In this document: positions 1 to 64,000 of the stretch, piece after piece | How positions within the stretch are numbered: the first letter of the stretch is position 1 | Layout: each line of letters opens with the position of its first letter | Source of the DNA: Candidatus Methanomethylophilaceae archaeon | GTDB taxonomy: Archaea > Thermoplasmatota > Thermoplasmata > Methanomassiliicoccales > Methanomethylophilaceae | Direction of reading: 5' to 3' | DNA: 64,000 nucleotides | Assembly: GCA_050950505.1 (NCBI GenBank) | Contig: JBMNHS010000001.1 | Location: 1 to 64,000 of the forward strand | Translations under genes and position numbers: made by a program | Notes under the pieces: model-generated | Told to the model about the DNA's origin: nothing | The model's input: the letters and a program-made list of their open reading frames with translations, nothing else | Databases searched by the model: none

Positions 1-23
1 CACCTTGATTAAACAATAAAAAA

Positions 24-46
24 GGTTGACGGAATTTCCGTCAACC
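24..46. terminator. Inverted repeat (GGTTGACGGAA/TTCCGTCAACC) flanked by A- and T-tracts; probable terminator of an upstream gene
   Basis: 11-bp perfect inverted repeat, A-run before and CTTTTATTTT after. Confidence 0.55.
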
Positions 47-83
47 CCAACCTTTTATTTTAATTCTGAAGGAGGTGCGATAA

Positions 84-692
84 ATGACAACGTGTGAATC
101 GAAAGTAAACATCGGGAAGAAACTCCTGGTTCCTGCGATAGCGTTGTTGCTTTGTTCCTTCGCATTTGTCGGTGCGGGTTATGCTGCGCTCACAAGTTCC
201 ACGTTAAGTAACAACAACTCCGTGGGAACGGATATTATCGTATTGACATTCGTGGACGGCAGCGGCAATAACATTGCATCCGGGGCGTTCAGCTCAGGTT
301 ATAGTTACGAGGTCGGAGTCAACAGCGTCATGAATGGTACGAATACCACATTCGAATACACGTACGGCGCTTTCTCAAATGAGAAAATCGGAGAAAGCAC
401 ACTCAAGATCGATGCGACCGAATCAACTGTCAATAAGGTGAAAATCACATACGAATTCACTACGAATCTTACCGGCGGAGGACTTCCAACCGGCATGAGT
501 GTTGAAGTCAAAATGGGAAGTTCAACGGTGCATGCAACCAACGGGCATACACAGATCATAACTCCCGAGGATGTGAATACTTTCGACATGGAAGTACTTC
601 TGTCCTCCACTGCTCAGACATCCAGTACCAAACCGCTGCCTTTCACGTATACGTTGAAAATCATCGCTGAACCGATAACGACACAACCTTAA
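84..692 (+). CDS. Secreted protein with SipW/TasA-like signal peptide (paralog 1)
   Basis: SD GGAGGTG at 71-77; KK + hydrophobic core + GAGYA|ALTSS..N.V; Ser/Thr-rich, beta-like mature part. Confidence 0.75.
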   Translation: MTTCESKVNIGKKLLVPAIALLLCSFAFVGAGYAALTSSTLSNNNSVGTDIIVLTFVDGSGNNIASGAFSSGYSYEVGVNSVMNGTNTTFEYTYGAFSNEKIGESTLKIDATESTVNKVKITYEFTTNLTGGGLPTGMSVEVKMGSSTVHATNGHTQIITPEDVNTFDMEVLLSSTAQTSSTKPLPFTYTLKIIAEPITTQP

Positions 693-700
693 ACTCAAAC

Positions 701-728
701 ATCGGCAGAGAAACGATTCTCCGCCGAT
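701..728 (+). terminator. Stem-loop after paralog 1
   Basis: ATCGGC-AGAGAA...TTCTC-C-GCCGAT inverted repeat. Confidence 0.45.
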
Positions 729-785
729 CAAACAAATTAAAAATCAAAAATACAATTGAACAACAAAATCAAGTCGGAGGCAAAC

Positions 786-1379
786 ATGACCGGATTCAAC
801 GGGAAGAAACGGGAGAATCTTCAAACCGCATACCTGATACCCATTGTCACGATACTGCTCAGCGGTTTCCTGTTCATAGGGATAGGGTTTGCCGGAGTCA
901 CGAGTTCTGTAGAGGTCTCCGGCAATGTCGGCACCTCCGATATCATAGTTCATCTGGAAGACGAAGAGGAAAATTACATGGTGCCGGGAGATTTTTCTTC
1001 GGGAAAATCCCTGAAATATACCCTGGTGGGCAGCAACTACAATATTTACGCAGGAAATTTTGAGTTGGGCAATGCCACTCTCGTCATTGATGCCACCAAC
1101 AGCGTTGCAGAATCAATAAGCCTGTCAACCGGTGTCAAATATAAGTTCGAGAACGACAGTAATTACATAAACGGACTCCCTTACAATTTAACTCCCAGGT
1201 TTGTCATAAAAGACAGCTCGGGCGTAACCATTACCGATCTTTCCGAAATCAGCATCAATGCAGGGGAAAACAGATTCAGCGTCGTATTTTTCGGAGACCT
1301 CAGTCAGAAGTTTGACAACGGTACTGATGTGCCCGATAACTTTTATTATCAAGTATTGTTCGGAATCACACCTCTGTGA
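786..1379 (+). CDS. Secreted protein with SipW/TasA-like signal peptide (paralog 2)
   Basis: SD GGAGG before ATG 786; GIGFA|GVTSSVEVSGNVGTSDIIV aligns with paralog 1, also FSSG and LxIDAT motifs. Confidence 0.7.
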   Translation: MTGFNGKKRENLQTAYLIPIVTILLSGFLFIGIGFAGVTSSVEVSGNVGTSDIIVHLEDEEENYMVPGDFSSGKSLKYTLVGSNYNIYAGNFELGNATLVIDATNSVAESISLSTGVKYKFENDSNYINGLPYNLTPRFVIKDSSGVTITDLSEISINAGENRFSVVFFGDLSQKFDNGTDVPDNFYYQVLFGITPL

Positions 1380-1478
1380 TTTGACGTTTTAAATTGATTT
1401 TTTAACATTTGTAATATCGGAGGATATTTATCTGATTTCTAAGAATCATTTATTAAACGGACAGAGTATTTCGTATGT

Positions 1479-1976
1479 ATGGATCGAATCCGTGAACAAT
1501 TCAACCGGTATCCGTCACAGGCCAAAGTGGCCGACATCATGCTCAGATACGGTATCAGTTGCAGTTATGGCAAAGCATTCTGCGGAGATGTGGAGATTAC
1601 CGATTCCGCACTTGCCCGGGCCACCGGCGTCGACCGCCGGGTCGTCAGATCCGTTCTTGAACGGATGAGCGACGAACCCGATCTTGACAGGATATTTTCC
1701 AAATTAAGACCGATTCTGATGCTTGACGGCATCGCATCGGAAATCGGATGCTCGGTTCTGGAAATCGTTCCGACGGACGCCAAGATGCCGGGGATTCTGA
1801 CCGAAGTGAGTTTCGTCATATTCCGTGCGGGTTTGTCCATAAGACAGGCCGTCGTCAGCGACAACGGCGACCGAGAAGATTCACGTCTGATAATTGTCGT
1901 TGACGGTCAGATGCCGTCTGACATCATTCTCTCGCTCCGTGAGTGCCGCGGAGTGTCCGGGGTAATAATCCGTTAA
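1479..1976 (+). CDS. Archaeal ACT-domain regulator of amino acid metabolism (COG2150-like)
   Basis: YPSQxKVA, HTH LARATGVDRRVV, C-terminal ACT (PGILTEVS...SIRQAV); TATA-like element at ~1449-1457. Confidence 0.85.
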   Translation: MDRIREQFNRYPSQAKVADIMLRYGISCSYGKAFCGDVEITDSALARATGVDRRVVRSVLERMSDEPDLDRIFSKLRPILMLDGIASEIGCSVLEIVPTDAKMPGILTEVSFVIFRAGLSIRQAVVSDNGDREDSRLIIVVDGQMPSDIILSLRECRGVSGVIIR

Positions 1977-2291
1977 ATTCATACGGGTACTCTTGATTGT
2001 TTCAATGAGAAACAATGGGAATGGTGTACCCCCAACGATTTATTCATGTTTCATTCGGATATGTCAGAGTCATATAAGCGAAGTCAATCACCCTGCAGGC
2101 ATCTGACTTCGACAATAAACATACCGTTCATATAACATTGTTAATATATTAAGTGTACAACTATTCGTTATTACGGTCTAACGAAGTCTGTCTGGTATTG
2201 CGTATTACGGAAGGGATTACAGGCATAATTCCTGTGCTCTTCAAAAATCCGATATACAATAAGAACCAAAGACTCCGTAGGTATGTTCAAT

Positions 2292-2961
2292 ATGTCAAAA
2301 TACAGAACAGAAGAAAGGAACGGGAACAAAAAAACTCCTGGTTCCGGTCATAGCGCTGTTGCTTTGTGTAACAGCTTTCGCGGGAGTCGGCTACGCCGCC
2401 CTTACAAGTACTGTGAGCAACAGCGATAACGTAGTCGGTTCAAGTTTTGCTATACTTAAAATAACAGACGAAGACGGCGATACGGACATTACGATTTCTG
2501 GTGACGCCGTCATTGACTACGGGACAGTTACAACCGAGACGGGTACCTCATTCTTTGTTGAAAATGAGGATGTGGCAATAGGCCGGGGTATTCTAGAAGT
2601 GGACGCCAGCAATTACAAGGGAGACGATGCCAAACTGAGCTACAAAGTATTGGTATATGATCCTGCTGACAATGTTGAAGATTATGTTGCCAGTCCGGTT
2701 GGTGTTCTGAAATATATCGTGGGGTTCGAACTTGAGATTAAAGATGGGGAGGCCCCTCTTACATTGAATGACGACAGAATTCAAAAAGCAATAGAGAGCG
2801 GAAAAGAATACGAATTTGAGTTCGTTCTGAAGGCCATTTTTGATGACCAGTATACGTCTGAATCTATCGAAGATGGAGATCCATTCCCTCTCGGGGTAGA
2901 TAAACCTGAGCTGTCTTTCAAGTACAAGATTGTGTTCACGCTTCACACCGACGGAAGCTGA
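2292..2961 (+). pseudogene. SipW/TasA-like secreted protein paralog 3 with an apparent +1 frameshift near the start (or a sequencing indel)
   Basis: KKLLVPVIALLLCVTAFAGVGYA|ALTS is in the 2359-2961 frame, which has no upstream ATG; ATG 2283/2292 is one base out of frame; A4 and A7 runs lie between. Confidence 0.6.
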
Positions 2962-2970
2962 ACTTTAAAT

Positions 2971-2998
2971 CGGGCGGCACATGTTCATGCGCCGCCCG
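2971..2998 (+). terminator. GC-rich stem-loop after paralog 3
   Basis: CGGGCGGC...GCCGCCCG followed by a T-rich tract. Confidence 0.5.
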
Positions 2999-3169
2999 CA
3001 CCCATTTTAATCTGATTTATGCATTCGGTGGAATTCACACCGATGCAAAATGAAGATGTTGATTCTACGATGCATTTCTGTTCATAATCCATGAACTGAA
3101 AATAAAAGAAAGAAGTTTGTAAGGTTTTGCCGAAGGTTGTTATTCATAACGTACGGATGAGTTCCGGAA

Positions 3170-4804
3170 TCATTCTTCGGTGATTTTCAGACTCTTGTAT
3201 ATCAGAACCCTCTGGGGACATTCCCGTTCGCATCTGCCGCATGCGTATCCGCCGCAGAGATCCGTACGGATGTTTGCGTAACGTCCGTCATCCTCGTCGG
3301 TAATCTTTATCGCGCCTTCGGGGCAAACCCGTTCGCATTTGCGGCAGAATATGCATCCTTCGATGATTCCCCTCAGCATGGTGCCCGGATTGTCAAGAAC
3401 GAACACCGGAATCTTCTCGGTGTCGGGAAGATCCCTTTCCGTGATGCGTTTGACGGTTGGATTTTCATCGGGATCCGGTATCGGCGGTATGTTGTAAACC
3501 GCCAGCATGTTGTTGTATTCGGACATGGGCATGTTCTGGACCCAAAGAGAGAATTCGATGGAATATATGTCCTTGAAAATCTCCGAGGTCGCGAACATAC
3601 AGTGGTCTGCTCTCAGTTTCTTGGCCATTTCCCTCAGTTCTTCCAGATCCATTTCCCCGGTTGCGACTTTGCGGGCCAATCCGATCGATGTGTTTCCGAA
3701 CTGAACTATGTCGTTGACGCCGGGAACCACCATTCCTATGGACAGTGCTTTCTTGGCATCCACGTACAGACCGGAAGCTCCGGACATGTAAGTTTTCTTT
3801 ATGTCTCCGGTCCACATTCCCGCTTCGTCCAAAAGCGTGAGGAATCCCGCCCTGAGAGCGCCGATGGCTTTGCCGGCTTCCTCTATGTCCCTGGGGGTGA
3901 TGTCTATCCCGTCCTGAAGGTGCATCTTGCCGTCTTCGGTGTCTATTTTGGGGGGAACTATGAGACCGGTCTTCAAACCGCAGTAAAGGGCGGCAACCAC
4001 CCCCGTTCCGGTTATTCCGATGGCTTTGCCGTGCATGGGACCTTCTTTCACGACTTTGCCGGTTTTGGGGTCCACGGTGTCGCCTTCCCTGGGTGCCATG
4101 GTTTCATCCAATACCGTGCAGACCCATCCCTCGGAAGTTACGTTCACGTCGGATATCGCCCCGGGGGAGGCAAGCATTCCCCTTTCAATCTCCTGACCTT
4201 CGAGTGCAGGTCCGGCGGCCGCAGAACCCGTAATGATTTTTCCGTCATGTATCAGAGCCATTTCGGCATTGGTGCCGTAATCGGCCACGATGCAGGGTTC
4301 GGTTTCGCTGAGAGCATCGGTCATCAGAAGCATTGCCATGGCGTCCGCGCCGATTTCATGCCTCACGGCCGGAGGTATGGTCACCATGGCGTTGGGCATT
4401 CCTTCCAGACCCACTTCGGCCGCCGAAAGCACGGCGCCGTCTCTCTTCGGAGGTTCCACTCCGAGGTCGATAAGCATGTTTTTGCCGGCGTATGCCAAAT
4501 CTCTGATTTCTATTCCCTGGAACAGGGACAGCTGGAAAGGATTTCCGCATACCCCCAAATGTTCGACTTTGCTGAGATCCACGTTGAGTGTTTTGAACAA
4601 CGCGTTGATTGCGTTGAGAAGAAGTCCGGTGGCGGATTCCACCCCGTTCTTCATGGCAAAGTTGACATGGTCTATAACATTCATTCCGGGTATGGGATGA
4701 CGCTGGGTTATCGATGAAGCCAGAGTCTCCATTGTATCCAGGTCTATCGCTTGACAGCGAAGACCGCTGGTCCCTATGTCTAATGCAATACAGTATCTCG
4801 TCAT
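3170..4804 (-). CDS. ramA: Methylamine methyltransferase corrinoid reductive activase RamA
   Basis: ALDIGTSG ASKHA start, HEIGADA, DYGTNAEMAL, AAAGPALEGQ, two C-terminal 4Fe-4S motifs; lies next to the pyl genes. Confidence 0.93.
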   Translation of the reverse strand: MTRYCIALDIGTSGLRCQAIDLDTMETLASSITQRHPIPGMNVIDHVNFAMKNGVESATGLLLNAINALFKTLNVDLSKVEHLGVCGNPFQLSLFQGIEIRDLAYAGKNMLIDLGVEPPKRDGAVLSAAEVGLEGMPNAMVTIPPAVRHEIGADAMAMLLMTDALSETEPCIVADYGTNAEMALIHDGKIITGSAAAGPALEGQEIERGMLASPGAISDVNVTSEGWVCTVLDETMAPREGDTVDPKTGKVVKEGPMHGKAIGITGTGVVAALYCGLKTGLIVPPKIDTEDGKMHLQDGIDITPRDIEEAGKAIGALRAGFLTLLDEAGMWTGDIKKTYMSGASGLYVDAKKALSIGMVVPGVNDIVQFGNTSIGLARKVATGEMDLEELREMAKKLRADHCMFATSEIFKDIYSIEFSLWVQNMPMSEYNNMLAVYNIPPIPDPDENPTVKRITERDLPDTEKIPVFVLDNPGTMLRGIIEGCIFCRKCERVCPEGAIKITDEDDGRYANIRTDLCGGYACGRCERECPQRVLIYKSLKITEE

Positions 4805-4817
4805 TTTCCGTCTTCCT

Positions 4818-5624
4818 TCACTTTTTGGATGAAACCACACATTTGGCCGCCATGACGGCAGTCCCTATATTGAGTGGGTCATGTATTATCATATCGGATT
4901 TCCGTTCTCCCTCTTCATCGAAACCGTAGGGAATTCCCATGGAAGATATCACCGCCCCCTTGACGATGAGTTCGCTCGGTATCAGACCCGGGGCCGCGTC
5001 GATGATGTATTTGTGGGACGCTATTCCGTCATTTACCTCAACCGAAACCGCTCCGTACTCGGAAGCGAGTTTCTCCGCCTTTTCGGATATTATGTCGGTA
5101 ACGCTCACGTTGGCCCCTTTCCGCGTAAGTATCCGCACCGCTTCCGATCCCACCCGTCCGGCTCCGATCACCAGAACGTCTTTGCCTTTCAGTCCTCCCG
5201 CGGCAACGTCCAACGCTTCGGTGTATCCCGCGGCGGTGGATGATACGTTCTCGGAATGGACGCCGGTGACGGTGTTGTAAGCCAGGAACCTTTTGTCGTC
5301 GGCGATGAACAATAAATCCGCGCCTTTCTCCAACGCTTCGTAAATCCCGTCCACGTCGGGTTCGGAAGTCACGAAACAGTTGAATCCCATTTCTTCCAGG
5401 ATTGCTTTCACGCTCATGGAGAAACCGCCTATCACACCCAATCCCGCCGTTATGGGAACCGAAGCGGCGGAATATTCAGAAAAATCGTATTCATCGGGAT
5501 TCCCGCCGATTGCCTTGAATGCCAGTGTTTTCAGGTCCATTCCGATCTGTTCTTTGAGTTTTTCGCTGCGTTCCCGGGCTTTGGCCGGCAAATCGACTAT
5601 CATGTCTTCTGTGAGTCTTGTCAT
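4818..5624 (-). CDS. pylD: Pyrrolysine synthase (3-methylornithyl-N6-lysine dehydrogenase)
   Basis: MTRLT start, PITAGLGVIGGF, ADD, Rossmann GAGRVG, HDPLxIGTA; position in pyl operon. Confidence 0.93.
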   Translation of the reverse strand: MTRLTEDMIVDLPAKARERSEKLKEQIGMDLKTLAFKAIGGNPDEYDFSEYSAASVPITAGLGVIGGFSMSVKAILEEMGFNCFVTSEPDVDGIYEALEKGADLLFIADDKRFLAYNTVTGVHSENVSSTAAGYTEALDVAAGGLKGKDVLVIGAGRVGSEAVRILTRKGANVSVTDIISEKAEKLASEYGAVSVEVNDGIASHKYIIDAAPGLIPSELIVKGAVISSMGIPYGFDEEGERKSDMIIHDPLNIGTAVMAAKCVVSSKK

Positions 5625-6784
5625 CAAACCATCTCCGGCCCGGAGTCTGAAAACTTCTTCACTCCGGACTCTTCAATAATGCGGTCAAGAACTGACAGAC
5701 GTTGTTTCTCAGCTTCTTTCATATCCCGACCTTTCGTGATTACCGTTGCTCTCCATTCCGTTTTTCCCGGTTCGTAATCGGTAATCATTCTGTATGAACC
5801 GAACAGACCCGCGACAATCCTAGGATTGTTCACGGGTCCGAATTCCGTCTCCCCGCAGGTTCTGAGAACGCCGTCTTTGAACACATAATGTTCATAAATA
5901 CCGGCTCCGCGGCGACTTTTCTTGTTTATGGGGTTACCGAGTTTGCACCCGATGAGTTCCTCCAATAAGTTTATCCCCGTCCCGGCTTCCACCGCGGCGG
6001 GGGTCTGACTGGGTATTCTCGCATCGATTTCCAGCACTTTGAGGCCGTTGACGGAATATATGGCCTCCATGTCCATGAGCGCGCTCAATCCGATGGATTC
6101 CGCCGTCTTTCTGCAGACGTCCCTGAACAGTCCGTCATCCTCCGGAGAGAGGATGTCCGGTGCGCATATTACCATTTTACAATCATAGTTTTTGTCCAGA
6201 ACGACTTCCGTCGCAACGTAAGAACGTGCTTTTTCTCCGTTGCCGATCGCTTCTATGGAAACACTCTTTCCGGAAACAAATTCCTGTATTATGGGCACGT
6301 CGTTCAATCCTGCGACCTTTTCCAGGGCTTTCCGCCGTTCCCATTCGTTCTTCACCGCCGTAACGCCGACGCTTCCGCTCTGACAGGAAGGTTTCACGAT
6401 TGCGGGAAACCCGCATTCCGGCCAGGGTTTCGGCAAAGGAACTCCGGCTTCCGCCATGAATGTGTTGGAACGTTCCTTGGAACAGGATATGTCGTAAGCC
6501 TTAAGATCGAACAGGAAGGGTATTCCGGTATCTTTCAGACTTGTGTCAAGAATTTCAAGAAGATCTCTTTCCTCGCAGGCGGGGATGACCGCATCGCAGT
6601 CCTGAAAGATTCTGAGCGCGGCATCCATGTCCTTCGTCGGATCGAGAACGTGATGTTCGTCGGCGATTGAAAGCGCGGGGGCGTTCGGTCTTTTGTCAAT
6701 CACTGCGGTTTCGATTCCCGCCATCGTCGAGAGATAAACCGCTTCCATGCCCTGAAGGGCCCCTCCCACTATCGCGAGTTTCAT
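5624..6784 (-). CDS. pylC: 3-methylornithine--L-lysine ligase
   Basis: GGxLQGxE, ATP-grasp KPSxxSGSxGV, EIDARxPSQTP. Confidence 0.95.
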   Translation of the reverse strand: MKLAIVGGALQGMEAVYLSTMAGIETAVIDKRPNAPALSIADEHHVLDPTKDMDAALRIFQDCDAVIPACEERDLLEILDTSLKDTGIPFLFDLKAYDISCSKERSNTFMAEAGVPLPKPWPECGFPAIVKPSCQSGSVGVTAVKNEWERRKALEKVAGLNDVPIIQEFVSGKSVSIEAIGNGEKARSYVATEVVLDKNYDCKMVICAPDILSPEDDGLFRDVCRKTAESIGLSALMDMEAIYSVNGLKVLEIDARIPSQTPAAVEAGTGINLLEELIGCKLGNPINKKSRRGAGIYEHYVFKDGVLRTCGETEFGPVNNPRIVAGLFGSYRMITDYEPGKTEWRATVITKGRDMKEAEKQRLSVLDRIIEESGVKKFSDSGPEMV

Positions 6785-6785
6785 T

Positions 6786-7835
6786 CTAACAACCGCCCAT
6801 CCCCTTTCTTTTGGATTCCATCATTTCCCTGAATTCTTCGTTGGTGGCGGGACGCTTTCCGATTTCCCTGAGAATCTTGAACACGTATTCAACGGAACGG
6901 AGTCCGCTGTCTATGTCCAGTTCGTGCTGTGCCACTCCCGCAAGTTTCCTGTTGGGGGGAACAATGGATGTGATCAGGTTTGCTCCGGCGTTTATCCGGT
7001 CCACCATGCCCGAAATGCCTTCCACGTCCAGGGTGGCCGGTATGATCTTGTCGGGATACATGATTCTCATGATGGCTATCGACAGCAATTCATCGGTTGA
7101 GTCCGGGGGTTGCATGTCGCTCATGGGCGTTCCGTCCTGAGGGACGAAGGTCATGGCGCGTATCTGTTCGCAGCCCTGCGGGCCCATTCTCATGACGAAG
7201 TCCGCCTTGTCCTCCACGGTTTCGCCGAGACCGGTCATCATCCCGTCTTCGGTCAGCATTCCCGCTTCTTTGGCCCATTTGCGGACGTCTATGCGGGTCT
7301 GATAGTCCTGTTCGAGCCTGAGCTTGGCAAACAGCTCCCGGTTGTAGGTTTCCTGATAACAGGCGTAGAAGTCGGCGCCGGCTTCCCTCAGCTTGGGGAA
7401 GATTTCCTTCGGCACGGCTCCCGGGGACACCATTATCCCGATGTCCACGGCTTCCCGCACGGCTTTGACGATTTCCAGCAATTTGGCGCAACCGTCTTTG
7501 AACATTACGGGGTCTTCCCCCATGGTAAGGTCCACCAGATTTATTCCCGCGTCGCAGAGATTCTTGGACAGTTCCACAATCTCCTCGAGGGATTTTCTGT
7601 ATCTCTCCAAACCGCTGGTTCTTCTGAAGTAACAGAAAGAACAGTCGTTTTTGCAATAAGTCGAGAAATATACGAAACCGTAAGTGAATATTTTGTCCCC
7701 GTATTCTCTGTCCCGTATGTTTCTTGCGGTTTCGAACAGGAGTTCCCGTTCTTCCGGATCAGCGTTGAAGAGCCTTACAACATCATTCTTGGTAAGCTCT
7801 TCCCCGGCTGCCGATCTGTCTAATATTTTTTGCAC
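6786..7835 (-). CDS. pylB: Methylornithine synthase (radical SAM); ends in TAG
   Basis: YGFVYFSTYCKNDCSFC, DLTMGEDP, CYQETYN, LAGVAQ; GTG start. Confidence 0.95.
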   Translation of the reverse strand: MQKILDRSAAGEELTKNDVVRLFNADPEERELLFETARNIRDREYGDKIFTYGFVYFSTYCKNDCSFCYFRRTSGLERYRKSLEEIVELSKNLCDAGINLVDLTMGEDPVMFKDGCAKLLEIVKAVREAVDIGIMVSPGAVPKEIFPKLREAGADFYACYQETYNRELFAKLRLEQDYQTRIDVRKWAKEAGMLTEDGMMTGLGETVEDKADFVMRMGPQGCEQIRAMTFVPQDGTPMSDMQPPDSTDELLSIAIMRIMYPDKIIPATLDVEGISGMVDRINAGANLITSIVPPNRKLAGVAQHELDIDSGLRSVEYVFKILREIGKRPATNEEFREMMESKRKGMGGC

Positions 7836-7850
7836 ATCCGTGGAATCACC

Positions 7851-8675
7851 TCAATCGATTTTACGTCCGTTCAGATACGTCAGGCTGCGCCCGGTCTTGC
7901 GGACGGTGTTCTTGTCATATTTCAGAGCCAACAGGCGTTCAAGTCCGAATCCGACTCCGCACCAGGGCTCGTGAATGTCATGTGCCGCATCAAGCTTGTG
8001 CGGCCCGACGGCTCCGGAAGCCACTTCCGTGCCGTCTATCTCAACGTCCAGGGTCTCGACGTACACGTCGGATTCCTCCCTGACCGTTTCATATTCCAGA
8101 CCGACAACGTTCATTATGACGTCAATCAGTTCTCTCAGTTCTGCGACGGGATCTTCCAGTTGACCCTGAACCACAAGATTCAGCATGGTAAATTCTTCCA
8201 GATGCTTCCCGCTGTTGGATTCTTTCCTGAAACATGAACCGATTTCAAAGAATTTGATTATGCCGTCGGTGTGGTCACGGAGTTTCCGCATGTATTGGTA
8301 AAGGTTGGGAGCCAGCATCGGTCTCAGACAACGTTTTTTATCGATGAAAAACACCTGTCTGTAAAGAGCGTGATCTTCGTTGATCGTCATTTTTTCCAAA
8401 GCCGATTTCGACATTACGGTGGGTGTTCTTACCTCGATGAAGCCCAAATCGATCAGGGCTTTGCTCAGGTCCCGTTCCAATTGTACCAAGTCATGTCCTC
8501 TCGGGTTTTGAATCATGCCCTTTATCGCAGAATTATTGGCTGAGATTTCGGCGGCCATCAGTTTGGTGAAAGACCTGTCCCTTTCATCGTTGTCAGAAAA
8601 TTCTGATTCGTCGACGGGACCGTCGCCGTATTCCCTTAGTTTCTGTATCTGAGATTCCGTGTAACGAATGACCAT
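7851..8675 (-). CDS. pylS: Pyrrolysyl-tRNA synthetase lacking the N-terminal domain (274 aa)
   Basis: CLRPMLAPNLY, FEIGSCFRKES, HLEEFTMLN, GFGLERLL, YLNG; length and N-terminus (YTESQIQKLREYG) fit the Methanomassiliicoccales type. Confidence 0.97.
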   Translation of the reverse strand: MVIRYTESQIQKLREYGDGPVDESEFSDNDERDRSFTKLMAAEISANNSAIKGMIQNPRGHDLVQLERDLSKALIDLGFIEVRTPTVMSKSALEKMTINEDHALYRQVFFIDKKRCLRPMLAPNLYQYMRKLRDHTDGIIKFFEIGSCFRKESNSGKHLEEFTMLNLVVQGQLEDPVAELRELIDVIMNVVGLEYETVREESDVYVETLDVEIDGTEVASGAVGPHKLDAAHDIHEPWCGVGFGLERLLALKYDKNTVRKTGRSLTYLNGRKID

Positions 8676-8695
8676 TGAATCACATATTTCCGTTA

Positions 8696-8766
8696 TGGCG
8701 AGAGACCGGGGTGTCGAACCCCGCTAGCGAGGCTCTAGAGGCCAGCTGGTCACCGGACCGTCCCCC
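8696..8766 (-). tRNA. pylT: tRNA-Pyl (anticodon CUA) with encoded CCA
   Basis: GGGGGACGGTCCGGTGACCAGCTGGCCTCTAGAGCCTCGCTAGCGGGGTTCGACACCCCGGTCTCTCGCCA; cloverleaf, short D arm, interrupted anticodon stem; directly upstream of pylS. Confidence 0.95.
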
Positions 8767-8792
8767 ATCCGTACGGCGTTTATGATTGTAGC

Positions 8793-8799
8793 TATATAA
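8793..8799 (-). promoter_or_regulatory. TATA box for pylT-pylS
   Basis: TTATATA on the - strand about 27 nt upstream of the tRNA 5' end. Confidence 0.65.
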
Positions 8800-8972
8800 T
8801 AACTGTTGCAAGTTGAAACGGGATTATTTATTCCGATGAATATTTCCATTCGACGGAGGTTATATTTTTCACTGTGCCAGCATATCGGACAGGTTTGTGG
8901 ATAAGGTATTTATTCATCCTGAAATCCGTCCGAAAAATTCTTGAAAAAAATCAGGATTCCCTGTTGAAAAAA

Positions 8973-9629
8973 TCAGGAATTCACTATGGCAGCTATCATT
9001 TTTTTGACGCAATCCGCCGCATTTTCGGAATAAACATCGGCGCCTATTTCATCGCACCACTGCTGCGTCACGGGGGCTCCGCCGACATTGGTGATCACGC
9101 CGTTTCTCAACCCGTTTCTGATCAATGCTTCTTCCAAAACTTTCTGGTTCATGATTGTGGTTGTCATGAGTGCCGAAGTTCCGATTGCCAAAGGTTTGTG
9201 TTCTTTCGCGGCTTCCACCACTTCTTCGATGGGAACGTCCCGGCCGAGATTGATGACCTCGAAACCGGCGATGTTCATCATTACCGCAACGATGTCTTTG
9301 CCGATTGAGTGTATGTCTCCCTGAACAGTACATATCACGAACTTTCCGAGTTCGGACACGGAAACGTCTCCGGACTTTTTTATTTCCGGCGTAAGTATGT
9401 CAATGCCGGCATTCATGGCTTCGGCGGAGGCCATTATGTGAGCGAGATTGGATTTTTTCTCCTGAAAAAGGTCGCCGACGATTCTTATTCCGCGGGTGAA
9501 TCCGTTATGAACCAAATCCATAAGATCGGCTCCGGAGGAAATTGCTTCCTTTGCTATTGAAACACATTCTTTCAAGTCATATGCCAAAACAGCATCCTTC
9601 GCTTTTTGATTCAGTTCTTCTTGATTCAA
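8973..9629 (-). CDS. Methyltransferase corrinoid protein, MttC-like
   Basis: GDIHSIGKDIV, LGRDVP, SALMTTT, GGAPVTQ; the DIHSIGKD variant recalls MttC; TTG start. Confidence 0.85.
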   Translation of the reverse strand: MNQEELNQKAKDAVLAYDLKECVSIAKEAISSGADLMDLVHNGFTRGIRIVGDLFQEKKSNLAHIMASAEAMNAGIDILTPEIKKSGDVSVSELGKFVICTVQGDIHSIGKDIVAVMMNIAGFEVINLGRDVPIEEVVEAAKEHKPLAIGTSALMTTTIMNQKVLEEALIRNGLRNGVITNVGGAPVTQQWCDEIGADVYSENAADCVKKMIAAIVNS

Positions 9630-9857
9630 CGTCTCACTCCGAAATCTTACCGGGTGAAGGATATCCGTGGCGTCTAAAATAGTTTTTGCAGATACATAAT
9701 CCGGTAATTTACGTCGAAATAAAGATAATGTAATTTTATTTTAAAAATATATAATAATCTGGATATATGGGGAAACCACTCGGAATTATGAAAAAAAACC
9801 GCCTTCCAACAGGAGGAAATCTGACTGGGCGTTAAAAGGCGCAAAAATAAGTTTGAT

Positions 9858-9879
9858 CCGCGGGCGGTGAAGCCCGCGG
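9858..9879 (-). terminator. Stem-loop downstream of mtmB
   Basis: CCGCGGGC/GCCCGCGG followed by a T-rich tract on the - strand. Confidence 0.55.
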
Positions 9880-9923
9880 CGATCCTTACGGATCCTTTTA
9901 CGTTCGTGCAGGAACGGATGAAC

Positions 9924-11309
9924 TCACTGTTTGAATTCGAATCCGTAGTCGCTGAATCTCTTGACTGCCTTGTCGTAGACTTCACAGTGTTCTGCGGTAG
10001 GCATGATTGTCCTGGGATCATAGCATTCCTGGAAGGTCTTACCAGCAGGTGCGTTGGTGTAGAGCTTCTCGTAGTCTGCCACAATCTTCGGGAGAATCTT
10101 GTTGAGATATGCAACGTCCATTCCGGCTGCGGATCTTGCAGCCTCTCCCATGATCCTTGCTTCCATACCGGTGGTCTTGTCCTGGACAACACCCTTGGCG
10201 GCTGCGGATCCGGACAGGAGCTCTCTACCGGATGCGGTATCGATAATCGCCTGTGTGGCGGTTTCGATAAGACACATCTCAGTGCAGGGTCCTGCCATGG
10301 GGTAGTACTGGTTCGCAATCAGCAGGTCGGTGTTTGCATCAACGGCTGCTGCGGTGTGACCGGCAACCTGGAGGGTTTCCTTAGAGGTGGTTGTTCCCCA
10401 CCTGATGTGGATCGGACCGTCCAAGTGGTAGTTACCGCTGAACATCGTGAATGATGCAAGGTGAGTTGCGACTGCACAAATGGAGGTTTCTTCCTGCATA
10501 CCGGTGTATCCACCGAAGATCGGCATCTGCTCGATCATGATGGTGTTTCCGTTGCAGGTCCAACCGGCAAGCATGTTCAATGCGGCCATGTCGACCTTCA
10601 GCTCGTTGAGCTGGGAGCATTCGTGGGAGTCGCAGGTTCTCATACCGGCGTGTTTGGCGTCAACGCAGAGACGTCCGGCTGCGGACAGCGGAGTCTCGGG
10701 TCCCTACATGGCGAGTCCGGGCCTTCCGGCGCGGACACAGGCTTCCCTGACAGCACGAAGTTCTGCCATGGTAGCGCGTATTTCGTAGGGGGTGTTGGTC
10801 TTGGGGGACTTGCCCTCAATGGTGGTCAAGACACCGTTAACGATGGTGTCAACAACACTTTCCTGAGCGTAAGACTGCATAACCTGAACGAAGACTTCTT
10901 CGGACACAGGAGATCCGGTAGGTCCACCCTGAATGATGGGTTTCACAGGGCTGTTACCGCGCCTGGGGTAGAACTTGGCCGCTTCGGTTCCGTCTCCGAG
11001 TGTGATGTGTTTGGGGGTTTTCTTGATACCTTCCCAAACCTCTTCTTCGGTTACGTGGAACACACGACCGAGATCCTGACAATAGAATCCGGTCTCAACG
11101 AGCATTTCGAGACCTGCGTTGAACAGGTTGTTCATGACTTCTTTGTCTTCAGGTATGAATTTGTCGCCGAAGTCCAGTTTGTATTTTTCCTTGAGTTTGG
11201 TTGCGTTGGTGGGAATAACGGTGTAATCCCACTCGTCCTCCGTCATCTTTTTTCCCTTCAGGATTCTGTCGTAAACGTCACAAATCGTGATGGGTCTTTG
11301 TGCTGCCAT
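9924..11309 (-). CDS. mtmB: Monomethylamine:corrinoid methyltransferase, 461 aa, pyrrolysine at codon 202 (TAG 10704-10706)
   Basis: Two in-frame ORFs joined by one TAG: AGRPGLAM-O-GPETPLS...SQLNELKVD; also GGPTGSPVSEE, DGPIHIRWG, TTGMEARIMGE. Confidence 0.96.
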
Positions 11310-11314
11310 TTAAT

Positions 11315-11947
11315 TCACCCCACTAGTTTTATTGCCAATGCGTTGATCTCGGCACCGTTAGAGGAATAACCGTCGGCTCCGATCTGGTCGACCCACTCCT
11401 GGGAACAGGGTGCGCCGCCGAACATTGTCTTGTATTTGCCTCCATCTTCCTTCACAGCGACAACCACATCCCTCTGTACTTCAAGGGTTGTCGTCATAAG
11501 TGCCGATCCGGCGATGATGTCTGCATTGTTTTCTTCTGCGGAATCGAGGAAGTCCTGAGGACTGACATCGGGTCCGAGGTCGAATACAGTGAATCCCGCT
11601 CCGCGAAGCATCGCGCAGCAAACATTCTTTCCGATTTCGTGGATGTCTCCCTCGACGGTTCCGAAGATTACAGTTCCTTTCATGGAATCGGATCCACCCG
11701 CCATAATGGGTGCGAGAAGCTGAAGTCCAACTTCCATCGCTTTGGACGCGGCTACGACCTGGGGCAGATAAATTTCTGCTTTGTCGAAGCGCTCACCGAT
11801 TACTTCCATACCTTTTCCAAGTCCTTCGTTGATGATGTCCTTGGGCTCCAATTTTGCGTCAATCGCTGCCTGAACTGCGGTTTTCGCAAGAGCAAGGTTC
11901 CATTCTTCGACTGCTTTTTTACAGTCTGCGAGTATTTTGTCGCTCAT
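11315..11947 (-). CDS. mtmC: Monomethylamine corrinoid protein
   Basis: EGDIHEIGKN, GSALMTTT, MFGGAP; SD AGGAGG; directly upstream of mtmB. Confidence 0.92.
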   Translation of the reverse strand: MSDKILADCKKAVEEWNLALAKTAVQAAIDAKLEPKDIINEGLGKGMEVIGERFDKAEIYLPQVVAASKAMEVGLQLLAPIMAGGSDSMKGTVIFGTVEGDIHEIGKNVCCAMLRGAGFTVFDLGPDVSPQDFLDSAEENNADIIAGSALMTTTLEVQRDVVVAVKEDGGKYKTMFGGAPCSQEWVDQIGADGYSSNGAEINALAIKLVG

Positions 11948-12066
11948 ATTTTTTTGCCTCCTTTTTGATTGTGCGAGTACAATTCCCCAAAGGGCGCACA
12001 AACACCGGCCTCTTAAAACCGGTCTAGCGTTATCCGCTATGTACGAAATGAACACGTCAATGTGAA

Positions 12067-12075
12067 TATTTAATA
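12067..12075 (-). promoter_or_regulatory. Probable TATA box for mtmCB
   Basis: TATTAAATA on the - strand about 120 nt upstream of the ATG. Confidence 0.5.
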
Positions 12076-12422
12076 GTAACCATGATTTTGAAAATTTGCA
12101 AACAAGTCATATATATAATTATACCATGGTTGGATGTTATTCCCATCAAAAACGCATATTTTTTCGGTTTTTAATAAAATGTTATATCCATGCATATATA
12201 ATGATTACTCATCATAATCATCCTGTCCGATTCATGGCCAGAGCCTGCGGCGCATTAACTGTTCCGGAATAAATTATATCGGAAAACTTTGAATGGCGTC
12301 CGAATTCTGCACGACTTGATATCATCCATGGCATACATCCATCACCTTTGACGCTGTAATAAAAGAATGACATAATAATAATAAAAGAAGGGTAAAAGGT
12401 TTAGATTTGCATCGTCGGCGGA

Positions 12423-13628
12423 TCAGATCGGTGCTTCGTTCTTGACAAAGTCCGTTTCGTCGTCGGCAATGATCGGCATTTCGCCGCGTGTGTATCTTAC
12501 GACCAATCCCGTGATCACACCGGTACCGACGGCCAGAACCGCGGTCATGACGGCGAAGAACAGGTTGTCAATCGACAGTGTTATCACACAGACGACCAAG
12601 GCCCCCAACCATCCGGACATACCGTGCAGGTTGTGAACCCCCATCATATCCAAGTTGCCCATCGCCTTGCTGAGTCTGGGCTGCAGGTAGTAGAAACACA
12701 GCGTGGTGAGCACACCCGCGAGTATACCGAGCAACAGCGCACCCCAAGGTCCGAGCAGAAGCAGCGGGCTTCCTATTGCCACGGGACCTGCAAGCAATGC
12801 GTAAGCGTAGACAAGGGGGTTGACTTTCTTTTCCATGATGAGACACACGAAGTATGCGCTTATCATCGATCCGAGACCCGCCATGTAACAGGTGATCATT
12901 CCCCAGGTTGTTTCTTCGGCCGGCAGGAATCCGGTGACGAACGAGGGCCACAGCATCCAAAGCATCAGACTGCCCAACCATACAAAGGTGACACTGTGGG
13001 TCGTCGAATACATCGGTTCGTCGAAAGACCGCTTGTCTCTCAACGCAATCGCAACACCTATACCGAAGTATGCGGCGACCATGTGAACCAGCATCGAACC
13101 GCCGGTGTCTATGGCTTCCAATCCGAAGAACGATGATCCGAGGAACCATTCAATCAACACGTATGCAGGGGCAAACATCAATCCCACAAGGAGATATTGC
13201 CACATTTTGCATAATCCTAAGAACACGCCTATGCCTATGACAATCGTAATTGCACATATGACGGCACCCAACATGACATCCTGTCCCCAGAAGAATGCTT
13301 CTCCCGTAAGTTCAGGCATGACAAACTGGTACATGAACAGGTATCCGAGGAAGCTTCCCGCGGTGGACAAAACCACACCAAGAGCCACGCCCCACTCGAA
13401 TTTCTTGATGAACATCATCAAGAATGCGACCATGAACAGCATGAACCATATGTCTAAATTCTTAGAATATTTTATCATCTCTAAGTCGGCGTTGACCGGC
13501 TCGGTGACAAGGAAGTCCCCCATTTTGGGACCCGAGAGTTGCCAATCGAAATAAATCAGCCCTCCCGCTATCGCCGCCGCTATCAACACGACTACTATCC
13601 AGATAATCTGGTTTCTTTCCAATTTCAT
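12423..13628 (-). CDS. Rh50-type (Amt/Rh family) ammonium/methylamine channel
   Basis: Rh-type motifs DTGGSMLVH..AAYFG, LWMLWPSF, GVHNLHGMSG; about 12 hydrophobic segments; sits between mtbB and mtmC. Confidence 0.88.
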   Translation of the reverse strand: MKLERNQIIWIVVVLIAAAIAGGLIYFDWQLSGPKMGDFLVTEPVNADLEMIKYSKNLDIWFMLFMVAFLMMFIKKFEWGVALGVVLSTAGSFLGYLFMYQFVMPELTGEAFFWGQDVMLGAVICAITIVIGIGVFLGLCKMWQYLLVGLMFAPAYVLIEWFLGSSFFGLEAIDTGGSMLVHMVAAYFGIGVAIALRDKRSFDEPMYSTTHSVTFVWLGSLMLWMLWPSFVTGFLPAEETTWGMITCYMAGLGSMISAYFVCLIMEKKVNPLVYAYALLAGPVAIGSPLLLLGPWGALLLGILAGVLTTLCFYYLQPRLSKAMGNLDMMGVHNLHGMSGWLGALVVCVITLSIDNLFFAVMTAVLAVGTGVITGLVVRYTRGEMPIIADDETDFVKNEAPI

Positions 13629-14032
13629 ATCAATTTCGCTCCCGTTTTAACCGGTAAGCCGTTCACGATTCCGATCGGACGGCATCCGATTTCTTTTCCT
13701 TCTTTCTTGCGGACTTCGGTCCGCGAAGGTCTCCGCCGAAAGATCGGAAACGGGTTTGCCTTCAGAATATTCCCGTGATTGACGGGAACGGCACATGTTG
13801 CAATCATATGCATCCCTGAAGGTTTCTCCGTTTCCGGTATTCTCCCCGAAGGGGAAGGTTCCGATTGATCGGAACCGGCGGTAAAGATTACCTCAGACGC
13901 GGAAAAGACGTACGAAGACATCCCGAGGTATACGGGAATTGTGACGAACAGGTTCGTCTGTCTTTCGGTTTCGGGAATGCTGATTGTCTCTGACCCTTTC
14001 AAAATCATGAGTTTTTCGCATCCCCCGTCCAT
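13625..14032 (-). other. Candidate uORF (135 aa) within a structured leader, coupled to Rh50
   Basis: SD AGGAGG before ATG 14032; its TGA overlaps the Rh50 ATG (ATGA); no recognisable protein features; many hairpins. Confidence 0.3.
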
Positions 14033-14096
14033 GTTTTTCCTCCTTTCGCCCGGATGCCGCGTCATCTCGGGTTAAAGGAAAAAACGTGATAAAACC

Positions 14097-14104
14097 TATT
14101 TAAA
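14097..14104 (-). promoter_or_regulatory. Probable TATA box for the Rh50 transcript
   Basis: TTTAAATA on the - strand at the boundary between the AT-rich and structured regions. Confidence 0.5.
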
Positions 14105-14466
14105 GAGAATGTACAAAAAGGCGTATGTGATATGTCCAACAACGAAAATTCGCAGAATAATGTATTTTTTGAGAATTGTTATATATAAATTTAACCTTTT
14201 TCCGAAATGATGTCATAACGCAAAAATATATTATACTTTCTCTTATTTTTCCTGATTTAAGTTTTTGTTTATATATAACTCACAAATTGACTGAACAATA
14301 TCCCGCTTATATGGCCAATGAGAAAGGGGACGGTTTCTGTGTTAAATGGGGTTTAATCATCCAACGAAACATCCATCCATATTGATAATTTCATATTTTA
14401 CGTGTCTGGCTATCCGACAAACAACAGAATTCCGTACGGAATTATCGAAAAACAAAAAATAAGTGG

Positions 14467-14488
14467 GCTGTCCGGAAAACCGGACAGC
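14467..14488 (-). terminator. Terminator stem-loop of mtbB
   Basis: GCTGTCCGG/CCGGACAGC followed by T-tracts on the - strand. Confidence 0.65.
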
Positions 14489-14501
14489 TTTGAAGTTTGG
14501 C

Positions 14502-15905
14502 TTATCTCTTGGCGTAGTTTCTGAAGTTCTCGCAGCAGTTGATTTTGATTCCCAAAAGGTCCTCAATATTCATCTTTGCCGCGATTCCTCTGGGAGTGCC
14601 GGGGACGCCGGTGATGACACCGAGGCCCTGTTCTTCCCTGACTTCCCTGAGCTTGCACTCGTCGGAAAGGTCAAAAGCAGTGACTCCGAGCTTCTTTGCA
14701 ACGTAGTCCTTCGCTTCGTCGATCTTCATGCGCTGATCGAATTCCATCCTGGCGACAAGATCGCCGGCGGCTCTGATTCCTCCCATACCGGAAGCGACGA
14801 AGTGAGCGATTGACATGCCGGCGGGGTCGCCGACTCCAACCTATATACCGTCCACTTTTGCGATTTCCACCATTGCGGTGCTGCATCTGGTGACTGCGTC
14901 AAGAGGCGGAGTCTCGGCCATGGGGATACCGCCGACGCCCATTCCCATGTTCACGTGAAGGGGAAGGTTGGATACGTCTGCGCAACCTCTCACGAAAGTC
15001 ACCGCGCGGGCAAGGTTCCATGCAAGACTCTTTCCGGTGTTGGTGTTTGCAACGGGTCCGAAAACATCGGCACCGGCTTTCTCGGCGAGAACAACCTGTT
15101 CCTGAGGGAACAGACCGGCAACGACCTGACCGTCGTACTCGATTTCACCGTGGATACCCATGACGTTCTCTCCGGCCATGCCGAGGAGAATGTATGCGTT
15201 GGGACACTGTGCCCTGAGCTTCTCCACTCCGTGGAGGGTTCCGACGAAGTCGGCATCTCCGGCGGAGGCGGTGGTGTCGAAGTTGAAACCGTCGGCACCT
15301 GCCTTGTAAACTCTGGTGGAAACGTATTCGATATCCCTTGCTAGGTGTACGGCGGATTTCTCCGCTTCCTGCTGAGCTTCTTCGATCTTGAATTCCCTCA
15401 TGAGGTCTGCGGGGTTTCCGTAGGGTCCGTCAGGGGCGTAGTACAATCCCATGTTGGGCATTGCGCCGTAGAAGTAAGGAATGGTGAGGTTGTTCTGAAT
15501 GTTCTCCATGTCGTTCATTTCGTTGGCGATGACCGGCTTCACAGGCTTGATGCTGTAATCGGTGTGGGCGAGTTCGAAGGTATCGGCACAGAGTGTGCGC
15601 TCGTGAACAAGAGCTCCGTTGAGTCTGCTGGATGCGATTCCTCCGCCGCTGTTTCCGTTGTCGCCGGCCATGTCGAGCTGTCCCACGTCGTAGGAAAGAA
15701 CAACTTCTCTGCCGCGTTCGACGCCGACGACTCTCCTCTTGCTGCTGATGATTTCGAAAAGGTGGTCGATTTCGTTTGCATTGAGTTCCCTGACGCCTGC
15801 CATGTCGGCCGCGTCGGCGGTACCGTCCCTGATGTCCTGCATCATCTGTTCCTTGTTCTGGTACAGAGTGGATCCGTCACCGTTTCTGGTGCAGTATTCA
15901 GACAT
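14502..15905 (-). CDS. mtbB: Dimethylamine:corrinoid methyltransferase, 467 aa, pyrrolysine at codon 355 (TAG 14841-14843)
   Basis: [32 protein letters not shown]; [34 protein letters not shown]. Confidence 0.96.
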
Positions 15906-15910
15906 GGATT

Positions 15911-16555
15911 TCACCCGAGGAGTGCCTTTGCTTTGTCAACCTGTTCGGATGCGGATTCGCTGAAGCAGTCCGCACCGATTTTGTCCGCAAAAGCCTGTGT
16001 GACAGGCGCTCCGCCGACGAGAACTTTGACCTGGTCTCTGACGCCCGCTTCTTTGAGGAGCTTTATTACGTCTTCCTGAACGGTCATGGTGGTTGTCATA
16101 AGGGCGGAAAGACCGACCATCGTGCATCCATTGTTTACGACCTGATCGATGAAGTCGGGGGAAGGTACGTCCCTGCCGAGGTCCACCACTTCGAACCCTC
16201 CGCACTGGAGCATGGTGGAAACAATAGACTTTCCGATGTCGTGAACGTCACCTTCGACGGTTCCCATGCAAACTTTGGCAAGGGTGGTTCCGACCTGATC
16301 GATGGGGAGATCCGCTTCAAGTTCTTTGACGGCGGCGGTCATTCCGTTCGCTGCGCTGAGAACGTGGGGCAAGAAGAGTTTTCCCCTCTGGAACTGAATA
16401 CCGACTTCGCTCATTCCGGCACCCATGGCCTCGATGATTTCGGTGGCTTCCATTCCGGCCGCCTTTGCGCTTGCGGCGGCTTTCTGGATTCCGTCTACTT
16501 TGTAGGCGACCATTGCATCAATGACCGCTTTTGTTTCGTTGGCAAAGTCGCTCAA
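15911..16555 (-). CDS. mtbC: Dimethylamine corrinoid protein
   Basis: KLFLPHV, EGDVHDIGKSIV, SALMTTTM, GGAPVTQ; SD AAGGAGG before TTG; directly upstream of mtbB. Confidence 0.92.
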   Translation of the reverse strand: MSDFANETKAVIDAMVAYKVDGIQKAAASAKAAGMEATEIIEAMGAGMSEVGIQFQRGKLFLPHVLSAANGMTAAVKELEADLPIDQVGTTLAKVCMGTVEGDVHDIGKSIVSTMLQCGGFEVVDLGRDVPSPDFIDQVVNNGCTMVGLSALMTTTMTVQEDVIKLLKEAGVRDQVKVLVGGAPVTQAFADKIGADCFSESASEQVDKAKALLG

Positions 16556-16677
16556 AACAATGCCTCCTTGTTTACGATTTTCATTTTTTTCTCTCTCCTT
16601 TGCGACAGTGTCGCTTTAGGCTGACGCCTCATCATAAATCTCCCCGGTCATATTTTAGCCTATCGGATGATGATGAC

Positions 16678-16714
16678 TCATTTTAACTGATGATATATCA
16701 TTTTAACTGATGAT
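16678..16714. repeat. 17-bp direct repeat TCATTTTAACTGATGAT x2 (20-bp period); candidate operator
   Basis: Exact copies at 16678-16694 and 16698-16714 in the mtbC/ABC-F divergent intergenic region. Confidence 0.75.
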
Positions 16715-16878
16715 TGAACATGTTATTTGTTTTACCTATGGCCGTGTAACATAATGAACGAAAAAATAGGACAATGAACAGGACATATCATACATCCAAT
16801 GATTCATCCCACGAAATACCGTCGGGTCTGAATTTGCCCGACAGTAAAACATATTATACCCACGGATATGGAGTGTGT

Positions 16879-18687
16879 ATGCTTCTCAAGGCACAGTCAA
16901 TTACCAAATCTTTCGGCCCCGTGAAAGTGTTGAAAGACGTAAGTCTGCAAATCAACGCGGGAGACAATATAGGTCTCATCGGGGTGAACGGTGCGGGAAA
17001 GACGACATTTCTCCAAATATTGTTGGGAGAAACGCCTTACGACACAGGGGAACTTTTGCGCAACACCGAAAAGGTGGGATACCTCGCTCAGTTTGCGGAG
17101 TCCTCCCCGGACATCACCGTCAGGGAAGTTCTCGGCAGACCCTACGGTCACGTTGAACGCATACGGAAACGGATGAAAGCGATCGAAGACCGAATGGCTT
17201 CCGGGAATGTCGACGATTGGAACATGATCGCCGAAGAATACTCCCGTTTGGAGTCCTCGTTGGAAAGCTCGGCCGAAGACGATGAAAGGAAAGTCCTCCA
17301 ATCTTTGGAAAAGGTCGGTCTGTCAACGGATCTTATGGACCGGAGCATGGCCTCTCTTTCCGGCGGCGAACGGACCAAGGTCATGCTGACCCGGGTGCTT
17401 GTTCAGGCGGAGGAATGCGACCTTTTGGTGCTGGACGAACCCACCTCCCACCTGGATATCGACACTGTCGAGTTTCTGGAAGATTTCCTGCTGAACGCCG
17501 GCTGTGCTTTGGTCGTGATAAGCCATGACCGTTACTTCCTGGACAAAATCGTAACCAGGGTCACTGAAATTTCTTACGGAAAGACCCGGGAATACAAAGG
17601 GAATTATTCCGACTTCATCATGAAAAAATCCATTGACATCGACCGGATGGAAAAGGAATACAAAAGATACGCAAGTCAAAAACGCACTCAGGAACGGATT
17701 GCCGAAGAACTGCACCGGGACCAATGGTATTTCGCGGTGCACAAAACCCGTCAGAAACTGATTTCCAAAATGGATGAAAAGGAAAAACCCGAAGAAGCCC
17801 AGGAAATCACCGTCCGGATACAGACTGCGAGAAAATCCGGAAAGAATGTGATTACCGCAAAGAACCTTTCCGTGGAACTCGGCGGAAAGACCATAATCGG
17901 CGAAGTGGACCTTGACATAATGAAGAAAGATCGGATAGGAATATTCGGAGCCAACGGCGAAGGGAAGAGCACTTTGGTCAAAGCCCTGATAAACGAAATA
18001 CCAAGCAACGGCGAACTCTGGATCGCACCCGGAGCGAAAATAGGATACTATTCCCAGAATCACGAAGGGTTGGATCTCAGACTCACCGCCGAAGAGCAGA
18101 TACTTCAGGCGATAGGCACCGACAAACGGACGGAAGCCAGAAACATGCTGGCACGTCTGCTTCTGAAAGGGGACGACGTCGACCGTCCCATGTCCACTCT
18201 GTCCGGCGGACAGAGAGCACGGGTGGCTCTGGCCATGCTGTTGCTGAAAGAAACGAACGTTCTTGTGTTGGACGAACCGACGAATTATCTTGACATACCT
18301 TCCAGACACGCGGTGGAAATGGCCCTTAACGAGTACGAAGGCACGCTGATAGCCGTCACTCACGACAGATACTTCCTGGATTCGGTGTGCACCAGCACGA
18401 TTGAAGTCAAGGAAGGAAAAATCAAGAAATCCGCCGGAACCTATTCCGAACGGAAAGGGGTCGCCAACGTCAGGGAGGTCGTCATGGATGCCGACGAATA
18501 CCGTGTTCTGTCCCCCTTCAAAAATTGGGTTCTCGGAAGAAAGTACACGAAAGGGGAACGGGTGCTGATTACCCCTTCCGAAACGGAAAGCTTTCAGTGG
18601 GCAATCGATCAGGGCAAGATAAAAAAGACCGGCGGACGTCAGCGGAAGAAGGTAACCGTCACCGAAGACAAGCCCGAATCTCAATGA
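16879..18687 (+). CDS. ABC-F family ribosome-associated ATPase
   Basis: Two NBDs (GVNGAGKT/LSGGE/LDEPTSHLD and GANGEGKS/LSGGQ/LDEPTNYLD), YKGNYS linker, no TM segments. Confidence 0.92.
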   Translation: MLLKAQSITKSFGPVKVLKDVSLQINAGDNIGLIGVNGAGKTTFLQILLGETPYDTGELLRNTEKVGYLAQFAESSPDITVREVLGRPYGHVERIRKRMKAIEDRMASGNVDDWNMIAEEYSRLESSLESSAEDDERKVLQSLEKVGLSTDLMDRSMASLSGGERTKVMLTRVLVQAEECDLLVLDEPTSHLDIDTVEFLEDFLLNAGCALVVISHDRYFLDKIVTRVTEISYGKTREYKGNYSDFIMKKSIDIDRMEKEYKRYASQKRTQERIAEELHRDQWYFAVHKTRQKLISKMDEKEKPEEAQEITVRIQTARKSGKNVITAKNLSVELGGKTIIGEVDLDIMKKDRIGIFGANGEGKSTLVKALINEIPSNGELWIAPGAKIGYYSQNHEGLDLRLTAEEQILQAIGTDKRTEARNMLARLLLKGDDVDRPMSTLSGGQRARVALAMLLLKETNVLVLDEPTNYLDIPSRHAVEMALNEYEGTLIAVTHDRYFLDSVCTSTIEVKEGKIKKSAGTYSERKGVANVREVVMDADEYRVLSPFKNWVLGRKYTKGERVLITPSETESFQWAIDQGKIKKTGGRQRKKVTVTEDKPESQ

Positions 18688-18775
18688 TGTCCCCGCAGAC
18701 GTCAATTCGATACCCCGTTGTATTTTTTCAGACAGTTTTTTAAATAATGCTTTGTATACAAAACGCAGGTCAAAA

Positions 18776-20497
18776 ATGGATGAAGTCGCATTCCTGAGCA
18801 TAATGGCATTGATGTTGATATTAGCCAGTATCGCATCTATCCTGTTCAGAAAACTCCGACTTCCGGCCATCATCGGCTATCTTGCCGCGGGAATAATAAT
18901 AACCAACGTTTGGGGAGTTCCCGACGGCATCAGCGAGACGGTGATAAAATTACTGTCAAGCATCGGACTGGTGCTTCTGATGTTCGCCATAGGTATGGAA
19001 CTGAACATCAAACGACTGAAACAAAGCGGCGGATTCACCATAATGGTGGCCGCGATACAACTTCCTTTGGTGGTTCTGTCCGGTTATATAGCGGGTTCCT
19101 TGATTGGTTTGAACACCGTTGAATCTTTATTCCTCGGAGCCATAATTTCCGGATCTTCCACCGCCGTCTGCACCATCGTCCTGAGAGCCAACAAAACAAT
19201 TTCCAAAGACACCGCCGACACCATCATTCTCGTGACGGTCATGGACGATATCGGCCAGGTGATCATTCTGACTTTGCTTTCCCCTCTTCTTGTGGGGGAC
19301 ACGCCCACGGCATCGGGAATGGTCTGGCTCATGATCGGAATCGTTGTATTCATGGTCGCCGCGATTGTTTTGGGACTTTTGGTGGTTCCGAGATTCCTGG
19401 ATTGGGTCAGTGACAAATTTGACAGGGAGATTCTGCTGATAACTGCTCTGGGAATGTGTTTCGGACTTGCTTTGCTTTCCACTTACGTGGGTTTGTCCAT
19501 GGCCATAGGCGCCTTCCTTATGGGGCTGATAGCTTCCCAGTGCAAAGACGCCGATCTCATCGAACGGGACGTGGAACCCATGAAAAATACCTTCATGGCC
19601 ATATTCTTCATCGACGTGGGAATGCAGGTCCATTTGGCGGAACTCGGTTCCAGTCTCATGATGGCCATGTACATTTACGTCGTGTTCCTGGTATCCAAGA
19701 TAATCTCGGTATCCATTGCATACGTAATAGGCAACAAGGATCTGAAAACCACTTTCGTGTCCGCGGTCAGTCTGTTGGTTATGGGTGAATTCGCCTTCAT
19801 CATAGCAAAAACCGCATTGGATGCCGGTGCCGTCACTCCCGAATTCTATACGGCGGTGGTATTCTCCGCACTGACATCGATGATACTGTTGCCGTTGTTC
19901 GCGGGAAAGAGTGTTGCGGGATACGAATTCCTGAAAAGACACACTCCGAAACCTGTTGTTTCGGGTATAGAACGGTTGGAAATCGCCCGTTCGGACTTCT
20001 ATTCCAGGATCGTGTTCTCCACAAGATCCGTCAAAAGAGTCAAAAACCGGGCAACCGTCGTTTATGCGGGAATATTCGCAATAATCGTCATAGAAATACT
20101 GTTTTACCTTTACGGGGGATTGTTGTCCTCCGCCGTTGAAACATACTTCATGTTAAGCGAACATATTGCGACCAACATCACGTTCCTGATTAATCTGGGT
20201 ATTCTGATTGTGCCCACCTCGGCCATTGTGGTCAGCCTCAAGGTCATAGACAGAATGCTGATAGAAGGAGGCAAGCGCAAGCGGGGATATCACGTGGAAG
20301 AGGAAGAAGAACCGGAAACCGATTCGACCCATTCCAAGTTCATCGGCATAAGCAACATTCTGTTGGTGCTGCTGATAGACTTCCTTATATTACTGATAGT
20401 TCCGAGTCCGCTTCCGATAATGGATTATCTGAAGATGATCACCGGCGGATTGATACTGGTGGTCATCGGGTTCATCTATAAATCGGTCAGAAAGTGA
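18776..20497 (+). CDS. Cation:proton antiporter, CPA2/KefB-like
   Basis: LPAIIGYL, GLVLLMFAIGMEL, SSTAV, MDDI, GEFAFIIA; multiple TM helices. Confidence 0.88.
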   Translation: MDEVAFLSIMALMLILASIASILFRKLRLPAIIGYLAAGIIITNVWGVPDGISETVIKLLSSIGLVLLMFAIGMELNIKRLKQSGGFTIMVAAIQLPLVVLSGYIAGSLIGLNTVESLFLGAIISGSSTAVCTIVLRANKTISKDTADTIILVTVMDDIGQVIILTLLSPLLVGDTPTASGMVWLMIGIVVFMVAAIVLGLLVVPRFLDWVSDKFDREILLITALGMCFGLALLSTYVGLSMAIGAFLMGLIASQCKDADLIERDVEPMKNTFMAIFFIDVGMQVHLAELGSSLMMAMYIYVVFLVSKIISVSIAYVIGNKDLKTTFVSAVSLLVMGEFAFIIAKTALDAGAVTPEFYTAVVFSALTSMILLPLFAGKSVAGYEFLKRHTPKPVVSGIERLEIARSDFYSRIVFSTRSVKRVKNRATVVYAGIFAIIVIEILFYLYGGLLSSAVETYFMLSEHIATNITFLINLGILIVPTSAIVVSLKVIDRMLIEGGKRKRGYHVEEEEEPETDSTHSKFIGISNILLVLLIDFLILLIVPSPLPIMDYLKMITGGLILVVIGFIYKSVRK

Positions 20498-20576
20498 TCG
20501 GAAGGTTTTGAATCCTTTTACCGGTTCTTTCGGTCATGACCTGCGTCTCCAATCCTTGAAATAAAAAAAGAATTAT

Positions 20577-20596
20577 ACCGGTCCCGCAGGACCGGT
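20577..20596. terminator. Stem-loop between convergent genes
   Basis: ACCGGTCC-CGCA-GGACCGGT with a T-tract on the - strand. Confidence 0.55.
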
Positions 20597-20604
20597 CAGA
20601 AAGT

Positions 20605-21789
20605 TTAAGCGGAGTCCGAATCGTTGTAAATGCTGTCGTCGCTCTGCATGTCCTTGTACAGCGAGTACAGCTCTTCGTGGGAAATGCTTCTGTGCATCTG
20701 CACGGAGGCGCGTCTGACGGTTTCCAGAAGACGGGTCGCTTCGTCCACGTCTATTTCGGCTCCCATGTCCCTGAGGACGGTTATCAGAGTGTTGCGTCCG
20801 CTGTGTTTGCCGATGACCAGGGACCTTTGGAGTCCCACTTCCGCCGGGTCGTAAGGTTCGTAGTTTATCGCGTCCTTGATTATGCCGTCCGCATGTATTC
20901 CCGCCTCATGGGCGAAACAGTTGGAACCCAAGAAGGGTTTCGATACCTCGATGGGACGTCCGGATGCTTTTGAAACGAATTTCGCCAAATCCTTGAGTTT
21001 GGTGGTCTCGATTCCCGAATCTATGTCGAACAGATGTTTCGCGGCCATGATGACCTCTTCAAGAGGCGAGTTGCCGGATCGTTCTCCGATGCCCATGACC
21101 GTCGTGCTGGCGAATCTGGCTCCCGCGTGGATGCCTGCGATGCAGTTGGCGGTTGCCATGCCGTAATCGTCATGCATGTGCATTTCGACATCCAGGCCGG
21201 TTTCGTCGATCAGGCGTTTAACCCTGTCGTAAGTCGAAAAGGGCTGTTCCCTGCCGATGGTGTCACAGTATCTGAATCTGTGAGCGCCGGCTTCCTTTGC
21301 CGTTTTTGCGAATTCTATCAGAAAATCGATGTCGGCACGGGAAGAGTCTTCTCCGTTGCAGGAAATGTAAAATCCGTGATCGCTTGCGTAGGATACGGCC
21401 TCGTACACCTTGTCAAGAACCCACTGACGGTCTTTCTTGAGCTTGTGTTCTATATGAATATCGGAAGATGACATCGAAATGGCGACGGAATCAACGTCGC
21501 AGTCGATGCTTGTGTTAATGTCATTGATGTCTGCCCTGTTCCACCCGAGAATCGATGCACTGAGGCCCATTTTGGCGATGTGTCTGACCGCCACTTTTTC
21601 ATCGGCACCCATAGTGGGTATGCCGGCCTCAATTTGCTGTACGCCGACGTCGTCGAGCATCTTGGCTATCATATACTTTTCAAGGTTGGAGAAGACAATT
21701 CCTGCGGTTTGCTCCCCATCCCTGAGCGTAGTGTCGCAGATGTTGAGCCTTTTGCCAAGTATATTGATTACGTCTTCTTTAGTTCTCAT
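20605..21789 (-). CDS. Homocitrate synthase (NifV/AksA-type, DRE-TIM family)
   Basis: DTTLRDGEQTAG, GWNRA, HMHDDYGMATAN, GIGERSGN, HEAGIHADG, GKHSG; no LeuA regulatory domain. Confidence 0.8.
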   Translation of the reverse strand: MRTKEDVINILGKRLNICDTTLRDGEQTAGIVFSNLEKYMIAKMLDDVGVQQIEAGIPTMGADEKVAVRHIAKMGLSASILGWNRADINDINTSIDCDVDSVAISMSSSDIHIEHKLKKDRQWVLDKVYEAVSYASDHGFYISCNGEDSSRADIDFLIEFAKTAKEAGAHRFRYCDTIGREQPFSTYDRVKRLIDETGLDVEMHMHDDYGMATANCIAGIHAGARFASTTVMGIGERSGNSPLEEVIMAAKHLFDIDSGIETTKLKDLAKFVSKASGRPIEVSKPFLGSNCFAHEAGIHADGIIKDAINYEPYDPAEVGLQRSLVIGKHSGRNTLITVLRDMGAEIDVDEATRLLETVRRASVQMHRSISHEELYSLYKDMQSDDSIYNDSDSA

Positions 21790-21903
21790 AATATAACCAC
21801 CTCAACTGATTGACAGTTGGTTACCTCTAAAAGGAAATTCGTCTATCAACGTGTTAGCCGATTATCATTAATAATGGTTTGCATAACAGGAATTTATCTG
21901 GCC

Positions 21904-22944
21904 TCAAACCGCATATCTCAATATCGCGGCTATGCCTCCCAGGGCGGACAGCATGTTTCCGGAGTCGTGCTGAGAGGACACCACAAGCACCTTTCCGTTC
22001 TGAGCCTCGACGTCTCTCACAACACCGTCAAGATTGTGTTCCCTCACTTTTTCGTCCGATATCAGCAACGTCTCGACGGCTCCGGCCGAAGCCGCGGCGG
22101 CCACCTCGTTGGGACCGTAGGTGGCCAATCCGTCTTTTCCGATTTCTTCCATGAGGCGTTCGACGGCTTCCATTTCGGCTCCGATGACGGATTCCCTGAG
22201 AACCTCCGCCCCCATTCCTTTTCTCATCAGTTCGTTGATTCCGGCCATTCCGCACTGTCCGGTGTGGTATACGTGACATCCCGTAAAAATCTCGGGATCG
22301 GTTTTCTTGCCTGATTCGACCAGTGTTTCTTTTTCAAACCCCGGGCCGGATATCACCAGAGGCATCCCTTCTTCCAGAGTCGTTCGGATTGCGGATATTA
22401 TGTCTTTATGGTATCCGCCGTCGCTCTTTTTCTTTTCATCGTACATCTTCCCGGATCTTCCGGATCTTATCGATGCGGTTTCTTTCAGTCCGTACTGTCT
22501 CAGAACGGCCACGGTGGCCTCGTCCTGGTCCAAAGAAACAAAAACTATCCGGGGTTTGTTCGTGTCCCTCACCGCCCGGTCCAACCGGTCGGTTTGGGTG
22601 CGTCTCCAATTTTCCTTGGATATCGACAACGAGGTTCCGGGTTCCACGATCAGAGTGTGATACATTCCCACGTCCTGAGGGCCGGACTCGATGGTCCCCA
22701 ACAGTCTCAGTCTGAGATCGTCTTCCGAGAACTCTATTTTTTCCACCCTGACGCCGAGGGTCATTCTCCTCTTTTCCGCACGTTCGGCACGGATTTTGTC
22801 CGCGGCTTTCTCTTCCCTCCTTGTGGTGGAGGCCGTTATCAAATCTCCTTCCTCGATGACGTTGTAGAGATGCCAAAGGTCCTCATCGGTCTCCGGCATG
22901 ACCCTTATGCTGTTGGTCGGAGCGTCTCGACCGACTATTCTCAT
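21904..22944 (-). CDS. pelA: mRNA surveillance protein Pelota
   Basis: PETDEDLWHLYNVI, RLLGTIESGP, GPGFEKE, GGIAAILRY. Confidence 0.93.
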   Translation of the reverse strand: MRIVGRDAPTNSIRVMPETDEDLWHLYNVIEEGDLITASTTRREEKAADKIRAERAEKRRMTLGVRVEKIEFSEDDLRLRLLGTIESGPQDVGMYHTLIVEPGTSLSISKENWRRTQTDRLDRAVRDTNKPRIVFVSLDQDEATVAVLRQYGLKETASIRSGRSGKMYDEKKKSDGGYHKDIISAIRTTLEEGMPLVISGPGFEKETLVESGKKTDPEIFTGCHVYHTGQCGMAGINELMRKGMGAEVLRESVIGAEMEAVERLMEEIGKDGLATYGPNEVAAAASAGAVETLLISDEKVREHNLDGVVRDVEAQNGKVLVVSSQHDSGNMLSALGGIAAILRYAV

Positions 22945-23084
22945 GGTCCGTCAATATACCTCTGTGATTTATCATGTTTCGTCACAGGACGACCCTTATG
23001 TCTGTTTTCAGACAAGGTTCTGATGGGTTTGTGCGTCAATAATGAAAGGGATTATATATTGTCCTCAAATGTGATTTATCCCCG

Positions 23085-24170
23085 ATGGCGCGCGGTTATT
23101 TGATCCTCGAAGACGGAACGGTATATGAAGGCAGTATTTTCGGACATCCTTCTTCCGCTTCCGGTGAAGTGGTTTTCACGACGGGGATGAGCGGCTATCA
23201 GGAAATTATAACAGACCCTTCCTGTCACGGACAGTTGCTTGTGATGTCCTATCCCCTGATCGGCGACTGCGGAATCGTGGAAGGTTATTCACAATCGGAC
23301 AAAGTTCAGATCGGAGGGCTGATAGTGAGGGAACACTGCGCGGAACCCACCGAAGCTTACGGCGGCACTTCTTTGGATTCGTTCCTTGAGGAACACGGAG
23401 TGCCGGGAATTTCCGGCATAGACACGAGGGACCTCGTAATCAGGATAAGAGAACAGGGAACCATGAAAGGTTCCATCGTTTCGGACGGAACGCCGAAGGA
23501 AGAAGTCCTTGAGAAACTGAAATCCCTCCGCCTCGATTCCGGAAAGAGTCCGGTTGCGGAAGTTTCCGTCAAAGAAATCCACAGCATTGATTCCGGAAAG
23601 GACCTGACGGTGGGGGTTTTGGATTGCGGTTCGAGAGCCGCCATCATCGATAACCTTGCGTCCAGATTCAACGTCGTTATTTTTCCTTACGACACTCCCT
23701 ATGACGTTATCACCGCCCGCAAAGTCGACGGTTTGGTGATGACCAACGGTCCGGGGGATCCTTCCCACAAAGACATCCTGAACACCGTTGTCAAAACCGG
23801 AAAAGACCTGATCGGAGTATTGCCGATGTACGGGATCTGTTTCGGAAGTCAGACCTTGGCTTTGTCTTTGGGCGCCGAAACGTACAAAATGTCCGTCGGA
23901 CACAGAGGAAACAACCAACCCGTCCTGTTCGAGGACCGGGTTTACATCACATCACAGAATCACGGTTATGCCGTGTCCGAAGAATCCCTTGAGGGCACGG
24001 ATTTCATTGCCGACCACATCAACGTCAACGACGGTACCGTGGAAGGCTGCAGTCACAGAGACTTGCCCATATTCACGACACAGTATCATCCCGAAGCCGG
24101 CCCGGGGCCTGCGGATACGTTGTTCCTGTTTGACAGGTTCGGCAAAATCATGAAGGAGGGGAAGAAATGA
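23085..24170 (+). CDS. carA: Carbamoyl-phosphate synthase small subunit
   Basis: GEVVFTTGMSGYQE, NGPGDP, GICFG, SQNHGY, QYHPEA. Confidence 0.96.
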   Translation: MARGYLILEDGTVYEGSIFGHPSSASGEVVFTTGMSGYQEIITDPSCHGQLLVMSYPLIGDCGIVEGYSQSDKVQIGGLIVREHCAEPTEAYGGTSLDSFLEEHGVPGISGIDTRDLVIRIREQGTMKGSIVSDGTPKEEVLEKLKSLRLDSGKSPVAEVSVKEIHSIDSGKDLTVGVLDCGSRAAIIDNLASRFNVVIFPYDTPYDVITARKVDGLVMTNGPGDPSHKDILNTVVKTGKDLIGVLPMYGICFGSQTLALSLGAETYKMSVGHRGNNQPVLFEDRVYITSQNHGYAVSEESLEGTDFIADHINVNDGTVEGCSHRDLPIFTTQYHPEAGPGPADTLFLFDRFGKIMKEGKK

Positions 24171-27100
24171 AAAAGGATTACAGAAAACTCATGGTGATAG
24201 GTTCCGGTCCGATTGTCATAGGACAGGCCGCCGAGTTTGATTTCTCCGGTTCCCAGGCCTGCAGGACTCTCAACGACGAGGGCTACTCCACGGTTTTGGT
24301 GAACTCCAATCCCGCCACGATTCAAACCGACACGGACATGGCCGACAGTGTTTACATAGAACCTCTGGATGCAAAAACCGTCGCCGCCATCATAGAACAC
24401 GAAGGGGTTGACGGCGTGTTGTCCGGAATGGGTGGTCAGACTGCTTTGAACATATGTTCCGAACTTTACGACAACGGCACTTTGGAAAGACTGAACTGCG
24501 ATCTAGTCGGCACGCAGCCGGACGCCATCGCAATGTCCGAAGACCGGGAACTGTTCAAAAAAGCCATGAAAGAAATCGAAGAACCGGTTCCGATGAGTTT
24601 CAGCGTCAATTCCATTCAGGAAGCTATGGAGGCCGCGGACGCCATCGGAAGATATCCGGTTCTCGTAAGACCGGCATACACCCTGGGAGGCACCGGGGGC
24701 GGAATAGCTTACGACGAAGACGAATTGGCATCCATATGCGCAAGGGGATTGGCCTATTCCAGGATCCATCAGGTTCTGATTGAGGAAAGCGTTCTCGGAT
24801 GGAAAGAACTCGAATATGAAGTCATGAGGGATTCCAAAGACAACTGCATCGTCATCTGCACGATGGAAAATCTGGATCCCATGGGAATTCATACCGGGGA
24901 AAGCATCGTCTGCGCTCCTATGCTAACGGTTTCCGACAGAGACCACCAACGCCTCAGAACCGCGGCGATAAAGGTCATCCGCAAACTCGGCATCGAAGGC
25001 GGATGCAACGTGCAGTTTGCGTTCAACCCCGAAAACGGGGATTACCGTCTCATAGAAGTCAACCCCAGGGTTTCCAGATCTTCGGCGTTGGCATCCAAAG
25101 CAACCGGATATCCGATAGCGAGGGTGGCGACCAAGATTGCCGTTGGATACAATTTGGATGAAATCGTGAACGATATAACCGGCAAAACTTACGCCGCTTC
25201 CGAACCCGTCATGGATTATGTGGTGGTCAAGATACCCAGATGGCCTTTTGACAAATTCCGCACCGTGGACCGTCATCTCGGTACCCAGATGAAAAGCACC
25301 GGGGAAATCATGGCCATCGGACGCACTTTCGAAGAAGCCCTGCTTAAAGGGATAAGATCTCTTGAAATCGGATTCCTCGGGCTGGATCCCGTTGAAATGA
25401 CCGACGGAATGTTGGAAGACGAACTGTCGGAAGCAACGGATCTGAGGATATTCGCCATCGCCCAGGCCTTGAGACAAAACTGGTCCGTGGAAAGAATTTC
25501 CAAACTGACCGGATGGGACAGCTATTTCATAATCAAGGTAAGAAACATAATCGAAACGGAAAAACGTCTCGGAAACAATCCGGATTACGGAACCCTCCGG
25601 AAAGCGAAGGAGATGGGATTCGCCGACAGGACCATAGCGGAACTCACCGGCATCGAACCCGGCAAGCTGCGTTCCGAACGCAGGGAAAAAGGAAATTCTA
25701 CGGTTTATAAAATGGTGGATACCTGTGCGGCGGAACATTCCGCCGAGGCTCCCTACTTTTACTCCACATACGGAAAGTCCTCGGAGACTTTCAGGGATGA
25801 ATCCAAGAAAAACGTGGTGGTGGTCGGCGGAGGTCCGATACGCATCGGACAGGGAATCGAATTCGATTACTGCTGCGTCCACGGGGTTTTCGCCCTTCAG
25901 GAAGAAGGGGTGGAAGCCGTCATAATCAACAACAACCCCGAAACGGTTTCAACGGACTTCGACGTTTCCGACCGGCTGTATTTCGAACCATTGACTTTGG
26001 AAGACGTTTTGGACGTCGTCGAAGAGGAAAACGCGGACGGTGTCATCGTCCAGTTCGGGGGACAGACCAGCGTCAACCTCGCCGTGGATCTTGAAAAAGC
26101 CTTCAAAGGAAAGAAGACGAAGGTTTTGGGAACCGCCCCGGATGACATGGACCTCGCCGAGGACCGGAAAAGATTCTCGGAACTCATGGACGAGCTGGGG
26201 GTGCCTCAGCCCGCGGCCGGAACCGGTTATTCTTTCGAGGATGCCAGAGACATCGCCGACGAAATCGGGTATCCCGTTCTCGTAAGGCCTTCCTACGTTC
26301 TCGGAGGACGGGCGATGGAAATCGTGTACTCCGAAGAGGAACTCAGAACCTACGTGGATACCGCCGTGAAGGTTTCTAACAACCACCCGATACTGGTAGA
26401 CAAGTATCTGAACGAAGCCATCGAGATAGACATTGACGCCGTCAGCGACGGCAAGGACGTCTACATCGGCGGAATTATGGAACATGTGGAATACGCCGGG
26501 TGCCACTCGGGGGACGCGACGATGGTCATGCCTCCCTTTACCCTGAGCGACGAGATTATCGACAGAGTCGTTGAAATAACGACCAAAGTCGCCCTTGCCC
26601 TGCGCATAAAGGGATTGATGAATCTCCAGCTGGCCGTCAAAGACGGCGAGGTGTACATGATCGAAGCTAACCCCCGGGCGTCCAGAACCATACCTTTCAT
26701 TTCAAAAGCCACCGGAATCCCGTTGGCCAAAATTGCGACCAAGATCATGCTCGGCAAGAAACTCAGGGACTTCGGTCTTTCGGGATACCGGCCGATTGAC
26801 CATTACGCCGTGAAGGCTTCGGTGTTCCCCTTCCTCAAACTTCCCGGCATAGACTCCATCCTCACCCCCGAGATGAAGAGCACCGGCGAAGTCATGGGCA
26901 TCGACGAAGACTTCCACACGGCGTGTTACAAAGCCCTGATTGCCGCCGGCAACAGACTTCCCATGGAGGGCGGGGTATACATGACCGTCAACGACAACGA
27001 CAAACCCGGGATCCTCGAAGCGGCCAAAGGTCTGAAGGAAATGGGATTCACCGTTTATGCCACCAAAGGAACTTCCACGTATCTAAGGGAAAACGGCGTC

Positions 27101-27382
27101 GAAGTGACCACTGTGTTCAAGATGAGCGAGAAACTGAAACCCAACGCCATCGGTCTGATGAGGGAAGGAAAAATCAACCTCATAATCAACACCCCGGAAA
27201 TGAAATCCGGGGCAAGACGGGACGGATATACCATGCGCAGACTCGCCGTGGATCTTGAGATTCCTTTCATGACCACCGTTCAGGGGGCCAACATCGCCGT
27301 GGGGGCGATAAAGGTCGGACGGAAAGGGGACCCGGGCGTAAAGAGCACCAAAGAGTACCACACCCTGGAATTCGGCGCATGA
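24167..27382 (+). CDS. carB: Carbamoyl-phosphate synthase large subunit
   Basis: GSGPIVIGQAAEFDFSG, EVNPRVSRSSALASKATGYP, duplicated ATP-grasp, MGS domain. Confidence 0.97.
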   Translation: MKKDYRKLMVIGSGPIVIGQAAEFDFSGSQACRTLNDEGYSTVLVNSNPATIQTDTDMADSVYIEPLDAKTVAAIIEHEGVDGVLSGMGGQTALNICSELYDNGTLERLNCDLVGTQPDAIAMSEDRELFKKAMKEIEEPVPMSFSVNSIQEAMEAADAIGRYPVLVRPAYTLGGTGGGIAYDEDELASICARGLAYSRIHQVLIEESVLGWKELEYEVMRDSKDNCIVICTMENLDPMGIHTGESIVCAPMLTVSDRDHQRLRTAAIKVIRKLGIEGGCNVQFAFNPENGDYRLIEVNPRVSRSSALASKATGYPIARVATKIAVGYNLDEIVNDITGKTYAASEPVMDYVVVKIPRWPFDKFRTVDRHLGTQMKSTGEIMAIGRTFEEALLKGIRSLEIGFLGLDPVEMTDGMLEDELSEATDLRIFAIAQALRQNWSVERISKLTGWDSYFIIKVRNIIETEKRLGNNPDYGTLRKAKEMGFADRTIAELTGIEPGKLRSERREKGNSTVYKMVDTCAAEHSAEAPYFYSTYGKSSETFRDESKKNVVVVGGGPIRIGQGIEFDYCCVHGVFALQEEGVEAVIINNNPETVSTDFDVSDRLYFEPLTLEDVLDVVEEENADGVIVQFGGQTSVNLAVDLEKAFKGKKTKVLGTAPDDMDLAEDRKRFSELMDELGVPQPAAGTGYSFEDARDIADEIGYPVLVRPSYVLGGRAMEIVYSEEELRTYVDTAVKVSNNHPILVDKYLNEAIEIDIDAVSDGKDVYIGGIMEHVEYAGCHSGDATMVMPPFTLSDEIIDRVVEITTKVALALRIKGLMNLQLAVKDGEVYMIEANPRASRTIPFISKATGIPLAKIATKIMLGKKLRDFGLSGYRPIDHYAVKASVFPFLKLPGIDSILTPEMKSTGEVMGIDEDFHTACYKALIAAGNRLPMEGGVYMTVNDNDKPGILEAAKGLKEMGFTVYATKGTSTYLRENGVEVTTVFKMSEKLKPNAIGLMREGKINLIINTPEMKSGARRDGYTMRRLAVDLEIPFMTTVQGANIAVGAIKVGRKGDPGVKSTKEYHTLEFGA

Positions 27383-27432
27383 TTGAGCGTCAGATATTTT
27401 ATACGGTATATCTATGAAGGTTCGGTATTCAG

Positions 27433-27708
27433 ATGCCTGACGCTGATGAGCTTAGAGAACTTATTGCAACCATTGATGCCGAAATCGTCGACCTTATCGC
27501 AACCCGTATGGAGATTGCGGATGAGCTCGCCAAGGCCAAAAAAGAGTCTTCTCAGAGCTACTGGAATGAAGACAAAGAGCACGAGGTCGTCGAAAGATAC
27601 CTTGAGCTCTGCGGAGAGGTTGGGCTTTCCGAAGAGGAGGCCAAACAAATCGCGGATTTACTTCTTAAAATATCCAAAGACAGGCAAAAACAGTATTTTG
27701 AAAAGTAA
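27433..27708 (+). CDS. Chorismate mutase (AroQ type II)
   Basis: LRELIATIDAEIVDLIATR..IA...AKAK, E.EV, S...Q. Confidence 0.8.
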   Translation: MPDADELRELIATIDAEIVDLIATRMEIADELAKAKKESSQSYWNEDKEHEVVERYLELCGEVGLSEEEAKQIADLLLKISKDRQKQYFEK

Positions 27709-27762
27709 ACCTATGTTTTTATATACGTCATAAGAATCAGAATTACCCCGGGAGAATAACAG

Positions 27763-28827
27763 ATGAAGAAAACGCGCGTTGCGGTTCTGGGCGCCACCGG
27801 AATGATAGGACAGAGATTCATTCACATGCTCGAGGACCACCCTTATTTCGAGATTGGAGGACTGTACGCCTCGGAGAGATCCGCAGGAAAAAGAATAGGC
27901 GACATTCTGAAAATCAAAGATCACACGTTCAACGAAGACACACTGGACAGAACCATCGAAGCCATGGACATCAAAAATATCCTTGATGATGCGGATGCGG
28001 CGTTCAGCGGTCTGCCCGGAGATTTGGCGGGTCCGGCGGAAACCGATTTGTCCGAGGGGGGCATGGCCGTGTTTTCCAACGCCGGTTCCCACAGGATGGA
28101 TCCCACCGTCCCCATACTCGTTCCCGAGATCAATCCCGATCACCTCAAATCGATCAAAGAGCAGGAATGCTACGGGGAATCGGGAGGATTCATAATCACC
28201 AACGCCAACTGTTCGACCACCGGCATCGCTTTGCCGCTGAAGGTGATTGATGCGGAATACGGACTCGAAGACGTGTTCGTTTCCACTTACCAGGCGTTGT
28301 CCGGGGCGGGATATCCGGGGGTTCCTTCCCTTGACGCCGTGGGCAACGTGGTGCCCTACATAGGCGGGGAAGAAGAAAAACTCGAAGCCGAACTGGCGAA
28401 GATGTTGGGTGTTTTCGACGGAAACATGTTCCGTTTCGCCGACATAAGGGTAATGGCCAACTGCGCCCGGGTTCCCGTCATCGACGGTCACACCGAATCC
28501 CTGGCGCTTAAACTCAGGGACGAACCTTCATTGAACGAAATGGCGGAAGCGCTGTCTTCCTTCAGAGGGGAACCCCAGGCATTGGATCTTCCCTCCGCGC
28601 CGGAGGCGCCGATAATCGTAAGAAGCGAAGAAGACCGGCCCCAACCCACTTTCGATTTGTTCGCGGGAACCCCGGAACGGGCCAAAGGCATGGCCGTCTC
28701 GGTGGGAAGACTCCGGGCGGGCAACGGTTATTACAAAGCCTTCGTTCTGTCCCACAACACAATAAGAGGCGGAGCCGGGGGCTCCGTGCTCAACGCGGAA
28801 ATGGCCAAGGCCAAGGGCCTGATATGA
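27763..28827 (+). CDS. asd: Aspartate-semialdehyde dehydrogenase
   Basis: LGATGMIGQRF, NANCST, QALSGAGYPG, RVPVIDGH, HNTIRGGAG. Confidence 0.95.
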   Translation: MKKTRVAVLGATGMIGQRFIHMLEDHPYFEIGGLYASERSAGKRIGDILKIKDHTFNEDTLDRTIEAMDIKNILDDADAAFSGLPGDLAGPAETDLSEGGMAVFSNAGSHRMDPTVPILVPEINPDHLKSIKEQECYGESGGFIITNANCSTTGIALPLKVIDAEYGLEDVFVSTYQALSGAGYPGVPSLDAVGNVVPYIGGEEEKLEAELAKMLGVFDGNMFRFADIRVMANCARVPVIDGHTESLALKLRDEPSLNEMAEALSSFRGEPQALDLPSAPEAPIIVRSEEDRPQPTFDLFAGTPERAKGMAVSVGRLRAGNGYYKAFVLSHNTIRGGAGGSVLNAEMAKAKGLI

Positions 28828-28849
28828 GCCGTTCCACAAGAGGAATCAA

Positions 28850-29713
28850 ATGACACTGAAAATAGCAATCCCGAACAAAGGCAGACTCAGCGCCAGATCT
28901 GCGGAACTGCTCTCCAAAGCCGGTTTGGACATCGGCGAAGACTGGGGAAGAAAACTTTACATCGACGTGAAAGGCCGTGACATAGAAGTATTGCTCGTAA
29001 GAGCCCAGGACATTCCGGAATTCGTCCGGTCGGGGGCGATAGACATAGGAATAACCGGTCTCGATCAGGTAGAAGAATCCGGATACGGGCTAGAGAACAT
29101 ACTCAGCCTGGATTACGGACACTGCCGTCTTTCCCTTGCGGTTCCCGACGGTTCGGGCATAAAATCCACAGAAGACGTGAAAGAAGGATCGAGAATCGCC
29201 ACATCCTTCCCCAACGTAACGAAGAGGTATTTCGATTCCATCGGCAAGAAAGTGAAAATAGTCACCATCTCCGGAGCCGCGGAGATAATGCCCTATCTGG
29301 GAGTTTCCGATTGCATAGTGGATTTGGTGTCCACGGGTTCGACTCTCAAGATGAACCGTCTGAGGGAAGCCGCGGTGCTGTTCGAATCCCAGGCCGCCGT
29401 CGTCACCACCGAAAAAGCCCTTGCCGAGAAAAAAGAACCGATAATGGAAGTTGCCGATGCCATACGCAGCGTCATCGACGCCGAAGGCAGAAAGTATCTC
29501 ATGGCCAACGTCCCTGTGGACAGAATGGCCGAAGTGGAAAAGTTTCTGCCCGGCATCGGAGGCCCCACCGTTCTGAACATTTCCGGAATCAAAGATTTCG
29601 TTGCGGTTCATGTGGTGGTCGCCGACTCCCACCTGTATGACGCGATAAACAACTTGAGAAAAATCGGAGCGACGGGAATATTGACGCTGTCTATGGACCG
29701 GCTGGTGGAATGA
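28850..29713 (+). CDS. hisG: ATP phosphoribosyltransferase (long form)
   Basis: AIPNKGRL, RAQDIP, DLVSTGSTL, C-terminal PTV regulatory domain. Confidence 0.95.
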   Translation: MTLKIAIPNKGRLSARSAELLSKAGLDIGEDWGRKLYIDVKGRDIEVLLVRAQDIPEFVRSGAIDIGITGLDQVEESGYGLENILSLDYGHCRLSLAVPDGSGIKSTEDVKEGSRIATSFPNVTKRYFDSIGKKVKIVTISGAAEIMPYLGVSDCIVDLVSTGSTLKMNRLREAAVLFESQAAVVTTEKALAEKKEPIMEVADAIRSVIDAEGRKYLMANVPVDRMAEVEKFLPGIGGPTVLNISGIKDFVAVHVVVADSHLYDAINNLRKIGATGILTLSMDRLVE

Positions 29714-30765
29714 TGGTGTCCAGGGACGTAATGAGAAGCACCGCCAGAGACTTCAGGAAATATTACAATCCCAAAATCGGAAAAGAAATCCGATTGGACA
29801 CGAACGTCAACGTTCTCGGTTCCAACCCGGCCGCCAAAAAATTCCTTTCGGAATGGGACGGGGACATAAACGGATATCCGAACACGTACTCGGACGACCT
29901 CAGAAGCAATCTCGCCGAACTTTACGGATTGGAACGGGAAAACTTCATTGCGGGAAACGGTTCCGATGAAATTCTTGACGTCATATTCAAAGCATTCACG
30001 GAATGGAAGGACGACTGCGCCGTCCCCGTGCCCTCTTACGCTCTTTACGATTATTTCGTGAAAGTCAACGGCGGAAGCACCATTGAGGTGGATCTCACCG
30101 AAGATTTCCATCTCGACGTGGACGCTTTCATCAAAACCGACGCGAAAATAGCAATCATGCCCTCACCGAACAACCCCACGGGAAACGCTTTCCGCCAAAA
30201 AGACCTGGAAGATATTCTTTCCGGATTCGGCGGAATGGTCGTCGTGGACGAGGCTTACGGGGAATACTGCAAAACCTCCATGATGGACAAAGTCGAAGAA
30301 TTCGACAATCTGATAGTCATCAGGACGTTCTCCAAAGCCTACGCCATGGCGGGACTGAGAGTCGGATACGCCGCCTCCAATCTCGACGTGTCGGAAATGA
30401 TGAACTGCGTGAAAATTCCCTATTCGGTGAACATGCTCAGCGAAGGCGCCGCGATGGCCGCGGTCAGAGATCGGAAATTCATCAGGGACAGCGTTGCCCT
30501 GATCGACGAACAGCGCCCCAAACTCGATGCGGGACTAAGGTCCCTCGGTTTCAGAACCTATCCTTCGGATTCCAATTTCATATTGGCCGAATCCCCCGTA
30601 AATCACGAAGTATTGGTCAAAGGTCTGAAGGAAAGAGGAATTCTGATACGTGATTTCGGTTCCGGCAGAAGAACGAAAAACTGTGTGCGCATCACCGTGG
30701 GCACCGAAGAAATGAACCGTCTGCTTCTTGCAAAAACGGAAGAGATTGTCAACGGTCGGAAGTGA
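29710..30765 (+). CDS. hisC: Histidinol-phosphate aminotransferase
   Basis: GNGSDEI, PNNPTG, DEAY, RTFSKAYAMAGLRVGY. Confidence 0.93.
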   Translation: MMVSRDVMRSTARDFRKYYNPKIGKEIRLDTNVNVLGSNPAAKKFLSEWDGDINGYPNTYSDDLRSNLAELYGLERENFIAGNGSDEILDVIFKAFTEWKDDCAVPVPSYALYDYFVKVNGGSTIEVDLTEDFHLDVDAFIKTDAKIAIMPSPNNPTGNAFRQKDLEDILSGFGGMVVVDEAYGEYCKTSMMDKVEEFDNLIVIRTFSKAYAMAGLRVGYAASNLDVSEMMNCVKIPYSVNMLSEGAAMAAVRDRKFIRDSVALIDEQRPKLDAGLRSLGFRTYPSDSNFILAESPVNHEVLVKGLKERGILIRDFGSGRRTKNCVRITVGTEEMNRLLLAKTEEIVNGRK

Positions 30766-30790
30766 CCGGAGACTTCACGGAGAATCAAAA

Positions 30791-31504
30791 ATGATAATCA
30801 TCCCCGCGGTGGACATGTTGGACGGGCAGGTGGTTCAGCTTGTGGGCGGAGAACCCGGAAGCGAACAGCTCAAACTTCCCGACCCTTTCGAAACCGCGAT
30901 TTCATGGGTTGACAAAGGAGCCGAATATCTTCATCTCGTGGATTTGGACGCCGCTTTCGGCAAAGGGGACAATCTGCGGTCGATCGAAAAAATAGTTAAA
31001 GAATCCGGAGTTCCGGCGGAAGCCGGAGGAGGAATCCGTTCCACGGAAACCGTCGACAGACTTATCGGAATGGGCGTCGACCGGGTTGTGGTGGGCACGA
31101 AAGCCGTGACCGAGCCCGAATGGCTGACCGAAATCTCACTTAAACATCCCGGCCGGATAGCCTTGGCGATGGATACCCGGGGGGACAGAATCGCGGTCAA
31201 AGGCTGGCAGGACTCCGCGGAAACAACTGTCAGAGACATGTTCGGAATAATTGAAAATCTCCCCCTTGCCGCAGTGTTGAACACCAACGTGGACGTCGAA
31301 GGCCGTAAAGGCGGAATAGATGAAAAACAGGCCAAGGAATTCATATCCGCCTGTCCCCACAAAGTAATCGCTTCCGGCGGCGTGACCGATATCGGTGATG
31401 CGGAACTCCTGAAAGACCTCGGGGCTTACGCCGCGGTGGTCGGTCTGGCCCTCTATACCGATGAAATAAGACCGTGGGAATGGCCGAAACCCTGGCGGAT
31501 TTGA
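30791..31504 (+). CDS. hisA: ProFAR isomerase
   Basis: IIPAVDMLDGQVVQL, HLVDLDAA, GGGIRS, ASGGV. Confidence 0.93.
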   Translation: MIIIPAVDMLDGQVVQLVGGEPGSEQLKLPDPFETAISWVDKGAEYLHLVDLDAAFGKGDNLRSIEKIVKESGVPAEAGGGIRSTETVDRLIGMGVDRVVVGTKAVTEPEWLTEISLKHPGRIALAMDTRGDRIAVKGWQDSAETTVRDMFGIIENLPLAAVLNTNVDVEGRKGGIDEKQAKEFISACPHKVIASGGVTDIGDAELLKDLGAYAAVVGLALYTDEIRPWEWPKPWRI

Positions 31505-31573
31505 ATATTCTTCGTACCCGGCAACGGTTGATACGATAATCTTAATATACGGTGGTTCGGTTTTGATGGTTCA

Positions 31574-31963
31574 ATGTATTTTCCATGCGAATTGATTGTC
31601 ACAGATGTCCTTCCCACCGCTCGCAGTGCTTTAGCCAGGAGTCTGATTGAAAGGCATGGTTACAAACAGATTGACGTTGCCAGATCTTTCGGCGTCACGG
31701 GTTCCGCCGTTTCCCAGTATCTCAAGGGAGTGCGAGGAAGCAGCCAAGTCATAGACGACAGCCCCCAAAGCGAAGGTTTCTACAAAATGATCGACACGGC
31801 CGCCGACGCCATCGCCGAAGGATTGAACAGTGTCGAATTGCTTTGTGACGTCTGCAGATTCGTTAAGGACAGCGGCTTGATTCACGAATTGTGCGCCGCA
31901 AAAAAGATCGACGGCAAAATCGTGAACTGCGTGGAATGCCCCCGCGTGAACATGACGCTCTGA
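31574..31963 (+). CDS. HTH transcriptional regulator (COG2522-like)
   Basis: PCE.IV..VLP..R..LA, Q..VA..FGVT.SAVSQYL.G.RG, CxxC. Confidence 0.8.
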   Translation: MYFPCELIVTDVLPTARSALARSLIERHGYKQIDVARSFGVTGSAVSQYLKGVRGSSQVIDDSPQSEGFYKMIDTAADAIAEGLNSVELLCDVCRFVKDSGLIHELCAAKKIDGKIVNCVECPRVNMTL

Positions 31964-32010
31964 CCGGCGCGAAACAATTATTATTATAGATATGAGCTCT
32001 CTTACCCGCA

Positions 32011-32559
32011 ATGACCGGAAGAATGGCTAAATTGGAACGCAACACCCGGGAAACTCAGGTAGTCGCCGAACTGAACCTAGACGGTACCGGCGAATTCCGC
32101 GTGGAATGCGAAATTCAGTTTCTGAAACACATGGTCGAAACGATGGCCAGGTACGCCTCTTTCGATCTTAAGATGAATGCGGGAGGAGACAACGACCACC
32201 ACATCATCGAAGACGTGGCCATAACCCTCGGCACCGTGACGAAAATGTGTCTCGGCGAAGAACCCGTCGAACGCGTTGCCACGGAATTCGTTCCCATGGA
32301 TGACGCTCTGGTCATGGTTTCCCTGGATATCGTCGACCGTCCCTATGCCGACGTGGACTGTCCCGATCCCATTTACGCCCACTTTTTCAGAAGCTTTGCC
32401 ATGGCCGCCGGCCTGACGCTGCACATCGACGTGATACGGGGATTCGATGAACACCACATAGTGGAAGCATCGTTCAAGGCTCTCGGCAAAGCGCTTCACA
32501 GAGCCACCAGGGTGCGCGGAAGCGAACTCAGCACCAAGGACCGGGTGGAGGTCCGGTAA
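32011..32559 (+). CDS. hisB: Imidazoleglycerol-phosphate dehydratase
   Basis: RNTRET, DHHIIED, PMDDAL, HHIVEASFKA, STK. Confidence 0.94.
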   Translation: MTGRMAKLERNTRETQVVAELNLDGTGEFRVECEIQFLKHMVETMARYASFDLKMNAGGDNDHHIIEDVAITLGTVTKMCLGEEPVERVATEFVPMDDALVMVSLDIVDRPYADVDCPDPIYAHFFRSFAMAAGLTLHIDVIRGFDEHHIVEASFKALGKALHRATRVRGSELSTKDRVEVR

Positions 32560-33302
32560 TGATTCCCAAAAGGATCGTTCCGTGCCTTGACATGAGGGAC
32601 GGAAAGGTCGTGAAAGGCATACGTTTCGAAGACATACGGGACGTGGGAGACCCCGCGGACATGGCCGTGTCCTATGAAAAACAGGGTGCCGACGAAATAA
32701 TGGTGCTTGATATTTCAGGAAACAAGGAACTTTCCCTGAAAGTCGTGTCGGAGATTTCAAAAAAGATTTCAATACCCCTGTGTTTCGGCGGAGGCATAAG
32801 AACCGTCAAAGACGCGGAGGATTTCATCAACGCGGGAGCCGACAGAATTTCCATAGGTTCCGCCGCGGTTTCAGCACCGGATCTGATATCCGAATGTTCG
32901 GAAAAATTCGGTAAAGACAGAATCATCGTCGCCATCGACGCACGCAAAGAAGAAAACGGTTGGAACGTGTACGTGAAAGGCGGAAAGGAAAACACCGGAA
33001 TGGACGCAGGCGAATGGGCGGTCAGGGCCGAGAAACTCGGTGCGGGGGAAATACTCCTGACTTCCATGGACGGGGACGGTGCGAAAACCGGATACGACAT
33101 ACCGTTGACCTCCCTTGTCTCGGATTCCGTTGAAATCCCCGTGATAGCTTCCGGAGGCTGCGGTTCCGTCGAACACATTTACGAAGTGTTCGACAAGACG
33201 GATGCGTCCGCCGCATTGGCCGCATCGGTGTTCCACTACGGAGAAATGAAAGTGTCCGAAGCCAAAGAATATCTCAGAAACAAAGGAGTGACAATCAGAT
33301 GA
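32559..33302 (+). CDS. hisF: Imidazole glycerol phosphate synthase cyclase subunit
   Basis: KRIVPCLD, GAGEILLTSMD.DG, IASGG.G, ASVFHY. Confidence 0.95.
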   Translation: MIPKRIVPCLDMRDGKVVKGIRFEDIRDVGDPADMAVSYEKQGADEIMVLDISGNKELSLKVVSEISKKISIPLCFGGGIRTVKDAEDFINAGADRISIGSAAVSAPDLISECSEKFGKDRIIVAIDARKEENGWNVYVKGGKENTGMDAGEWAVRAEKLGAGEILLTSMDGDGAKTGYDIPLTSLVSDSVEIPVIASGGCGSVEHIYEVFDKTDASAALAASVFHYGEMKVSEAKEYLRNKGVTIR

Positions 33303-33901
33303 CTGAACTTACGTACGACGAAAACGGACTGATACCCGTGGTTGTCCAGGATTGGAAAACCAACGAGGTGTTGATGGTCGCATGGGCGAACGAGGAAGCC
33401 GTGAACCTTATGAACACCACGGGATACACCCACTTTTGGTCCAGAAGCAGAAAGAAACTCTGGAAGAAAGGCGAAGAGTCCGGACACGTTCAGAAAATCG
33501 TTTCGGTGCAGACGGACTGCGACACCGACACTTTGCTTGTGAAAGTGCGTCAGACGGGAAACGCCTGCCACCTGGAAAAACCCTCCTGTTTCGATGCCGT
33601 TCTCGAAGGTTCCCCGGAAAGAACCGTGGCGGTCATCCCCGAACTCGCAAGGACCATAAAAGACAGGAAAGAAAACCCCTCGGAAGAAAGCTACACCTGC
33701 AAACTCATGAACAACAAGGTTCAGATGTGCAAGAAAGTCATCGAAGAGGCGGGAGAGTTCGTATTGAGCGTCATGGACGGGGATTTGAAATCCGCATCTT
33801 CGGAGCTTGCGGATCTTATTTACCACGTGATGGTGGTCATCGAAGCGGAAGATATACCTTTGGAAGACACATACGGAGAATTGTCGGAGAGAAGCCAATG
33901 A
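33299..33901 (+). CDS. hisIE: Bifunctional PRA-CH/PRA-PH
   Basis: WSRSR..LW.KGEESG, DCDTD, ACH...SCF, KKVIEEAGE, ADLIYH. Confidence 0.94.
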   Translation: MTELTYDENGLIPVVVQDWKTNEVLMVAWANEEAVNLMNTTGYTHFWSRSRKKLWKKGEESGHVQKIVSVQTDCDTDTLLVKVRQTGNACHLEKPSCFDAVLEGSPERTVAVIPELARTIKDRKENPSEESYTCKLMNNKVQMCKKVIEEAGEFVLSVMDGDLKSASSELADLIYHVMVVIEAEDIPLEDTYGELSERSQ

Positions 33902-34545
33902 GAGCCGATTTGCACACACACACTTTGTTCAGCGACGGAGAACTCGTTCCGTCGGAGCTCGTAAGAAGAGCCGCGGTATTGGGGCACAGCGCACTCGCCA
34001 TCACCGACCACGTGGACGCCGTCAATCTGGAATACGTGGTATCCAACATCGTCAAGGCCTCGGATCTGAGCAATGACGTCATCAAAGTCATTCCGGGAGT
34101 GGAGATAACCCACGTCCCCCCTTCGGATATCGCCGAAGTGGCGGACAGAGCCCTGGAAATGGGTGCCGAATGGATTGTCGTCCACGGGGAAACCGTGGCG
34201 GAACCCGTTGCCGAAGGAACCAACCTTGCCGCAGCTGAAAATCCAAAAATCAATGTTCTTGCCCACCCCGGATTCCTGTCCGAGGAAGCTGCCGAAGCCG
34301 CCGTGAAGAACGGCGTGATCATTGAAATCACAGGCAGGATGTGGCACAACATCACCAACGGGTACGTTGCCAACATGGCCCGCAGAGTCGGTGCCAAAAT
34401 GGTGGTGAACTCCGATACCCACGCCCCCCAGAACCTTCTGACCGAACAGGACGCGATCAACATCGCGCTGGGCGCGGGACTGACCCCCGAGGAAAGTCAC
34501 GATGCCGTGAGGGTCACCCCCTTTGAGGCGATAAGGCATCTCTGA
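33898..34545 (+). CDS. PHP-family phosphoesterase, probable histidinol-phosphate phosphatase
   Basis: DLHTHT..SDG, ITDH, VHGET, AHPG, NSDTH; overlaps the hisIE stop. Confidence 0.8.
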   Translation: MRADLHTHTLFSDGELVPSELVRRAAVLGHSALAITDHVDAVNLEYVVSNIVKASDLSNDVIKVIPGVEITHVPPSDIAEVADRALEMGAEWIVVHGETVAEPVAEGTNLAAAENPKINVLAHPGFLSEEAAEAAVKNGVIIEITGRMWHNITNGYVANMARRVGAKMVVNSDTHAPQNLLTEQDAINIALGAGLTPEESHDAVRVTPFEAIRHL

Positions 34546-34599
34546 GGCCTGCGAAACCCCATCCTGCGTTTCTTTATACTTTAATCCTAATCCGCAATC

Positions 34600-35388
34600 A
34601 TGCCCAAAATTGCGATAATAGGCGGTACGGGAATACACAACAAAGAAGCATTCAAGGTGGAATCCACCGTGTTTCCCGATACTCCGTACGGTAAACCCTC
34701 CGATGAAATTCAGATCGGAAAATTCAACGGTGTGGACGTTGCGTTTCTGTACCGTCATGCCGAAGATCACCACATCAACCCCACCGGGGTGCCTTACAGG
34801 GCCAACATATGGGCTTTGAAGAAGCTCGGGGTGGAAATGGTCATATCCGCGTGCGCGGTGGGTTCCCTCAAGGAAGAATACGCACCGGGGGATTTGGTCA
34901 TAGTTGATGATTTCATAGACTTCACGAGACACCGGGATCTGACCTTCATTGACGACGCGGCCGTTCATATAAGCCTTCCCGAACCTTTCTGCCCCCATAT
35001 GGCCGATGTCTTCGGAGGCGTAGCGGAAGAAATGGGAATAAAGCATCACGAGGGCGGAACCTACATTTGCATCGAAGGTCCCCGTTTCTCGACCAAGGCG
35101 GAAAGCAACATGTTCCGCAACTTCGCGGACATCATCGGCATGACCCTGGTTCCCGAATGCCAACTCGCCAAGGAACTGGGTATGTGCTACTGCAGTCTGG
35201 CGACGATAACCGATTACGACATGTGGAAAGACGAGCACGTTGACACCCACATGGTGAGAAAGGTCATGGCGGAAAATTCCGAAAACGTGGTGGAACTTCT
35301 GAAAAGAGGTCTGCCGAAAATTGTGTTTGACAAATGCGATTGTGCCGCCGATGCCAAAAACGCGGGATCGGTGGATTTGAAGGTCTGA
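34600..35388 (+). CDS. mtnP: S-methyl-5'-thioadenosine/purine nucleoside phosphorylase
   Basis: IIGGTG, TPYG.PS, YRANIWAL, EGPRFSTKAES, GMT..PE, TDYD. Confidence 0.9.
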   Translation: MPKIAIIGGTGIHNKEAFKVESTVFPDTPYGKPSDEIQIGKFNGVDVAFLYRHAEDHHINPTGVPYRANIWALKKLGVEMVISACAVGSLKEEYAPGDLVIVDDFIDFTRHRDLTFIDDAAVHISLPEPFCPHMADVFGGVAEEMGIKHHEGGTYICIEGPRFSTKAESNMFRNFADIIGMTLVPECQLAKELGMCYCSLATITDYDMWKDEHVDTHMVRKVMAENSENVVELLKRGLPKIVFDKCDCAADAKNAGSVDLKV

Positions 35389-35390
35389 AG

Positions 35391-37565
35391 ATGAGCGGGG
35401 GATCCCGAATAAGAATACGGGGGACCGTCCAGGGAGTGGGATTCCGCCCTGCGGTTTACCGTACGGCTTCCGGACTCGGAATCGACGGAACCGTGAGAAA
35501 CGACGGTTCGGACGTAATCATCGAGTGCGAACAGGGAGAAAAGTTGCTCAAAGAACTGATTGAAAACCTTCCCCCTTTGGCGGTCATCGAAGACATCCGT
35601 TCCGAAAAAGCGGACCTGTCATTCGCCAAGGGATTCAGAATCATCGATTCTTCCCCCGGAAAGGGTTCGGTTTCCATCCCCACCGATACCGCAATCTGCG
35701 ACAGGTGCCTGGAAGAAATAAGATCTCCCGGAAGAAGACGGGGTTATCCCTTCACGTCCTGTACCGACTGCGGCGCCAGGTTCACTTTGCTTGAATCCCT
35801 TCCTTATGACAGAAAGAACACATCGATGGAAGAATTTCCCATGTGTCCCGAATGCAAAAAGGAATTCGGAGATCCGGAGAACAGAAGATTACACCATCAG
35901 ACCATATGTTGCCCGAAATGCGGCCCCGTTTACCGGTTGGTGAACAACAAAGGGGAAAGCATTCCCGGAGACCCGATTCCGACTTTCGCCCGTATGCTTT
36001 CCGAAGGCAAAGTGGGAGTGGCCAAAAGCTGGGGCGGGATGCATATCTGCGGCACCCTCAAGAACGTCGGACGGCTGAGGGAATGGTACGGAAGGCCTCA
36101 GAAACCTTTCGCCGTGATGGTCCGTGACACGGAGGCCGTGAAAAAATACGGAAATCCCGACGAAAACGAATTGTCGGCTTTGACGTCCCCCCACCGTCCC
36201 ATCGTTCTGGTGAACAAAAGAAACATACCCGAATCCGTGGCCCCGGGCCTGGACAACGTGGGAATGTTTCTGCCGTACACGGGAATGCAGCATCTTATCT
36301 TCGACAATCTCGAAGAAGACGTCTTGATAATGACTTCCGCGAATCCCCCCGGAGAACCCATGATTACAAGGGATTCGGATGTCATGGAAATGGAAGCGGA
36401 CATGTATCTGCTGCATGACAGAAACATAGTGAACCGGGCGGACGACAGCGTGCTGCGGATGTACAGAAACCACACGTTTTATCTCAGAAAATCCAGAGGG
36501 AGCATTCCCTCTTTCATTGACTCCCTGGGACTGAAAGGTTCGGTCGTAGGAATCGGCGCCCAGGAAAACCTGTCCGGATCCGTTTCGGGAGACGGCAGGA
36601 TATACCAGACCCAGTTTGTGGGCGACGGTGCCGGAATCGGCGTTCCCGAATATCTTGAAAGTTCGATTGTGAGTCTGGCGGATATGACGGGATCCGAACC
36701 GGAACTTGTCGTAATGGATATGCATCCCGCATATTCCACCCGCAAAGTCGGAAAGAATCTTTCCGGGAAATATGACGTTCCTCTCGTCGAAGTGCAGCAC
36801 CATTGGGCCCACGCGGCTTCGCTGCTTGCGGACAACGGTCTGACCGGAGGAACGGTTTTGACCCTTGACGGAACGGGATACGGAAGCGACGGAAACGCTT
36901 GGGGCGGAGAGGTGCTGTCAACGGATTTGAAGAGTTTCACACGGGATGCCCATTTGGAAAACATTCCGTTGTTGGGTGCCGAAAAAGCCGTTTATGATTT
37001 GAAACGTCTTAAATTCGCCGTTGACGTCATCAACGGGAAAGAATCGGATCTGTTCCCCGAACGGGAAGCTTCGATACTGAAGAAACTCATGAACACCAGC
37101 GTGAAGAGTTCTTCCATGGGACGGCTGATGGATACTCTGTCCTTCGTGTTCGGAGTGTGTGAAAAACGGACTTACGACGGCGAACCCTCCATGAAACTGG
37201 AACCGCTGCTGGCCCGCGGCTCGCTGATTCCCGGGTACGAGACTTATGTTGAGAACGGTGTGGTGAAAACCGCCCACCTGTTCGATAAAATCGACCGGAA
37301 CGACAAACCGGAAGACGTGGCATACTCCGTGATTTACAATGTCATGGACGAATTGGTGGCCGTTGCGGTCGAGAATGCTGACCGGACGGGAAACGGATAC
37401 ATAGGCATGTCCGGAGGCGTCACTTACAACCATGCGGTTTCCGAAATCTTCGACGAACTGGGAGGCCGTTCAGACCATGAATTAATATTCCATGACAGAG
37501 TACCGAACGGCGATGGGGGCATATCGGTCGGACAGGCCGCTATCGCGCTGATGATGATTCAATGA
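35391..37565 (+). CDS. hypF: [NiFe]-hydrogenase carbamoyltransferase
   Basis: GTVQGVGFRP, two Zn fingers, MTSANPPGEP, QHHWAH, DGTGYGSDG, PNGDGGISVGQ. Confidence 0.95.
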   Translation: MSGGSRIRIRGTVQGVGFRPAVYRTASGLGIDGTVRNDGSDVIIECEQGEKLLKELIENLPPLAVIEDIRSEKADLSFAKGFRIIDSSPGKGSVSIPTDTAICDRCLEEIRSPGRRRGYPFTSCTDCGARFTLLESLPYDRKNTSMEEFPMCPECKKEFGDPENRRLHHQTICCPKCGPVYRLVNNKGESIPGDPIPTFARMLSEGKVGVAKSWGGMHICGTLKNVGRLREWYGRPQKPFAVMVRDTEAVKKYGNPDENELSALTSPHRPIVLVNKRNIPESVAPGLDNVGMFLPYTGMQHLIFDNLEEDVLIMTSANPPGEPMITRDSDVMEMEADMYLLHDRNIVNRADDSVLRMYRNHTFYLRKSRGSIPSFIDSLGLKGSVVGIGAQENLSGSVSGDGRIYQTQFVGDGAGIGVPEYLESSIVSLADMTGSEPELVVMDMHPAYSTRKVGKNLSGKYDVPLVEVQHHWAHAASLLADNGLTGGTVLTLDGTGYGSDGNAWGGEVLSTDLKSFTRDAHLENIPLLGAEKAVYDLKRLKFAVDVINGKESDLFPEREASILKKLMNTSVKSSSMGRLMDTLSFVFGVCEKRTYDGEPSMKLEPLLARGSLIPGYETYVENGVVKTAHLFDKIDRNDKPEDVAYSVIYNVMDELVAVAVENADRTGNGYIGMSGGVTYNHAVSEIFDELGGRSDHELIFHDRVPNGDGGISVGQAAIALMMIQ

Positions 37566-38557
37566 ACACGTTGTTTGTACTGCTGGACGGGGCGGAAGAT
37601 CATCCGCACCCTCTTCTTGACGGGAAAAAACCCATACATGTAGCGGAAATGCCGTTTTTGAGATCCGGAGCGACACACAGATTCCGCACGACCGGAAAAG
37701 CTTACACCCATCTGTTTCTGAACGAATTTTTCACGGGACATCCTCCCGACAGTTCCAGAGCCGCCCTCGAAGCCTTGGGTCTGGGTCTTGATATGAGCGG
37801 TGACAGAAACGCATTCAGATTCAGCCCCGCAAGATTCGTTGACAACATGATTTACTGGATTTACGATTTGGAGGACGTGAAGGACGACATCGAATTCCAC
37901 ATCATGGACAACCTCTGGATTTTGGAGAAATACGAACCGGACATCAATTTCTTCCTTGAGGGCAGAGCCGTTCTGACCATGGAATATTCCGATGTTCCCG
38001 ATCTGCCCGCGCCGCCGGTCAACACGGCTTACGTTGAGGTTCCGGGGGATTTGGGTAAACTTGTGAACAGAGTGGCTGAAATTTTGAACGGCGTCACCAA
38101 CTATCCCTGGGGATGCGGAAGAATCGGACACGTCCATCCCGGATTCAAATCTTTGGGCAAAATGACCGCAATATCCGACAGTCCCACTTCCCTGGGCATC
38201 TGTTCGTCCCTGGGATACGACATACGTCTGGTGGATGAATTGGAAGACAGGTTCCCAGTCGCCGTCGAGGCTTTGGAACACGGGAACGTGTTTTTGCACA
38301 TAGACGAGGTCGACGAATACAGCCACCAGAAAGACCCGTTCAAGAAAATCGATGTGCTGGAACACACCGACGAACTTATGGAGAAATACTTCTCCCACGC
38401 GGAACGGATTGTTTACTTCACGGATCACGGCACTTCCTGCGTGACCGGCGAACACATTTTAACCGATGTGCCGGTTTGGACAACGTTCGAATGCAATTTG
38501 AAAGAAGGTGAAATCACTCCCTTGAAAGAAGTGATACCCGGAATAATGGGATATTGA
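37562..38557 (+). CDS. Divergent ApgM-like (AlkP superfamily) metalloenzyme
   Basis: LLDGAED.P...L.GK.P, RAALEALG, HIDEVDEYSH, TDHGTSC...H...VP. Confidence 0.75.
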   Translation: MNTLFVLLDGAEDHPHPLLDGKKPIHVAEMPFLRSGATHRFRTTGKAYTHLFLNEFFTGHPPDSSRAALEALGLGLDMSGDRNAFRFSPARFVDNMIYWIYDLEDVKDDIEFHIMDNLWILEKYEPDINFFLEGRAVLTMEYSDVPDLPAPPVNTAYVEVPGDLGKLVNRVAEILNGVTNYPWGCGRIGHVHPGFKSLGKMTAISDSPTSLGICSSLGYDIRLVDELEDRFPVAVEALEHGNVFLHIDEVDEYSHQKDPFKKIDVLEHTDELMEKYFSHAERIVYFTDHGTSCVTGEHILTDVPVWTTFECNLKEGEITPLKEVIPGIMGY

Positions 38558-38566
38558 GGAATTCAT

Positions 38567-39685
38567 ATGACTTACAACGGAAAGCTTCCCGAATCATTGG
38601 AAGTTTGGGGCAACAGAAAAATCGCTGACGATCTGATTGGCAAGATGTGGGGGAAAAGAGGCGTCTTTACCTGTACGGTGGCAAATACCATGACGTCGGT
38701 CCGTCCGGGAATCTCCGATGCGGGGGATACGCCCGAACTTACGCTGTTCACTCCCCCCGCAGATGTGGAACTTCTTGTGAACGGCGAAGTCACCTGCATG
38801 GAAGGCATTCCGATCAACCCCGGCGGAATACCCACACCCGCCACTTTGACCAAAGCCGCCCTTCAGCTTTCCGGCCTGCCGTTTTACATTATCAACGGCG
38901 GAAGCAAAATCAATCCTTTCGTACCCTATTTTGACGTGGGAGGGGAATGCGGACGGGACATAACCACCGGAGACTCGGTTTCCAATGTGAAAGAAGGTTA
39001 TGAAAAAGGAAGAATTCTGGCCAAGTCCCTTGCCCGGGGATACGATTACATCGTAATCAGCGAAAGTTGTGCCGGAGGAACCACGACTGCTTTGGGGGTT
39101 CTTACCGCCATGGGGACCGTAAAAGAAAATCTTGTGAGCAGCAGCTCCCCCAACAATCCCAGGGAACTTAAAACGGAAACCGTGATGATGGGTCTAAAGG
39201 CCGCCGGAATCAAACCCGGGGACTTGGAGAATGACCCGTTGAGAGCGATCGAGTGCGTCGGAGACCCTATGATGCCCGCAAACGTGGGAATGCTCGTGGG
39301 CGCCGCGGAAGCGGGAATTCCGGTTATCGTGGGAGGAGGCACTCAGATGGCCGCGGTCATGGCCGCGGCGGTGAAGATGAATCCTTCCGTCGTGGGAAAC
39401 ATGTTCCAGGGAACCACGGGATGGCTGATGAACGATCCCAATTCCAGCATGGTGAAACTCATGAGCGCCATATCCGAAGACATACCCATAGTTTACGTAA
39501 ATATGGATTACAACAAGAGTCCTTTCGAAGGTCTGCAGGCTTACGAATGGGGATACATCAAAGAAGGTGTCGGATGCGGCGGTGCTTCGGTTGCCGCCAT
39601 TCTCGGAAGCAAAGGCAAGATAACCTGCGACATCCTGCTTGACGAGGTTCACAGGGTATACAAGGAAATCATGGGAATTCAGTGA
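38567..39685 (+). CDS. cobT: Archaeal nicotinate-nucleotide:base phosphoribosyltransferase
   Basis: PGISDAG, PTPA.LT, ES..GGTTTA, SSS, GDPM, GGTQM, KEGVG.GG. Confidence 0.9.
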   Translation: MTYNGKLPESLEVWGNRKIADDLIGKMWGKRGVFTCTVANTMTSVRPGISDAGDTPELTLFTPPADVELLVNGEVTCMEGIPINPGGIPTPATLTKAALQLSGLPFYIINGGSKINPFVPYFDVGGECGRDITTGDSVSNVKEGYEKGRILAKSLARGYDYIVISESCAGGTTTALGVLTAMGTVKENLVSSSSPNNPRELKTETVMMGLKAAGIKPGDLENDPLRAIECVGDPMMPANVGMLVGAAEAGIPVIVGGGTQMAAVMAAAVKMNPSVVGNMFQGTTGWLMNDPNSSMVKLMSAISEDIPIVYVNMDYNKSPFEGLQAYEWGYIKEGVGCGGASVAAILGSKGKITCDILLDEVHRVYKEIMGIQ

Positions 39686-40280
39686 GCCAGCGGGCCATTC
39701 TCAATTCTTCCGTGGTGTTTACGTTCACCGCCAGATCGATGCAGGAACATTTGTAGAAACTTTCCTGAAGATAATCCCCGTCAATGGTTCTTTGCCGGTC
39801 CATGATGTTTATTCCCGACATTACCCAGAACTTACCGCCAAGGTTTATCGTGTACGAAGGGGTGATTCCGAACCTTCTGATGGATTCTTCGTCAACCACG
39901 GCAATCATGGATTCCATGTCGGGTTTGAAGGCGTTTGTTATTCCGTCTATCACGTTTGTTGACAATAAAGGTAAATCAGACGGCGACGTCAGAACGAACT
40001 CCGAACTCATCAGTTTCAGGGACGAGTGGAGATCGTCAACATAACTGTCGCCGCTGGTTTTTATGGTTTCATAACCCAGATCGTTGAGATACATCTCCGT
40101 TTGCGGAGTGTTGGAACTTACTGAGATCAATATCGAAGATATGTTTTTCGAGGCTTCCAACGCCGAGATTACATGCATGACCGTCGGTTTCCCTCCGACG
40201 GTCAGCATGGGTTTCTCTATGCCGTTGTTCAGCATCCGTGTGCCTTTTCCGCCTGCGTTTATCAATGCTTCGAATCTCAT
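39669..40280 (-). CDS. cobY: GTP:adenosylcobinamide-phosphate guanylyltransferase
   Basis: AGGKGTRM, EKP, S.NTPQT, YVDDL, SDLP, NVNT.EEL. Confidence 0.9.
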   Translation of the reverse strand: MRFEALINAGGKGTRMLNNGIEKPMLTVGGKPTVMHVISALEASKNISSILISVSSNTPQTEMYLNDLGYETIKTSGDSYVDDLHSSLKLMSSEFVLTSPSDLPLLSTNVIDGITNAFKPDMESMIAVVDEESIRRFGITPSYTINLGGKFWVMSGINIMDRQRTIDGDYLQESFYKCSCIDLAVNVNTTEELRMARWLTEFP

Positions 40281-41473
40281 ATGTAAGTCAACAACTTAGC
40301 AACCAGAAGAAGGACAAACAACATAGAGAAGGCGATAACCGGCCTTGCGATCTCGTTTGTCGCTCCCAATATGTCTCCCGACGTTGAGCCGAATGTCTTG
40401 TCTGCGGTTTTGGCCATTAATTTTCCCACGTATACGGATATCGCTATTCCCGCCAAAAGGGCGACAACCATGGTGACTGCCATACGGGGGAATCCCGATA
40501 TCAAATCATAGGGATAATACATTTTGTGGATTGCCGCTATGACTATCAACACCACAAGTGTGAGTACCAGTCCCACGACGGACAGAATCGACGTCACCGT
40601 TATCGACTTGGTCAACGTTTTGCTGTCTGCCTTTCTGACCTGGGCGGATGCCATGCCGTTACCCGCGGTCCCGTGAACCGCGGCGGAAACCATTGCATTC
40701 TTTATCAGGATTTCCGTAATCGGGATTATGAAAAGCATTGACGCAAATGTAAAGAATGACGCTTGCGCATATATCGCGAATGCCGCCAGTGTCACCACCA
40801 GAGCCACCCCGAAGCCTCCGGCGCCTATGCCGGTGTCCTTCATGGCCCGGATGTGTTTTTCCTGATTTCCCGATGCCACCATTCCGTCTCCGAAATCAAC
40901 AAGTCCGTCAAAATGCAGGAACTTGCTGCCGACAAGAACGGTCGCCAGCACAACGATTGCGACCAACGGGTTCATCGAAAGGTTCAGGAAATAGTCCAAG
41001 ATAAAGAAAATAATTATTTCCAAAGCGACTATGGTTGCGAAAAGCGCGCCTATCACGGGAACCAGATAGAAACGGTCTTCCATTGCTTCCATGTCCTGTT
41101 GCCCAACGTCCTGCCTCCAGATTGTAAAGAAAGATATCATCGCTTTGAGAGCGGATCGATCCTTTTCCCTGGAAGGTTCAAGATGCGACGCATCGTTCAT
41201 ATAAGATTCCGTTCTGACATATTCTTCTTCGGCTTCGGGAATCGGTTCATCATCGAAATCCTCGGATGAATCGTCAGATTTCTCCGCAGATTCTTCCGTT
41301 ACGGGTTCAGAATCGAAACTGTATTCCGAAGAAGATATTCCTCCTGTTGTTCTTGCTTCCGAACCAAGAAACGGACGACCCTGCTTGCCCGACCAACTTT
41401 CGGGCTGTGCATTTTCGCCGGTAGAAATTTCTTCCTCGGACTCCGAAAACAACTCACTCTTCTCCTCTGTCAT
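40277..41473 (-). CDS. cobS: Cobamide synthase with a long acidic N-terminal extension
   Basis: SFFT, LHFDGLVDFGDG, MKD..IGAGG, FG..SGDILGA.NEI; SD AGGAGGTG. Confidence 0.9.
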   Translation of the reverse strand: MTEEKSELFSESEEEISTGENAQPESWSGKQGRPFLGSEARTTGGISSSEYSFDSEPVTEESAEKSDDSSEDFDDEPIPEAEEEYVRTESYMNDASHLEPSREKDRSALKAMISFFTIWRQDVGQQDMEAMEDRFYLVPVIGALFATIVALEIIIFFILDYFLNLSMNPLVAIVVLATVLVGSKFLHFDGLVDFGDGMVASGNQEKHIRAMKDTGIGAGGFGVALVVTLAAFAIYAQASFFTFASMLFIIPITEILIKNAMVSAAVHGTAGNGMASAQVRKADSKTLTKSITVTSILSVVGLVLTLVVLIVIAAIHKMYYPYDLISGFPRMAVTMVVALLAGIAISVYVGKLMAKTADKTFGSTSGDILGATNEIARPVIAFSMLFVLLLVAKLLTYI

Positions 41474-41489
41474 TTCAACACCTCCTGCC

Positions 41490-42599
41490 TCATACTTTAG
41501 TATTTTTTAAGATTGAGACACCCTCGGCAAGACCTTCAACAATCCCTCCGAGAATATATCCTGCCCCCTTGATTTTAAATGGGCGTTTATTATATATCGG
41601 AGACTGAACATTTATATCTGTTTGTCCTGAAACTGATTTGCAAATCTTTATTTTCAAAGTATTGGCTATATCTTTGGACACTTCATCCATCATGGATTGT
41701 GCATCCAACTCGATTTCCCCCGTCAATCTTTCAAAAATAAGATCGGCGGAAACAGCAAATTGGGTCATATTTGCGACATCGCGGTTATCGGTCAATCCGT
41801 CAAGAATTTCATCCAATCCGATGTTGTCATTTTTATCGGAACCGAAACATCCGGATATGTATCCGATCAGCATATCTTTGGAAATTCCCGCTTCGGCCAG
41901 AATATCCAGATAATTTCCGTGGGCATTGTCTCCGCGTTTTATCAGCGAGTCTCTCACATGGAACTTTACGGCTCTCGCCATGGCGATGCCCAACGGAGTT
42001 CCGGTGCCGGAATACGGCTCCCTTTCTTCCCCCGCGGGGGATATGATTGCCATTGAATCGGAAGTGGTCCCCGTTTCTTTGTAACCGAAAGATGCCAATG
42101 CCGCAGATTTGGCTTCGGTTATGGCTATCATGATGTTCACTTTTGCAGCCTGGGTCAAAGGCACCGGCGATACGCCGATGATATTTATCGTCCCTGCCAG
42201 AGCCGCACTTCTTCTTTGGGAAAGTTTCGATCTTCTTTCCCAGTCTTCAAGAACGTCGCCTGCGACTACCTGGTTGCTGAGTCCCGCGGTCACCGCGGCG
42301 AACACTTCGATATCCTCGAATTTTTCCGTTCCGTGGCTAAAAACATGTTTGACTTCCGCCGCGGTCATGAGACCGACGGAAGTGTCCGGAAGTCCCATGG
42401 CTTTGCAGGCCTGTCCGGCGTAGGAGAACGGATCGTCATGCATGAAATTCTTCGGAACCTGCATTACGAAGACCGTGTCCGTGCGTCTGTCTCCGCCGTT
42501 GAATATGGCCGAGCTCAGTATTTCCATTTCCTCACCGAGTCTGATGACCGCAACATCATACCCCTCATAAGTCAGAATTTCGCATTTCGGTATTTTCAT
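41490..42599 (-). CDS. cbiZ: Adenosylcobinamide amidohydrolase with a degenerate CobZ-like C-terminal domain
   Basis: LSSA..NGG, GLMTAA, VTAGLSN, GTINI, TEAK, TGTTSD. Confidence 0.88.
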   Translation of the reverse strand: MKIPKCEILTYEGYDVAVIRLGEEMEILSSAIFNGGDRRTDTVFVMQVPKNFMHDDPFSYAGQACKAMGLPDTSVGLMTAAEVKHVFSHGTEKFEDIEVFAAVTAGLSNQVVAGDVLEDWERRSKLSQRRSAALAGTINIIGVSPVPLTQAAKVNIMIAITEAKSAALASFGYKETGTTSDSMAIISPAGEEREPYSGTGTPLGIAMARAVKFHVRDSLIKRGDNAHGNYLDILAEAGISKDMLIGYISGCFGSDKNDNIGLDEILDGLTDNRDVANMTQFAVSADLIFERLTGEIELDAQSMMDEVSKDIANTLKIKICKSVSGQTDINVQSPIYNKRPFKIKGAGYILGGIVEGLAEGVSILKNTKV

Positions 42600-43618
42600 T
42601 TCAGAACCTCCGCAATCCATTCGATTCCTTTTACGAATAGGTCTTCAAAATATATCTGTACGTGAACCCCGAGGAAGACAAACAACGGCACCGTTACAAG
42701 AATCATGAACAGCACGGATGAAAATTCCACCAGTCTGAGACATCTTCTGATATCTCCGCAGCCCGGGAACCGGGCCTCTTTGTTTATCGTGTATGAATTT
42801 TCTTTGTCCATTTTTATACCCAGTGCTCCGGCGGCGGCGGCCATCGGATATCCGCTGTTCGGACTTGCCGTGACTTTGTTGTCTTCTTTGGTGATTTTCC
42901 ACGAATTCCGCCAATCCATACCCAGAATCGCGGAACCCAGAACAAGGAACAACGCGGATATGCGGGAAGTCAGGAATCCCAATATGTCATCCAGTATTGC
43001 AGGGAATTTTCCCAATTTTTCATATTTTTCGTTCCTGTATCCCCACATGGCATCCATGAGGTTGGCACACCTGTATATGAAAGCCCCCGGAATACCCAGC
43101 AGCCCCATGAAAAACGTCGGGGTGCAGACACTGTCGGCGTAATTCTCCGATATCGTTTCGCAACATGAAGACGCTATGTGCGCCTCGTCCATGCCTTCGG
43201 TGTTCCGACTTACGATCATCCGAACTTTGTCCGCGGCATCAACGGTGTTTCCGTTTTCAAGATCGGAACAGACAGGTTCGCAGTGTTTGTTGAAAGAGAA
43301 TATCGCAAAAGTCAATTTCAGTATGAATGCCGAAGATATTGTCCAGAGGATTTTTCCGTAAGGATCCGGAACGTATGTTCTCAGTACCGCGGTCATTGCA
43401 ATCGCGATGCCTCCGAACAAAATTAAAATGAACAGATAGGATAGGAAACCCAGAACCGTTGCGTAATTCCCGTCGCGCTTTTTCAGACGTTTGTCTATCC
43501 CTCCGAGTATGTTTCCCATCCATCTCAGGGGATGGTACCTGTTCGGAAATTCGCCTATGAACCTGTCAATAAGTATAGCCAGTATCACAATCAGAATCGC
43601 TTCCGACCACAGAGGCAT
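42596..43618 (-). CDS. cbiB: Adenosylcobinamide-phosphate synthase
   Basis: GE.P..HPL.W.G, IVSRNT, ETISEN..D, YR..N..DAM.GY, SPNSGYPMAA.AGAL. Confidence 0.93.
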   Translation of the reverse strand: MPLWSEAILIVILAILIDRFIGEFPNRYHPLRWMGNILGGIDKRLKKRDGNYATVLGFLSYLFILILFGGIAIAMTAVLRTYVPDPYGKILWTISSAFILKLTFAIFSFNKHCEPVCSDLENGNTVDAADKVRMIVSRNTEGMDEAHIASSCCETISENYADSVCTPTFFMGLLGIPGAFIYRCANLMDAMWGYRNEKYEKLGKFPAILDDILGFLTSRISALFLVLGSAILGMDWRNSWKITKEDNKVTASPNSGYPMAAAAGALGIKMDKENSYTINKEARFPGCGDIRRCLRLVEFSSVLFMILVTVPLFVFLGVHVQIYFEDLFVKGIEWIAEVLK

Positions 43619-43622
43619 GATA

Positions 43623-44741
43623 TTACCTCAGTGATCTCACGACGGATTCCGCCGCATCTATGAATTTTTTGTTGCGTTCACGGTCTTTGACGCTGTACCT
43701 GACATAGTTGTCATAAGGTTCGCCGAAAGATGCGCAGTCTCTGAGGGCAATGCCTTCTTTCTGCATCTTCAGGTTCACTTCGGAAGCTTTCATACCGAGA
43801 TGTTCCACAGGTCTGAAATAAAAGAAAGAATCGGAAACGTCGCCATGGGTAAAACCCACTTCCGACAGTCTTTTGTTCATGTATACGGATTCATTTGCCA
43901 TCATTTCCGCGGCATCATGAACATGATTCATACGTTCTTCGAGAAGAACCGTGGCTATGCTCTGTTCGGCATATCCCACGTTCCAGGTCATTCTTACCTT
44001 TTCCATTTGTGCAATCGTGTCGGGGTGACCGAATCCGAATCCTATTCTTATCCCCGGGATCGCAAAAGATTTTGTCAAAGACCCGGCAACCACCAGGTTC
44101 GGGAACCTGTCGACGTATTCCACACATGTGACGTCCCTGTACCCCGGAACCAATTCCAACAGTGTTTCGTCCAGAAACACCAAGACGCCGCTGTCCAGGC
44201 ATTCTTTGACGATTGAAAGTATTTTGTCTCTGGGTTCCACCCGGCCGGTGGGATTGTTCGGATTGCAGATGTACAGCGCCTTCGCCCCGACGATGTGTTC
44301 GGATACGTCTTCGGCATCCAATCTCAGATTGTTTTCAACCGACAGTTCCATATTTCTGACCGTTGCTCCGGCAATCCTGCATTGATGGGCATATTCGGCA
44401 AAAGAAGGTCTGGGTATCACCGCAACCTCGCCTTGTGCCAGAAAAGTATTCGGGAAATTCCTGATTATGTCGGAAGAACCCGCACCGACGGTTATGTTGT
44501 CGTGATTGACTCCGTAAACTTTGGAAATAGCGTCTTTGAGCACAGAACATGAATCGTCGGGATAGTGATCTATTTCAAATCCTGCCTCGGCCAATAATTC
44601 CGATATGTCGTCAGGCGGACCGAAAGGGTTCAGGTTGTGACTGTAGTCTTCCACGTCCTTCAGCATCCACCCCTGTCCTCCGTGCACGGTCTTCGGCAAT
44701 TCCGTCAATTCTTTGCGGACGGCCTCATCTGGGCTAAACAT
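43623..44741 (-). CDS. cobD: L-threonine-O-3-phosphate decarboxylase (PLP, class I/II aminotransferase fold)
   Basis: VHGG, DYS.N.NPFGPP, YPD, CNPNNPTG, SLTKSFAIPGIRIG; in the cob operon. Confidence 0.87.
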   Translation of the reverse strand: MFSPDEAVRKELTELPKTVHGGQGWMLKDVEDYSHNLNPFGPPDDISELLAEAGFEIDHYPDDSCSVLKDAISKVYGVNHDNITVGAGSSDIIRNFPNTFLAQGEVAVIPRPSFAEYAHQCRIAGATVRNMELSVENNLRLDAEDVSEHIVGAKALYICNPNNPTGRVEPRDKILSIVKECLDSGVLVFLDETLLELVPGYRDVTCVEYVDRFPNLVVAGSLTKSFAIPGIRIGFGFGHPDTIAQMEKVRMTWNVGYAEQSIATVLLEERMNHVHDAAEMMANESVYMNKRLSEVGFTHGDVSDSFFYFRPVEHLGMKASEVNLKMQKEGIALRDCASFGEPYDNYVRYSVKDRERNKKFIDAAESVVRSLR

Positions 44742-44850
44742 CGGAAGGATATTACAAGAGTTCGATATAAGGATATGGATGATTCATCCCTCCATGCTCC
44801 GTCAAGCCATAGATAAGAATTCATAACCCTTAATCCATAACCCCGGATTG

Positions 44851-45816
44851 ATGAGTGATATAATCGAGGTCAGAGACCTCACGAGGAAGTTTTCGGTCCG
44901 CCGCAGTCCGGACAAAATAGCGGTGGACGGAATATCTTTCGATGTGAAAGAAGGAGAGATATTCGGACTCCTCGGGCCCAACGGAGCGGGTAAAACCACT
45001 ACGATAAAAATGCTTTCGACCCTGCTGTATCCTTCTTCGGGTTCCGCCAAAGTATTGGGTTATGACATTACCGACGAACGCACCGTCATGGATCTGAGAC
45101 GGAGAATCAATGTTGTCAGCGGCGGAGAAAGAGGATTGTACTACCGATTGACCGCCAGACAGAATTTGAAATTCTTTTCGGATCTTTACGGCATACCGAA
45201 AAATGAACGGGACATCCGATGCGACGAGTTGCTGGAATTGGTGGGGCTGACCCGGGCTTCCGACATAAGAGTGGAGGATTTTTCACGGGGCATGAAACAG
45301 AGACTTCACATAGCCAGAGCTTTGGTCAACGATCCCGAGGTTCTGTATCTGGACGAACCGACCATAGGATTGGATCCCGAAATTTCAAGAAGCATCCGGG
45401 ACATGATCAGAAAATTATCCGATTCGGGGAAAACAATCATTCTCACCACCCATTACATGTATGAAGCCGAAGAGCTCTGCGACAGAATGGTCATATTGTC
45501 CCAAGGCAAAGTGGTGGGCCGCGGAACCGTCGGGAAAATCAAAGACATGGTTTCCGACACTTCCGTGGTTCATATCCTCACCGACAAAGACCCCGCGGAA
45601 GCATTGAAAACACTTGAATCGGATTCGGATATCACCGGAATCATGACCTGTATGGTCGGAGGACGTTACGATACGAGATTCTCCTGTGTTTCCGGGACGC
45701 CGGATCCTCATGCCCACGAAGAAGCGTTCCGTCCTTTCGGAATCAGAACCATAGGGTTGGACGAACCCACTCTTGAAGACGCATACATACGGTTGACGGG
45801 CGGAGAACGGGAATGA
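44851..45816 (+). CDS. ABC transporter ATP-binding protein (DrrA-like)
   Basis: GPNGAGKTT, FSRGMKQR, LDEPTIGLDP, TTHYM, PTLED. Confidence 0.92.
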   Translation: MSDIIEVRDLTRKFSVRRSPDKIAVDGISFDVKEGEIFGLLGPNGAGKTTTIKMLSTLLYPSSGSAKVLGYDITDERTVMDLRRRINVVSGGERGLYYRLTARQNLKFFSDLYGIPKNERDIRCDELLELVGLTRASDIRVEDFSRGMKQRLHIARALVNDPEVLYLDEPTIGLDPEISRSIRDMIRKLSDSGKTIILTTHYMYEAEELCDRMVILSQGKVVGRGTVGKIKDMVSDTSVVHILTDKDPAEALKTLESDSDITGIMTCMVGGRYDTRFSCVSGTPDPHAHEEAFRPFGIRTIGLDEPTLEDAYIRLTGGERE

Positions 45817-46607
45817 ACGCCAGAGCCGTCACCGCAGGATTCAAACAGCAGGCGATTCAGTTCTTCGCGGATCCCCAGTGGATAATTCCCAGTCTGATTT
45901 CCCCTTTTCTGATGACCATGGTCATGATTTTCATCAGTTCCGGCGGTACGGCCATTGAAGGTCCCGTTGTTTTGCAGGCGGTTCTCGGCGGAGGGGTTCT
46001 GGGTATGTGGGCAAGTTCTTTGTTCTCCTCCAGTTCCAGCGTTTCTTTTGACAGGATCAACGGCACTTTCGAACCCATGCTGGGTTCCGGCACAAGAATC
46101 ATTTACGTCCTGGCCGGAAGATCTCTGTGGAGCACTCTCATAGGGTTGATGAATGCCTTCATAGTCTTCGCCATCGCCGAACTCATGTTCGGCACCGGAC
46201 TGAGTCTTGACCGGCCGTTCCTGTTCTTCCTGACCGTTTTGATGACCATGCTTTCGCTGTCCACGGTGGGGCTTCTTATCTCATCATTGTTCGTACTCAC
46301 CAGAAAAGGCGGCACGATAGCCACCGTATTGGAATATCCTTTGTATGTGTTCAGCGGTGCGCTGATTCCCATTTCCCTGCTTCCGGGTTGGATGCATCCC
46401 ATCTCTTACGTTCTGGGACCTTCCTGGGGGGTTGATGCGATGAAGTATGCCGCCCTTCCCGTGCACGAAGGATTGATGGGTATGAGCATCGTCGCCGATA
46501 TCGCAATCTGCATGCTTTTATCAATCGTAATGATTGTGATATCTTATTTTGTGATGCTGTACGTCGAACGCAAGGTTCTGGAATACGGAACCGCAACGAG
46601 GTATTGA
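45813..46607 (+). CDS. ABC-2 type permease
   Basis: Six hydrophobic segments, DR..GT.E, SG...P...LP.W. Confidence 0.88.
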   Translation: MNARAVTAGFKQQAIQFFADPQWIIPSLISPFLMTMVMIFISSGGTAIEGPVVLQAVLGGGVLGMWASSLFSSSSSVSFDRINGTFEPMLGSGTRIIYVLAGRSLWSTLIGLMNAFIVFAIAELMFGTGLSLDRPFLFFLTVLMTMLSLSTVGLLISSLFVLTRKGGTIATVLEYPLYVFSGALIPISLLPGWMHPISYVLGPSWGVDAMKYAALPVHEGLMGMSIVADIAICMLLSIVMIVISYFVMLYVERKVLEYGTATRY

Positions 46608-46608
46608 G

Positions 46609-47403
46609 ATGAGCGGCCCTCTGACCATAGTGGCAAGTGCCGCCAAGATGGACTTCCGATCCAAATTCGCCGTTGTCGGTCCTTTGATGAGACTGGCCGT
46701 GATAATGCTCACAAATCTGTTCAGCATGTACTTTTTCTTCCTGCTGGCATCCTATATCGGAAAATCCGATGTCACGCCGGATTACGTCATAATCGGAAAC
46801 ATGATTCAGAGCATAGCCACTTCCACACTGTATTCCACTTCCAACATATCCAACATGGAAAAACACACAGGTACGTTGGAACCGTTGCTGACCGCACCTT
46901 CCAGAATGTTTTACACCTTCTTCGGAAAATCAATCTTCGGGATACTGAACGGCATCGTCTCGGTCACGGTTTCGATATCTTTCGCCGCATTCGTCTTCGG
47001 CGTTGATTTCAGTTCCGCCAATCTTTCCGTGATTGCGGTCATAGGTCTGCTGACCTGTCTGTCCCTTACGGGAATGGGCATGGCCGTGGGAAGCGTGGGG
47101 CTGTATCTTAGAACATCCTCGATCATCGCAAGTCTGTTCAGTTACATCGGACTGTTGGTCTGCGGAGTGAACTTCCCCGTGTCTTACCTTCCGGGATGGC
47201 TGCAGATATTCTCTTACGCCATGCCCCTGACCTATGCCGTCGACGCAACAAGGATGGCGGTGGGCGGCGCGACGCTGTCCGCCGTCTCACAGCCTCTGAT
47301 GATCATGATCGTGCTGGGTCTGGTGTATCTGATAATTTCTTGGTTCATATTCAATCTGTTTGAAAAGATATCAAGGAAAACAGGAAAAATCGGGTCTTTC
47401 TGA
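46609..47403 (+). CDS. ABC-2 type permease
   Basis: EK..GTLE.LL.AP, G..FP...LP.W, PLTYAVDA.R. Confidence 0.88.
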   Translation: MSGPLTIVASAAKMDFRSKFAVVGPLMRLAVIMLTNLFSMYFFFLLASYIGKSDVTPDYVIIGNMIQSIATSTLYSTSNISNMEKHTGTLEPLLTAPSRMFYTFFGKSIFGILNGIVSVTVSISFAAFVFGVDFSSANLSVIAVIGLLTCLSLTGMGMAVGSVGLYLRTSSIIASLFSYIGLLVCGVNFPVSYLPGWLQIFSYAMPLTYAVDATRMAVGGATLSAVSQPLMIMIVLGLVYLIISWFIFNLFEKISRKTGKIGSF

Positions 47404-47439
47404 ATAGAATTAATAAGAGCTGACGTCTTCGGCGGTTTC

Positions 47440-47931
47440 ATGACAATACTTTCAGACATGGACATAGCTCACGGAATGAGCACGGGATATCTCGGAATCA
47501 ACAATTACTCGGAAAAAAGTCTTACCCCCAACGGATACGACCTGAGAATAGCCGAGATTTCCGTGCGCGGAGATTCCGAACTCAAGACCGAAGGGACGGT
47601 CACGGTTCCTCCCCGCACGATGTTTTATGTTTCAACCGTGGAAAGGGTCCGGCTTCCGTGCGATCTCTGCGCTCAGCTTTGGCTGAGAACCACTTGGATA
47701 AGGAAAGGCATCATCGGAGCATTCGGCAAGATTGACGCGGGATTCGAGGGCACCCTTACTTTGGGAGCCTACAACGCAACCGACGAACCCATCGAACTTC
47801 CCATCGGGGAACGTTTCTGTCAGATGGTGTTTGAAACTCTGACGTCGGTTTCCGGAAAGAATTACGCCGCGAGAAGCGGAAACTACCAGGGACAGACCGG
47901 GGTCACTTTGGAACCTCTGAAGAAGAATTAA
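47440..47931 (+). CDS. dcd: dCTP deaminase (trimeric dUTPase fold)
   Basis: ILSD.DI, PNGYDLR, RTTW.R.G, IDAGFEG.LTL, GNYQGQ. Confidence 0.88.
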   Translation: MTILSDMDIAHGMSTGYLGINNYSEKSLTPNGYDLRIAEISVRGDSELKTEGTVTVPPRTMFYVSTVERVRLPCDLCAQLWLRTTWIRKGIIGAFGKIDAGFEGTLTLGAYNATDEPIELPIGERFCQMVFETLTSVSGKNYAARSGNYQGQTGVTLEPLKKN

Positions 47932-48935
47932 TTCTTCATTATATCGAAAACGTAAACGCTCATGGTGGGCGAATAAGTTTTCAGTTCCGAAGTACGGACA
48001 ATGGATATGTCATAGCCTCCGGCTTTGGCTTTTTCGGTGATGTTTGAAACGAAGTTGTTCAAATCCGTCCGCTCAAGGACTCTGTGAAGATGGATTGTCG
48101 CGCCGGATTTCGCGGATTTCAAAGCGGAATCAAGGAACTCTTCCGAAGATTGGGGGAGATTCATGATTATCCTGTCGGCGGGGGGAAGGTCTTTGATGAC
48201 TTCCCGTGCGTCGCCTATTATCGGAACGATGCATTCCGCATCGTTCAGTTCGATGTTCTTTTTCATAAACCGTTCGGCTTCGGGGTTCAGATCTATGGCG
48301 TAAACGATTTTTGGGAATGCGAGCTTTGATATGACCACGGGAAAAGGCGCCACCCCCGAAAACATGTCTATGACAGTTTCTCCTTTTTTCACTTCGAGAG
48401 CCGTTCTCGCCCGTTCCCCCGCCAAACGGGGATTGAAATAAACCAGGGAAGGATCGGTGGCTATCTTCGTGCCGAATTCTTTATGAACGGTTTCCGAAGT
48501 TCCCGTCCCGGCTATCTTTTCCAGTTCGCGGATTCTGAATTCTCCTTTGACTCCGTCGTCCAGCATCACGGCGCGGATGTTCGGAGAAGCTTCGATCATC
48601 GCCTCGCCGATGCGTTCTTTGTACGGCAAAAGGATATCTGTGAGTTTTATCAGCGCAATGTCGCCTATTATATCATAAGAGTTGGGCAGTTCTTCGGCCA
48701 ACCAATCGGGGAAATCCAGAACTTCTTTGTAATCCGCCGGGCGGATTACCTGTTCCTCCCCTTCGAATTCTTCGGTTCCGTATCCTTCGAAGGAATCGCA
48801 CAGAACGGGCATTATGAGGAAATCTCCGTCTGCGCGTATTTTGTACCGTCTGTCCAAAAGGTCCGCGTCAATGAGGCGGGCCCGGACGGATTCTCCCTCT
48901 TTCTTAGGAATCCGGATGCAGCGTGGCATATTCAT
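47928..48935 (-). CDS. trm5: tRNA (guanine37-N1) methyltransferase, Trm5/Taw22 family
   Basis: YDIIGDIA, GEFRIR.LE.IAG, YF.PRL..ER, DMFSGV.PF, IIMNLP. Confidence 0.82.
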   Translation of the reverse strand: MNMPRCIRIPKKEGESVRARLIDADLLDRRYKIRADGDFLIMPVLCDSFEGYGTEEFEGEEQVIRPADYKEVLDFPDWLAEELPNSYDIIGDIALIKLTDILLPYKERIGEAMIEASPNIRAVMLDDGVKGEFRIRELEKIAGTGTSETVHKEFGTKIATDPSLVYFNPRLAGERARTALEVKKGETVIDMFSGVAPFPVVISKLAFPKIVYAIDLNPEAERFMKKNIELNDAECIVPIIGDAREVIKDLPPADRIIMNLPQSSEEFLDSALKSAKSGATIHLHRVLERTDLNNFVSNITEKAKAGGYDISIVRTSELKTYSPTMSVYVFDIMKN

Positions 48936-49728
48936 CGTCTTCAATGATCTCCTCGGGAGCTCCGGTGAAACGGACCAACGCGTAGGACTCCATAAAGTGC
49001 AGGTTGCCCGGCAGCACCAAAGTGCTCAGCGGAGATCCCACATCCCTTTCGAGAAGATCTCTCGGATAACCGGTAACGATTTTTTCATCGGGAGAACCGA
49101 GTTTGGAAGCCACGCATACAACAGTCTTTTCGTCAATCAGGCCTTCGCCCCATTCTTCTTCGCTGTCCAACAGCCATTCGATCGCTTCGTGGGCGGTCAT
49201 GTAGATTCCTTCGGGTTCTCTGATGTCCAGAAGAAGCATGGTGTGCAGTCCCCGTTTCTTGTTTTCAAGTATGTGGTCGTAAGGGGATTTGGGACGGTAT
49301 CCTCTTTCGTACAGCGGCAAAGTCACGGTGCGTCCGAATTTATACGGTTGGAGGCCCAAAGCCGCGGGACATGCCACGAACACGGAAACCCCATAGTATA
49401 TTTTTACGGGTATGTTTTCTTCGTAAGCCTGAATGCGGAGATCGACATGGGTGGTTGCCATCATCGTGTCTCCGGCAGTGACGAAGCCTACCTTCATCTT
49501 CTTGGCATCCTCTATTATTTCAAACTCTTCCTCGACCTGCGCCCGCTGAAGAAGTTCGATGGGCTTTCCGATGAGACTTTCTAACTCGCTCATATCGGCA
49601 CCGATCAATTTGGATGTGTAAAATTCAGCGTATATTTTGTCGCATTCCTTCAAGGCTTTCAACGCTTCAATGGTCATTCCGTCCGTGCCGCTCATTCCGA
49701 GTCCGACGAACACCAATTCAGAGGTCAT
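48904..49728 (-). CDS. dph5: Diphthine synthase
   Basis: VGLG, EFYTS, GD.M.ATTH, YKFGRTVT, GLHT.LLLD, LHFME. Confidence 0.94.
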   Translation of the reverse strand: MTSELVFVGLGMSGTDGMTIEALKALKECDKIYAEFYTSKLIGADMSELESLIGKPIELLQRAQVEEEFEIIEDAKKMKVGFVTAGDTMMATTHVDLRIQAYEENIPVKIYYGVSVFVACPAALGLQPYKFGRTVTLPLYERGYRPKSPYDHILENKKRGLHTMLLLDIREPEGIYMTAHEAIEWLLDSEEEWGEGLIDEKTVVCVASKLGSPDEKIVTGYPRDLLERDVGSPLSTLVLPGNLHFMESYALVRFTGAPEEIIEDDEYATLHPDS

Positions 49729-50098
49729 GAAATCCGGAGTACGCTTGTCTGATTAAAGGATTCCTAATTTCTTTCCGGCGGGATTCACAATTCACAATCG
49801 GAGTGATGTTTGTTTGTTCTGATGTTTCTGAGTTCAGTATACCTTTGTCGCCATTTGTTGGACATAATATATTTATATGACTTATTGAAAAAACCCATAT
49901 TCGATTCCATTAATCTACAAAATTAATACTATAATAATTGTAAAAACTCTAAAATTTAATTTCTTTATATATTAATCAACCAAAAAAATAGTAAATGAAC
50001 TTAAATTACTATGGACATAGCATCCAACCTCGAATTGTTATTTATATGCTGTAGAAAAATATAACATTCAGCTCTGAAAAAGAGCAGGAGTGAAAAAA

Positions 50099-50740
50099 AT
50101 GTCTAAGGAAGAAATACTGAATGATTTGAGTGATTCAGTAATAAATTACAAGCTAGACCTTGCAAAGTCTTCCGCGCAAGCCGCTCTGGACGCCGGTATC
50201 GATCCCGTATTGGCAATCAATGAAGGATTGGTAAGAGGAATGGGTGTCGTAGGCGACAACTACGAAGCGCGCAAAGTCTATCTTCCGCAGGTATTGGTTT
50301 CAGCCAATTGCATGTATGCAGGATTGGATATTCTGATTCCGGCCATACCTGTGGAAAGTATGAAAGATAGCAAAAAATGCGCCACGGCAGTGGTGGAAGG
50401 GGATGTTCACGATATCGGAAAGAACATCGTCAAGACCATGCTGACCGCCGGCGGATACGTGGTAACCGATTACGGAAAAGATGTTCCTCCGGAGACTATT
50501 GTCGAATCTGCGGAAAAGGAAGGCATCGAGTGTGTTTGCCTCAGCACTCTGATGACACCTACGATGGACAATATGAAGAAAACCCTGGATATCCTGAAAG
50601 AAACCGGTTACCGTTCGAAATGTTTTGTCACCATCGGAGGGCCCCCTACATCTCCCGACTTTGCGAAAGAGATAGGCGCGGATCACAGAGATACGAACGC
50701 CCAAAACTGTGTAAGATGGCTTAAGGAGGCCTGGGAATGA
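50099..50740 (+). CDS. Methyltransferase corrinoid protein (substrate unknown)
   Basis: YLPQV, EGDVHDIGKNIV, STLMTPT, IGGPP. Confidence 0.9.
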   Translation: MSKEEILNDLSDSVINYKLDLAKSSAQAALDAGIDPVLAINEGLVRGMGVVGDNYEARKVYLPQVLVSANCMYAGLDILIPAIPVESMKDSKKCATAVVEGDVHDIGKNIVKTMLTAGGYVVTDYGKDVPPETIVESAEKEGIECVCLSTLMTPTMDNMKKTLDILKETGYRSKCFVTIGGPPTSPDFAKEIGADHRDTNAQNCVRWLKEAWE

Positions 50741-51828
50741 AAGAAATGACGCATACCGAAAGGGTAACTGCGTCCCTGAACAATGAAAAGGTAGACAGAC
50801 TCCCGGCCTATCCCATAGCATGCGGAGTTCTAAGAAAGTTCCTGGGAAACGGGGATATCACTTACAAAGAGTGGTGCGACAGTCCGGAATACTTTGCAAA
50901 ATCATTCTTGTTGGGCCAAAAAAAGTTCGGATTCGATCTTGCCATCGGCCTTATGGATCTGTCGGTTATGGCCGGCGATTTGGGTGCCGGAGTAAGAATG
51001 GATGAAGAGAACACACCCTTTGTGGAAGAACCCATCGTTCACAGTTTGGAAGACTATGAAAAGTTGGAAGTTCCCGACATAAAGAAGGGAAGGACCGGCG
51101 TATTGGTTGAGGGCACCAAACTCATCGCGGATTATCTTAACGGAGAAGTCGTAACGTCTGCTTTCCTGGAGGGGCCCTTGTTGGCACTCAGTCAGACCGC
51201 CGGTGCGGAAAGGCTGTTCATGGATATGTTCACCGAACCCGCACCCGTCCACAAAGCGATGGAAGTCGTCACTCAGTTCGACTCGGAGATTATTTCCGCT
51301 TTCGGAGAAACGGGAATCGAAGCAATTTGCTGGGACTATCTCTGGGGTAATTATGCAGTTCTCGGTGACGGCGAATATGCAGAGTTTGAGGTTCCGTACG
51401 CAACCAAACTAAACAAACAGACGGTGGATGACGGGATGGCTTTGACCATTCACAACTGTGCCGACCTGCCGCATCTTGATGTCCAGGTCAAACAGTACAA
51501 GCCTGCACTGTATTCCATGGCTTACTATCCGTTGATCGAAGAAAGTCCCAGTGCTTCAAAGGTCATAGAAGATGGATATGCCGATAACTGTGTCATCGGC
51601 GGAGTCATTGAACCGCAGTTGTTCATGAGAGGAACCGTTGAAGATACCACAAAAGCCACAAAGGAACTTTGCCAGGAAGTCAAGACTGCTTTGTGCAAGC
51701 GTGGCCTGAATTCCACATACTGTATAGCCACGGGATGTGAGATTCCTCCGGATGTCAACACCAAGATGGAAAACATCACAGCCATGATGGACGCCGTCGA
51801 AAAATACGGTCGCATGGATGATGTGTGA
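50737..51828 (+). CDS. MtaA/CmuA/MtsA-family methylcobamide:CoM methyltransferase (UroD fold)
   Basis: VDR.P, EGP, Zn ligands HNC and TGCEIP..T..ENI; overlaps the corrinoid gene stop. Confidence 0.85.
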   Translation: MKEMTHTERVTASLNNEKVDRLPAYPIACGVLRKFLGNGDITYKEWCDSPEYFAKSFLLGQKKFGFDLAIGLMDLSVMAGDLGAGVRMDEENTPFVEEPIVHSLEDYEKLEVPDIKKGRTGVLVEGTKLIADYLNGEVVTSAFLEGPLLALSQTAGAERLFMDMFTEPAPVHKAMEVVTQFDSEIISAFGETGIEAICWDYLWGNYAVLGDGEYAEFEVPYATKLNKQTVDDGMALTIHNCADLPHLDVQVKQYKPALYSMAYYPLIEESPSASKVIEDGYADNCVIGGVIEPQLFMRGTVEDTTKATKELCQEVKTALCKRGLNSTYCIATGCEIPPDVNTKMENITAMMDAVEKYGRMDDV

Positions 51829-51868
51829 ATCGGGTCTTGATAAATAAAAAACCTGCTAAACTATTTTG

Positions 51869-51914
51869 ACCCGTGTGACGCGGCGGATTCGCTCACCGCC
51901 CGCGTCCGACGGGT
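51869..51914 (+). other. Intra-operon GC-rich stem-loop
   Basis: ACCCGT..GACGCGGCGG...CCGCCCGCGTC..ACGGGT. Confidence 0.5.
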
Positions 51915-51939
51915 ATCTATAATATTGGGAGTGTCAAAA

Positions 51940-52254
51940 ATGCTAGGATATTACAATACGATGAAATCTAAAGGATTTTCATATAAAACCACGGCTTCGG
52001 TAAGGAAGTTCGAATGTCCGGTATGCGGATTTGAATTTTCTTTGGTGTATGCCAGAACCTTTGCTTGCCAAGGGTGTTCCGAAGCCTCCAAGGGTTGTCC
52101 CAAGGTCAGATGCAATAAGTGCGATCACGAGTTTTACATCAAAGACGTTACGGATGCCAAAGGCAAGAAGAATGAAAGAATTATGGCGGATCACATCTGC
52201 GATATCGTGAACAACCGCCACGAAGATATGGGGCTGTCGAGCTACAACAGGTAA
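51940..52254 (+). CDS. Small Cys-rich metal-binding protein
   Basis: CPVC, CQGC-x6-C-x4-CNKC, HIC (8 Cys); SD-like GGGAGTG. Confidence 0.8.
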   Translation: MLGYYNTMKSKGFSYKTTASVRKFECPVCGFEFSLVYARTFACQGCSEASKGCPKVRCNKCDHEFYIKDVTDAKGKKNERIMADHICDIVNNRHEDMGLSSYNR

Positions 52255-52258
52255 GACA

Positions 52259-54241
52259 ATGTCTCTCGGACTCGGGCTTGACACCGGCGGAACCTATACG
52301 GACGCAGTCATACTTGATTTGAAACGCGGAAAGGTTGTTCAAAAGGGAAAGGTTCTGACCACCAGACCCGATTTGATTACGGGTATAGGAAAGGTCATCG
52401 ACTCTTTTGACAAGGATTTGTTGCAACCGGTATCCATCGCTTCCCTTTCGACCACCCTTGCAACAAATTCCATCGTCGAAGGTCAAGGCTGCAAAGTGGG
52501 TTTAATCTGCATCGGCCGTGATTTCGACGATACCTTCCTGGCTGACAGATACCTCAGGGTTGACGGAGGGCACAACATAAACGGTAACGAAGTTATTTCA
52601 TTGGACAAAAATTCCATAAGAAATTTTGCCGAGGAAGTCAAAGATGACGTGGACTGTTTCGCAATAACCGGGTATATGAGCGTCAGGAATCCGGATCATG
52701 AATTTGCAGCGGCCGAAATCGTCTCGGAAACCGCAGAGAAACCGATAGTCTGCGGGTACCAGTTGTCCTCGATTCTTGGTTTCAAAGAAAGAACCGTCAC
52801 GGCCGTGATGAATGCCAAACTGATTCCGGTAATAGACAATCTCATTAGATCCGTCGGCAAGGTTCTTGCCGAAAAAGGATTGGACATTCCCATAATGATT
52901 GTCAAAGGAGACGGTTCAATGATGAGCATCGAAACTGCCAAAAAGAGACCGGTGGAAACTATTCTGTCCGGTCCTGCCGCAAGTCTTACAGGTGCCAGAG
53001 AAATGACGGGACTGAACGAAGCCGTTGTCGTCGACATGGGCGGCACCACCACCGACATAGGAATCCTCAGGAACGGTTTTCCATCAATCGACAAAGAGGG
53101 CGCTTTAATCGGATGTTATAAAACTCACGTCATGGCCGCTGAGATTTCGACTACGGGATTGGGCGGCGACAGCCGGGTTTTCCTCAACGGAAGGAAAATG
53201 AAACTCATGTCTTCCCGCGCAGTGCCTCTGTGCATCGCGGCTACCGCCTGGCCGGAAATTCTGGACGATTTGAAAGCCGCTGCGGAAAATATCGAAAAAG
53301 TACGGGAATCCATTGATGACAACCACGCCGTATCGGACATTGAATTCCTTACAGTTACCGGATCCTGCCCCGCCAATCATCTGTCCAGTCTGGATCGCGA
53401 TTTGATGAAATTGATATCGGAAAGACCCTACACGTTGAAGCGGGCGGGCGAACTCCTGGAAACGAACGTTCTGCAGTTTGACGTCCCCAAACTGGAAAAA
53501 AACGGATTGGTGCGGAGGGTGGGATTGACTCCCACGGATGTTCTGCATTCGGAAGGAAGTTACAGAGAGTACGATTACCAAGCTTCCGATTACGGAATCG
53601 AGTATTTTGCCAACCGGACCGGATTGGAAAAAAAGGAAGTCATTGCGAAAATCAAAGATATGGTCTGCAGCAAAATTTCCATGAGCATACTTTCAAAAGT
53701 CATAATGGACGAGACAGGCAGCACAGACTATTGCATGGTAGCCGAGAATCTTTTGGAAAAGGCCGTATCCGGAAACGGAGGAAAGGATTTCTCCTGCAAA
53801 ATCGCGTTGAACAAGCCCATAATAGGAATCGGCGCACCGGTCAATGCCTGGCTCCCTGATGTTTCGAAACGGTTGCACACCGATTTTGTCCCAATGGAAA
53901 ACTCCCAGGTGGGGAATGCGATAGGAGCCGTGTCCGGATGTATTCTGGAATCCATCGATATTCTCATCGAACCCCGAAAGATGAGTTCCTCTTCACAGAG
54001 TTCGTGCACTGCGTATTCAAAACTGGGGCGGTTTGCCTTCGACAGTGTGGACGAAGGGATAGCATATGCCAAATCCGAAGGAGGGAAATTCGTTGAAAAA
54101 TCCGTGATAAAGGCGGGAGCATCTTCGGTCAATGTGGTTTACGACATCAAAGAACGCACCTTCGAACAGGGCAACTCCACGGCGGTCATTGACATCGTGG
54201 TGTCGGTCACCGCCACGGGAAAGCCGAGACAGATGATCTGA
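52259..54241 (+). CDS. Hydantoinase/oxoprolinase-family (ASKHA ATPase) protein
   Basis: GLDTGGTYTDA, STTLATN, ETILSGPAAS, DMGGTTTD, GLGGDS, LTPTD, NAIGA. Confidence 0.88.
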   Translation: MSLGLGLDTGGTYTDAVILDLKRGKVVQKGKVLTTRPDLITGIGKVIDSFDKDLLQPVSIASLSTTLATNSIVEGQGCKVGLICIGRDFDDTFLADRYLRVDGGHNINGNEVISLDKNSIRNFAEEVKDDVDCFAITGYMSVRNPDHEFAAAEIVSETAEKPIVCGYQLSSILGFKERTVTAVMNAKLIPVIDNLIRSVGKVLAEKGLDIPIMIVKGDGSMMSIETAKKRPVETILSGPAASLTGAREMTGLNEAVVVDMGGTTTDIGILRNGFPSIDKEGALIGCYKTHVMAAEISTTGLGGDSRVFLNGRKMKLMSSRAVPLCIAATAWPEILDDLKAAAENIEKVRESIDDNHAVSDIEFLTVTGSCPANHLSSLDRDLMKLISERPYTLKRAGELLETNVLQFDVPKLEKNGLVRRVGLTPTDVLHSEGSYREYDYQASDYGIEYFANRTGLEKKEVIAKIKDMVCSKISMSILSKVIMDETGSTDYCMVAENLLEKAVSGNGGKDFSCKIALNKPIIGIGAPVNAWLPDVSKRLHTDFVPMENSQVGNAIGAVSGCILESIDILIEPRKMSSSSQSSCTAYSKLGRFAFDSVDEGIAYAKSEGGKFVEKSVIKAGASSVNVVYDIKERTFEQGNSTAVIDIVVSVTATGKPRQMI

Positions 54242-54283
54242 TCCCTTTTTTATTCGAATCTTAAAAGAGAAAGGTCAAGGGAA

Positions 54284-56191
54284 TCAGTTCCAGGATACGG
54301 AATAATCCGACGGGGGGATTGTGATGCGCAGTTCCAGACCTTCTCCGTAGTTCCCTCTTTCCTCCAATATAAATCCCTCGGCATTCAACATATTTATGGC
54401 TATGAACAGCCTCTTTCCGAATTCCGTGCTTTCTCCCGCGATGAAGGCTTCTTTCTTGTCATTCGGAATCCCTTTGGTGTTGTCGGAATAGACGATAATC
54501 AGATTTCCCGATACAAGCTCGCATTTCACGGATATTCTGGGCTCCTGTTCCGAGTTTGCTTTCGAGTATCTCATGATTTCCGTAAAAATCTTGTATGTGT
54601 CCGGATCTGTCACTATTTTCACGCCTCTGGCTCTGAGTTCGAAATTTTCTTCGCCGATGCCACTTTCCTCGGAAGCTTTTTTCAGCAATTCTTCCAAATC
54701 AAGCCATACCGGCTCCGATAGGTTCCGGTCATGATATTTTCCGATAAAAACCACCATTTCATACAAACGGTTCACTTTTTCCAGGATTGTTGAATTGTCG
54801 CAATCGGATTTTTTCATTAAATCCGTCTGAATTTCAGACAAAATTTCCTTTATTTTGGCACCTATGAGCTTGTCTATCCTGCCGATTCTTTTTGCAAGGG
54901 CAGAAATCTGACGTTTTTCCGCAGTATCTAGTATCTTATCGATAACCACTATGTATTCCGGGGCGGTGTTTTTTCTGCTTTCGGACACTTTTATCCTGAA
55001 CGCGGTGTTTTTTCCGTCGATTCTTACGCTGTGTTCAGATTCAATGTTCGAATCCGAGACTTTTGCCTTCTCGACGTCCTTGATTATGACGGCGGACAAA
55101 TCGTCAGTGTTGTTCAGAAGAGACATTGTGGGGGAATTCGTATGCCCGTACGAAATAAGGGATTGGACGTGTTTGTTTATAGCCATCACAGTAAAGCTAT
55201 CATCCAATATCATGATGCCGACAGGAATATCGTGAAACAGGTTTATGATTTCCTGTCGGTCTCTTTCCAGTTTGCCCTCCTGCATTTTTTCATGATGTAC
55301 CGAAATCATGCCGTTCATAAGCGTTGTGAATTGCATCACGTCATCGGATGTGTATTCCGTGCTTTTGTTTCCCAATCCCGCGGTGGCCATGATTTTGCCG
55401 TTGTAGTATATGGGAATCATCAACAGTCTGTTCAGTTGAACGTGTCCGACGGGAATTCCGGACTTGGGATATCTTTTTTCATCCTGATAGCTGTTGACGA
55501 TTATGGGTTTGCCCCGGCGTATGGGCTCCCCCCAAATGCCGGCGGTGTCAAAATCATATGTGACCTGTTGAGATTCCATTTTGCACTGTTCCAGTCCAGC
55601 TTTGGACCATGCCGCCATTTCCAATCTGTTTTCGGCTTCTTTGTACATTGCAATATAACCTATCGCACTTTTCGTCAATGCAACGGACTCTTCGAGGACG
55701 TAATCCAGAATTATACTGAAATTTCTATCCTTCATGGTTGACAGAGTGATGAGTGTGTCTGCCCTGCGATTTTTGATTTCTCTGACTTCTTCGGCCCTCA
55801 GACGCTCAGTGCAGGATACTATTTTCGGCACCAGTTTCATGAAAAAGCTCAAAGTGTTTTTCCGTACCATGTAATAATCCATCCCCAGCTCTGACGCTTC
55901 GAGTGCCGCCTCTCCGTCAACTTCGCGGGTGACAATGATGAACGGGCGCAGATCGTTAATTCTGCTCATTTCGTTAAAAATTTCAAAGGCGTCTATCTCC
56001 GGAGGGTTGTGATCGCAGACCACGACGTCTACCCTCATATGGGATTTCAGAACGTCCTTTAACCTGGACGGATTGTTGAGCGTTTCGACTCTTATTTTGT
56101 CGTTGATGTTGGGTATGAATTCCATTGACTGCGAAAGGAATCTGGAATCGTCACTCAGTATCAACACGCCGTACATTTGAACCTGATACAT
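54284..56191 (-). CDS. REC-GAF-PAS signalling protein with degenerate kinase/HATPase domains
   Basis: N-terminal REC (VVCD..P..D), GAF (GIWGEPIRRGKPIIVN, P.GH..L.R, GLGNK), PAS (DIPVGIMILD), eroded DNxxGI box. Confidence 0.8.
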   Translation of the reverse strand: MYQVQMYGVLILSDDSRFLSQSMEFIPNINDKIRVETLNNPSRLKDVLKSHMRVDVVVCDHNPPEIDAFEIFNEMSRINDLRPFIIVTREVDGEAALEASELGMDYYMVRKNTLSFFMKLVPKIVSCTERLRAEEVREIKNRRADTLITLSTMKDRNFSIILDYVLEESVALTKSAIGYIAMYKEAENRLEMAAWSKAGLEQCKMESQQVTYDFDTAGIWGEPIRRGKPIIVNSYQDEKRYPKSGIPVGHVQLNRLLMIPIYYNGKIMATAGLGNKSTEYTSDDVMQFTTLMNGMISVHHEKMQEGKLERDRQEIINLFHDIPVGIMILDDSFTVMAINKHVQSLISYGHTNSPTMSLLNNTDDLSAVIIKDVEKAKVSDSNIESEHSVRIDGKNTAFRIKVSESRKNTAPEYIVVIDKILDTAEKRQISALAKRIGRIDKLIGAKIKEILSEIQTDLMKKSDCDNSTILEKVNRLYEMVVFIGKYHDRNLSEPVWLDLEELLKKASEESGIGEENFELRARGVKIVTDPDTYKIFTEIMRYSKANSEQEPRISVKCELVSGNLIIVYSDNTKGIPNDKKEAFIAGESTEFGKRLFIAINMLNAEGFILEERGNYGEGLELRITIPPSDYSVSWN

Positions 56192-56287
56192 ATATCGAGT
56201 TTATAACAACTTGCAGTGACTAATATTTATCCCACATACTGGCTCTTGCAGAGGTTTTTATATGAAGAATGTGAAAAAATAAAAGAA

Positions 56288-56305
56288 TCCCGGCGGATGC
56301 CGGGA
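56288..56305 (-). terminator. Terminator stem-loop of the acd gene
   Basis: TCCCGGC/GCCGGGA followed by TTCTTTTATTTTT on the - strand. Confidence 0.6.
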
Positions 56306-56313
56306 AATGAGTT

Positions 56314-58434
56314 TCAAAGCAATGTGCAGAGAGCGTCGACGGCCCAACAGCCCTTGCCCTTCTTGTCGACCATGACCGGGTTGATTTCCAGTTCATGAAT
56401 CTCAGGGTTTTCAAGGGCTATGAGAGCAATTCTCTTGACAACTTCCTTAATCGCATCGATATCCGCAGGTTCGGTGCCCCTGGCACCCGAAAGAAGGGTG
56501 TATGCCTTTGTGGATTCGATCATCCGGTTCATCTGCTCTTCGGTCATGGTCGCGTGAGCCTGTGAAATCTCCGCCATGATCTCGACGAATATTCCTCCGA
56601 GACCGAAAGACACTATGGGACCGAACTGCTCGTCACGGATCATGGACAGAATGACTTCCTCTCCGGAAACCATCTGCTGCACGGAGACTCCGTCCAATCT
56701 TGCGTCGGGTACGGCGTTCTTGCAGGAAGCCATGATCTTTTCGTAAGCCTCTTTGGCTTCCTGATCGTTCTTGACTCCGACCACCACTCCGCCGACATCC
56801 GTCTTGTGCGCTATGTCGGGAGACAGAATCTTCATTACCACGGGATAGCCCATTTTCGAGCTTTCCTTTACCGCGTCCTCCGCGGTTATGACGGAAGCTT
56901 CTCCGGGAATGGGTATTCCGTAAGCCTGGAAAATCTTCTTGCCTTCGTTTTCGGTAAGGGTCTTTCTGTTTTCCTTCTTGGCGTCTTTGATGATTTCCGA
57001 TACCGTTTCCCTTCCGTTTTTGATCTTAGGGAACTTGATCGGAGTCTTGGGAATTTCTCCGCGGACGGTGAATCCTCTGAGAATGTCCAAAGCGCGCACG
57101 GCCCTGTCGGGTGTGGGGAAAGCGGGGATTTTGCCTTCTCTGAGGATGTCCACCGCAAGTTCGCACTTGGAACCGCCGGCGAAACAGACCGTGACGGGCA
57201 CGGGTATGTCGTCCCTCATTTCCACAAGCATTTCCGCCACCGCTTCAAGATCCGCAAAGTCCAGAGGCGAACCCATTATGACGATTCCGCCCACGCTTTC
57301 GTCTTTCAGAACAGCCTCGATTGCCGCCTTGAAGTATTCCGCCTTGGCGTCACCCCTCACGTCAATGGGGTTGGTAAGGCCGGCAAGGGTGGGAACGGTT
57401 TCCGTCAGAAGTTTGATTGTGCCGTCGGTGAGCTTTGCGGCTTCGACGTATTTGGCGTCGTGAGCGGCGTCCGCCGACATGACCCCCAATCCTCCGGCAT
57501 TGGTTATGATTGCTATGCCGTTCTTTTTCATGGGGCTGCAGGTGCTCAGAACACTGATTGCGTCAAAGAATTCATCGGCGTCTTTCGCTCTGTGGATGTT
57601 CAGTTTGTTGAAGATAACGTCATAGACTGAATCCGCACCGGCAAGAGAACCCGTGTGGGAAGATGCCGCCAGAGATCCGGCTTCGGTCCTTCCGGACTTG
57701 AACGCCACCAGGGGCTTGAGTTTGTCTATGCCCTCCAGAGCTTCCAAAAGCTCCGCGCCGTCGGTGATGCCTTCGATGTACATACCGATGACTTTGGTGT
57801 CTTTGTCATCGTTGAAATAAGGAATCATGTCCGACTCGCTCATGTCGCACTTGTTGCCGTAAGTCACAAACTTCGCTATGCCGAGTTTCTGACCGATGGC
57901 CCAGTCAATGATTGAAGATGCGAAAGCGCCCGACTGCGACATCATGGACACGTTTCCGACTCTGGGCATGTGATATGAGAATGTGGTGTTGACCTTCGCT
58001 TTGGGATTCAGAACGCCGAAACTGTTGGGTCCGAATATTCGGACTCCGTATTTCTTTCCGGCTTCCACAAGTTCGTTCTCGAGAATCTCGCCTTCGGGTC
58101 CGGATTCTTTGAATCCCGCGGTAAGGATACTTGCGTATTTCGTACCGGCTTTGCCCACTTTCTCGATCTCGGCGATTACGAACTTCGCAGGGACCGCGAT
58201 AACGGCCAAATCGACGGCTTTGCCGATTTCTTCAAACGAAGTGTATGCTTTCACGCCCTGTATGGTTCCGCCTCTCGGATTTACAGGGTACAACTCACCT
58301 TCGAAACCTGCGTAAATCATATTTTTAAGCAGCATTCCGCCTAGTTTTGTCTCGTCGGTGGACGCACCTATGATGGCCACCGAGTTGGGACTGAGGAAAT
58401 CACTCATAGGGGGGTAAAAAATTTTGTTGTTCAT
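56314..58434 (-). CDS. Acetate--CoA ligase (ADP-forming), fused alpha/beta
   Basis: P.SVAIIGAS, GPN..G, SQSGA, AASSHTGSLAG, NP.D, HKTDVGGV, FGLGG, EINP. Confidence 0.92.
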   Translation of the reverse strand: MNNKIFYPPMSDFLSPNSVAIIGASTDETKLGGMLLKNMIYAGFEGELYPVNPRGGTIQGVKAYTSFEEIGKAVDLAVIAVPAKFVIAEIEKVGKAGTKYASILTAGFKESGPEGEILENELVEAGKKYGVRIFGPNSFGVLNPKAKVNTTFSYHMPRVGNVSMMSQSGAFASSIIDWAIGQKLGIAKFVTYGNKCDMSESDMIPYFNDDKDTKVIGMYIEGITDGAELLEALEGIDKLKPLVAFKSGRTEAGSLAASSHTGSLAGADSVYDVIFNKLNIHRAKDADEFFDAISVLSTCSPMKKNGIAIITNAGGLGVMSADAAHDAKYVEAAKLTDGTIKLLTETVPTLAGLTNPIDVRGDAKAEYFKAAIEAVLKDESVGGIVIMGSPLDFADLEAVAEMLVEMRDDIPVPVTVCFAGGSKCELAVDILREGKIPAFPTPDRAVRALDILRGFTVRGEIPKTPIKFPKIKNGRETVSEIIKDAKKENRKTLTENEGKKIFQAYGIPIPGEASVITAEDAVKESSKMGYPVVMKILSPDIAHKTDVGGVVVGVKNDQEAKEAYEKIMASCKNAVPDARLDGVSVQQMVSGEEVILSMIRDEQFGPIVSFGLGGIFVEIMAEISQAHATMTEEQMNRMIESTKAYTLLSGARGTEPADIDAIKEVVKRIALIALENPEIHELEINPVMVDKKGKGCWAVDALCTLL

Positions 58435-58693
58435 ATAAGTTCCTATATTAATCGTCGTAATCTTCGAGTTTCGGCGTATATTATGCGAATATCGTAGAAA
58501 AAAGCATGTTTTTTTGAAGATTTAATAAATTTTTTCGACAAATGATGTATATTTCGTAGTTTAACGTCATTCAACGCAATCAACTTTCGTTGAATGATAT
58601 AATAAACCTGCGTTAATCGGTACGAAATCCGCATCCGTCACAGATTTCAACAGGAGATTTTGCGACGGTTCGTTCCGCCGTGCTCCGGAACAG

Positions 58694-58703
58694 TTCATAT
58701 ATA
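58694..58703 (+). promoter_or_regulatory. TATA box upstream of the candidate ncRNA
   Basis: TTCATATATA about 25 nt before the structured segment; no protein gene follows on this strand. Confidence 0.5.
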
Positions 58704-58723
58704 CGCCCGTGCAATACGAATAT

Positions 58724-58914
58724 CGGACCGGATTGGCGTAAGGGCGGGATTCGTGAACGCCATGTGCACGATCCGGGCAATAGCGACCCTGTACCTTAAT
58801 TGGGAACTCGCGGGAGATGCGATGTGTCATCGTTTGCCGTGACCGGGAGACAACGCAGGGTTCGACACACACCCCCGACGTAAGTCAGTGCTTCGAGATC
58901 GGCGATCCGCCGGA
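58724..58914 (+). ncRNA. Candidate novel structured RNA (~190 nt)
   Basis: Terminal helix, nested stems with G-U pairs, GNRA loop, possible pseudoknot; no SRP, RNase P, C/D box or tRNA signature recognised. Confidence 0.45.
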
Positions 58915-58931
58915 CTGTGAAAAAGTTTGTT

Positions 58932-58962
58932 AGCGCCCGGGGGACACTGTCCCCCGAACGCT
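58932..58962. terminator. Stem-loop between the candidate ncRNA and the convergent gene
   Basis: AGCG..CGGGGGAC-ACT-GTCCCCCG..CGCT. Confidence 0.6.
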
Positions 58963-58980
58963 GTTGGGGTTTGGGTTATC

Positions 58981-59658
58981 TCAGAGACACATGCAGAGTT
59001 TTCTGAGCCATGCTTCCGCTTCGTTTTGTCTCGGATACAGAGCTTCCAACTCGGCGAATTCCTTTTGGTTTCTTTCCGTTGTGGGATTGAAACCCATGAT
59101 TGTGTGACACAGTTCGTGATACATCACGTAGTCCGTCACGAAATCGGGAATTTCCGGATTGTCCAATGCCGATGACAATGAAACGACCTTCATGAGAACG
59201 GAACAGTGTCCGACCTTTCTGATGCTCGGTTCCCTCGTCCACGACAGGAACATGTCCGGATCTTTTTCGACCAGACCTGCGTCTATCAATCTGTTGTAGG
59301 AATCCGTCAGGTTCCTGTGTTCGCCTTCCGGCGACCTGGTTATGTTTCTGCTCCTTCTGAGATAGATGGGCTGCTTCGTCCTTGCGAACTCGGGCGCTGT
59401 GACCCAATCGCACATTTCTTCCGAAAAAGACGTCTCGTCCCTGATGCAGATCCTTGTGAACAGGGTTTCTGCAAGGCCTTCGATCACTCTTCCGGGGGCA
59501 TCGGACAAGTAATCCGACACTTTGAAGTCGGCCCACTTGTAGGAACGTTGCCAACGGACCTTGAAGTCTTTGTAGGCCGTGAACTCGGCGGCCACTGCGT
59601 CATATTTGTATTTTTTTCCTATATTTCTGAATATTTCCTGGAGTTCTGTGTTGTCCAT
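58981..59658 (-). CDS. YgjP/SprT-like (DUF45, M48-related) zinc metallohydrolase
   Basis: P.FV.DYVMYHELCH (HExxH); SD AGGAGG. Confidence 0.8.
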   Translation of the reverse strand: MDNTELQEIFRNIGKKYKYDAVAAEFTAYKDFKVRWQRSYKWADFKVSDYLSDAPGRVIEGLAETLFTRICIRDETSFSEEMCDWVTAPEFARTKQPIYLRRSRNITRSPEGEHRNLTDSYNRLIDAGLVEKDPDMFLSWTREPSIRKVGHCSVLMKVVSLSSALDNPEIPDFVTDYVMYHELCHTIMGFNPTTERNQKEFAELEALYPRQNEAEAWLRKLCMCL

Positions 59659-59787
59659 AGGTATTCCTCCTGGCCTTTTTACGGGCCCGGGGGAATATCC
59701 GCCGAGCTGAGCCTTATTAACAGAATGATACAGTTAGACTATCGATTATACGACAGATATTTTTAAGATAACTGTTTCTGTAGGAGC

Positions 59788-60171
59788 ATGGAAGAAGATC
59801 CCAGACAGCGGGAACTCACTGAGAAAATACTCGCTGCCATCAAAAAAGAATACGGATTCATACCTCTTATCAACCAGGTTCTGGCCGAGCGTCCGGATCT
59901 GTTCGTGCCCGCCGCAAATCTCGGCCGGGCCGCCGTCGAAGGCAGAGGCGTTATGGAGAAGAAAACCAGATACCTCTGCGCTCTGGCTGCCGCGTCCGCG
60001 GAAGGCGCCGAACACTGCATAAGAGTTCAGGTCGAACATGCCATGAGGGAAGGCGCCACCAAAGACGAGATTCTCGAGGCCATGGTAATAGGGTCCTACA
60101 TGTCGATGACGAAAGCCCAATCCTACGCGTTCAGGGAATACGCCAAGATATTCAACTTGAATACGGAATAA
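59788..60171 (+). CDS. Carboxymuconolactone decarboxylase/AhpD family protein
   Basis: YGFIP, KTRYL.AL.AA, C...VEHA..EGAT.DEI.EA. Confidence 0.85.
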   Translation: MEEDPRQRELTEKILAAIKKEYGFIPLINQVLAERPDLFVPAANLGRAAVEGRGVMEKKTRYLCALAAASAEGAEHCIRVQVEHAMREGATKDEILEAMVIGSYMSMTKAQSYAFREYAKIFNLNTE

Positions 60172-60234
60172 GTAACAATAGTTAAGTATAATGAATAATT
60201 TATATACCTTAAATACAACAGAGGCGTGATACAA

Positions 60235-60558
60235 ATGGTAAAAATAACACCCGAAGCAGAGAAGTTCATTGTTGAACTTCTTGAAAAGAACAACAAGCAG
60301 AACCACGGCATCAAGATTTACCTTTCGGGTTTCGGATGCTCCGGACCCCAGTTCGGAATGTCCTTCCAGGAAACCGAGTCCGAAGGGGACATCGTCGACA
60401 CCGTTTCCGATGCGTTCAAAATATTCTATGACGAAGAAACCGCGGGACCCCTCGGGAACTGCGTCATCGAGTTCATAGACGATCCGAACTTCGGCACCGG
60501 CCTCACCATACGTGACCCCGACGCAGTGATGAACTGTTCATCCTGCTCCGGCTGCTGA
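60235..60558 (+). CDS. HesB/IscA-like Fe-S cluster protein
   Basis: ITPEA, GCSGP.FGM, GD, C-terminal CSSCSGC. Confidence 0.85.
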   Translation: MVKITPEAEKFIVELLEKNNKQNHGIKIYLSGFGCSGPQFGMSFQETESEGDIVDTVSDAFKIFYDEETAGPLGNCVIEFIDDPNFGTGLTIRDPDAVMNCSSCSGC

Positions 60559-60644
60559 GTCCGTAGAACACAACGGACAAACTCCATTGCGGGCGCCCGC
60601 TCATCACCCGGACGCCCGCTCTTATTTCTTCATTTTCAACTTTG

Positions 60645-60667
60645 CACACACACACATACACACACAC
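60645..60667. repeat. (CA)n dinucleotide microsatellite, one interruption
   Basis: cacacacacacatacacacacac. Confidence 0.8.
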
Positions 60668-60730
60668 CGGTGCACTTTCGGCCATCCCCCTGTTACCCTT
60701 TTATTCTAAGCCTTCTTATTCACTGACGGA

Positions 60731-62293
60731 ATGAAGTATCTGTCTCACCCTCGGATAGTTCCCGAAAAAATAGAAGAACGGGAGTATCAGGTATCGATGG
60801 CGAAAGGTTGTCTCAGTGACGACACTTTGGTTATTCTTCCGACGGGACTCGGAAAAACCGTAATCGCCCTCTATGTGGCCGCATGCATACTGGAACGGGG
60901 AAAAAAGGTTCTGATGGTGGCGCCCACCAAACCTCTGACGGATCAGCACGGGGCTTTTTTCAGCGAGAATCTTCTGAACACGGAAGTCGGAGTCATAAAC
61001 GGCGGAATGAAACCGGAACTGCGCAAATCCGTCATAGAGAATTCGGATTTGATAGTGTCCACCCCGCAGACCGTCGCCAACGATTTGGAAAACGGACGTT
61101 ACGATTTGGAAGAATTCGGGCTGGTCATTTACGACGAGGCCCACAGGGGAACCGGCAATTACGCATACGTGACGGTTGCGGAACACTGCGGAAGCGGAAT
61201 ATTGTCCATGGGCGTGACCGCATCCCCGGGAAGCGACATAAGAAAAATCGAAGATATCTGCAAAAATCTCGGTTTCGTGCGCATCGACGTCAGGGACGAT
61301 GACGACCCGGACGTCTCCCCGTACATTTTTGACACATACATCAAAAGAGTGGAGGTGGGAATGCCCCAGGATCTCACCGATATCATAGACCTGCTCCGGG
61401 GGCTTCTGGACCATTACGTGATTGAACTGACGAATCTGGGATTGTTCAATCCTCACTGGCCTCCTTCGACCAAGCACATGCTCGTGGTGGGGGAAACGCT
61501 TCAAAGAAGACTTGCCAGAGGGGAAAAGACCGCCATAGTGTTCAGGGGGTTGGTGGTCCACGCAATCTGCCTGAAGCTTCTCCATGCGATAAGCCTGGCC
61601 GAGACCCAGGGGATGAGCGCCCTCCGTTCGTATATTCTGAAAATCGAAAAGGATTCGGAAAAAGTCAAAGCCAGCAAAGGAACCGTAGAGATGGTGGAAC
61701 GGGAGGAATACAAAAAAATGATGAAAATCGCCATGAATTCCCCCGTGGAACATCCGAAAATATCCAGAGTCATGGGTATTGTCAGCAGAGTTCTGAATTC
61801 GTCGGAAACCTCAAAGGTGCTGGTGTTCACCCAATACAGGGATACCTGCGACATGCTGGTGGAAAAACTGTCCCTGATTCCCGGCGCAAGAGTCGGCAAA
61901 CTCATAGGCCAGTCCAAAGGCGGACTGAAACAGAGGGAACAGATAGAAGTGTTGGAAAAATTCCATTCCGGAGTCTGCAACGTGTTGGTATCCACTTCGG
62001 TTGGGGAAGAGGGTCTGGATGTCGCCAGTACCGATGCCGTGGTTTTCTACGAACCCGTTCCTTCCGAAATACGGACGATCCAGAGGAGAGGACGGACGGG
62101 CAGAAGCGACGACGGCGAGGTGTACGTGCTGGTGGCCAAAGGAACCATTGACGAAGTTTTCGAAAGATCCAGCAAAAAGAAAGAAGAACTCATGAGAAGC
62201 CGTTTGGAAAGTCTGAGCAAAACCCTGAAGGACAAAGTCCTCCCGGGCAAAGACAACGGGCAGAGAACGCTCGTGGACTTTGAAAATGATTAA
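60731..62293 (+). CDS. Hef/FANCM-type DEAH helicase without ERCC4 nuclease domain
   Basis: REYQ, PTGLGKT, DEAHR..GNYAY, TASPG, HPK, EEGLD, IQRRGRTGR; C-terminal QRTLVDF. Confidence 0.9.
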   Translation: MKYLSHPRIVPEKIEEREYQVSMAKGCLSDDTLVILPTGLGKTVIALYVAACILERGKKVLMVAPTKPLTDQHGAFFSENLLNTEVGVINGGMKPELRKSVIENSDLIVSTPQTVANDLENGRYDLEEFGLVIYDEAHRGTGNYAYVTVAEHCGSGILSMGVTASPGSDIRKIEDICKNLGFVRIDVRDDDDPDVSPYIFDTYIKRVEVGMPQDLTDIIDLLRGLLDHYVIELTNLGLFNPHWPPSTKHMLVVGETLQRRLARGEKTAIVFRGLVVHAICLKLLHAISLAETQGMSALRSYILKIEKDSEKVKASKGTVEMVEREEYKKMMKIAMNSPVEHPKISRVMGIVSRVLNSSETSKVLVFTQYRDTCDMLVEKLSLIPGARVGKLIGQSKGGLKQREQIEVLEKFHSGVCNVLVSTSVGEEGLDVASTDAVVFYEPVPSEIRTIQRRGRTGRSDDGEVYVLVAKGTIDEVFERSSKKKEELMRSRLESLSKTLKDKVLPGKDNGQRTLVDFEND

Positions 62294-62317
62294 TAACTTC
62301 ACGGATATGAACGTACC

Positions 62318-64000
62318 ATGCTTTTCAAGGACCTGGCCGATACTTTCGACCGCATAGAGGCGGAACCCAGCCGCCTTGCTATGACGGCCATACTTTCGGA
62401 TTTCTTCAGATCCGTCGAAACCGACGAAATATCCGACGTGGTGTTTCTGACCCAGGGCAAACTCCGCCCGGATTTCTATCCTCAGGTACTCGGCATGTCC
62501 GACAAACTCATCATAAAAGCGATATCTTCCACCGTGGGAATGTCCGAATCCGAGGTGACCGAAGCCGTCATTGAGGAAGGCGATCCGGGATCCGCCGCTG
62601 AAAAACTGATTACGAACAAGAAACAGATGGCCCTGTTCTCCGACCCGTTGACTTTGAGAAGAGTGGTAAACGGACTTGCGGACATAGAGAACGCGGAAGG
62701 AAAGGACTCCCAAAACAGAAAAACGAAACTTCTGTCCAATCTTCTCCATGACTCGGAACCTGTGGAAGCCAGATACCTGTGCCGCATCGTGACGGGGAAG
62801 ATGAGGGTCGGCGCCGGAGCCATGACCGTTCTGGACGCTCTGGCCGATGCTTTTTCGAAAAAGGAAGACCGTCCCGAAATCGAACGTGCGTACAACATAA
62901 CCAGTGATTTGGGGCGTGTCGCGCACACCGTCGCCGAAGGCGGCATGGAAGCCATCAGGGCAATCGAAGTCAGCGTCGGAAGTCCGTTGAAAGTCATGCT
63001 GGCCGAACGTCTGCGGTCGATTCCGGAAACCGTGGAAAAACTCGGCGGAAAATGTGCCATGGAATACAAATACGACGGAATCAGAATTCAGGCCCACATC
63101 AAAAAGGATTCCGTGAAACTTTACTCCCGAAGACTGGAGGACATGACTTCCAACTTCCCGGACGTGGCCGAAGCCCTCCGGGCCCAATGCAAAGCGGATG
63201 AAGCCATAGTCGAAGGGGAGGCCGTCGCCGTTGACGGTGAAACGGGAAGCATGCTTCCTTTCCAAGAGGTTACTCACCGCAGAAAGAAACACGGCATAGA
63301 TGACGCGGTCAAAGAATACCCCGTACGTATGTTTCTCTTCGATTTGCTTTATCTCGACGGCAAAGACATGACTCCCGAGCCTTATCTCGACCGCCGCGGA
63401 GCCATAGAGGAAAATTTCGAAATTGCCGGAAACATCACCATGACCACCATGAGAATCGTCTCATCGCCGGAGGAAGGACAACAATTTTTCGACGAAGCTT
63501 TGGCGGCCAGATGCGAAGGGATAATGGCCAAATCAATAACGGAGGAATCCGTGTACCGGGCAGGAGCCAGAGGCTTCCTTTGGATAAAATACAAAAAGGA
63601 TTATCAGCAGGCTCTGGTGGACACTTTCGATCTCGCCGTCGTGGGGGCGTTCTACGGCATGGGAAAAAGAGCTGGAAAATACGGCGCGTTGCTGATGGCC
63701 GCTTATGACGAAGACACCGGAACCTTCGGAACCGTATGCAAACTCGGGACCGGGTTCGACGATGAATTTCTGGACCGGCTTCCCGAGATGCTTGAACCCT
63801 ACAGAAACGAAAAAATGCCTTCTTCGGTGGAAGCCAAGATGATTCCCGACGTTTGGTTCAATCCCAACATAATACTCGAAGTGACTGGGGCGGAGATCAG
63901 CGTAAGTCCGATACACACGGCCTCGATGGACCATGTGAAAAAAGAGTCGGGGCTTGGAATCAGATTCCCCAGATTCACCGGCAGGGTCCGCAACGACAAA
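62318..64000 (+). CDS. lig: ATP-dependent DNA ligase (3'-truncated by the window edge; absent from the ORF track)
   Basis: Translated by hand: MLFKDLADTFDRIE..., EYKYDGIRIQ at 63062, EGIMAK, YRAGARG..WIKYKKDY, IRFPRF. Confidence 0.95.
   Translation, partial: MLFKDLADTFDRIEAEPSRLAMTAILSDFFRSVETDEISDVVFLTQGKLRPDFYPQVLGMSDKLIIKAISSTVGMSESEVTEAVIEEGDPGSAAEKLITNKKQMALFSDPLTLRRVVNGLADIENAEGKDSQNRKTKLLSNLLHDSEPVEARYLCRIVTGKMRVGAGAMTVLDALADAFSKKEDRPEIERAYNITSDLGRVAHTVAEGGMEAIRAIEVSVGSPLKVMLAERLRSIPETVEKLGGKCAMEYKYDGIRIQAHIKKDSVKLYSRRLEDMTSNFPDVAEALRAQCKADEAIVEGEAVAVDGETGSMLPFQEVTHRRKKHGIDDAVKEYPVRMFLFDLLYLDGKDMTPEPYLDRRGAIEENFEIAGNITMTTMRIVSSPEEGQQFFDEALAARCEGIMAKSITEESVYRAGARGFLWIKYKKDYQQALVDTFDLAVVGAFYGMGKRAGKYGALLMAAYDEDTGTFGTVCKLGTGFDDEFLDRLPEMLEPYRNEKMPSSVEAKMIPDVWFNPNIILEVTGAEISVSPIHTASMDHVKKESGLGIRFPRFTGRVRNDK

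Follow-up and report, generated by a model that had tools for sequence, protein, structure and literature searches.

A conserved TAG at the pylB-pylC junction of Methanomassiliicoccales and its possible role as an amber gate on pyrrolysine synthesis

Why should pylB, a gene for pyrrolysine (Pyl) synthesis, end in TAG, one nucleotide before the start of pylC, in a genome that carries TAG as a Pyl codon? The question was raised by an earlier note on a 64,000-nucleotide stretch of DNA from a Candidatus Methanomethylophilaceae archaeon (the window, which is analysed here as a whole), in which this TAG was proposed to be a Pyl-sensing feedback switch. We examined the junction in the window and in its relatives. 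The genes were identified with curated NCBIfam cut-offs, each of which is exceeded by PylS, PylB, PylC, PylD and RamA; the four Pyl proteins, together with a tRNA cloverleaf carrying a CUA anticodon, identify the locus as a pylTSBCD cassette, laid out as follows.

8697..8766, minus strand: pylT (tRNA-Pyl), anticodon CUA in the loop CUCUAGA, with a broken anticodon stem (cloverleaf in the fold; anticodon read from the sequence)
7851..8675, minus strand: pylS, short form without the N-terminal domain, TGA stop (TIGR02367, PylS C-terminal form, 266.8 bits, cut-off 178)
6786..7835, minus strand: pylB (methylornithine synthase), GTG start, 349 codons and TAG (TIGR03910, 436.6 bits, cut-off 348)
5624..6784, minus strand: pylC (3-methylornithine--lysine ligase), ATG at 6782-6784 (TIGR03909, 315.6 bits, cut-off 248)
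4818..5624, minus strand: pylD, its start overlapping the pylC stop (TIGR03911, 217.6 bits, cut-off 150)
3170..4840, minus strand: ramA (corrinoid reductive activase), downstream of pylD (TIGR04270, 695 bits, cut-off 500)

For pylT, Rfam gave a weak tRNA-like match only, at 8700-8766, and no tRNA was called there by ARAGORN. The overlap of pylC and pylD has the form TGATG that had been read before, with TGA at 5624-5626 and ATG at 5622-5624. On the minus strand the pylB-pylC junction itself reads ...GGC GGT TGT TAG A ATG AAA CTC..., and contains four elements.

6793..6798, minus strand: Shine-Dalgarno (SD)-like GGGCGG in the last pylB codons, 8 nt upstream of the pylC ATG
6786-6788, minus strand: amber codon, which ends pylB or, on read-through, encodes Pyl (window sequence; invariant in 16/16 species of the genus)
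6785, minus strand: spacer base A, from TAG to the pylC ATG (window sequence; a purine in 47/47 junctions, G 28 and A 19)
6696..6785, minus strand: pylB read-through extension, 29 codons and TGA, overlapping the first 89 nt of pylC in another frame

The TAG-A-ATG junction is thus as the earlier note described it (TAG 6786-6788, A 6785, ATG 6782-6784). Its stop lies a few nucleotides from a start and its SD within the preceding gene, which is the layout of a termination-reinitiation junction; most relatives have GGAGG where the window has GGGCGG. Translated from the window with the TAG taken as sense, pylB continues with NETRDSGRGPSGHGSGLSLDDGGNRNRSD to the TGA at 6696-6698, a tail of 29 residues that agrees letter for letter with the peptide previously given, and its out-of-frame overlap with pylC, put at about 90 nt, measures 89 nt.

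The rarity of this stop was then considered at the level of the window and the genome. Among 57 ORFs called in the window by a crude codon-usage caller, 41 end in TGA, 13 in TAA and 3 in TAG, close to the 42, 13 and 1 counted by hand in the earlier note. Two of the three TAGs are in-frame Pyl codons, of mtmB (10704-10706) and mtbB (14841-14843); once the halves of these two genes are joined, the window holds 55 genes and TAG terminates pylB only, which agrees with the claim that pylB is alone in this respect. Over the whole genome (1.33 Mb) TAG ends 14 of 1206 called ORFs. Three of these are methylamine methyltransferases (mtmB, mtbB and mttB) and three have an in-frame TAG in a UbiA-family, a Fer4 and a helicase protein, in each of the latter within a conserved domain. 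Considering that six of the 14 are in-frame, about eight candidate terminal TAGs at most are left genome-wide, that of pylB among them, and pylB is not the sole TAG-ending ORF. In mtmB, mtbB and mttB, the base after the in-frame Pyl codon obeys no common rule.

In the window's genus, TAG-R-ATG is found at pylB-pylC in 16/16 species, among which the pairwise identity of PylB goes down to 69%. In the control positions of the genus pylB genes, the third base is kept in 1 of 23 amino-acid-invariant K/E/Q columns and in 1 of 59 fourfold columns; the synonymous sites are saturated, and the TAG is nevertheless kept. The spacer base toggles between A (10) and G (6), eight different codons precede the TAG, and the other genes of the same loci end in TAG in 0 of 66 cases.

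The order-wide comparison covered 148 pylB copies from 143 genomes, i.e. 150 rows minus L023 and L049, which run off their contigs without a stop. One pylB locus, L118, has an internal TAG. The stop background was taken from homology-based genes of the same loci, greedy long ORFs having been dropped as noisy, with spurious ORFs among them. The pylB copies end in TGA (89), TAG (53) or TAA (6). The earlier reading had been made to depend on related pylB genes departing from background stop usage, and they do depart from it: beside the 16/16 of the genus, TAG ends 48/119 copies in the family and 53/148 in the order, against 6/669 (0.9%) and 24/844 for the other genes of the same family and order loci. 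TAA in the same background amounts to 91/669 (13.6%) in the family and 16% order-wide, and the control genes pylC and pylD of these loci end in TAG in 0/118 and 2/114 cases. Within the family, all TAG-ending pylB copies belong to the 97 that have pylC within 12 nt (48/97), and none to the 22 that have not. In the stop-N-start geometry we counted 47 TAG, 6 TGA and no TAA, yet TAA is one transition away from TAG; other pylB-pylC junctions of the order are ATGA or TGATG overlaps. All 47 TAG-N-start junctions have an SD-like motif, which ends 5-12 nt, mostly 7-8 nt, upstream of the start. Many relatives, namely the 89 copies with TGA and the 6 with TAA, do without the pylB TAG, and all 14 copies of the genus that we take to be Methanomethylophilus are among them. 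On the PylB tree the stop state changes about 11 times, versus 42.6 for shuffled labels, so that the 53 TAG copies go back to roughly a dozen events, and Fisher P values make the evidence look stronger than it is. Taken as a comparison of sequences, the data make it well supported that the pylB TAG is not due to chance and that the codon is under selection.

These features would be explained by a UAG-gated translational-coupling junction tying PylC/PylD output to the supply of Pyl-tRNA, the selected codon having a dual meaning; in our judgement the arguments for and against this model are evenly balanced. The conserved TAG-R-ATG probably serves the cell as a sensor of its pyrrolysine supply, by a mechanism and in a direction that we infer as follows. 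The gate would consist of an SD-like motif, N7-8, and then TAG-R-AUG at the pylB-pylC junction. At the UAG, aRF1 would release the ribosome, which would then start again at the pylC AUG four bases further on, or Pyl-tRNA(Pyl) would be accepted, adding Pyl and a short, non-conserved tail to PylB; in the second case the ribosome would cross the pylC initiation region out of frame, over 19-29 codons. With these two fates, the share of ribosomes reaching pylC, and pylD via TGATG, would fall as charged tRNA(Pyl) rises, and the outcome would presumably be a negative feedback on pyrrolysine synthesis. Such a gate supposes that UAG still serves as a stop part of the time in this organism, and that pylC depends on re-initiation. 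As the UbiA-family, Fer4 and helicase genes contain in-frame TAG, the Pyl supply must be kept up, and homeostasis would be useful. On the other side, a gate placed after pylB leaves the first enzyme unregulated, PylC and PylD alone being an odd place for feedback, and pylC has a good SD of its own, so that it may not need coupling.

The sensing switch proposed earlier thus stands in part. The TAG is kept despite saturated synonymous divergence and occurs only where pylC directly follows, and both observations fit a coupling role. The idea that read-through would tag PylB with a disordered tail is, on the other hand, without support: no conservation of the tail sequence was found among the relatives' junctions, the wobble positions of pylC, which are the first positions of the tail codons, vary freely, and the length is about as chance gives, being 19-24 codons for 44 of the 47 junctions, 19-29 codons overall. 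In 14 of the 16 genus junctions, RNAalifold (−6.07 kcal/mol, 0/12 compensatory pairs) found no conserved hairpin of the PYLIS type 3' of the UAG.

Under full reassignment, TAG would be a Pyl sense codon, PylB would always carry Pyl and the tail, and the codon would be kept because Pyl or the tail matters to the PylB protein, e.g. in switching its stability or activity, and not for the coupling of pylC. We consider this unlikely. TAG is indeed nearly purged as a stop (14/1206 ORFs) and occurs in frame within conserved domains in three genes other than methyltransferases, and the accessible part of bioRxiv 10.1101/2024.09.30.615893 reports TAG as Pyl genome-wide for relatives and PylB among the proteins with experimentally confirmed Pyl. 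However, the tail has a non-conserved sequence and a chance-like length, and lies over freely varying pylC wobble positions; TAG is absent from the 22 family pylB copies without an adjacent pylC, and a role at the protein level would not need the fixed TAG-R-AUG geometry.

That geometry could also serve a coupling enhancer independent of Pyl, in which UAG acts as a (slow) stop: the ribosome would pause and be held at the pylC start, and re-initiation would be promoted through termination kinetics and not through sensing. The constant 1-nt spacing of stop and start, and the SD-like motif and the purine after TAG, each in 47/47 junctions, are what such an enhancer would show. In four genomes the pylC start position is ACG or CTG with the 386-codon ORF intact, which suggests re-initiation; however, in the same four genomes pylC may in fact start at a GTG five codons further downstream. 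With charged tRNA(Pyl) present, competition at the UAG is unavoidable, so that Pyl could hardly be without any influence, and we regard this explanation as rather doubtful, a little more so than the full reassignment.

Next comes a neutral relic, improbable to a slightly greater degree: the pylB of an ancestral cassette happened to end in TAG, and as read-through added no more than a short, harmless tail, nothing favoured a replacement. In nearly all cases the extension is short and closed by a stop, the stop states cluster strongly on the tree (11 changes versus 42.6 shuffled) and many lineages have lost the TAG. In bacteria, pylB ends in TAG at an ordinary rate (6/31), which is as a relic would have it and lends no support to a gate from bacteria. 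This bacterial count leaves out one mis-labelled archaeon and five loci labelled as other taxa, probably mis-binned archaeal contigs, of which four show TAG-G-ATG and one, L202 (labelled Megamonas; PylB identity 45%), does not; among its best 80 loci, the scan of genome contigs for pylB gave Methanomassiliicoccales and bacteria only. Against a relic, the synonymous sites of the genus are saturated, yet in 16/16 species the TAG has become neither TAA nor a sense codon; TAA-N-start counts 0 versus 47 for TAG-N-start, and TAG is otherwise selected against, with its background of 0.9%. Moreover, the sister family has a TAG of its own at another junction of the cassette: pylS ends in TAG in 20/21 copies, followed directly by GGAGG and the pylB start, at a background TAG of 12.3%, and synonymous control sites of pylS are invariant in 0/12 and 0/25 cases, i.e. 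0/37.

The gate model can be extended to both families, with cis-acting amber gates in the pyl operons of Methanomassiliicoccales, at pylB-pylC in the window's family and at pylS-pylB in the sister family, which would set PylC/D or PylB/C/D by termination-reinitiation versus read-through. This wider proposal is tentative, and we place it just short of an even chance.

The window does have two elements of an RF2-type frameshift site, a downstream ORF (pylC) in the +1 frame and, 3-4 nt upstream of the TAG, an SD-like motif, which is also at an ordinary initiation distance from the pylC AUG. That slow decoding of the UAG would lead to a programmed +1 frameshift and a PylB-Arg-PylC fusion is nevertheless very improbable: the +1 codon is always AGA or AGG, as the spacer purine in 47/47 junctions dictates, and four genomes have no canonical start at the pylC position, but the 47 junctions have 17 different codons before the TAG, hence no slippery P-site codon, the SD is spaced as for normal initiation at the pylC AUG, and no fused PylB-PylC was found among proteins of 612-2000 residues, where the two matches were distant radical-SAM proteins of 26-27% identity (weak evidence).

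If the gate model is right, an expanded genetic code would measure its own 22nd amino acid, with a stop codon as the basis of a sensor of tRNA charging. Such a sensor would be an archaeal counterpart of RF2 autoregulation, keeping the Pyl supply steady in archaea that are nearly fully recoded. The junction would also mark a conserved site where TAG is probably still a stop, in lineages proposed as fully reassigned. For the engineering of Pyl cassettes from these organisms it could matter that the behaviour of a clone retaining its native junction would depend on whether the host suppresses amber codons. The available portions of PMC12626013 and PMC13663744 call the cue that regulates the pyl genes unknown, and treat the matching of Pyl supply to demand and the management of a codon that is both stop and Pyl as an open question. 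UAG in the coupling junctions of pyl operons would be a concrete element linking read-through efficiency to Pyl synthesis.

Several known systems resemble the junction. Genetic Code 34, in which all TAG are Pyl, is proposed for Methanomethylophilus, Methanoplasma and others in bioRxiv 10.1101/2024.09.30.615893, whose accessible part also describes Pyl at TAG in M. alvus by proteomics. The window genome, of the same family, shares with these organisms the depletion of TAG at gene ends and the in-frame TAGs inside conserved proteins other than methyltransferases. In that scheme, as given in the part consulted, a read-through with an out-of-frame overlap of more than 60 nt is Category 4 and counts against reassignment. 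The overlap of pylB with pylC reaches 89 nt in the window (about 59-74 nt, or 19-24 codons, in relatives), so that, on this definition, the conserved pylB TAG is an exception to the Code 34 scheme or a dual-use codon within it. If TAG were always Pyl, there may be little or no termination at the junction, and the gate would not switch.

The closest precedent is Methanosarcina acetivorans, where the same gene has a TAG at the same end. According to the available text of a 2025 PNAS paper (PMC12626013), which cites O'Donoghue 2014, Pyl incorporation was reported at this C-terminal in-frame TAG of PylB, both stop and Pyl readings of UAG are reported in this organism with read-through efficiency proposed as what is sensed, and the authors find it tempting that the TAG tunes Pyl biosynthesis. 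The general idea is therefore partly anticipated; in the same text we found no conservation analysis or coupling-junction model, and the junction architecture and its conservation, here TAG-R-AUG in Methanomassiliicoccales, were not found in print as far as the accessible sources go.

Genes coupled by ATGA or TGATG have, like pylB and pylC, a stop and a start only a few bases apart, with the SD in the gene that comes first, whereas the pylB-pylC junction is non-overlapping, has a fixed 1-nt purine spacer, and its stop is also read as an amino acid. In the autoregulation of bacterial RF2 (prfB), a stop codon is read by the component whose supply it controls, through a +1 frameshift on the slippery CUU U. 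The likeness lies in a stop inside the gene or operon, an SD-like element just upstream and an ORF that continues in the +1 frame. At the pylB junction, in contrast, no slippery codon is conserved and termination with re-initiation versus read-through is proposed in place of frameshifting, and the molecule sensed, which is the release factor in RF2, would be the charged suppressor tRNA.

A complete pyrrolysine cassette is found on the minus strand of the window, its protein-coding genes all scoring above the NCBIfam curated cut-off:

8697-8766, minus strand: pylT, tRNA-Pyl with anticodon CUA, cloverleaf in the predicted fold
7851-8675, minus strand: pylS
6786-7835, minus strand: pylB
5624-6784, minus strand: pylC
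4818-5624, minus strand: pylD
minus strand, part of the cassette: ramA

The pylT gene was missed by ARAGORN and gave only a weak match (17.5 bits) to a tRNA-like Rfam model; a cassette annotated automatically will thus be without pylT. The pylB-pylC junction reads GGT TGT TAG A ATG AAA:

6786-6788, minus strand: pylB TAG
6785, minus strand: spacer A
6782-6784, minus strand: pylC ATG

The 29-residue read-through tail that the earlier note had predicted for PylB was reproduced, ending at the TGA at 6696-6698, and the pylC-pylD coupling that it proposed corresponds to a TGATG overlap in the sequence.

Using a crude codon-usage ORF caller, we counted 57 ORFs in the window, closed by TGA (41), TAA (13) and TAG (3). 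Of these three TAGs, two fall within mtmB and mtbB, where they serve as in-frame Pyl codons, and therefore pylB alone terminates at TAG in the window, as first noticed. In the whole 1.33 Mb genome, TAG closes 14 of the 1206 ORFs called in the same way, three of which are mtmB, mtbB and mttB. Three more of these TAGs are internal to genes in which Pfam domains extend across or beyond the codon:

C1:626552-627397 (locus L233): UbiA-family prenyltransferase
C1:1017040-1017732 (L235): Fer4 protein
C1:1138060-1140903 (L236): helicase with PLD, ResIII, Helicase_C and DUF3427 domains

From their sequences, these three genes are candidates for Pyl proteins beyond methylamine metabolism. A HAD-family hydrolase (C2:134618-135268, L237) ends TAG GAA AAA TGA, and its back-up TGA overlaps the ATG of the next gene, so that coupling would survive read-through. 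The remaining TAG-ending ORFs are short or without assignment, and pylB is the single clear case in which read-through would take the ribosome a long way into the following gene, out of frame. With few TAG ends and several in-frame TAGs, the organism therefore resembles relatives for which a preprint (bioRxiv 10.1101/2024.09.30.615893) proposes near-complete reassignment of TAG to Pyl; in M. alvus, TAG makes up 1.6% of stops according to PMC4153887.

The stop codons of pylB were then tabulated across the order, as the earlier note had suggested. The NCBIfam PylB profile TIGR03910 matched above its cut-off in 156 of 261 Methanomassiliicoccales genomes, and our sample consists of the 149 above-cut-off places listed outside the window plus the window itself; 360 further matches beyond those listed are likely to be mostly weaker paralogues, with some true pylB possible. 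After exclusion of two copies that run off their contig, 148 copies in 143 genomes remained and, among the matches listed, they end in TGA (89), TAG (53) or TAA (6). The TAG share of 53/148 compares with 24/844 for other genes in the same loci (orthologues of genes of the window's genome whose alignment reaches the C-terminus, 191 in-frame methyltransferase TAGs being removed). This background divides into 6/669 in the family Methanomethylophilaceae, 0/66 in the window's genus, 16/130 in sister family f6 and 2/45 in family f7. Its commonest terminal TAG is that of mtmB, the true end of the gene in 10 of the 150 orthologues that these loci hold of window 9924-10643, the stretch encoding the mtmB C-terminus.

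TAG-ended pylB copies by genus, among the matches listed
g1 (the window's genus): 16/16
g7: 2/2
g11: 2/6
g14: 3/15
g15: 24/54
g18: 1/1
g30: 1/2
g40: 4/4
all other genera: 0

Among the matches listed, 47 of the 53 TAG-ended copies have the arrangement TAG, one base, pylC start, and this stop-N-start geometry was found order-wide with TAG 47 times, with TGA 6 times and with TAA never. In the family, 48/97 listed pylB copies with pylC within 12 nt end in TAG, versus 0/22 without (Fisher P 3.8e-6, uncorrected for relatedness). As controls from these loci, TAG closes pylC in 0/118 cases and pylD in 2/114. At the 47 junctions, the spacer is G (28) or A (19) and never a pyrimidine, and every junction carries a Shine-Dalgarno-like purine run (GGAGG in 23, GGGGG in 11) ending 5-12 nt, mostly 7-8 nt, before the pylC start, which is ATG, GTG or TTG in 43, ACG in 3 and CTG in 1.

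The genus of the window is a group set by taxonomy rather than by the trait. PylB pairwise identity there ranges from 69% to 100%; among 23 Lys/Glu/Gln columns with an invariant amino acid, just one keeps its A/G third base, and among 59 fourfold columns just one keeps its third base. The codon directly 5' of the TAG takes eight different forms, and the base 3' of it is A (10) or G (6). Judging from these columns, a neutral TAG would be expected to drift to a sense codon or, by a single transition, to TAA, and this happened in 0/16 copies. On a FastTree PylB tree (143 rows, five copies with short or unextracted sequence left out), the TAG/other state changes 11 times versus a mean of 42.6 in 200 label shuffles, and the data therefore represent about a dozen events with long persistence, not 53 independent cases.

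No conserved RNA structure was detected at the junction (RNAalifold −6.07 kcal/mol, no compensatory pairs in 14 of the 16 genus sequences), and no slippery codon precedes the TAG, with 17 different codons at the 47 junctions. The tail sequence is not conserved: each tail codon begins at a wobble position of pylC, and these positions vary freely; its length, 19-24 codons in 44/47 junctions, is about that expected for a random frame. A protein search found no fused PylB-PylC protein, which is weak evidence.

All four g40 genomes (family f7, L146-L149) have the pylB TAG though no pylC follows, and read-through would add 80-121 residues not conserved between genomes. In one MAG, 68% complete (L118, G179), pylB has, besides its terminal TAG, an in-frame TAG at codon 131 in place of a conserved Glu; the choice is between a Pyl codon within a gene for Pyl synthesis, an error of sequencing and a pseudogene. 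In bacteria, the share of pylB genes closed by TAG is ordinary (6/31). Four contigs with pylB carry a TAG-G-ATG junction like that of g15, and their PylB is 59% identical to that of the window. Their records bear the labels Lachnospiraceae, Bacteroidaceae, Firmicutes CAG:194 and Prevotella (L164, L165, L172 and L189); the contigs probably come from archaea and were binned with bacterial MAGs by mistake.

In family f6, which we take to include Methanomassiliicoccus, pylB ends in TGA, and it is pylS that TAG closes, in 20 copies out of 21 (L121-L141), with GGAGG directly after and the pylB start 8-13 nt past the TAG. In most copies, a ribosome reading through this TAG would continue for 25-50 codons across the start of pylB, out of frame. 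Pairwise identity of f6 pylS falls to 53%, and none of the 37 control columns is invariant (Lys/Glu/Gln 0/12, fourfold 0/25). Genera g9 and g16 of the window's family add three genomes with a pylS TAG (L023, L024, L119); there too, GGAGG and the pylB start come directly after it, and the PylB of these genomes groups with the f6 cassette lineage. Two cassette lineages therefore have an amber codon at a junction upstream of biosynthesis genes, at different junctions.

The best-supported reading is that the codon is kept by selection for its effect on ribosomes at the junction. After termination at UAG, the ribosome would stand at a distance of four bases from the pylC AUG, the Shine-Dalgarno sequence being in place, while insertion of Pyl would carry it out of frame through the pylC initiation region. 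PylC, and PylD via the overlap, would then be set by the balance of the archaeal release factor aRF1 and charged tRNA(Pyl), with negative feedback as the most sensible sign. In four g15 genomes (L067, L071, L098, L103), ACG or CTG takes the place of the pylC start codon and the 386-codon ORF is intact; two of them have no upstream in-frame start. These codons hint at re-initiation, although a GTG five codons downstream could be an alternative start. A steady supply of Pyl, needed for the codons in the UbiA-family enzyme and others, would give such a device a purpose; Borrel 2014 reports Pyl in the digeranylgeranylglyceryl phosphate synthase of M. alvus. A TAG that never acts as a stop in this organism would leave such a gate unable to switch, and the explanation would then have to be a stall sensor or a role for Pyl at the protein level in PylB.

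The pylB TAG-pylC observation is thus confirmed and much strengthened. In the literature searched, we found no description of an amber pylB-pylC or pylS-pylB junction in Methanomassiliicoccales, a result that covers passages of Borrel 2014 (PMC3941956 and PMC4153887), of the ISO4-H5 genome paper (PMC5011839) and of the reviews PMC8211752 and PMC9499178. The Pyl-sensing interpretation is plausible and partly anticipated. The Code 34 preprint (bioRxiv 10.1101/2024.09.30.615893) lists PylB among the proteins with confirmed Pyl. The nearest published statement, in the Discussion of PMC12626013, concerns the C-terminal TAG of Methanosarcina PylB and suggests, as a guess, that it tunes Pyl biosynthesis. 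That paper also proposes that some UAG-containing regulator senses read-through efficiency.

Follow-up and report, generated by a model that had tools for sequence, protein, structure and literature searches.

The closest described counterparts of the RNA reported here are the archaeal box H/ACA guides Pf7, Pab40 and Afu4 of Pyrococcus and Archaeoglobus, in which three units follow one another, each with its own ANA box and K-turn or K-loop, and one of them guides a pseudouridine in helix 69 at the equivalent of E. coli position 1915 (PMC2584109, PMC2377435). In Haloferax volcanii a single H/ACA RNA has been characterised, sR-h45, whose two units are joined by a long spacer and which guides universally conserved helix 69 pseudouridines: its stem-loop 2, which guides the equivalents of both 1915 and 1917, holds UAUG unpaired 17 and 19 nt from the ACA, short antisense elements (3+5 bp) suffice in its stem-loop 1, and the ANA box is AUA in its internal unit and ACA in its last (PMC7075261). 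The other target of sR-h45 lies between helices 90 and 93, at the equivalent of E. coli 2586 (PMC2584109). Yeast snR10, a eukaryotic two-hairpin H-box/ACA snoRNA that lacks K-turns, uses its 3′ hairpin to direct formation of pseudouridine 2923, in the A-loop region of 25S rRNA, and has a 5′ hairpin with a processing role (PMC2879522).

The window analysed here comprises 64,000 nt from a Candidatus Methanomethylophilaceae archaeon of the order Methanomassiliicoccales (assembly GCA_050950505.1, contig JBMNHS010000001.1, positions 1 to 64,000). With a probability of roughly 0.88, the + strand from 58727 to ~58950 encodes a box H/ACA guide sRNA of ~220 nt, with three units and its own TATA promoter. 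We base the class assignment on three hairpins that each combine an ANA box with a K-turn or K-loop, a 15-nt spacing in two of them, loops antisense to 23S rRNA, and the presence in the genome of genes for four H/ACA proteins. The locus is a missing annotation in a known archaeal class, neither a new RNA class nor a ribozyme; the first-pass annotation, which had favoured a ribozyme or other RNA of unknown class, had not considered box H/ACA RNAs, and nothing points to a ribozyme.

Compared by description only, the likeness to Pf7, Pab40 and Afu4 lies in the architecture and the helix 69 target, but hairpin 1 here has an 18-nt spacing and no target, and the middle unit is antisense to the A loop, whereas no A-loop site is among the Pyrococcus sites described in the available parts of those sources. 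Any relationship to yeast snR10 would be one of function only.

A conserved block between two genes on the opposite strand

The block lies in a 546-bp intergenic gap, and both flanking genes run on the strand opposite to that of the sRNA:

56314–58434, − strand: ADP-forming acetyl-CoA synthetase-like gene
58696–58703, + strand: TATA-like promoter box CATATATA, ~23 nt 5′ of the predicted 5′ end of the sRNA, read from the sequence
58727–58947, + strand: predicted three-hairpin box H/ACA sRNA, with the limits of the covariance-model match; its actual 3′ end may lie as far as ~58963
58981–59658, − strand: YgjP-like gene (weak match)

An A/T box, TTCATATATA, could be read from the sequence at 58694–58703, and the block downstream has a G+C content of 55–59%, against 26–37% in the preceding stretch, which bears out what the first-pass annotation had seen in this gap; every string that it quoted also lies where it had placed it. 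DNA conservation spans ~58726 to ~58955, and in all 32 homologues inspected (32/32) an A/T-rich box (TTTATAAA, TTTAAATA and similar) stands ~23–31 nt upstream. The position of the TATA-like box suggests where transcription of the sRNA would start. The earlier view of the locus, as a stand-alone noncoding RNA transcribed from its own archaeal promoter on the + strand, holds up.

Covariance model R1 scored the window sRNA at 242 bits over model positions 1–221. Conservation among relatives, which the first-pass annotation had proposed as a check together with covariation, proved extensive: a covariance-model search found one full-length copy in 146 of the 151 genomes of the order. The sRNA is present in 118 of the 119 order genomes with a completeness of at least 90%, and in 19 of 63 genomes from other families of the class. 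Flanking sequence changes from one family to the next, while the RNA persists together with its promoter box. Metatranscriptomes from three studies (four runs) gave five short contigs that fall wholly inside 58738–58963, with none extending over the flanks. These contigs show neither strand nor ends, and they could formally stem from DNA carry-over.

A scan of Rfam, which had likewise been proposed and which we take to hold some Pyrococcus H/ACA families, returned no H/ACA family or other match in the region, even at E values up to 10. RNase P RNA and SRP RNA are encoded elsewhere in the genome (C1:804398-804688, 205.6 bits, and C1:1093142-1093447, 157.1 bits, respectively), which rules out both identities, and the window contains no tRNA, in agreement with the first-pass annotation, which had set all three aside. 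Literature searches, both broad ones and one that combined the name of the order with pseudouridylation, gave nothing on an A-loop pseudouridine or on the present RNA, either of which may nevertheless have been published before.

Covariation supports three consecutive hairpins

In 19 relatives the block forms three consecutive hairpins in which 97.5% of alignment cells are paired and 27 of the 54 pairs have changed on both sides; no shuffle reached this level (0/500), and slid controls gave 34–46%. The same fold accounted for 32 diverse members, in a model-fitted alignment, with 93.1% of cells paired, compensatory changes in 49 of 54 pairs, and again 0/500 shuffles as high. Folding of the single sequence gave z-scores of −0.94 (+ strand) and −1.65 (− strand), no better than expected by chance. 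Each hairpin consists of a lower stem of 8–9 pairs, an internal loop and an upper stem, arranged as follows:

58728–58776, + strand: hairpin 1, lower stem 58728–37 with 58766–76, 5′ loop 58738–42, 3′ loop 58762–65
58743–58761, + strand: upper part of hairpin 1, upper stem 58743–46 with 58758–61, K-loop 58747–57 (G58748·A58756, A58749·G58755)
58780–58782, + strand: ANA box 1 (AUA; ACA or AGA in relatives), both A columns invariant (19/19)
58784–58864, + strand: hairpin 2, lower stem 58784–91 with 58856–64, upper stem 58807–13 with 58843–49
58792–58806 and 58850–55, + strand: predicted 5′ guide (core GGG 58802–04) and 3′ guide (ACAACG) of hairpin 2
58814–58842, + strand: top of hairpin 2, K-turn G58814 A58815 with G58841 A58842, apical stem 58820–24 with 58828–32
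58865–58867, + strand: ANA box 2 (ACA), 15 nt after A58850, A-N-A columns invariant (19/19)
58872–58943, + strand: hairpin 3, lower stem 58872–80 with 58934–43, upper stem 58889–93 with 58923–27
58881–88 and 58929–33, + strand: predicted 5′ guide (core GUCA 58884–87) and 3′ guide (GUUAG) of hairpin 3
58895–58920, + strand: top of hairpin 3, K-turn G58895 A58896 with G58919 A58920 (3-nt bulge 58916–18)
58897–58904 with 58908–15, + strand: apical stem of hairpin 3
58944–58946, + strand: ACA box 3, 15 nt after G58929
58938–58956, no strand assigned: alternative hairpin CGGGGG-ACACTGT-CCCCCG, read from the sequence

In the 19-sequence comparison all 13 pairs of hairpin 1 (helices 1 and 2) hold, 8 of them with compensatory changes. 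Covariation also backs helices 3–6 of hairpin 2, where CAAC and GG are invariant, and helices 7–9 of hairpin 3, where GUCAGU and UGUUA are invariant.

Two elements of the earlier fold are real, namely the pairing of GACCCTGT with GCAGGGTT, which is the lower stem of hairpin 2, and that of GCGATG with CATCGT, its apical stem; as a whole that fold is mostly wrong. The closing helix drawn between 58729–35 and 58903–09, taken together with TCGCGG/CCGTGA and the GAC-GTAA-GTC hairpin, gave 78.2% paired cells compared with 78.0% in shuffles, of which 219/500 reached the observed value, and in 14–16 of the 19 sequences the closing helix is interrupted at its middle pairs. The two helices of the supposed pseudoknot fared no differently (76.3% against 75.9%, reached by 210/500 shuffles), and the T-loop-like motif found no support from covariation. 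The downstream hairpin at 58938–56 shares sequence with the ACA box of hairpin 3 and with the 3′ side of the lower stem there; its own conservation is confined to the genus, and a comparable C run behind the ACA occurs in same-genus relatives only. This alternative hairpin appears in single-sequence folds of both strands and lies 25 nt beyond the stop of the convergent YgjP-like gene; it may act as a terminator for one or both of the convergent transcripts.

The strong conservation and structure of the RNA, and the lack of an Rfam family match, would also suit a structured noncoding RNA of some other or unknown class (a ribozyme, a riboswitch-like element or a regulatory sRNA), as the first-pass annotation had proposed. 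We consider this very improbable, in that the H/ACA architecture explains every conserved feature, the closing helix and pseudoknot are without support, both adjoining genes are on the opposite strand, and the flanks change between families while the RNA and promoter box stay. Still less credible is a small protein-coding gene, for which the window offers two ORFs, one of 60 aa (58660–58842, + strand) and one of 101 aa (58567–58872, − strand): neither has a Pfam match, single-base insertions and deletions occur at several places in the alignment, substitutions are paired across stems without a three-base period, and the limits of conservation coincide with hairpin boundaries, not with those of the ORFs.

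The hairpins carry box H/ACA features

A K-turn or K-loop can be assigned to each hairpin as a sequence signature, with binding of L7Ae predicted: hairpins 1 and 3 carry the 5′ GA and 3′ UGA without exception (19/19 sequences), and among the same 19 sequences hairpin 2 has an invariant 3′ UGA and a 5′ A with at least 90% conservation. The genome encodes all four proteins of the H/ACA RNP, Cbf5 (429 bits), Nop10 (73.5), Gar1 (32.3) and L7Ae (96.6), each above its curated cut-off.

Counted on the sequence, the distance from the first antisense base to the ANA box is exactly 15 nt in both hairpin 2 and hairpin 3, which matches the usual 14–15 nt (PMC2377435) and the range of 13–16 nt (PMC2584109) given for archaeal H/ACA RNAs. 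ANA box 1 lies 18 nt past the top of the 3′ loop of hairpin 1, outside the usual 14–15 nt; activity has been reported at spacings of up to 17–19 nt when an ACA is present (PMC7075261). The ACA of box 3 follows a G run in 19/19 sequences of alignment A2 and, read by eye, is present in all rows but one of alignment A3 (L021, which has AGA). An AUA in an internal unit and an ACA in the last are shared with sR-h45.

The class criteria that we applied to the stems were a lower stem of at least 7 bp and, between the pocket and the K-turn, an upper stem of 5–6 bp. The upper stem comprises 4 pairs plus an N·N layer in hairpin 1, 6 pairs plus a conserved G·G (7 layers in all) in hairpin 2, and 5 pairs plus a 1x2 non-canonical layer in hairpin 3. 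The lengths in hairpin 1 (4 pairs) and hairpin 2 (7 layers) count against reading the RNA as an H/ACA guide; upper stems of 4 bp and 7 bp have been reported in non-functional Pyrococcus interactions (PMC2377435).

For a box C/D sRNA we looked for terminal C (RUGAUGA) and D (CUGA) boxes and guides of 10–12 nt lying 5 nt ahead of D or D′. That class does not fit: the K-turns are at hairpin tips, not at the RNA termini, and the only hit in the Rfam scan was a weak one to SNORD39, which scored 16 bits on the − strand where the gathering score is 35.

Predicted targets in helix 69 and the A loop

We searched for targets by holding the guide columns fixed and scoring every U in the genome's own 16S and 23S rRNAs, 41 tRNAs, RNase P RNA and SRP RNA, with the RNAs of this genome serving as proxies for those of all species; E. 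coli 23S numbers come from our own alignment to the E. coli sequence. For hairpin 3, U1949 of the 23S rRNA (helix 69, E. coli 1915) ranked first of 16,092 combinations, with a mean of 9.77 compared with a background of 1.01 ± 1.20, and at least 8 bp could form there in 32 of 32 sequences. For hairpin 2, 23S U2582/2583 (A loop, E. coli 2554/2555) held the top two of 21,456 places, with 9.76 and 8.65. In the 20 members that belong to other families or divergent lineages, all four leading places went to the A loop, with values up to 11.45; among 11 typical members of the own family taken alone, it came second (7.64) behind U2660 of the own 23S (8.05).

Complementarity is minimal in this genome and its family: hairpin 3 can form 4+4 bp (GUUA:UAAC plus GUCA:UGAC), and hairpin 2 can form 5+4 bp (ACAAC:GUUGU plus UGGG:CCCA). 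Hairpin 3 has a longer second element, GGGUCA:UGACCC, in other families, where hairpin 2 pairs as ACAACCCC:GGGGUUGU plus AAUGGGU:GCCCAUU. In both hairpins the unpaired U-N sits exactly where a guide needs it. Of the 151 genomes, 108 gave the A-loop target string and 93 that of helix 69, and both are invariant wherever found, with one 1-mismatch case listed for each.

From these complementarities, two functional centres of the large rRNA appear the most likely targets of pseudouridylation by the sRNA. By the established mechanism of archaeal H/ACA RNPs, L7Ae would bind the K-turn or K-loop of every hairpin and Cbf5-Nop10-Gar1 the lower stem and ANA box, while the two strands of the internal loop would anneal to the 23S rRNA segments that flank an unpaired uridine, which would be placed in the active site of Cbf5 and isomerised to pseudouridine. 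Hairpin 3 would act on the helix 69 loop at U1949 and possibly also at U1951 (E. coli 1917); unlike stem-loop 2 of sR-h45, it can hold a canonical U-A at 15 nt. Hairpin 2 would act on the A loop (helix 92), at U2583 and/or U2582 (E. coli 2555/2554). Yeast pseudouridine 2923, which we take to be E. coli 2554, would then correspond to one of the two uridines that hairpin 2 exposes.

Other candidate sites were tried and set aside. Target searches yielded no convincing site for hairpin 1, whose loop bases differ among relatives; a site at 16S U400 recurs in 10 sequences, but its use would require the covariation-supported lower stem to melt. A perfect 13-nt complement joins the bottom of the hairpin 3 loop to the 3′ end of the own 23S rRNA (2885–2897), as an inverted, snR30-like pairing, and was rejected because the 23S segment varies in four relatives and the guide bases do not. 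At the E. coli 2586 site, to which AACCC of hairpin 2 could pair through GGGUU, the own 23S reads UUUAAAAC, so the 5′ guide cannot pair, a difference from sR-h45; a match of UACCUUAA in hairpin 2 to UUAAGGUA adjoining helix 69 involves a guide segment that is not conserved in relatives. For hairpin 3, tRNA U13 and tRNA-Lys U28 are low-probability alternatives that rank high only with G·U counted as a full pair or in a shifted register; U13 beats helix 69 (11.2 against 9.9) if G·U is treated as Watson-Crick and the 3′ guide is read one base earlier. Free-register searches of the own 16S and 23S rRNAs gave only G·U-rich, unconvincing matches, an energy-based target scan put other sites first, and a whole-genome pattern search for hairpin 3 targets was far too permissive to be informative.

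The same pairings could be made by an H/ACA-like, L7Ae-binding sRNA that does not pseudouridylate and instead works as a chaperone of rRNA folding or processing at helix 69 and the A loop, which we would liken to yeast snR30 and the 5′ hairpin of snR10. Such a role would sit well with the erosion of complementarity to 8–9 bp in the own family and with hairpin 1, which retains protein-binding features without a target and with a non-canonical spacing; snR10 itself carries a processing hairpin and a separate guide hairpin (PMC2879522). We nonetheless judge it unlikely, since hairpins 2 and 3 combine an unpaired U-N at the guide position with a 15-nt ANA spacing, since both predicted sites fall in regions with documented H/ACA-guided pseudouridines (helix 69, PMC2584109, PMC7075261; the A-loop region, in the form of yeast pseudouridine 2923, PMC2879522), and since 8 bp of pairing is stated to be both the minimum and sufficient (PMC7075261).

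A possible wider role for the guide sRNA

As a box H/ACA guide, the RNA might combine three properties in one: it would be the sole or main pseudouridine guide of these small genomes, its hairpin 2 would address the A loop, and its hairpin 1 would not be a guide. That all three hold together is a tentative and rather doubtful proposition. If they did, hairpin 2 would install an A-loop pseudouridine (E. coli 2554/2555) in parallel to yeast snR10, at a site for which the literature searched contained no report of H/ACA guidance in archaea. Hairpin 1 would then serve RNP assembly, or rRNA processing or chaperoning, and most of the order would have retained it, with loss or degeneration in a few lineages.

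The mechanism proposed is the established one, with no new principle. As a conserved single-copy RNA gene outside Rfam coverage, the locus represents an annotation gap, and it yields two testable predictions of rRNA modification, in helix 69 and in the A loop, for poorly studied methanogen-like archaea. The guides also appear to have eroded, standing at a minimal 8–9 bp in the own family and reaching up to 15 bp in sister families; this series of guide lengths offers natural material on how little pairing an H/ACA RNP needs.

A conserved RNA gene in the intergenic gap

The 1.33-Mb archaeal genome is assembled into two contigs, and contig C1 begins with the 64-kb window. A 546-bp gap (58435–58980) is flanked by two − strand genes, one encoding a 706-amino-acid ADP-forming acyl-CoA synthetase-like protein (domains ATP-grasp_5, Succ_CoA_lig and CoA_binding) and the other a 225-amino-acid ORF in which a YgjP-like match falls below threshold (18.6 bits; cut-off 26). 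Its G+C content is 26–37% over the first 260 bp and 55–59% from ~58700 on. Within this gap the first-pass annotation had placed a noncoding RNA or ribozyme of unknown class, with a closing helix, a pseudoknot and its own TATA box. All of the strings that it quoted were found at their given coordinates, and the upstream TATA held up: in homologues, too, an A/T box resembling TTTATAAA lies at a constant distance 5′ of the block.

Searching 41 genomes with 58690–58970 by BLAST returned matches in 23; 21 of the 24 genomes from the window's own family, Methanomethylophilaceae, were matched at 70–88% identity, and the sole match beyond that family was one 24-nt hit (E 0.0097). The conserved DNA block runs from ~58726 to ~58955. 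A protein-coding reading is opposed by single-base indels in the block alignment, by substitutions paired across stems, and by the lack of a Pfam match for either of the two ORFs overlapping the block. Folding of the single sequence gave no significant stability (MFE z-scores −0.94 for the + and −1.65 for the − strand); the real signal is conservation, not single-sequence folding.

RNAalifold predicted three consecutive hairpins from 19 relatives, and a curated 54-pair structure was then counted on the trimmed alignment of these relatives (A2). In this alignment 97.5% of cells were paired and both sides had changed in 27 of 54 pairs, with none of 500 shuffles scoring as high and slid controls at 34–46%. 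In an alignment of 32 diverse members (A3), which is model-fitted and hence biased towards the structure, 93.1% of cells were paired and 49 of 54 pairs had changed on both sides (0 of 500 shuffles as high; slid controls 37–48%). The helices proposed in the first-pass annotation fared unevenly. Its lower and apical stems of what is now hairpin 2 were correct, and the others found no support: the closing helix, TCGCGG/CCGTGA and the GAC-GTAA-GTC hairpin were together 78.2% paired versus 78.0% in shuffled alignments (219 of 500 as high), and the two pseudoknot helices 76.3% versus 75.9% (210 of 500 as high).

Two further repeats lie in the gap. The A/T-rich part contains an inverted repeat, CATTCAACG...CGTTGAATG, at 58568–58600 (+), which matches CRISPR-DR53 below threshold (21.4 bits, gathering score 45; E 0.2); because it is present in single copy, it is probably not CRISPR. 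A hairpin at 58938–58956 (CGGGGG-ACACTGT-CCCCCG), found only in the genus, is in competition with the lower stem of hairpin 3. It lies directly beyond the stop codon of the YgjP-like gene, which is convergent, and is followed on the − strand by a T5 run (58920–24), and it may be a shared terminator.

Three hairpins with box H/ACA anatomy

The archaeal H/ACA unit is described as two stems and an internal loop that carries a pair of short antisense elements, together with a K-turn or K-loop and an ANA box 13–16 nt from the target (PMC2584109); rules given for Pyrococcus are an upper stem of 5–6 bp and an ANA-to-U distance of 14–15 nt (PMC2377435). In overall layout the three hairpins, as read from the alignments, correspond to the published unit; the 15-nt ANA spacing of hairpins 2 and 3 fits it, and the 18 nt of hairpin 1 do not.

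Features of the RNA (window coordinates, + strand)
58728–58776: hairpin 1; lower stem 58728–37/58766–76, upper stem 58743–46/58758–61
58738–42 and 58762–65: hairpin 1, 5′ and 3′ loops
58747–57: hairpin 1, K-loop (G58748.A58756, A58749.G58755)
58780–82: hairpin 1, ANA box AUA, 18 nt from top of 3′ loop
58784–58864: hairpin 2; lower stem 58784–91/58856–64
58807–13/58843–49: hairpin 2, upper stem with conserved G.G
58792–58806 and 58850–55 (ACAACG): hairpin 2, 5′ and 3′ guides
G58814 A58815/G58841 A58842: hairpin 2, K motif
58865–67: hairpin 2, ANA box ACA, 15 nt from top of 3′ guide
58872–58943: hairpin 3; lower stem 58872–80/58934–43, upper stem 58889–93/58923–27
58881–88 and 58929–33 (GUUAG): hairpin 3, 5′ and 3′ guides
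G58895 A58896/G58919 A58920: hairpin 3, K motif, with bulge UGU 58916–18
58944–46: hairpin 3, ANA box ACA, 15 nt from top of 3′ guide

Across the 19 sequences, the A-N-A columns and the GA and UGA of the K motifs vary little or not at all, and the genome encodes the H/ACA proteins Cbf5 (429 bits), Nop10 (73.5), Gar1 (32.3) and L7Ae (96.6), all above cut-off. At gathering thresholds the sole Rfam match in the window was a PYLIS element outside this gap, and a permissive scan of 58400–59050 gave seven chance-level matches (best E = 0.2). SRP and RNase P RNAs are both encoded elsewhere in the genome, and a search of the window with ARAGORN returned no tRNA. The block is a real and apparently expressed RNA gene, conserved order-wide and absent from Rfam. 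Its structure, its motifs, the 15-nt spacing in two of its hairpins and its antisense match place it not in an unknown class or among ribozymes but among the box H/ACA guide RNAs, as a new member of that class (probability about 0.88).

The PYLIS_2 match, the pyrrolysine insertion sequence of mtbB, lies at 14744–14843 (−) (83.5 bits, E 8e-19); in this organism, UAG codons of genes for methylamine methyltransferases are probably translated as pyrrolysine.

Distribution and modularity

A covariance model built from A2 found full-length matches in 146 of 151 genomes of the order Methanomassiliicoccales (118 of the 119 that are at least 90% complete), covering all seven families and nearly always in single copy. 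In a sample of the class Thermoplasmata it matched 27 of 71 genomes, or 19 of 63 when the window's family was excluded, counts that are lower bounds because stricter filters were used. In one genome of the same genus (G001:C19 1442–1578), hairpin 1 is joined straight to hairpin 3; this copy, which lacks hairpin 2 and with it the A-loop guide described below, scores 133.8 bits versus ~240 for full copies and has AGA instead of ACA as its last box. In a few lineages (loci L078 and L079) hairpin 1 is reduced to a plain short hairpin. The hairpin units behave as modules.

Predicted targets in 23S rRNA

Free-register target searches on the organism's own rRNAs were uninformative. Across the order (A3), the invariant loop bases are 5′ GGGUCA(GUG) and 3′ (C)UGUUA in hairpin 3, and 5′ (U)AAUGGG(U) and 3′ ACAACCC(C) in hairpin 2. 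They are antisense to two sites in the organism's own 23S rRNA (C1:726846–729760): helix 69, GGGGUAAC-UA-UGACCCU, in which the unpaired U is 1949, and the A loop, GGGGUUGU-UC-GCCCAUUA, with uridines 2582 and 2583. On alignment with E. coli 23S rRNA, we take the equivalents to be 1915/1917 and 2554/2555, respectively. For the helix 69 loop, the numbering as 1915/1917 is consistent with the published account (PMC2584109).

With guide columns fixed, we scored every U in 16S, 23S, 41 tRNAs, RNase P RNA and SRP RNA (Watson–Crick = 1, G.U = 0.5). The best site for hairpin 3 was 23S U1949, with a mean of 9.77 among 16,092 combinations (background 1.01 ± 1.20), followed by tRNA-Lys U28 (8.78) and tRNA-Asp U13 (8.77). 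For hairpin 2, U2582 and U2583 of 23S ranked highest among 21,456 combinations (9.76 and 8.65), ahead of 16S U1257 (7.74). Pairing of at least 8 bp was present at U1949 in 32 of 32 sequences and at the A loop in 22 of 31. For 20 members from other families and divergent lineages, the A loop held the first four ranks, reaching 11.45, and these included a canonical configuration with U-C unpaired (ACAACCCC:GGGGUUGU plus AAUGGGU:GCCCAUU).

Other results point the opposite way. When scoring was restricted to the family of the window (11 typical members), the A loop came second (7.64) to 23S U2660 (8.05), and counting G.U as a full pair with the 3′ guide set one base earlier let tRNA U13 sites outrank helix 69. 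In the organism's own genome, pairing amounts to 4+4 bp for hairpin 3 (GUUA:UAAC and GUCA:UGAC) and 5+4 bp for hairpin 2 (ACAAC:GUUGU and UGGG:CCCA), at the stated functional minimum, given as 8 bp, with 3+5 bp for Haloferax stem-loop 1 (PMC7075261). On balance, helix 69 is the probable target of hairpin 3 and, with somewhat less assurance, the A loop that of hairpin 2. Hairpin 1 is left as an orphan unit. The bases of its loop differ among families and also inside them, its ANA spacing is 18 nt, and it has no convincing target; the only recurrent formal candidate, 16S U400 (10 sequences), was rejected, as pairing there would melt the covariation-supported lower stem.

The target strings are identical wherever assembled (A-loop string, 108 of 151 genomes; helix 69 string, 93 of 151), with one single-mismatch case for each among those listed; in the remaining genomes they were probably missed on account of unassembled 23S genes. 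The only altered helix 69 string listed, GGGAAC for GGTAAC at G113:C7:135838–135859, is changed at a base paired to the hairpin 3 3′ guide; the RNA copy of that genome is also among the most divergent (52.5 bits).

In A3 (loci L062–L079 against L001–L020), the antisense elements of hairpins 2 and 3 are shorter in the window's family than in other families of the order, at 8–9 bp versus up to 15 bp for the A loop and 10–11 bp for helix 69. Because the rRNA targets stay the same, the guides of the window's family have eroded without target change.

Proposed mechanism and related guides

By the established H/ACA mechanism, L7Ae would bind the K motifs, and Cbf5, Nop10 and Gar1 would contact each lower stem with its ANA box; 23S rRNA would be clamped by the two strands of the loop, bringing an unpaired U into the active site of Cbf5 for conversion to pseudouridine. 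In members with A as the top base of the hairpin 2 3′ guide, this base can pair with U2582 and expose U2583, and in those with C both uridines are exposed; in Haloferax, the 5′-most unpaired U is reported to be converted (PMC7075261).

The nearest RNAs by published description are three-hairpin sRNAs (Pf7, Pab40 and Afu4) and Haloferax sR-h45, all of which guide the helix 69 site (PMC2584109, PMC7075261). The other target of sR-h45 (the E. coli 2586 equivalent) is unmatched here, the organism's own 23S rRNA reading UUUAAAAC at that position. The yeast H/ACA RNA snR10 guides A-loop pseudouridine 2923 (PMC2879522); our literature search, incomplete for archaeal A-loop modifications, found no report of an archaeal H/ACA-guided pseudouridine there.

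Presence in RNA libraries and other genomic observations

Ten metatranscriptomic runs contain 0.30–0.42 of the words sampled from 58600–59000. Four of them, from three studies, yielded five short contigs of 124–209 nt (58738–58868, 58839–58946, 58744–58935, 58744–58938 and 58755–58963), of which four lie entirely within the block and the fifth fits over 108 of 124 letters with a 16-letter loose end; neither flank of the block was covered in these runs. The contigs, which carry neither strand nor ends, are a hint, not proof, of an abundant discrete RNA.

Elsewhere in the genome, the single-copy 16S (C1:697338–698807) and 23S genes lie ~28 kb apart and therefore not in one operon. A 29-nt motif recurs ~17 times in identical or near-identical form on the − strand of C1 (646678–650392 and ~658045–658234), at a spacing of 189–417 nt, pointing to a gene, or an array of genes, that contains long tandem repeats.
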